From the NCBI GenBank assembly GCA_023515725.1, contig JALDTO010000208.1, positions 661,768 through 725,767 of the forward strand: DNA of 64,000 nt, written 5' to 3'. This DNA is from Amoeboaphelidium protococcarum X5 (taxonomy: Eukaryota > Fungi > Aphelidiomycota). A program made the position numbers and the translations under genes. Shown one piece after another: positions 1-64,000 of the stretch. Position 1 is the first letter of the stretch. Each line of letters opens with the position of its first letter. The notes below the pieces were generated by a model. The model had not been told where the DNA came from, did no database searches, and saw only the letters and a program-made list of their open reading frames with translations.

Positions 1-27328: not shown

Positions 27329-28035
27329 TAGGCCACCTAAACAAACACTGGTGTTTGCAAACAGTTTAAATTGTATTAGTATTGCATACAAATATTGAGA
27401 GGAGAAAAAGAGTTTGATATTCGTCAAATGTATTCGCCGAACTTTTGCAAACTGATGAGATACAATTATTATAAAGGCCTTTACTCACTCATTTTCGTCT
27501 TGACTGTCACTCGCGTCCTTTATTTTCGGCGTACACATATATTGATACTGAAAACGCCACAATAAGAGTCCTTCGAAAGCATAATAATACTAATAGTCTT
27601 GGGCTTCAATGATATTCACGGAATACGGGGACTAACTAACGTCAATGGGAGCAAGCACACTCCGATGGGACAGAGCTAGCAGGAATTGAAAAGAAACTCC
27701 CGTCATGACACTCAAGGTGGGATATGCTTTATCTTTCGTCAGATTTCCAAATTTTAAAAAATCAGTAAAGCTTAGCATAATTAGCGTAGGAGCATATCTC
27801 TACAACCTATTCTGATGATCTGACACTACTAGACTCTTACTATTGTATAGAGTTAAAGGTTCGAATACAAACAACTGTTTGAACTGAGTTTGTCATAGTT
27901 TGACGCGTACTATTCGTGAATAGTTGCGGTTAGTTTGCGAATAGTATTCAAACAAATATTGATTTCCGAAAAATGAGCTATTATTCGTCAAACAAGTGTT
28001 TAAACGAATACGAATCTGTTTGTTTAGGAGGCCTA
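27329..28035 (-). mobile_element. Non-autonomous hAT-type MITE, copy 2 (707 bp), inverted relative to copy 1
   Basis: Colinear reverse complement of copy 1 with substitutions and indels. TIR TAGGCC(A/T)CCTAAACAAACA. TSD TCGACGAG/CCGACGAG (27321-27328 and 28036-28043). Confidence 0.92.
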
Positions 28036-28165
28036 CCGACGAGATTAAGTATGAAATTGCGATTAAGAATCTGCACCCGTTAGTTGCGAAATCTGCAAAG
28101 ATCGATATAATCAAGCTCATCTACGAGCCTCTTCCTCTATAAGATAATCCCAACGCCGAAAAAAC

Positions 28166-29155
28166 ATGAATTCTCATACATACGACCGGCGCGACACCGT
28201 TGAAGATAATGAAATTCAAGTTATGTTAATTAATTTCATCCAAGACAATCCTCGTTTAGAGGGGAACATTAGGAATATTCTTCGAAAATTTGTCTATCAT
28301 GGCGATGGTTGCACACCAATCTATGGGAGACAGAGTGCTCTGGTACGAAATGTCAATACCAACCTCCTAGAAACTGATGTCGGCAGAGTGTTGCATGCGA
28401 CTCATCTTAATTCATGGATTCGAAATGAAACGGCTAATGGTGTTGAAGACATCTTGCGGATTTATTTTGATCGATTAAATAGACTGATAGTTTCAGCACC
28501 GATCTCACCTCTAAACCCACATTCTGACGGATATGATCAACTTACTGAACATATGAAAAAATTGGGGTTGGAGCAAGGCACATCGAGTACTGGGTCACAA
28601 TCATCCCATAGCGAAGATTAACATGTTAACAATATACATGCAGTGGGCGAATATGAAATGGTAAAATTGAAGACTAATAGTCGCAGATTTGAGGATCGGA
28701 AGAATGAAATTGGGAGTTTAGATAAGTAAATCTCCAAGAGCGCAAACATGTTAGATCCAGAGACGGATAATCAAATTTCTTACATCTACGTTATGAATCA
28801 TAACAACAGATATAAAATAGGGTATGCAATTGATCCCGAGAAACGATACAGAACGTTTCGCACCGCAAACTTGGACATTGAGCTTCTTGTGGCATTTGGG
28901 CTGACTAACAGCCAGGGAGAAAAAGTCCAGAATATAGGAAACGTTGAAAATAGCTTACATCATACCTTTCGGGATCAGTGGATTAGTGGTGAATGGTTTT
29001 CACTGGCGAATCCTGTGCTACAAGTTTACAATGCATTGGCGCTAATGCATCCCAATGTCATTATATCACAACAGAAACGATATACAAAACAAATCAATGA
29101 TGTACAGCCAGCAGAAGATAATGATGAAGTTCAACCTGCTGGTCGTGAAAACTGA
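28166..29155 (+). CDS. T5orf172/MUG113-type GIY-YIG-superfamily nuclease domain protein
   Basis: 329 aa joining track ORFs 28166-28621 and 28748-29155 through two TAA=Gln. SYIYVM..YKIGYAIDPEKRYRTFRTAN..VENSLHHTF..GEWF. Confidence 0.85.
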
Positions 29156-29636
29156 CGATAAGAATGATAGCATACCTTTCCTACTGGGTTTTAATGGTGC
29201 CAATAGATCGTTTCTTTCTTTTATCTTTATCTTTTACTTTTTCGTCTATCAGGCTCATTACCTTCGCGCTCACGTTTTCGTTGGTCTGCACGGTATATTT
29301 CGAGTTGCTTTTTGTCCTAATGAGTTATGAATGTCTTGACTTAAACGCGAAACATTCAGTACTTCCAGCAAATTAAACTTTTGATGCTTGCCCTCTACGC
29401 GGACATATTCAACCCACTTCTTCAACTATGTTAACTTTCAAAGTGAATCCCTGTCCTTTTTCATTTGCTCTAAACATCTTTTATGATCATTTGTTTGCTA
29501 CCAAAAAGTTTGTAAAAATATATAAATGAAGTGAAACAGATAAATATCAAATGTATACACCGTGTGGCTGATGTCTATCATTCAAGGATCAAAAATCAAT
29601 ATGAGTGGCGTCTTGATTGAGGATCATTCGGAAGGA

Positions 29637-29805
29637 GAAAATTCCATAAATCGGGTTCTCTATTTCACTCAATTCGGACTCGAATAAATTCACTTAGCGA
29701 GACAATAAGGACTGATCAGGGCGTCGAGTATGAAATTGCGACTAAAAATCTGCAGCCGTTCTCTGCGAAATCTGAAAAGATCGATCAAATCAAGTTCATC
29801 AACAG
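29637..29805 (+). repeat. Diverged direct repeat of ~27267-27328 plus 28044-28125 (paralogous fragment of the MITE-split ORF)
   Basis: Shared CATAAATCGGGTTCTCTATTT and AGTATGAAATTGCGA..AATCTGCA..GCGAAATCTG.AAAGATCGAT..AATCAAG.TCATC. Translates KFHKSGSLFHSIR...EYEIATKNLQPFSAKSEKIDQIKFI. Confidence 0.8.
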
Positions 29806-29957
29806 AGGCGGCACAGTAGTCATATTTATATCATCATCACTCTGCCGAAAAGTAGTTACCGCTCTTCCCATCATTATTAAAAGCATCGGTAAAGTTAAAT
29901 TTGTACAACTTTAAATTTTTATAATAAGTAAGAGCGATATCAAATTGTCGTAAAATC

Positions 29958-31025
29958 ATGCCTAGTATAGATTCTAGAATGTCTTCATCGTCAAATGGTA
30001 AAGAGAAAGTCTGCCTTATCGGTAGCGGTAACTGGGGATCGGCTATTGCCAAGATTTGCGGTAATAATGTGGTAAAGCATAGCGATATTTTTGATTAGGA
30101 AGTCAAAATGTGGGTGTTCGAAGAGATGGTGGATGGACAAAAGTTGACTGACATTATCAACACCAAGCACGAGAATACAAAGTACCTGCCTGGAATTAAA
30201 CTTCCATCTAATGTTGTCGCTAATCCCGATGTCGTGGACACTTGCCGCGATGCCACAGTGTTGGTATTTGTCATTCCGCATCAGTTTGTGAAGAGCACCT
30301 GCGAGAAGTTGCGCGGTAAGATCAGGCCGGATGCCAAGGCGATCAGCTTGATCAAAGGTGTCGATATCAAGATGGGTGGCCTATCGCTGATCTCCGATGT
30401 CATACGTGAAGAGTTGAACATTGATGTCAGTGCTCTGATGGGCGCCAATATTGCGAGCGAAGTTGCGCAGGAGTAATTTTGTGAGACCACCATTGGTTAT
30501 GCCAATTTGGAGAATGGTAAACTGCTGGCCAAGCTGTTCCACACCTCGTACTTTCACGTGAGAATAGTTGATGATCATGCATCGGTTGAGTTGTGTGGTG
30601 CGTTAAAGAATGTCGTTGGTATCGCTGCTGGTCTTGTCGATGGCTTGAAGTTGGGTGACAACACCAAGGCTGCCATTATACGAATTGGTTTATAGGAGAT
30701 GAGGAGATTCTGTAAACACTTTTACAATGGCAAGGATGAGACCTTCTTTGAGAGTTGCGGTGTGGCTGATCTAATCACCACCTGCTATGGTGGTCGTAAT
30801 AGAAAAGTGGCAGAGGCACACGTGGTGACTGGTAAGTCATTTGAAGAGCTGGAGAAGGAGATGCTGAATGGTTAGAAATTGCAAGGCACTTCCACCGCTC
30901 TGGAGGTACATGAAGTTTTGAAGAACTAGAATCTGGTGCAAAAGTATCCGCTCTTCACCGCCGTCTACCGTATCGTGTATGAGAAGTATGCGCCTAGTCA
31001 CATCATTGAAATTGACTCTCAGTGA
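29958..31025 (+). CDS. GPD1: NAD-dependent glycerol-3-phosphate dehydrogenase
   Basis: [36 protein letters not shown] and NGQKLQG (first Q is TAG at 30873). Confidence 0.97.
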
Positions 31026-31311
31026 GTCAGTCCGAGTTGACTGCGTTTTATACATGACTGACATTGAGTAAACAGAATAGACAAGCTGGCTTTTGATATT
31101 AAGTAGGATCTTCTATTATTTATATATTTTTAGTCTTGTTACGCGACAGCTTTTTTAATTGCTCGTACCAATTATTGTGCTTGACAATACCGCAAAGTTT
31201 CAGTGAAGGCCTTTCAATCAGAGAAACATTTCCAGCGGTAAACTTCACTTTCATTGACCACTTTATTATAGTATTACAGCAAATCATTTAAGAAATATAG
31301 TGAGCGAAACT

Positions 31312-33795
31312 ATGAGATTTACGTATGTTATAGATGATTCATGGTCTATGGGATTGGAGTTCAAAATGTCTGATAATATAAAGTCTCAGTATGGAGCGAA
31401 ACCTTTCAGCAGGTTGGACATGGCAAAGAGTGCGGTGGAGTATTGCTATCAGCTGGCATAGAAGAGGAAGATGATTTCGCACATGCTGTTTACTCATGAA
31501 CCTGTTGCTCTGTTATCGGACCAAGATAAAGAATCTACAGACGGTCCGAGTGGTGGTAGTAGCGATTAACGCGACAATAATAGCGATCCACTTAATCGTT
31601 CTGATCGAGGCGAGTCTCCACCTCCCCCTGGTAAGCAGGGTAGCAGTAATAATAATAATAGTAATGGATCAAAAGCTGATTTTGTACAAGCAATCAAGGC
31701 AGTTTAACTATCGCGCTAGTCTGTACCACATGCGCATATATTTTAGCGTATAATGCAATCGCTTCATCTTCTGGATGCTCAGTATCACCTGTTTCCTCTG
31801 ACTCATGGTATATATCCGCGAGTGCATATGCCCAACAACATTATTTACTTTACAACGCTTAGTCAGCTGCGTGTCTCTTCCACTACCGCGTCCTCAAGTT
31901 CAGATTAGTAATAAACGAGTGGTGGTAGCGAGTTCATCGTCCCTGGTCTAACTGCAGCTGGTAGCGAGTTTTACCTTCAGCCATTCCGAATGGGCTAAAG
32001 ACTATTTGTAGTGGTGCTGGTGGATGCTGCCGTCATTAATGAAATCTCTCTTGACAAGTTGACTCCATTTTAGTCTATATACTGGCTCCATAAGATGTCT
32101 TCCGTAATGGGAGGTGAGACTTTCTTGTGTAGCACCTTGGAAGATACATATAGAGTGGTGGAGAAGATTATGGGTGGCGTGCATAGACCTCAGTTCTTGC
32201 CGTATGCGCCTGATCAGTACGAGGATGGATTTAAAGTACTTGGATCTTCAGCCCACGCTACCACTACTACTCCTCTGCCCGTATTTCCTACCTGTGTCGC
32301 AGTTAACGTTAGAGTGGACGATTTTTCGGCAAATGATGGCTCTGCGAGGGAGTATGAATAGTCAATTTATCTACAGATAGATCCTGTGGATTATGGATTA
32401 TTTGGCTATTTATCGTAATGTGGTAGTGGCAGTAATAGCAATTCCACGTCATCTACTGATCAGTTGAAAAGGTTTGATCAGGTATGGGAGTAGTATGCTA
32501 AACACATTGGCTTCTGGCCCATGCCGGAGATGATTCTGTAGTCTGGTGCATTGGGCTTTATACGCAAGTCAAGTTAAATTGCCTTTTCATGTATTGTGAC
32601 AAGTGCTTAGCCTACTGATTCATAGGATCCAAGCGCTGCTTAGAATATTTTAAATCAAGATTGGACTGCACATATTCCTGATGGACTGAATGTTAGCAGG
32701 TACCCATTGATTGGTGATAGTGAATTGGCGTCTATGCTAATTAATCATCCATAAAAGGAGACCTTTAGCGTTCTATGTCTTGCTTAGACACCGTTGCCTT
32801 AGAATATGGCTCCTGACTTGAAACCCTTTGGATTCATCAAGGTGAACATGTCGAGTAGCCAAGTTGAACTTTGGGTTTTACCGTGGGATTTTCCAGTGTT
32901 ATTTGATCTGCTGCATGGATTAGAGTTGTTAGATTACCGACCTGATGATTAGTGGGTGCAGTCATTCCAGACTTATTTGAGTACCATGCCTGATTGTTAC
33001 ATGCGGCCATTGAAATATAACCTCAAGATGATGAAGCCCGATATGCCGGTTGATATTTTTAAACTTGCTGGCGGTAGTGGGAGCGTGTAAAATCCGACTC
33101 GTAGTCAATAATCATAAAGTACAAGTTTGATTTGGTATTAGCAGCAACTATTGACCAAGAAGTAGCGAGATAAGGTCAGTATTAGTACTCCGATCTAGAA
33201 TTTCCGGTCTTTGATTTTGAAGGTTCGTCTGAAAGCTGCTGAGGATTTGAATGCATTTAAAGAGTAGCTCAACAAGTCGCTGTCGATTAATCCCACTGGA
33301 TATGAAGATAAAATGTCTGTGGAAGATATCGCTCGTCGTTTCAGAGATGATTCTAAAGGTAGAGGCATAGATTTCTACTCTAATCATTATGACAGAGATC
33401 CACTCAAGCTTGACTTTGCTCTGTACAAAGCTATATGTGGTAATGACTTGAATGTTCAGTATAGACCGCAGAACCAATCGAAAGTTTTAAACGCTCTGCC
33501 TCATCATGATCGTACCATATGCCAGATTGCTATGTAAAATGGATTCACCCCGTCGGTTATTGCGTAATCTCGTGTACAAATCAAACATCCTCAACCGCGG
33601 CCTTCTCAGACATACCGGCATAAAATTAAGAAACTGCGGTTCATCAGTGAAGAGGACGAGTTGAGAGACAAGCTTACCGCGTACGGTAATCCATTCAGGC
33701 GGATTTCTATTAGAGATTTGCAAGACTATGAGTCAGTCAATGGAGAAGACGGTGAGGATGGCGATGCTGATTTAGATCCGAGTACACTTAATTGA
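31312..33795 (+). CDS. INTS6: Integrator complex subunit 6-like (VWA)
   Basis: 827 aa. YVIDDSWSM..RLDMAKSAVE, QPFRMGQRLF (cf. EPFRWDQRLF), GFWPMPE, KPFGFIK, VLPWDFPVLFDLL, YLSTMP and AYGNPF, all in INTS6 order. Confidence 0.82.
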
Positions 33796-34027
33796 GGCTC
33801 TCTTGAATACCAATTATTGTCGCTCTTTTTAGATGAATATAAAAAAGAATATATGCATTATCGAAGATTTTTTAGGCCAGCTCTCTCCATTCAATCATAA
33901 GCTTTCTTTGCAGTTTCTCGCTTACGGCTTTTCCGCTCTCGTTCTCTCTCTCTCACAACTATTTTACTGGGCGGAAAAGACTAGTTGATTATACTCACAC
34001 ACCTTCATACTCAATTATACTTCCAAT

Positions 34028-36367
34028 ATGGGCCTAAAATATGATTATGATGATAGCGGATATTATTTCAACTTCTTTCTGTTGGCAGTGGGAATTCTGG
34101 GACTGATTGTACAGACTCTGCAGTTCTAAAGTTAACGCCGCGCAGAGAGCGATGCAGCATAGGCAGATTAAAACTCTGCTGTGATTACCAGCGAGGAAGT
34201 GTCCCGTTAAAAGTAGACCGATTTGAAGGTGCTAATGTCAAAAAGGAGGAAGGCCAAGGTGGGATGGTTGTTCTCGCTGACTGCGGTATTCTGCATCTTC
34301 ATGGTATATCGCATATTTACTACTGAGCTATCTGTGGATGAGGCGAATTAGAAGCCGTTCGATCCGTATGAGATTCTTGGCGTCCCCGTTGGTTCTGACA
34401 TGGACACTATAAAGAAGTTGTACAAGTAGCTGTCTTTGCAATACCATCCGGATAAGGTGCCTGAGGAGAAGCGAGAGGAAGCCGCCGAGACTTTCATCCA
34501 GATCAGTAAAGCGTACAAGACCTTGACTGATGAGACTACTCGTAAGAATTGGGAAGAGTGGGGTCACCCTGATGGTCGATAGTCTATCTCCTTCTCGTAT
34601 GGAATAGCGCTACCTGCGTGGATGGTTAGTCCATCTGGGGAGATTTACGTGCTGATAGTGTATGCTCTCATGTTCGGTCTTGGTCTACCGCTGCTGGTGA
34701 ACAAGTGGTGGTCGCATTCGAAGAGCTACTCCAGAGAGGGCATATTGAATATGACCATGTCCGTGATGTTCTAGGAGATGAAGGAGCAGGATGTGAGCTT
34801 TAAGCGTCTTATCGAGATTCTGTGCTGTGCTGTCGAGTTTAAAGAATTCGTCCCGTGGAGAGGTGAGTAAGATATGGAAGCCGTCATGAAGGTGTTTAAT
34901 CTCGTCCGTGATAAGGTTAAGGATAAGACTGGAGATAAGTTGGAGTTGCCAATCAAGTATAATGCTCCTTACGTTTATAAAGCGTACGTTCTAGTTTATG
35001 CTCATTTATTTAGATTAATGCCAGAGGTGAGGAAGCAGTATCCTGAGTTGTATGCTGATGCTTCGTACATTATTCCAAAGATGAGACACTTGTGCTAGAA
35101 GGGTGTTAGTTAAATTGCATCTGCTTCTTTCTGGTTATGGCAAGGTGTAATGTCTATGAGATTTACGCGTATGTTGGTCCAAGCTTCTACTGGTGGCGGA
35201 AATGGTTCTCCGTATGGTCTTCCCGTGCCTAATGTCAATGGAAGATCTACATCTTACTGGATGCATATGGAGGCGAATGAACTTCATCAGTTGCCACATT
35301 TTGATGCAGAAAAGATCAAGGCTTTGAAGAATCATAAAAAGACAAAGAATGTGAAAACTATTGCAGATTTGTTTAAAATCCCACTACCATAACGTTTGGA
35401 TATCTTCAAGACTGTGCTTGGTATCGACGTGTCGTCTGATGAGGGCAGAAGGATAGTTAATGACATCCTGACCGTGGGGAGAGCGATCCCATATATTGAG
35501 CTAGTTGATGCCAGCTATGAGTGTGTGGGAGAACGTGATATCACTCCTGGGTGTCTGGTGACATTTAGCGCCACTGTCAAAGCTGTCAACTTTATCGGAG
35601 ATGGACAGGAGATTGATGAAGCACAAGTTCCATCCGATCTTGGCACTGAGTGGAAGCAATTTGTTGATCATCGACAGGTGGAAAAGATGGATTTGAAAGC
35701 GATTAGTGAGGATGACAATAAGGATGAAGATTAGAAGAGATCCGAGAAGATGGTCAAGATTTTGAGTGGCAACTTGATGGACAACAGTAATGCCCCGGCT
35801 TATTCGCCATACTATCCAGTTCCATAGACTGCACAGTTCACGAAAGAGGCTCAGCAGGATGATTATGTTCACGAGCAAGTACGTCCATCTTATTGCATGT
35901 GGCTTTGTAACCCGCGTAATAACAGAATTGTCGGACCTCCTGTGCCTATCCTAGATCTATCTCCAATCTCGTACAATCAAGACAAGTTGATCGGTGCTGA
36001 TGTGAAGAGTAGTCCTGGTAGATAGACTGTGAAGTTTAGATTCTATGCACCACAACAGGTTGGCGCGTTCTCATTCCAGTGTGTGGTTGAGGGTGATTGT
36101 TATACCGGCCACTCGCTAATGTAAGAAGCCGTGATGAAAGTGGTGGAGGTGAATAAAGAGGAGGAGATGGTGCGCAAAAGAGAAAATGAAAAGATGTGGA
36201 AAGAGTTTGAACAAGATGAGGAAGAGTATCGTGCAATGATCAGCGGAGGATCGTAGAGTCTGCTGGGTGCCCCATCTTCCCAGTTGAATGGTGGCGGTGA
36301 TGGGTCGGCAGATTCTGATGATACCGATACATCATCTGATGAAGACGACGATTCTGACAGTGATTGA
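34028..36367 (+). CDS. SEC63: ER translocon J-protein Sec63
   Basis: KYDYDDSG N-terminus, three TMs, J-domain [27 protein letters not shown], Brl domain, acidic tail. Confidence 0.95.
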
Positions 36368-36486
36368 TTGAAATGTACTCCATCTCGATGAAAGTTACAC
36401 AATACACTTATTACGATAATACATTAAGTATAATGATAAATGTTTTTTTTTCATATATCGAAAATTAAAGCACTGAATAATCAGTT

Positions 36487-37263
36487 TCATTAAACTTGTT
36501 TCTTGAGCCATTGGGCAAAATCACAGACTTCTTCATCGCAAGAGCTGTGCCCCATACCTCTGTAAGTATGGAACTCTGACTGGGTGAACCCAAACTTTTA
36601 TTTCAAAAGCTCTGAACTCTAATAACCATACGGATAATGAACAACAACATCAGAGTCACCATGCGCGATAAATACTGGAACTGTTGACGCTCCACCAGTC
36701 TGAGTATCCTTCTACTTTGATCCCCACTACGGCAATAGATGACCCGGTACAGGCATGTAAGAACTCAGAATTACCGCTGCATCAATCTTCACCTCATTAA
36801 ATGACTTCAGCAGTGTATAATACGTAACAGCACCGCCTTGAGAGAATCCCCCAAGAATAAGCTTTGCATTAGGATTAGCTTAACGTTCCTGCTGGATCAA
36901 ATTCAAAATTCTCTGCCGAGATCTCTCCAATCCATTCATATCTTCACGCGCATTCTCCGCCTTGAGTGAAGATTCATCATCATTTCTAGAATCGTCACCA
37001 GCATTGTGATGATAGGATTACAGCGGTCCACGAATATCGTACCATGACGGCATAGAGTAGCCACCATTGATAGTGACAGGATGAGAGTCGGCATGAGGGA
37101 ATATGAACTTGGTGTTCACGAATGCCGGCTGCAGCGAACGACCCAACTCGGACCAGCCATGACCAGAATCTCCGAGTCCATGAAGAAATATTAGAGTAGA
37201 CTTGTGCTATTACAACGGAGCCAGTGTGATCATTTGACGCAACTGAGACATTATTCGATTCAT
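36487..37263 (-). CDS. Acyl-protein thioesterase / lysophospholipase
   Basis: [24 protein letters not shown] and YRGMGHSSC motifs. Ends TAA TGA. Start could be 37251. Confidence 0.92.
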
Positions 37264-37651
37264 AAAATAATACTTGAGAGCTATTTATTTTGAACACTTC
37301 TCTTAAAGAACGAAACGAAAGGAATGATCATTACTATTCTTAGAATCGATCAAGTGGTTTTATCATTATCTACGATATTTGCGTAACACGATACCATCCC
37401 TTCGAGATACTCTCTAATAACAATAAATAAGTACAGTCTAAAAAAGAGCTTCCTTATTATACGCTATTCAAAAAGTCAACAGCTTCATCACAACTCTCAC
37501 CCGTTTCGGTCAAACTTTTCGTTTCTCAAACAACAACGCCGAAAACTGTTTTACTTTCTCTTCCTGTTGACAATATCTGATTCTTAAGTTTTAAACTTTG
37601 TATCGGTAATCAGTTGACATATAAGTAATTTTTTATCATCTCTGAGATAGT

Positions 37652-39925
37652 ATGTCGTATTAAACTACAAATAATGTCTCTATTGCGGCGAATGAAGTGT
37701 TTGGTGCTTTGAAGGAGAAGGCTCAGCTGGCATCTGTATTCTTCACTGATGTGGAACGTTCCATTGTCAAGGCTACGAATCGAGACCTGGTGGTGCCAAA
37801 GTAGAAGCATGTGGCTGTTATGCTGTCTTGTACCTATGATTCTAGTACTAATATTGCTCAGTTATTCAAGATTCTGGCCTAGCGTATTAAAGGTGAGAAG
37901 AATTGGATTGTTGCCTTCAAGAGTTTGTTGTGTATCCATTACTTTCTGCGTGATGGAAATAGTTAGAAAGTTCTGGCCTATCTGACCAGAGACAGTCTGG
38001 GTATTCTCAACTTGAGTGGATTCAGAGATAATGCTAGTGGTGGACAGGGAATGGAACAGTCTAGGAATTTGAAAGGTTACGCTGCCTATCTGGAGGAGCG
38101 GGTTGCTGCTGCTAGAGATCTAGGCAAGGATTATCTGCGGTAGAACGATGTTGAATATGGACATAATAGAAGGTATAGCTCTGAGGATGCTTATGGCGTT
38201 GGTGGAAGTACCAGTAGAGGTGGTGGTTAGAATTAGACGAGTAGCAAGCCGAATTCTCTTGTTGATAGAAAGTTTCCGGATAACAAGAAGACTATATAAG
38301 ATTTGCTTAGAGTTTTGGAGTCTCTAACTACAGCTAAGCCTTACACTGACTCTATAAATAATGAGATTACCGATGAGGCTTTCAAGTTGATGACTGCAGA
38401 TCTGACTGTGCTTTTCGTGCTGCTGAATGAGGCTGTTGTTGAATTGTTGAAATAGTTCTTCACCTTGGAGAAGGCGGATGCTGTCAGTGCTCTGGAGATT
38501 TATGAAAAGTTTGCCACTCTCACCGAGGCTTGCCTGGAATGGTTCAGTGTGGCAAAGAGGATTCAGATTGGTCAAGTACCTGACATTACTCATGCTCCAC
38601 TCTCCTTGGCTAAGACTCTGCGTGAGTATATAACATCTCCAGATTTTGAGTAGAATAGATTGGATAGAATTTAGAAGTAGAATTCCGCTAATAAGGGTAA
38701 TAACAAGTCTAGTGATTAATAGTTGACCAAGAGTCGATCTGGAATTGTTGATGTGTTTTCAGCCAATGCCGGTAATAATGTTATCTCTAAGAATAGTGCT
38801 CAGTTATAATCCAATGCTCAGCCTGAAGTTGATCTATTTGCTATTGCTACTGCTGCTCCTAATGGCTTATCTCCATCTCCGTCTTAGTAGCTTTAGTCGA
38901 GTGGTGCAGTCAATGCAGGTATATCTAGAAATCAATCTACTGATCTATTTGGATTTTCACCCAATAATTAGTAGCCGCAATAATAATAATTATAATATTA
39001 ACCGTAACAATCGTAGTAAATGATGCAAGATGGCCGTGCGGTAGCGATTCGTAATCCGCAGTAAGCTGTTGCTCCTGTTGGTCGTATTAGTGAACTATAA
39101 GATTTGTTTGGTGCTCCATAAGGTGCTGTTGCAATGTAAAGTAGTGGCAGTAATAATTAGTTGTCCAATTTTTAGTTGCAATAACAGCAAAGCTCTGCCA
39201 GTTTTGCATCTTCAACTGTCGGTCCACTTCCTACATAAGGTAATCCCAACTATGGCAGATATCCACTGTCTGGCAATCAATCTGTACAGCAAGGATCATA
39301 TTCTGCTCCCCAAATGATGGCGATGCAGAATCAACAATATCCTTAGTAATCTTAGACGATGGAAAGAGGATCAAGTAGCAATTCTCATTTACCGAACATG
39401 TCGTAGAATCAGTAGCTATAATTTTAGTAATCTTAGCAGATGAGCAGACAGTCTTCATCCATGTTTACCCAAGGTGGCCCGTAGTATGGTGGTTAGATGG
39501 TTCAGCCAGGTATGTCGGCTCCTGGCCAAATGAGACCGCAAGCTCCATTTTCTGCGTCTATGCCAATGATGGGGTCATAGTATTAATCTCAACCGTAGTA
39601 ATAGTAATTTAATGGAAGTGGTCCTGCATTAAATCAGTAATAAGGCGGTCAATTTGGACAGTAAGGACCGAATTATATTGCTGTTAACAATCCAGGCTTT
39701 CCCGGTGGCTTTCCTGGTGGGCCACAATCTTAATAGTAATTTGGAATGAATTAGTTTGGCGGTTAGTAGAATTAAAACGCGTAAATGTTTACTGCGCCTA
39801 ATAGTCAGCGACAGTGGTAATAACAACCTTAACAGTCAAACTACAACAATCCTTTTGGTTCAGCGCAAGGTAATGGTATGGGCCAGTAGTAGCGTCCAAG
39901 CGTGAATAATGACTCTTTAATCTGA
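37652..39925 (+). CDS. ANTH-domain clathrin adaptor (AP180/PICALM/Yap180 family)
   Basis: IVKATNRDLVVPKQKHV, NWIVAFKSL..IHY, FFTLEKADAVSALEIY. Long Gln/Asn-rich tail with DLF and NPF motifs. Confidence 0.92.
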
Positions 39926-40526
39926 TAAGACTTTCTGATTGATTATGTGTTTTGATTATTTTGAAATAGTTATATTTGATAGACTTGCGTTTTTATAAGT
40001 CTTCGCATGACTGACTTTAAGACATTTGATGAATAGTTGTATCTGATATAGGATTACTTGACTTGATCTTAGATATGCCAAGTAGAACAACATTCTATTA
40101 AATAGCGGGCAGATGTTTCATAGTCCTTAGAGATTGCTTGCTATAAGACAAATCTTCTATCTTTAATAATGCTGCTTATTAGTCGTCACAATTTCTATAC
40201 TTGATAAGCTAATCAAGGCGTATAATTGCATTAAATTTGCCATCTGTAGAAAATTACATACATGGTTGTACTGTATGATTGATCATCGAGCAAAGCGTTA
40301 TAGTAACAATTACTGGTTGATCTTCACGCGTCACTTCCGCCTATCGGTTGTCAAGTTGAAACAATGGGGAACCATCTTCGCAACACCAACTCATCAGGTT
40401 ATATTTAGTGTGAATTATTATAGATTCTAGTAGGCTCATCCACCACAAGTTGACACTATTTATTAAATCGATACATCAGCCTGTCAATAATATCTAATCA
40501 CCCATAAATATTACAATTGTTGCGAA

Positions 40527-43500
40527 ATGCATGGAGACTCTAATTAAGGCGGTTTACCTGAAAAGAATGAGCATCTACCAGATAGCCTAAATGGTCAGAA
40601 ATTGAATGTAAAAATGGAAGATTAAGACAGTGTAGAAAGTATGTATATCGCTTAGTCTGAGGCGCTGCAGGTGAGAAGTAAGTTGACCCACAGTCAGTCT
40701 GAAGCAGATTATTCAGCTCCGACAATCTTTTAACACGGAGCGGTTGTGAATAATCAGTTTAGCGGTGTAAAGTTGGCAATGTTGGACACATCATAGTCTG
40801 TACCAAATTCGCACGCAAATTACCTACGCTCTAGTTTCGATAATGCTGCATTGTCTCCCTTGTAACAGTAGCAACATGGTGCCTCTGCATTGTCGCCCAT
40901 TTCATCTTCTTTCAGTGCTAGTGGTGGTGGCGTATTGGATTTTGCATCTCTCCTAAAATAAAATAGTCTATTTGCATCTATATCCCGCGATGGTAATGAC
41001 TCTGCGGCTCAGTAGTAATTCATAGACTCAATAGCTGCCAAGATGCGAATTCGCAACTACCAAGTTGGAGATGTCATTATTCGAGAAGGAGATATTGGTA
41101 AAGCGTTATTTCTGGTTGCTCGCGGTGTTGTTACGGTCTTGTCTAAGGATAATGAAATGGTGTACGCTGATCTTGGACCGGGCACCTTTGTAGGAGAGAT
41201 TGGAGTCTTGTTTGATATTCCCCGCACAGCCAATGTGGTGGCAAAGTCAAGGTGTATGCTGGCTGTGTTGACACAATAGGAGTTTCTGTAAATTGTCAAC
41301 AAGTACACTGAGTTTGCTGATGACTTGAGATTTGAAGCTGAGAGACGTTATAATTCTTTGATGTAGCAGAAAAAGATTAAGACTTCATTATTTGATAGTC
41401 TTAATAAAGCCACTCTGTCTTGCGATGCTGGAGAATAACATTAAGTTGCATTGGATTGGATATAAGATGTACTGGCTAATACTGCTGAATTACATACGTT
41501 ATCAAAAGGTGATTATGTTTACACTCAAGATCAGGCTCTTGATAAAGACTATTGCCTGTATGTTGTGAAAAGTGGCCAAGTTTGTCTGATGAGGCATGAA
41601 AGAGATCATATCTATCTTAATATGACTGACGGTTGTTTCTTTGGAGAGGAGAATGCAGTAATTTAGGTTGGTATCGCGAGTATAGTTGAAAAAGAGAGCT
41701 ATTACTCCTCCGCTTTAGTGCTCTCTGACAGTCTCACTTATTACAAGCTGAGTGCGGTTGAAGTTAAGTGGATTTAGGCGAAGCATCCAGAACTCCGTGA
41801 AAAGCTTTCAAATGCGTATGAACGCGTCAAGCATTGGGATGAATTGATTAATAGACCATCATCTGACTTAAATCCTATGGTTAGAAAGAAGAGTTTTTTG
41901 GCACTTAGTAGAATGCATTTAGACGGTGCTGTATCTCCCGGTGTATCCCTTGGTGCATCTAGTGACTATTTGTAGATGAATTAGCAGCAGTCGCCAGGTG
42001 AGATGAAATTGATGACTTAGAATACCTCACTAACACCTGGACGGTATCCATAAGGCCTCTCAGAAACTGCTGCATAATATTCACGAAGTATGTCAGCCGA
42101 ATCCCAGTAATAGTCAACGATGTAACGAGCCATTGAGCAGCATTTATCGGCAGAGATGCGGCGTTCTTCTACTGCTAGCTCATTCTCATCATCTTAGTCA
42201 TCTGCGGCTGTTGCTGGTCTGTTCACGGCACGCCCCAATGAGTCTACTATTGGCTTTGGTGGTGCTGGATCTTTTGCTAATTCTATCTCAAGTTCACGTC
42301 GCTTCAGTGAGCTTGGAGACATTATACCAAGATAAGCAACTCCCTAGGTGGAATTGAAACTGATATCTCCATAATCTGCTTAGTCTTAGTCTCCCCGGTC
42401 TCAGTCACTGTCTTCAATCAAACAGGGATCGGCGAACGTGTCATAGAGCCCACTTGGTAGTTCAAAGTCATTGATAAGCAGAGACATCAATCAATCTCCA
42501 GGATAAAGTGCAGAATCATTAAAGCAAGGCGAAAGAAATGACCGTAGTGGTACAAGGAATGCGCTCAGTTTAGAGCAAGTAGTCGCAGATAATGAGGAGG
42601 AGATAGACTACCAAGCATAATGCAGTTCTGATTTGTCGTCAGAGTATTCTGATGAAATGATGGATGATTTTGAGCAGGGAAGTGACCAGTAAAGACAATC
42701 ACAGACGTCATCAAAGAAAAACTATGCGTCAAGAATGTCTCATCTAGTAGCCTCAGATCCTACTAGGCGACGTGCATCGATTGCTGTATGGACCGACTAA
42801 AAGATGGCAGCGATGGCCCAACAGAAAACTGTATAGACTTTGCCGTAAACACCAGTATCAATCCTACCATCCAGAAGAATGGCGTCAGTTCTTTCTCCTG
42901 CTTATACTGCTGATAATGATAATGCATCTTCTGCTGGCTCAAGCCTCCAGTCGTTAGACGATGATGGTGGCGACACTGATAATCTCAGCTCCAATTATCA
43001 GATACTTACTGAGGTTTTCAGATGGTTAAGTTTCAAGTAAAGATGGAATCTTCGCGTTGTCACCAAGAAATGGAAATCTATAATTTAGACTTCGTACAAT
43101 CTGGTTAATACGGTTGATTTGCAAGACTTTGCAAAGAGTATTGACGATGCGGCTCTAGAGACTATACTGTCTTCTCTCGGGTCATCTGTAGAGACTCTGA
43201 TCATTAAGAACTGCTGGAAAATCACCAACAATGGAATGAAGATTATCGGCTAGTATTGCAAGTAGCTCCAAGTTTTAGATATGTGTGGCTGCTGGGAAGT
43301 CACAGATGATGGGCTTATGGCAATGTCTATTGGTTGTAAATTCCTCAAGGGCATAGATTTGTCAAGTTGCAGAAAGATTACAGATGCTGGCATCTTTTCG
43401 CTACTCAACAATTGCACCTCTATGCATGATCTATACCTATCGTACTGTAAAGCTCTCACCGACAACATCCTGGTGTACCTGTCCTAGATGAGTCCTAATA

Positions 43501-44087
43501 TACGCAGGATCAATTTGCAAAGATGTCTGGGCATCACCGACCAAGGTTTTACTCTATTTTCTGGCATTGAGACAAATCTTATGGTGTATCAAAAGCTGTA
43601 AGAATTGCTATTGAATGACTGCTCGTTCCTCAGTGACTCTGCTTTGGAAGATATCTCATTTTCATGCCCAAATTTGAAAATACTGAACGTCAGTTTCTGT
43701 TGTGCGCTGACTGATGTCTCATGGGCGTACCTGACTGAGAGGTGTAAGAGAATGCGCATATTGGACGCGTCATTTTGTGGCAATGCGGTAACTGATGAAG
43801 CACTCCTACTGATGGCCACCTCTTGGAATGAGTTGTAAGCATTATCTATCCGCGGCTGTGCTAAAGTAACTGATGAGGGTGTGAGACATTTGGCGCATCA
43901 CGCTCACAATCTCAAGAAATTGAATGTAAGTGCATGTAAAGGGGTGAGTTCAGATAATTTCGTGGACATTGCTGTTCCATGGAAGTTTTTGAGTGCTCAA
44001 ATCTCCGTGATTGACAGTGCGGGAATTGGTGGGACATCGCCCGAAGCATTTGGCAGTTCTCACATCAGACGTTTCACAGCGCCTTGA
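40527..44087 (+). CDS. Cyclic-nucleotide-binding, F-box, LRR protein
   Basis: 1186 aa. CNB domain (IIREGDIG..GEIGVLFDIPRTANV), second degenerate CNB (FFGEE), PKA-type RRRAS site, F-box (LTEVFRWL..LRVVTKKW), cysteine-containing LRRs. Confidence 0.88.
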
Positions 44088-44282
44088 TTGTGGTCGTTAC
44101 TGTTGGTATACAGAATGTATGTCTTGTGCTTATGGTGTGATAGTAATACATTTCATAGAATAGTTTATTCATAAAATTCGATATTGCACGTATATTGTCT
44201 AATTTACACCTCTTTTCACTGTTCATACACTTCACGGAAATATTATTACTTTTTACCACGGTATATTGGATATAGAATTGCA

Positions 44283-44744
44283 ATGGGAAACGAAATCATT
44301 GACAAAGACACTACATAAGCAGTGATTTCCACCACTTTACTCAGTAATGTTAGACTGACATTGAATAAAAGCTTTTAGAACTACACCATTTTGACTTTGA
44401 CGTAATATGACGCTCTTGGAAACTTTGTAAGTTCGTAATTTCGCTTTATAATACAGGTTCTAATCCTTATATTTTTCAGGTAGGTACAAGTTGAACATAA
44501 TGGTAATGTCAAGCTGCTGATTGGAGCAAGTGATCCTGAAGATACACGTACAGTGTTGTTGCAGGCCTTTATTGAAATGCTGTTGATCAAGATGTATTAA
44601 AAGAACTTTCACTCTGAACTCAGGTTCCCTCTGCTATTAAGCTGCAGTTTAAAAGGTCCTGAGGAGAGCCAGTCACTTACAACTCATCAATGGCTCTAAG
44701 ATTTAGTTAATGAAGTGGCAAATAGTGTTGGTCATTTTGAATGA
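44283..44744 (+). CDS. PSMG3: Proteasome assembly chaperone 3-like; intron ~44427-44483
   Basis: FQNYTILTLTQYDALGNF|VQVEH..VKLLIG..PLLLSCSLK matches the PAC3 pattern. GTAAGT donor and CTAAT branch-like site. Confidence 0.6.
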
Positions 44745-44961
44745 ACTGTTAATACATGGAATCTTCAGCCTTTGTGCGCGATATATATTTACGGGCGGTG
44801 ATCGTTTCTCTACCTCTGCTTTACTGTAGTCTATAAATAGCACATCACTATCACGTACGACCACATTTTATTTTTATACCATCACCTTCATCATCCTCTT
44901 TCTACTCTTCTATAAATTTGTTACATATTAATCTCGAGTGAATACGTTATAAACTTGCGAC

Positions 44962-46407
44962 ATGTAAATATTATCTTCTGCTCTGACTGCAATTCTGCTG
45001 GTGGCGCTTCCAATCGTGCGTGGTGATCTCAAGGTCAACACTGAGGCATCTGCAACTGTCGGCTTATCAAATATTAATCTGCTATTCTCCAAATCTGATA
45101 GAGTGAGCAGCTACTATCTGGGTGGCTCTCGCTTCAACTCCACTACTAATGGAGCTGGGGCGGTATTATAACGTTACAACGCTAGCAATAATGCATTGAT
45201 CTGGACTGTTACTTTGGGTGGTGTAAATGGCACCTAATCTGAATTTCGTAACTTGAACATTTCTTCTAGCTTGATCTATGCAGTTGGTCGTACGAATGGC
45301 AACGTTGATACAAGCGGTGTTGGTGGAAAGTAGGGTGGTTACGATGCATTTCTTGCTATCATTGATCAAGTGAACGGCACTGTGTACAGTGTCTATTAGT
45401 ATGGCTCTGCTGGAGATGATGCGGGTGATGTCGTCCTTGCTAACGATCAAACTGTTTATGGTCAGTATTCTGGTAATAATATTGAGTTTAATAAGTTAGT
45501 CGTCCTGGGCAATAGTATCTCGTTCTCTCAGACTAATGCTAATCCTTTTAATGCATCGGTGACTGCAAAGTCTTACTTCAATTATAGGGCTAATTTGGGT
45601 AGTAGCGCGCTGATCGGATCAACTGATAAGAAAATCTATGACCAGACCGTATTTGGGGGTATGGATGTTTATGTCGTTAGCATGACGCCTGGCGGTACTT
45701 ATCTATCTGGTGCTACTTTCGGTACTTCTGGAGACGATTTGGTAAACGATGCTATGTTTGATCCAGTGCATGCTAACGGTACCATTTTCGTGGTCGGAAG
45801 CACTACTGGTACATTTCCTAATTAGGCAGCAAACACTGGAAAATAGGCATTTCTGATGGCTGTTGATTAGTATGGCAATAAGACCTCCTGGACTACGTAG
45901 TTTGGCTCTAGTGGTAACGACTCTGCCACTGCTGTGTACCATAACTAAGCAAGACAGAAGATCTTGGTAATTGGAAACAGCGCTACTTCCTCCTGGATCG
46001 CGCGCTTCGATTATAACGGAAATTTGGAGCAGAAGATTGATATTAACAGCGGTGTCGCCATTGGTTTTATTCCAGTCTTGAGTACATCTGCCTAGACCAG
46101 TGGTTACGTTGCAGTTTAGTATTAGGCCGGTCAATCGTCCGCTAATGCTGCCCTGATCACATTCAGTGAGGACAATGTCATTGTTATTGTTGAGCAGCCA
46201 AGCGTTGTCAATATCGCTCTGATCGTTGGCGCGAGCCTGGGTGGCATGATATTCTGCTGCGGTTTTGTTGGTGGTCTGATCTGGTACCTGTAGAGATTGA
46301 TTAACATCAACAAGAAGAAGGCAGGATTCTCTGAGATTGCAAGTCCTGTTAGTCCGGGACCATCGCCATTCCAGGCTTCATCTGATGCTAAGATGTTGCA
46401 GGCTTGA
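44962..46407 (+). CDS. Type I membrane protein with SBBP-like beta-propeller repeats
   Basis: Starts ATG TAA (MQILSSALTAILLVALPIVRG signal peptide). Repeats GGYDAFLAII..QYGSAGDD, GGMDVYVVSM..FGTSGDD and QAFLMAVD..QFGSSGND. TM at IALIVGASLGGMIFCCGFVGGLIWYL. Confidence 0.8.
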
Positions 46408-46555
46408 GTTTGGCCGGGGATGAAGATGTAAAGGTGAGTAGTTGAAATTTTGATGAACATGTGTTGAAATACAAACATGATGAAGATAGCATTTAGTTTT
46501 CATCTTTTGCAATTAGTTTTTTATTATTCAGCTGAGTTGTATAAAGCGTAAAAGA

Positions 46556-47524
46556 ATGTCGTAGCCCTGGCTTGAATAGTAGTTTATAAAAATGTCATAA
46601 TCTCACAGGGACTTCATGGGCTCCGAAATTGAGCGATTAGTATGCATGCCGCCTTTATTAAATTTGTGTAAGCGAATCTACAAAAATCATCCATTTGTGA
46701 TATCGAACGCGTCCCCTCTTCTGCCTGGAATTGCATCATCTGATATGCTTGATCGACTCAAGGATAACTATTGTACTGTGTCCCTGACTCCAGATGGACT
46801 GGCTGACTGTGTAATAAGCGGCCCCAATGACGAATTGATGTTAGCGCTGCCATACGAGACACGCGTCAAGTTTTCGGAAGCTATTAAGATGATCAAGGAA
46901 TCTAGACGCGGCCAGAAAGTAGCCTACATATAGTCTCAGAATGATAATATCCACTCAGAATTTAATGCTATACGCGATTGTATACATGAGAATGTTCCTG
47001 TAGTGGCAGATGTGATGGAGTCTTCACCTGAGGCTATAAATTTATGGATTGGAAGTGAACAGAGCATATCATCGCTTCACTGTGATCATTACGAGAATTT
47101 CTATTACGTACTTGAAGGAAGTAAAGTATTCACTCTGTTTCCTCCGATTGATTCTTATTTCATGACATAAGATCAATACAACGTTGGACAATATGACGCC
47201 AGTTTACATTTGAAGCATAATGGTTAACAGGCAAGCTGGTCTACCCTTAATCCTTCAGTTCTGACGCAAAAGATTCTAAACTCTGCTTCGAGTAAATCAT
47301 TATCTACATTTCCGCGTCCTTACATAGTTGAAGTTAAAGCCGGTGAAATGTTGTATCTTCCTTCTCTGTGGTTTCACCAGGTTGAATAAAAAACGGATGA
47401 TCGCTCGTAACTTTGTGTAGCTATAAACTATTGGTATGATATGGAATTTGGCACTAACTATTGCCTTGGTGAGACTCTGCGTGATATTTCCTCGAGTTAC
47501 GAACCGACGATCAAAGGCAGATGA
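46556..47524 (+). CDS. JMJD7: JmjC hydroxylase JMJD7-like
   Basis: VSLTPDGLAD, YIQSQNDN, AINLWIG..SSLHCDHYEN, GEMLYLPSLWFHQV and NYWYDMEF. Confidence 0.88.
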
Positions 47525-47767
47525 CGAATCAGTGAAACATCATTTTTATGTAGGCAGATTACTTTAGGTATAATAGATAATATGTAAGTAGTTGGTGCGT
47601 TTCCGAAGCTAGGCGTGATAATGCCGAAGATCAATTGAATGATTCTATCATCTGATCTCTACTCGTTGCCAGGAGCTATATATAACACTAAGAAATCAGA
47701 ATGATTCGCGTCTGATTATAACAATTCACTCATTAATAAATCATCAGAAAGTCAAACTCTAAAATTG

Positions 47768-48580
47768 ATGGACGCTAAAGGGCAATAACAGTAGAATCCG
47801 CAGTATCTTAATAGCAATCAATACGCTCCTCAGTAGGCGATTTCAGAGAAGCATCAAAATATTGGCGGAAATGTCTAGCAATAGTGGCAATAGCAAGGTG
47901 TCCAGTATGGTCTTCCGACGATGTAGCAATCTTAGAATGCACCGTACTTTCCACCGCAATATACAGCTGCCCCGCAAAATAATTTATTGATGCCTATTGT
48001 GGATGGAAAGTTTTGCATGCAACAGCAAACCTACTTCATCATGTAGAATATCTCTGGCGCTTTCTCTGGTCAAGATTACCAAGTTCATGATTAATTAGGG
48101 CGCCTATGGTTTAAGCTGGAGAGTTAAGCCTTTTCAGGCAAAGGTCTCAAGACTCTATTTGACTCTTATGGTTAGCCTGTGTTGAGCTTGAAGCGAAATG
48201 TTTTCAGCTGTAATATGAAGTATCGAGCTTACTTTCCTGGGAGTGACAACAATATAGTATTCGTATTTAATCCCAAAATATGGTCACTGACTCCGAAGGT
48301 GGAGATATTCTTGGGTTATAGCAAGGCTAAAAAGCCAGACTTTATGCTGAGGGGGGCCTTTGGGAATAGGGATTTTCAGATATTTGATATTCGCAATGGC
48401 AATGAGTTTATGCTGGCATCAGTTACCAAATAGAGACCTTGGGAGAACATGAGTGCATTTCTCTCTAGTGGAATATTTGGTCTTGACACGTACTATATAA
48501 CGGTGAATCCTAATGCTGACGCGTCTTTCGTTGTATGTCTTTGCGCTCTATTTGATTAGAGATTTGACCAAAGGAAATGA
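47768..48580 (+). CDS. LURP-one / tubby-C-like (LOR) protein, paralog 1
   Basis: Gln/Pro-rich N-terminus, PIVDGKFC, GQDYQVHD, DTYYITVNPNADASFVVCLCALFD. Confidence 0.82.
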
Positions 48581-48753
48581 TAATATTGAGATTTGATCGA
48601 ATAAAGTTTACATTTGTTTGCTTTAAATTCTTCATATTCACATGCGTGACAGATTCAACCCCTCAAATCGCGTGTATGATTCGCAAACTTTGGTTACTCA
48701 AAGATACTCTGTCAAATTTATTTAACAGTTCATGATATAGAATTGCTATAAAG

Positions 48754-51492
48754 ATGCACCTTGCCATTGTGTTTTGCTGGGTATAAATTGCCTTCTACAA
48801 TGCTCTTCCATATGAAAAGCCAGTATTATAAATTGGCGCCATTTTGCGTGATCGATACGAGGTGATCAAATTTGTTGGTGAAGGAGGCGCTGGTCATGTC
48901 TATTAAGCCCGGGATTTACTAAATTAAAATGATGTTGCAATCAAAGCGCTTGTTCGTGGACCTGTAGCTGACATTGAAGTGAGAATGACTCCAAGATCGC
49001 GAATTAATGGTAGATGTATATCAATATTGGATAGTTTCTATCACGGAACAGATGTTTGTTGCATAGTTTATCCTTTACTAGCTTGTGATCTTTAAGCTTA
49101 CGCGTCTTCGCGACCACTATCAATAAATGGTCTCAGACAAGTCGGGTATGATGTTGCTTTGGCTATCAAACAAGCATTGATGCAGGATATAGTCCAAAAT
49201 GATGTGAAAACTGAAAATATACTCGTGGAGGATAACCAGGTGGATGACGATGCAGATCTGAGAGTGCAGTTGTCCGACTTTGGTGTTGCTTGTAGAAATA
49301 GTGTTCGTAATTTTTGGCATCGTCCGACTCCTTATATTGAAAGTCCTGAAATAACTCTTCTTGGACAAGGTTCCGTCTAATCTGATATTTGGTCATTTGG
49401 ATTGCTTCTTGTACAATTGTACTAGTGCACCGACAGGGAATTATTGAATGGATACTGCGTTATCTCAAGACTTTATGAAATTTAAACTTTACTAAATGAG
49501 CGTGTGCCTGATGTCTATAAGAAAGAAGTGTATTGGAATTTGGTTACTTAATCTCATTTAATGACTGATGACGATGGAACTAAAGCAAATGATGTTTATA
49601 CATACTTCCAATTACTTTGGTTAAAGGCGCGACATTTGGTGGGTTCATATTTCAATTTGATTGATGAAGATCCACTATTCGACTCGGATGCAATGCGGCG
49701 TTTTAAATTTGAGATATAATATCCCTTTAAAGGAGGCTTGCAGAAAATTATGCCAAAGCAACCTGGAACTGATGCGGAAGATTATTAATTTCCCTAACAC
49801 GCGAAAATGGCCGGGCAATCTGGTCCCGAATTTCCCGCGATCGTTTGTTTTACACTTCAAAACGGAATCCTGAGGTTGTCAACTTTGTTTCTCTTTCATC
49901 ACCATCAATTTTGAATACAACACATCATTTTTATAATATGGATCTAAAGAAGAACGTCTTTGTCAAGTTTGATGTCAATGAATTAAAGCATGCTCGTTGT
50001 AAGAATAAGAACGGGTGTATTAAATAATGCAGTCTAATGTACAATGAGGCAAAAGTTTCGTGATCTTTTGGTTAAAACAGAAGACTGTCTGCATGAAGAT
50101 TGGCACAGATATGAGGAGAGCAAGTAGACACTTGCAATTCAATTTGGCACATTCTTTTTGGCCGTGCACAAATAAGACGGTGGTGGTTTCAAAGCAGGCA
50201 GTCTCAAAACTGGATTTCGTGCATTGACGCGTTCTTTGAAGTTGGATGTCCCTGAAGCTTATCCTAATTTTATATTGACACGACACAAAGTACAATTGTG
50301 GACTTTATTTCAAGTAAAATTCAAGAATTTAAATCAACTGGAAAAGGAGATCGTGATCAGGATGGGCGTTTTATAAGATGATGAAGTTTTGGCAATCATT
50401 GAGTCTTTGGATCCAGATACCTCTGGAGGATGACTGAGACTGTTCGCGTTTTATATGAGTCTGTTTAGTGCCTTCCGTGGTTGTCAGCGCGTCACTATTA
50501 AGCGTCAGTTCTTTAGAAACATATTATTGACAAATTAATCGATAGTATGAGACATGCCGTTAGTCTCTAAACCTCTGTAGAGTCTAAACAACGTTTAAGC
50601 ATGTAATAATCCTCCTCCTCGTATGTAAGCCTCTCGTCAGAGCTCTAAACTATCTTTAAATGCAACTGCGTTTCCTTTAGCGACTAAGATTACTGATTAT
50701 GGCTCTATTGCTCACCAACATCCTTAAATGTAAGTCCCTGGCCCCTTTTTGGCTCAAGATGATATGTTCAATGGTGAAGACTTTGTTACTGGCCCTATTC
50801 GCAGAACTTCTAAAAAGTCAAGATCTAATGGCACTGTAAATCGTCTATCTAATGTCCATTATCAAAACAGGAACAGTATACAAGATCATACCAACACCAA
50901 AAATATCTATGCTGGTCCAAATTACAGTTATCATTTCCATATCCATTATGACAAGTGAAAAGCACTGGGTCCTTTAACAAGGTTGTGATGCGGACTATTG
51001 ACAGACTGAACGTGGACACAAAATAAAATCAATGAGAAGTATGCATTGCCGTAGCAATTTTCGCTTAGAGTCTGGGAAATTAGTGGGTAACCAGCCGCTT
51101 CAGCAGAGGGCATCCCGTTTATCGCAGTCACGAGCGCTCAAATTACCAATTGTCACTCCCAGGGTCGTTCCAATTCACAGTTTAAGCTAATTGCACTCAC
51201 TACGCTCGAGCAATTAATGTTCACTATTACACTCTCTTCGCTCGAGTAATAGTTCAGTGCGAAATCTTCATTCGCTCCGCTCATTCAGATTTCTGAAACA
51301 AAAGGTGGCGCTCGCGGGCGATTTCACGGGAATTGCCCGCTGACGCGGCCAATTACCCCATTAGAATAGCTTTGCGATTTGATTTAAAAATGTCTCCGAT
51401 GGTTGCCTCAAGATCGAATCACTGTCGATGAAATATTGTAACATCCATTTCTACTCAAAGCGAAACATCGTGAAAGCTCATAATACTTTTGA
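48754..51492 (+). pseudogene. Ser/Thr protein kinase with signal-peptide-like N-terminus, interrupted by an insertion at 49790-51367
   Basis: 48754-49789: GEGGAGHV, VAIK, QNDVKTENIL, DFG, SPE, SDIWSFG. 51367-51492 in the same frame: QLCDLIQKCLRWLPQDRITVDEILQHPFL (subdomain XI). Read-through into the insert stops at 49914. Confidence 0.85.
49790..51367 (+). mobile_element. Internally deleted Crypton-like (DUF3504/ZMYM-type tyrosine recombinase) element
   Basis: ~50050-50520 encodes FFLAVHKQDGGGFKAGSLKTGFRALTRSL...SLDPDTSGG*LRLFAFYMSLFSAFRG (in-frame TGA 50431, first catalytic Arg 50476). Later catalytic motifs are absent. AAT at both junctions, imperfect inverted ends, hairpin array 51148-51293. 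Confidence 0.75.
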
Positions 51493-51663
51493 GGTTTTGT
51501 ACTGCGTAGAAGTCGATGGTATTATGCTTGAAAACTCTGATTGGCTTATCATTAATACATGGCAATATGTACTTCCATGATTATGATTTCTAGTATATAA
51601 AATCATCTTTATATTCATTCCACAAGATACAAGCATAAATTAGTGTTAACTGACGCGTCAAGA

Positions 51664-52560
51664 ATGGATGCTAAACTTCAGTATTAGAATGATGCGTATT
51701 ACATGCAGATGAACCAAGCAAATGCTCAAGGCAATTAAGTTTAACCGCTATACACTGCTCCCAACATTTATTAGAATCCAGGAGTATCTTATCAGCCTCA
51801 GTAATTAAATAGCATATAATAGTATCCAACAGTAATGAACCAAACGCCTGGAGTCATGCTAAGTGCTCCACCACCGGTTTCAATTGCCAAGATGCCGGTG
51901 ATTGATGCCAAATTCTGTATGGATAAGTAAACTACTTTCGTGATGCAAAATGTACCTATGCTGGGTCAGAGTTAGGACTATACGGTGCACGATTAAGAAG
52001 GACGAATGTGGTTCAAGTTTAGTAGCATCTTCTCATTTAGTGGCAAAAAGGCTCTGATTGACACCTACAATTAGCCTATTTTGCACATGAAAAGACCATT
52101 CTTCAGCTTTAGTGGTAAGTATCAGGCGTACTTTTAAAAGGGCGAAGAGCATGAAGTATTCCGCTTCTAACCTGTATTCTGGTCATGGATGCCGAAAGTC
52201 AAGATATTTTTAAAAGATAATTAGACACCTAATCCTGACTTTATACTGAGAGGCACCTATGCAGATCAAGACTTTGATGTCTTTGACGTCAGATCCGGCA
52301 GCGAGTTTCTGGTTGCCAAAGTAACCAAGCAAAGACCGCTGGAAAGTGTTTCTGCATTTCTCACCAATCTGGTTCTGAATGTAGATACGTATTATCTGAC
52401 AGTAAATCCTAACGCCGACGCTGCGTTCATTGTCTGTCTTTGCGCTCTGTTTGATGAGAGATACGATATGAGCAATCATGGTCATGGTCATCACCACAGT
52501 TCCAGTCATCGCCGTCATCATCGTCATCATCGTCGTAGACGTGGTGGCCGTCGTCGTTGA
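51664..52560 (+). CDS. LURP-one / tubby-C-like (LOR) protein, paralog 2, with His/Arg-rich tail
   Basis: Starts MDAK like paralog 1. PVIDAKFC, DTYYLTVNPNADAAFIVCLCALFD, tail HGHGHHHSSSHRRHHRHHRRRRGGRRR. Confidence 0.82.
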
Positions 52561-52675
52561 ATATGTGCCTAATGTTAAAGAGTAAATTGCAATTTAATAC
52601 TCAAATTAATAAACTTGATTTTCATTTTCAATTTTACTGGACAAATCCGAATTACTTTCCAAAGTGTTACTAGAA

Positions 52676-54112
52676 TCAACGCGAGTATGGTACGAATTGG
52701 CGATAAATTAGCTCAGCCAGAAACATTATAGATAGCAGACTCAGAGCCCCTACACCAAACATTACATTCAGCCATTGCTTAGAACCGCGATTCTATTCGC
52801 CCCATTCTGAAGCGTCGATGCGTTTACCCAAGTAATAGAATCCATAGTACCAAGCAATAAAAAAGTAGTACAATGACGGCAAACCAAAAATCATTGGCCA
52901 ATACAGCAGTTATCCAGCACTTGAATATGCGCTGTACACGCAGGCTGCGTAAATGACAAGCATAACCGATAAAAGTGTCCAAAAACGCTACTGTCTCAGC
53001 TTTTAGTCAACGCCTTCATAGGTTGCTATAATTCCAGCATTGTTCTTTAATGCATGCTACTAATACTCTTCCACTGACCAACCATTCAGATAACGTACAA
53101 CAATAGGTAGTCCCCAAAAGGTAGACATCATAAACAGGAATACAAAACTGAAGAAGAACATTCTGTACAGCAGACCATCCATAATACCCTGGAAGAATGC
53201 AACAACTGTAGCATGCAATATTATCCACATTTCAAGAGCAAACGCGGTCCAGTACTTGTTCTTATGCTCCCTGTGATACAACATTGACGACTGCCAGAAT
53301 AGCAAGAAGATATGAATGAATCCAGTCATGTGGGCAAATGTGCTCTCAAAGCAGTGATACCAGAACGTCAGAGTTATTCCGAAAGATGCCAGGTAACCAT
53401 GATACTTGCCAGTGAGATCTGCAAAAGACACAATCTTGGACTTGCCATTCGCTGGAATCCAAGTGAAAACCAAACCGCGACGTCTGATCTCAAAGATCAT
53501 TGGCATAATTAGAGATGTGACACCTGCAAATAGAGTACTGATCTCCGGGAAACTAGCAGCAAGTCCATCATAAAAGAAGTATCCTTGGACATAATGCAAT
53601 AGTGCGAATGCAACGTTAAGCTTGAGCATAGACAGAGCGTATGGGTTCCAACCAGATTCAAACAAGGAAGTCCACTCCAAATCACCGCGTTTATGAGCGC
53701 GACGTGCCTGGGTCAGAATGTAGAACTATCCAGTCTGATGCAATAAATAGCAAGTCCAAGGTGTGATAATACTAAGAAAATTGCGCTTCAGCAGTCTAAA
53801 TGGGTACTCAAAAGGGAATGTAGTACCATAGATCACAAAGCGACCAAAACCAAGTTGTCCACGTGCTGGAGCGCCGTTAGTCAGATCAAGGAGCCATTGC
53901 CTCAAGTCGGAACCATTAGGAGCATTAAGATAAGCAATCACCACTGCAGAAACAATACTTGACAGCATCAACACTCCAAATGACAGCTTCACTTGAACGC
54001 CTAAAACATTAATAGACGCAGACGAGTACCGTGTCCACAAGTCATTCGCAAACACTTCCTTAGGTTGTTGGGACTTTTGCTCGGATAACTACTACTTCAC
54101 CGCTGTAACCAT
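52676..54112 (-). CDS. Polytopic membrane protein of unknown function with several His-containing motifs
   Basis: 478 aa joining track ORFs 53726-54055 and 53060-53680. YLLHQ, LLHYVQ..YDGLA, EIRRRGL, KYHGY, TFWYH, AHMTGF, ILHA. Confidence 0.8.
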
Positions 54113-54496
54113 TGTCAATTGTGCAAATGTTCAAATTTTAAGTTTCAAAGTAAATAAAGAAGATACACCTGTCCGCCAGTCCTGATTAAATGCGCTTTGG
54201 GAACGACAATTTTAACTGAGACAACGTAATACCGCGTGGTTTCAGCCACTTTAAACATCACAGATTCTAACAACAACGCCGCCACTTAGAGAGAGAGAGA
54301 GAGCCAAGTGAAACTCGTTTAAAGCAAATCCACAGATACAACGTAGCATTTTAATTCGTGTTTTACTCAGTAAAAGTTACAATACAAAACATTTGAAAGT
54401 CATTAAGAGCAATATATTTGAAATGTGCAATACTGAAATGTCATTTCGTCAGTAAACAGAGATTCATCAATCAACGAACAGCTTGAAACATCCGTA

Positions 54497-55321
54497 TCAA
54501 GGAGGAGGAATACGAATAACAACGTCCATACCAAAATGATCACTCAGATAACCACCTTGGTAATACTTGTCTCCCACGAGTTTGTGCTCTAAGGCTGCCA
54601 GTTCAGAGGACAAGAGAACGCGATCAAAACGGCATTGAAACTGGAACGCGCCATTTCCGTGGTATCGATTCTTGAAACTATTCCACGTGTAGAACGGTTT
54701 TAGACCACCAGATGTTGTATCTAAATCATCAACAATATCGTGTAATTCCTGATTTTAACTTTTAGAGAGTCTCAGCATAGTCTTCACCTCATCAGCTCGT
54801 ACGTTTGCATCTCCTGCAACGATCAGATGTTTGACTTTCAATTAACCGTTCCCGTTAGCATCACTGAGAGGCAGTTTCAGAATATTCGCCATCTGCACAA
54901 GCCTTTCCTGACCACCCTCTTTGAACGGAGCGAAATGCACAGCTGCTATTCGTATGAGTTACGTCTCACCTTGAGAACTATTAGCTTCATCATCAGTCAG
55001 ATCAATCGCGAATGGGTATTTAAAATCGGCGACTACTGCGCAGTCCATCTCTCTTACCTCCTTAAGAGAGCTTTTAATTAAACGATTCACCAGCAGTACG
55101 CATTACTCGCAATAAGATGTTACCTGACCGACCAATTGATAATCAGTACGGTTCAGAATGAGCTAAATCAATACTGAAGTGGCTTCCTGCAGACAAATCA
55201 CGTCAGCGCCGCTACCTGCCAATATATCCACAATTTTAGAGAGTTTGTGAGATAAAGATATTGAGTGTTGTTCGCTAACATTCCACGCGCTAACATTGTA
55301 TGTTACCAACCGTAAATCCAT
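54497..55321 (-). CDS. EEP-superfamily phosphodiesterase, TDP2-like
   Basis: LVTYNV, DVICLQE, HFAP, AGDANVR, YTWNS..N, RFDRV and SDHFG motifs. Confidence 0.85.
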
Positions 55322-55466
55322 CCTCTTTAAATCTGGTTATCGATAAACTACTAAAAGACGATCGGGATTCTCTTGACACCGATTGATCAGAGTGACATGA
55401 AATTGAATAATGATCAAACATAAAACGATTTGTAAATTCGCATAATAATATATTCATGAGCAGGAC

Positions 55467-57992
55467 TCAGTTCTTACTGAATAAATCATATTTTTGTAGG
55501 ATATGAACTAATTAATCCTTCTTAAAAGGCTTTCCATACACATCATTAAAGGCGGCCAGCGAGTCAATCTCATACTGATCATTGTGATTTTAGTTTACCA
55601 AGTTGGCAGTTATGGCGACAACAGGCAAATCTGATTTTCCCAGTCCAAGCTCATTCCTAATCAGTTCGATAGCTTCAAATCCTGTCATTACAGGCATCTA
55701 TATGTCCATCAACACTAAATCATAATGTGCACCTTGCTTAATTAAATCTACAGCAGATCGCCCATTGTCGGCTTCAGTGATATTAGTAAACTCTATGCTC
55801 TTGAGCATTCGCACGATAATGGCTCTATTAATCTAAGAGTCATCAACGACAAGAATAGCTTTGTTCTACGAGATTTATGTTCCAAAATCATTGGATAAAT
55901 GACTATCACTCGACTTTTATAAAGACTCAGTTGATTAAGGATTGTTCGCCTTGTTCAGCAAGCAGTATTCAACAGGTATAGTGATGGTAAACGTGGATCC
56001 CTTGCCCACCTGACTTTAAACATCAATAGTACCATGCATAAGATCTACAATCTACTTTACAATAGAGAGCCCAAGTCCAGAGCCTCCAAATACCCTTGAT
56101 GTGGATACGGAAGCTTGTGCATAAGGCTAAAATAGCCCATCCACTTCTTCCTGTGACATTCCTATACCAGTATCTCGCACCTGAACAATAAAATCAATAT
56201 AATGGCCAGGCGATGATTATGATAAGGATGATGCAACAGAAGTCAAGCTGCACACAATTTGACCACCAGACTGAGTAAACTTGGCCGCATTGGACAACAT
56301 ATTCAAAAGGATCTGCTAAAATCTAGTCGGATCTATTAGAATATGAGCGGGAAGACCATCAGCAATTCTCAAATCAAATTCGACGCCTTTCAATTTTAGC
56401 TACTCTACAATAGGCTTTACAATCTTCTGAGATAATTCTCGCACGTCTGTGGGTATAGAATCCAGCTGAACTTTACCACTCTCAAATTTTCCACTATCCA
56501 AAACATCATTAATCAAATTTGACATGTACTCGGTAGACACTTTGATAGCCTGCGTCATTGACTTGAAGTCCTCATACTTGACAACTGTTCGAGACTCTAC
56601 ATCTGAATTACTATTATTATCAGTATTAATGTCGGTCTCGTCGTGAATAAATTCAACCATGTTTAATATTGCATGCAAAGGATTCCGAAGTTCATGACAG
56701 AGAAAGCTCATAAATCGAGTCTTTTACAAGTTACTCAACTCGGCTTGCTACTTGGCTATAAGAGTCTCCTGGTATGCCTTTCTTTTCTCCATCTGAATAG
56801 CGGCAAATGCCAATGCTGTAAAGAATATCACCAGAACGAATATCATCAACTTTATAACCTTGAGCATGACTTGATCAAGTTGTTCCTAAGTTCCCGAGTC
56901 CGCAGAACGTAGTATAACGTATAATCCACTGCAACCGAGTACACAATTGCTTAGCTTGTAACCCAAGTGTCCAATAAGCAGACCACATGCAATGACCAAT
57001 GGGAAACAGAGGAAATGCGCCAAATAGTTTACGGTGTCTCCATAAAATAGCGTAGTGTTAATAAGTAGCGGAGGTATAATGATTTCAATCACAACGATGG
57101 TGGTAATTATACACAAGACTGCAATCACTCGCAACCTACGGCGCCAAAGCTTATTCAAGTTTGTAGCTTTGACCGTAAGAGCGAGTGGAGCAAAGAGGAA
57201 GACACCGACAAAGTATGAAGCTGCCAGCTTCACAGTGTATACAGTCAGATCATATTGCTCGTAGTACTTCTCAGGCTCAAAGTATAGCTGCCAACCAGCA
57301 CAAGCTCCAACCACAGCAAGTCCCGATATGATAGACGAGGCGACAAATACAAAAGCTATCCTCCTCTCAGCCAACACAGTCCCTTATTGCGCCGTTGAAT
57401 AACGAGATGATGCCCAAAGCAGGGAGAGTGCAAACATATAAACAATCCACGTCTTGGTGAGACATATACAAAGACTACTAACAAATGGATTCCACACCAC
57501 TGTTCTTATAAGCAGAGCACTGAACAGAAAGAACAAGGCTATTACTAAGCGCTTAGACGTATTCTCTCTGATCAACCGCTGCTTCTCAGCATCGTCATAG
57601 TGCAGCTCCATCCGATATCTCGACCGATCAACAATCAAAATTATAACGACAAGCACCAATCCGGTGTCTGCCGGCCATATAGCGCCAAGATTAGCAGCGA
57701 ACAGAGATTACCATAACATAAAGTAGGCCAGCTAAGCAAAGCAGCATACAACACCTATCATGAGAGCGTAAAAGTAGCCATGCAGCCGCACATCGATTCG
57801 ATCGGTCCGCTTCTTTAGACGACCAAATTCAGCGAGACAGTGCTCACAGATAATCTTAAAATAGCTGGTAAACTTTGTAAAACGTCTCAAACTTCTAATA
57901 GACAATCGCTTAATCCTTGTTGGCTATATGACTCCACTTCTTTCAATAGATTCCACTTCAACAATAGTCTAGTCACAGATATTACTCCTCAT
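55467..57992 (-). CDS. Membrane hybrid histidine kinase (MASE1-like sensor, HisKA, HATPase, receiver)
   Basis: 841 aa. About 8-9 TMs with IWPA motif; FLCHELRNPL; NAAKFT, DTGIG, GGSGLGL; VVDD..LMDIQMP..KPF. Confidence 0.92.
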
Positions 57993-58257
57993 TCTTCTCA
58001 ATAAGCTTTCACCAATCAGTGCTGGGAAAAGGAGGTAATAAACAGAATGTAGATGACGAAATCGAAGGGCCAAATGATCTGGAAATACAATCAATATGAC
58101 CCAATATAAACAAATAAAATTTGTATTGATAAGGAAATCTTTATCACTTTTCACTGAAAATACACTTACGGGGATCAAAGCGCAGTGTAATAATGAAAGT
58201 CTAGATCCCGGGGAAGAGCGACGGGGCCCAGGCTTTGGTTTGTCGAGCATTTGTGAC

Positions 58258-59163
58258 TCAACGGCCGATTTGTTCCAGCCGATTGGACACCGATGATGAC
58301 GCCACGCGGTCTGTTGCCTGATTAAAGCTGCCCGCACGACGGATAAATGGATGATTGTCCACATCTTCGGATGGAGATTTACAATCTTGATTGTTATTAT
58401 TGGCAGACCATTAGTGCATCTATGTAAATGACTGTGGATACATTCCGCTACTGTTAATCTGCAAATGTTCAGGAAACACGCCGTTGGCAAAATCCTCTTC
58501 AGTGTACGAAGCAGCGGTGTTCACATTAGCTCTACCATTTGTGAACTCGTTGATGACATTATCAACGCGTTGCCAGAATTCACGCTCCATCACCATCATT
58601 CTCTCCATAGCGCGACGGGAATAATTTGCCAGCTCTTCTGAGCGCATAGATTCTTCTACCAGACTTTAGTTTGCTACCACCACTGAACCCCCCTGAGAAT
58701 CCGAGTTGCGACGCGAAAAAATATCATTTGGGCCTCTGCCTGCTGTTTGAGGACGATCCTACTGCACTGCTACCTCTACTGTTGTCTCATCCATTCTTCT
58801 CTCTTGACTCAATTGATCTTCCAAATGACTTGATATACGTTGATAATATGTTCTTAAATCATCGATTTGAGAATCAATGTCTTCCAAAGTGACTTGATCG
58901 CTGTTTCTAACAGATAATCTACCCACCAATCGCTACGTAACAGCAGAAACATTATTCACCTCAGGATGCGGTACGGTATCTTCAGCCATTTCAGCAGGTG
59001 TAGTTTAACGTTCACGCGACTACTCTACTTGACGTGGATCTGGCTCATTAAACGCGTCAGCATCGGAAATCAGCCTTCCAGTGTTGGGGTCAATAAACAC
59101 ATGGATTCTTGGCTGCTAAGTTGGCTAAGGCTATACCTCTGAGTTTAAGTTCAAAATTGCCAT
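58258..59163 (-). CDS. Hypothetical protein (coiled-coil/disordered)
   Basis: 301 codons open with UAR=Gln, containing track ORF 58420-58647. Ends TGA. Confidence 0.65.
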
Positions 59164-59387
59164 TTATTTTCAAAGATATATGTATATTTATTTTGTGGTA
59201 TTTGTTATTAGAAGAAGAAGTCACTTTAGATATCAGATGATGTTAATGCTAATCTAACAGGAGCCACTTCTTCCCAAAATGGGATCATTCAATTGTGCGG
59301 ATTCGCTTACTAATTGAATTTTCTATTCAAATCGAATCAAAATTGAATTGACAATATTTATAGCAATTCAAAGATCAGCGTAATATA

Positions 59388-59975
59388 ATGTCTGACGTAG
59401 AGTCATAATTTGAAAGGTGGCATGAAAATATGCTGACATTGCATGAGAATATATAGGCTCACCAGAATGGCATTTAGGTATGATTCTTAATGTTAAAACT
59501 CAATTTCAATGATGTACAATTATATAAGTAATAAAAGACTTCTGTTATGTAGTCTGCCGCGTCAAAATTATCTATCGGATTTAAAGAGCTAAATATGCTG
59601 ATGGATTCATAGCCTGCTTTGCACAGAATTAGCACTGAACGGCGGACGCGTGAGCATAGTGCAGCAAAGCTGTAGTAGTAAATTGAACTCTCATCCATGA
59701 AAATTACAGCTGATCAGTTGCATACGATGGCGTATAAATTGAACCGAAATTTAGCTTAAAACGATAGCTAGCCGTCAATAAACGTCGTGGATGCTTCACT
59801 TTCAGTAGCCGAGGACGACGTGTTAGATAAAGTCATCAATGCTCCTCCTTCCAAAGGTCTGTAGTAGCAAAGTAGCAGCTCTAGAAGTCAGGCAAGTTAT
59901 TAGAAATAATCGCTTGATGATTTATTATTTGAACCGTCTGAAGCTGAGAAGGCACTCATGAAACTCTTGGAATGA
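59388..59975 (+). CDS. Small coiled-coil protein (weakly dysbindin-like); intron 59478-59528
   Basis: Two in-frame exons separated by a 51-nt GTATGA..AAG intron that contains the only in-frame TGA. About 178 aa. Confidence 0.55.
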
Positions 59976-60209
59976 ATTGAATTATAAATCTGTATTTTAC
60001 GGAAATATTCAATATAACCTTCTATTTTATGAGATCAACCTTTATGACGATAATTAGGACATATTGAGATCTGCGTGAGTCATATCGCTGAAACGCGTCG
60101 CTTTCATTTTTCTGTTTTCATATCAAACCAATTCACAAAGCGTTCCATTCATCTTTCTCTTCTACGTTATAGGCTTCTACGGTACTTTCGTTGATAACTA
60201 AAGAGAATA

Positions 60210-61538
60210 ATGAGCACGGGTAATAGTTATTAAAATTCTACTCATAATACAGAGGATGAAGAGGATGGCGAATTTATGGATTTCGAGCTGGAATGGTCTG
60301 AAGAGTAAGCTAATAGAAGTCGGTCCTCATATGCATTTTATTCTGATATTTTCAATTTGGTTATTGGTTCACGTCCACAAAATAAGAGATTGCCTGATGC
60401 CGAAGATTACTATGGTAAATAAGCTGGTGGTCGCAGTAAATTGAGAGCATCTGCGCAAAAGATATCAGATTCAATTAAATAGAGTCACGATCGGGTGCTG
60501 TTGAAGCTTAATCGTAAGGAGACAAAGTAGTTGACTGAGAAGATTGCATTCGTTCTTGGTGTCTCTATTATATGGATATGTGCATTTATTGTGGGCAAGT
60601 ATCCGCAGCATATTTCTCTCTGGTATTCGCTGCATAGTATAGTGCTATTGACGATTAGGTGGTTCACATACAAGCGGTAGAGTCTGCATTATTTCTGCTT
60701 TGACTTGTGCTACTTTGTCAACTTTCTCACCCTGTGGTGGCTCTATATATCTCCATAAAGCCAGGTACTCTATATGGCTGTATTCTGCTTGAGTCAGGGA
60801 CCAGTGTTGTGGGCTATTCTGGCATGGCGTAATTCTTTAGTATTTCATTCACTTGACAAGGTGACTAGTCTATTCATTCACATTGCACCATCTATTACTG
60901 TTTACACGCTTAGGTGGATGGATGACAATAGTGTGTCGTCAGTATCTCATGAATCGGCATCCTTTAGTAACTCCAGTGATATAGCGCATGATATAAGTGA
61001 ACACCTTACACATGGCTCTAATCCCTTGTCGCAGTAGTAACACATGCCCTTCCTTGCCTCGATGATATACTCATTGCTGTACTACATTCTATGGCAGACT
61101 TTGTATGTGATTGGAATATACATTGCGAAACAGGATAAAGTTTTGAATGGTGCTAGGATTACAAGTTATAGCTGGCTGCTGGATCCATCAAGAAATTAGA
61201 AAAGTAAGAATCTGATGTATGTTCTCTGTACACTTCCCGCTACTTCTGGTTCTAGTACTACTGCTGCTCCACAGTCGCCGTCGGATGATTCAAGATATGT
61301 TCATTTCAAGTAGTAGGCTCTGTTCATATTCTGGTAGTTTATGTACGCGATCTTAACGCTGATGCCCACATGCCTGTTTTACTCTAGTTTCTACCTGCAC
61401 TCAGCCTTTCTTATTATTGTGCTTACTATCAGTATATGGAATGGTGCGTGTTATTATGTTGATGTATTCTCTCGACGAGGCGTTGCTCATTCTAACCATC
61501 AGTCTCATAATGCTGCGAAAGAGGCCCATATTGACTGA
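60210..61538 (+). CDS. GPC1: Glycerophosphocholine acyltransferase (DUF2838)
   Basis: EKIAFVLGV, HYFCFDLCYFVN, GPVLWAILAWRNSLVFHSLDKVTSLFIH, ITSYSWL and SIWNGACYYVDVF. Confidence 0.92.
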
Positions 61539-61663
61539 TCAGTTAATGAGTCTTTAAATTCAAATGGTTAATGATAGAGCAATAAAATTTTATTCAGATT
61601 CAAAATGTTTATTTCTATTAGATTATAATTTTGCAACTACTTCAATTACTCTGTTTATTAGAG

Positions 61664-63070
61664 TCAAAGGGAAGCATCGCGATCTTTTAGGTACTGATCA
61701 ACTTCACTTTGAGTATGTAGAGGAGGATGATTTGATGGTGGGTACTACTCGGGCACCAACTTGGAGTCACAAGAACCAATAATTTGTCCATAATTCAACT
61801 TTTAACCTTCTTTAATACAAAATCTGAAATCTTTCGGCGCTTCAAATACCAAAATTATCGAGGATCCCAAATTAAATAGTCCAACTTCATCCCCTTTGCG
61901 GAATTGTAATCCACCACTACCACCACAACTGTTCTAAACATTTTCACTCTAATCCAATTCATCACTAACATGCAATTCAACATCTTCCTCTGGCGGATCA
62001 ATCATGTCCATCATCTAGTCTGCCACTGACTCCTCTACATCTTCCTATTCATGATGCAACTTTACAACCTTTGATCTCGGCTGATGATCAGTACGAACAT
62101 CATCTTACTCTTACTCTTTAAAATCGTCACCATTGCTATTCTTCGTAGAACCGCAAAATGCCTTCTCCTCATATGAGCCAAACTTACCTTTAATCCACTT
62201 GTTGGTGCGGAGAGATTTATCAAATACCAGCTCAATAGATCCAACGTTAGTAGCACCGACCGCGGCCATAGCAAAGAAGCCATATCGCCAGTCGCCGAGC
62301 ATTACGACGCGTTCATTGAGGACAAATAGACCACGCACCATCTTTATCACGGCGGGTGCGACTGAGAACAGACGTCCACCAAAATGCTTCAGTCTCTCAA
62401 CCTGCCACTCTGCCGGCGAGTGGAATCTGTGATAATCTCCCGGTCCAAGATACAGGACGACGTGGTACAATCTATTATTGTCACTATCGAATGGCAGCGT
62501 ATGATATCTGCTTTCATCAACCGTGTTGCTTCTTATTTGATTGGCAGATTATGACGACTTTAAACTTGAACCAACACCTAGAAAAGCATCCATTGAGAAT
62601 GTGACACCTTTAATCTGCTCTAGCGATTAGCCTTCTACCGGACCATAATGCAGCACTTTACAATCAGCAGGAGATACTAGCTCTGCTTATGGATGGACAG
62701 GTCGACAGCCAGGTCGGAGTCGCCGAGTGAAAAACTCTCCCAGATTTCGATACTCTACATACGGCTTCTGCATCTCCTCGGGGTGCCCATCGAACGCCTT
62801 CATCCATGAGGAGTATATGAATTCGCGCATAAATACAGGCAATTCATATTGATTGTTCACGTAGCCCCATAATCGACTTATAGATCGGAAAGGTAAGCTT
62901 TTCAGTACCAACACTTTGAGATCTGATGAAATGTGAGGCTCCACCTGAGAACGATCTCTATGACCATAAACCAGTCCACGCTCCTTCTCTGCAGTATATT
63001 TAACACTTGCATACGTTATTAGGGATATTCCCACTGGAATAGACAATCGTTTTAATATCAGCGAAGACAT
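61664..63070 (-). CDS. PSD1: Phosphatidylserine decarboxylase (mitochondrial type)
   Basis: [38 protein letters not shown] and the FNLGSS self-cleavage motif. Confidence 0.95.
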
Positions 63071-63181
63071 TCAAGATTATTTATTGAATATCTATTACAA
63101 GACTAAATTAAAAGACAAAGATCGGATCAGAACAAAAATGTAAGATGATTTTGATAATAATTTTCGTTGATTCATTCATAG

Positions 63182-64000
63182 TCACTTCATATCAGATTCC
63201 CCTGACTAACAGTCTGAAAGACGCGTAAAAGACAACACCAATTCAACGTGCGATGTCTGAGGAAACATATCCACAGCCTGAGCAGATTCCATGACAAATT
63301 GATCAGATCTCACCTCTGGATACTTTTGCGTTCTATTACTAGACTTGCTCAGTCTCCACATTGGCTGAGTGAGATGAAGCCAATTCTATTTCGCAGCAGA
63401 TGGATTACAACTCACATAAATTACGTTCTGGATGTACTTGCACTACTTGATAGCCTTGATGACTTTTTTGTGTACACCAGCTCTAGGAGGATCTAGTATG
63501 GCAATCACTTGATCCGTCTCTGGATCGATATCAACCTGATCAAGCAACTTCTCAATCGTGTCCTCAACAGGTCCGCAGATATAAGTCACTTTATCGCGGA
63601 CATTATTCAAAGTCGCGTTATGTTCAGCATCCTGTATTGCGGGTTCACATAACTCTATTCCATAAATGTGCTTGACATTAGATAATTAAGACATTACAAT
63701 CCCAATAGTTCCTGTACCGCAACACAAATCCAAGATGACAGTCTACTTGCCATGGAGTTGCTTCTACACGATGATATCCCCGACAGCTTTGTACAGAAGT
63801 TCACAAGTAATCGCATTGCTCTAATAGAACGCCATTGGACTTATTCTAAAATTAATCGCCTTTTAAGAACTCTGGTCCTCAACAGATAAATTACGCAGAG
63901 AATCATAAACGTATCCATCCCCGTGTAAAGTTATCAATGGCATATCACCAGTTAGAGCACAGTGCATGTTATCGTTGATGGTATATTACACAGTTTTAAC
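63182..64000 (-). CDS. TRM2: tRNA (uracil-5)-methyltransferase TRM2/TRMT2A, 3' part
   Basis: FRISPMAFYQSN (Q is TAG at 63821-63823), LDLCCGTGTIG, LDPPRAG, YVSCN and VDMFPQTSHVE. Confidence 0.92.

Follow-up and report, generated by a model that had tools for sequence, protein, structure and literature searches.

A protein kinase gene divided in frame

The window considered here is a stretch of 64,000 nucleotides from the alga-parasitic aphelid Amoeboaphelidium protococcarum, and it lies on contig C207 of an assembly of 23.6 Mb in 346 contigs. Aphelids are the sister lineage of fungi. Long open reading frames (ORFs) in the window are closed by TGA only, with TAA and TAG read as glutamine, and translation with genetic code 6 reveals a protein kinase gene on the forward strand that is divided by an insert. 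The 5′ part of the gene (48754–49785) comprises 344 codons with no TGA and encodes kinase subdomains I–X, with the motifs GEGGAG, VAIK, QNDVKTEN, DFG, SPE, and DIWSFG in its translation. The 3′ part (51364–51492) begins with the target 4-mer GAAT (51364–51367) and encodes subdomain XI and a tail, followed by a TGA stop at 51490–51492. The kinase frame (48700+3n) runs from the Met at 48754 to ...TDAEDY, ending at 49785, and continues as EQLCDLIQKCLRWLPQDRITVDEILQHPFLLKAKHRESSQYF on the far side of a gap of 1578 bp (3 × 526), where the same frame resumes. The first-pass annotation had described the kinase as split in frame with both halves free of stops, and this description is borne out by the code 6 translation, by a contig from the source reads that spans both junctions, and by an uninterrupted copy of the gene (on contig C146, described below) that shows no gap at the junction when aligned. 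That annotation had also placed an end of the kinase ORF at HPFL; the ORF in fact goes on for 16 further codons.

The kinase was searched as stop-free pieces, and the sole full-length comparison is the alignment to the uninterrupted C146 copy. A 94-residue piece (49096–49377) matches the Pfam family Pkinase (PF00069) with 27.6 bits (E = 2.3e-6), below the whole-protein cut-off of 31.7 bits as the query was a fragment, and a match in the PDB is to STK33 (E = 3.4e-5). Furthermore, the general motifs GxGxxG, VAIK, D-x-K-x-x-N, DFG, and SPE, together with the Arg of subdomain XI, can be read directly from the sequence. The interrupted gene is very probably a single-exon protein kinase gene that is one of two diverged copies (homeologs). 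Reading through the insert, the kinase frame ends 42 codons into the element at a TGA (49912–49914), and the interrupted copy would yield a product that lacks subdomain XI.

The junctions can be placed to the base. The trinucleotide AAT, previously noted at both junctions, is indeed present at 49787–49789 and 51365–51367; however, all empty-site contigs and the other copies of the element place the breakpoints at 49785|49786 and 51363|51364. The AAT repeat is a three-of-four microhomology between the start of the element and its target. Consequently, the restored junction is not the DYQQLCD that had been derived by collapsing the repeat, as the actual empty site reads TAT|GAA TAG and encodes D-Y-E-Q-L-C-D.

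The inserted element and its relatives

The insert occupies 49786–51363 on the forward strand (1578 bp), starts with TAATTTCCC, ends with CCCCATTA, and is exactly skipped in the empty-site contigs of four runs. It is described here as a non-autonomous, Crypton-like element of the tyrosine-recombinase type, with a single ORF remnant and neither a reverse transcriptase nor long terminal or split direct repeats. The boundaries of Crypton-class elements are notoriously hard to define. In this family, the true ends have in common just TAAT and ATTA. The first four bases of the element, TAAT (49786–49789), match three of the four bases of the target 4-mer on its 3′ side, and the same four bases are seen at the junctions of the window copy, of three further copies (L011, L010, and C157), and of loose ends in run X7. 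Comparison of the empty site (TAT|GAAT) with the filled site reveals no target duplication. The 3′ flanks at four sites are GAAT, GAAT, TTAT, and TAGT (the last from an X7 loose end), and each matches TAAT at three of four positions; by our own arithmetic, which assumes a match probability of 0.3 per A/T position, the chance of such microhomology at all four sites is approximately 5e-5.

The element also contains imperfect subterminal inverted repeats of approximately 30 nucleotides, located by local alignment on the left at 49812–49843 (CGGGCAAT..CCCG..AAT..CCCGCGA.CG) and on the right at 51309–51340. The pattern CGATTTCACGGNAATTGCCCGC is confined to this right-hand repeat and the C157 copy. 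When the opening 100 nucleotides are aligned to the reverse-complemented final 100, z is 3.9 relative to shuffled sequences, and the corresponding value for L010 is 4.7. Inverted repeats of this kind are reportedly absent from classical Cryptons. Near the 3′ end are two hairpins (51190–51214 and 51226–51250, together repeat family D1) whose stems, ATTGC and ATTAC, differ while the loop motif ACTCACTAYGYTCG is conserved. This motif occurs six times in 23.6 Mb, in every case within these elements, and control motifs do not occur at all.

The element is present at other loci. In the assembly GCA_023515745.1, listed in a preprint as Amoeboaphelidium protococcarum (10.64898/2026.07.21.739728), BLAST searches identified full-length copies whose alignments cover the insert completely (bases 1–1578). 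These copies, L011 (1557 bp, 95.8% identical) and L010 (1606 bp, 91.4% identical), reside at unrelated loci, and their surroundings are non-coding or unrelated. All full-length copies start with TAATTTCCC, end with CCCATTA, and lack a target duplication. Copies in the window's own assembly are few: a single further one on C157, which is diverged and shortened (76% identical at its 3′ end), and a fragment on C235. The insert is therefore a discrete mobile unit. Since one sister length is a multiple of 3 (1557) and the other is not (1606), it is coincidental that the length of the window copy preserves the frame. When a 66-residue piece of the insert was searched with HMMER against 1.84 billion proteins, the matches included two proteins, P0001 and P0003, that represent two copies of the element, both from GCA_023515745.1; three other matches were rejected as spurious repeat proteins, and the search made no connection to named Cryptons. 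No usable match to the 66-residue piece was obtained from the ESM Atlas, and two scans of JGI metagenome contigs, the first with P0003 and the second with the 3′-end pattern, found nothing.

The coding capacity of the element is limited to the remains of a recombinase. An N-terminal remnant (MDLKKNVF..., 49938–50012, forward strand) matches residues 2–26 of the ORF in the C157 copy and is out of frame with the remainder, which extends from 50044 to 50673. Within the latter, 50050–50517 is homologous to the N-terminal (QRICH1/core-binding-like) domain of tyrosine recombinases and includes the first catalytic Arg (codon 50476–50478). The catalytic core is absent after this residue, such that the catalytic R-H-R-Y set is encoded neither by the window element nor by its sisters, all of which are kept only up to the first Arg. 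The window remnant is 62% identical to the L010 ORF. The N-terminal frameshift is present also in L010 and L011, and both it and the loss of the catalytic core are common to all three family copies, while the window copy additionally has an in-frame TGA (50431–50433) and local frameshifts. Translation and alignment thus confirm that the recombinase is frameshifted, carries a TGA, and lacks the C-terminal catalytic motifs, as the first-pass annotation had stated. Since the core is deleted in all copies, the element is non-autonomous; the frameshift and core loss shared by the three copies indicate that the family spread in this non-autonomous state and needed a recombinase in trans.

The link to tyrosine recombinases was established through a relative in the same genome. 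When the better-preserved L010 ORF (P0003) was used as the query, an intact ORF was found on contig C249 that spans 533 codons from the first Met and whose only internal TAA and TAG codons are read as Gln. The window remnant aligns with residues 39–194 of the C249 protein in blastp (E = 3e-18, with E = 7e-30 for L010), and the alignment stops just past the first catalytic Arg. The N-terminal domains of the window family and the C249 recombinase are 31–42% identical. The C-terminal half of the C249 ORF matches Pfam Phage_integrase (PF00589) with 30.1 bits (cut-off 27.1, E = 4.7e-6), and inspection by eye identifies AFRGQEH, EKNNQGG, HTIRATG, and GHRS, as well as a tyrosine. The N-terminal piece of this ORF has QRICH1-domain and core-binding-domain clusters as its closest neighbors and a weak match to PF25561 (E = 0.007).

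The Crypton call of the first-pass annotation is upheld through this relative and its passing of PF00589. The DUF3504 assignment on which that call had been expected to rest was not obtained: PF12012 matched neither the insert pieces nor anything genome-wide, a negative that is weak as the controls were also silent. Stop-free pieces of the insert matched no Pfam family, and a genome-wide profile search with PF25561 found nothing. In these searches, the catalytic half of the C249 protein is recognized by the general PF00589 model only.

The C249 element itself is about 2.0 kb in length, contains a single ORF, and is related and autonomous, with its own deletion derivative on C155. The loop motif ACTCACTAYGYTCG is common to it and the window element, and the two elements have different termini. 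A family of 810-residue recombinases, represented elsewhere on C207 (about 845.4–847.9 kb), was considered as a partner and rejected, as it is dissimilar at both the protein and the DNA level and does not contain the motif. The search for an autonomous partner proposed in the first-pass annotation ended with no cognate master bearing the same ends in the window's genome.

Uninterrupted kinase copies and the history of the insertion

The site was examined by aligning Logan contigs, which drop rare variants, from four runs to positions 48000–52500. In the source sample (run X4), a 1962-nucleotide contig bridges both insert junctions with 0 differences at a depth of 76.4. All four runs also have a contig that unambiguously joins 49785 to 51364 and skips the 1578 bp. 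The depth of this joined form is 58.7 in X4; 52.2 in X7, another sample with the same organism label; 12.3 in X8, a biofilm metagenome in which the contig (1918 nucleotides) is about 3% different from the window; and 450 in X5, a run with an RNA-like depth profile. Presence or absence of the insert is polymorphic. In run X5, whose haplotypes could be separated in part, a contig over the right junction stands at about one-ninth of the depth of the empty form, which we list among the points against the explanation given below.

The source of the empty site in the window's own sample is apparent from its variants. The sole empty-site contig of the source sample has 51420 C>T and 51465 A>G, which are the bases of a second kinase copy on contig C146 (199085–200109); the window copy is distinguished by T at 49717, C at 51420, and A at 51465. 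This copy is 88% identical to the window kinase, is uninterrupted at the site (...GAAGATTAT|GAATAGCTT..., encoding EDYEQLCD), and crosses the insertion junction without a gap in an in-script alignment. A 51-nucleotide intron (49419–49469) was considered as the cause of a frameshift in C146 and rejected, as it would remove conserved kinase residues and a contig of run X5 follows the genome collinearly across this interval. The dS between the two kinase copies is approximately 0.21–0.30, and the neighboring genes are diverged to the same degree; therefore, the window kinase and C146 are the homeologous pair in a genome that is either doubled or a hybrid. This reading fits the published assembly of A. 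protococcarum (24.7 Mb, 13,180 genes) in comparison to that of A. occidentale (13.6 Mb, 7,568 genes) (PMC10608142). Since its variants are those of C146, the empty contig of the source sample did not arise by excision from the window copy. The joined molecules for which the first-pass annotation had suggested searching thus exist, but the one in the source sample belongs to the other homeolog. Uninterrupted versions of the kinase are separate alleles or homeologs, found in the same genome (as C146) and in other strains.

Pairwise dN/dS between the window and C146 kinases is 0.14–0.43, and of eight listed positions at which the window has a base seen in none of the four other alleles, seven are synonymous. 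These values indicate that the window copy was under constraint until recently, and the insertion is, with good confidence, fairly recent. In all likelihood, the insert is an ordinary segregating (hemizygous) insertion polymorphism and not a programmed gene switch. Taken together, the evidence strongly favors the insertion, in one of two kinase homeologs, of a 1.58-kb element that derives from a Crypton-type tyrosine-recombinase transposon and is itself non-autonomous.

It is proposed that a circular form of the element, joined as ...CCCATTA|TAATTTCCC..., would be the intermediate in this insertion. A recombinase acting in trans would recombine the circle with a target of similar sequence, ATTAT|GAAT, and no base would be duplicated or lost. 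The first-pass annotation had named the recent insertion of a trans-mobilized, non-autonomous Crypton as the simpler of its two readings; the tyrosine-recombinase homology, the discrete common ends, the lack of a target duplication, and the polymorphism agree with that view, while the DUF3504 check failed. We also count the absence of a Pfam match in the insert pieces, the subterminal inverted repeats, and the lack of a cognate master against the explanation.

Insertion does not preclude later loss, and an occasional, unregulated, precise excision by a related recombinase acting in trans, with no biological role, is conceivable though unlikely. Integration by tyrosine recombinases is chemically reversible, an intact related recombinase is encoded on C249, and the C249 element has the same hairpin-loop motif. 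Against this, no such molecule is present among the contigs, from which rare variants are dropped, the termini of the C249 element are different, and the N-terminal domains of the recombinases share just 31–42% identity. A related and rather improbable view, drawn by analogy, is that the insert could be a live non-autonomous Crypton that is cross-mobilized by the C249 recombinase, with the ACTCACTAYGYTCG hairpin loop serving as a folded-DNA site in the manner of integron attC; such an element could revert and restore the kinase.

Programmed excision, in which regulated removal of the element would activate the kinase during a particular life stage as in the skin and nifD elements, is very unlikely. 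Since the insertion is seamless, a recombinase that cut the element out would leave the precise wild-type ORF behind, and the kinase halves are still stop-free; however, any recombinase-mediated excision of a seamless insertion restores the ORF, which is a property of the mechanism and not evidence of a switch. In the source sample, the single contig with an empty site represents the C146 homeolog and bears the SNPs of that copy, and the site is empty in the inherited sequence of other strains and the metagenome. Moreover, a working recombinase is not encoded by the element, the searches turned up no cognate enzyme, and the sister copies of the element are located at non-coding or unrelated sites with lengths that are not conserved modulo 3. 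No loose end among the contigs of the four runs, which drop rare variants, reads as the circle junction for which the first-pass annotation had suggested searching.

Removal of the insert from RNA as an intron, in the manner of an introner-like transposon, is less probable still. The length of the insert is divisible by 3 and the joined form is abundant in run X5, whose depth ranges from 0 to about 10,000 between neighboring genes. The ends of the insert are TA..TA rather than GT..AG, though, and the same joint is present in DNA runs. In run X5, the joined contig (depth 450) has a T at 51420, and the right-junction contig that emerges from inside the insert (depth about 51) has a C; therefore, the joined and insert-bearing forms are different alleles and the insert-bearing RNA of that run is unspliced. 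The earlier suggestion of a switch by excision or splicing is not supported. An assembly artefact, with the element chimerically joined into the kinase, has a negligible probability given the independent 1962-nucleotide source contig across both junctions and the right-junction contig in run X5, and nothing was seen that speaks for it.

Comparison with known elements and implications

Cryptons encode a tyrosine recombinase only, insert without duplicating the target, show short repeats of microhomology, and are known to have non-autonomous derivatives (PMC3212892, PMC13465315). The window element is similar to the non-autonomous Cryptons CryptonI-1N1_RPro and CryptonA-1N1_OL (Kojima and Jurka 2011, PMC3212892) in that it is an internal deletion derivative that keeps the transposon ends; they also have in common the lack of a reverse transcriptase and a target-site duplication, short microhomology, and a (here presumed) mobilization in trans. 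In contrast to those elements, it possesses imperfect subterminal inverted repeats and 3′ hairpins with a conserved loop, has no cognate master in the genome searched and no DUF3504 match, and resides in an aphelid host that reads TAA and TAG as Gln. Elements of the CryptonA/DUF3504-QRICH1 type (PMC3212892), including Glomhopper (PMC13465315), resemble the C249 element in its single ORF and its N-terminal domain nearest to QRICH1 clusters, while the missing PF12012 match and a catalytic half matched by PF00589 only set it apart. The window element fits the description of a Crypton, bar the subterminal inverted repeats (z of about 4) and the absent DUF3504 signal.

The skin element of B. subtilis and the nifD element of Anabaena are comparable in that ORF halves remain intact around an element whose site-specific excision would be seamless. 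Those elements have their own working recombinase, are fixed in the species, and excise in a terminal cell type. In contrast, the recombinase of the window element is dead, its insertion is polymorphic, and uninterrupted alleles are inherited in the same and other strains.

These findings turn a tempting story of an excision-restored gene into an ordinary one, namely the hemizygous insertion of a transposon in a genome where most genes are present as two diverged copies. They also provide a Crypton-type element in aphelids whose ends are resolved to the base, for which both the empty site and sister copies are available, and in which seamless insertion with just 3–4 bp of microhomology is shown. 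Seamless insertion with short microhomology is reportedly what the Goodwin model predicts. Finally, the hairpin-loop motif common to two Crypton families that are otherwise dissimilar in DNA is a candidate cis site.

A hairpin-loop motif near the 3' ends of two Crypton-like families

A search of the 23.6-Mb genome for the motif ACTCACTAYGYTCG gives six hits, against zero for the controls. The sites lie at window 51190-51250, within the 1578-bp insert that splits the kinase, at the C157 locus carrying the other copy of its family (C157:21380-21432), at C249:843577-843590, and at C155:463044-463092. All are close to the 3' ends of Crypton-like elements and fall in hairpin loops, the stems of which differ in sequence (ATTGC, ATTAC, AATTAATTG). 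The motif is common to two Crypton-like families that share no other DNA similarity. In the C249 and C155 copies, the loop is in inverted orientation relative to each other.

The C249 element and other Crypton-like sequences

The C249 element is a compact Crypton-like element of ~2.0 kb (C249:841588-843608; L019:5589-7609 in locus coordinates) that encodes an intact 533-aa tyrosine recombinase (ORF L019:5736-7334) with PF00589 above the cut-off and a QRICH1-like N-terminal domain. The element is apparently autonomous, and a deletion derivative of it is present at C155:463060-464157. The 1.8-kb stretch 5' of the C249 element (C249:839807-841597) lies within a long kinase-like ORF and has a second copy, 96% identical, 8 kb downstream (C249:847890-849693). 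Another repeat family, with at least six copies of 77-91% identity (C212, C214, C207:870727, C264 and others), starts immediately after the element.

A long recombinase ORF of another Crypton family is located on C207 (C207:843500-850000, L026; ORF 1649-4354). This ORF has no similarity to the studied element or to the C249 protein by blastp or blastn, and did not show up when the genome was searched in six frames with PF00589.

At L011:1857-5723 in A. protococcarum GCA_023515745.1, one of the sister copies of the studied element is ~130 bp from a Ty1/copia-type retrotransposon, for which gag, rve, and RVT_2 are annotated on the record.

The interrupted kinase and its homeolog

In sequencing run X5, depth is 3,500-10,000 over the gene upstream of the kinase (window 48000-48300), 450 over the kinase (compared over 48302-49785), 0-12 over intergenic 51473-51774, and 9-51 on contigs bearing the insert. 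The X5 run looks like RNA from good expression of the uninterrupted allele and weak expression of the interrupted one.

The kinase carries a hydrophobic leader, MHLAIVFCWVQIAFY (window 48754-48810), and its catalytic loop reads QND instead of HRD (window 49180-49200); both features are kept in the C146 homeolog. This uninterrupted homeolog (C146:199085-200109, L007; opposite window 48754-49785) is itself damaged at two points. The frame is shifted within the kinase domain by a 1-bp deletion opposite window ~49441, a gap also present in one source-read contig, and VAIK has lost its 'AI' to a 6-bp deletion. The kinase has no further close paralog, the next best being 42% identical. Consequently, the kinase may be non-functional in both copies of this strain, the interrupted copy and that on C146.
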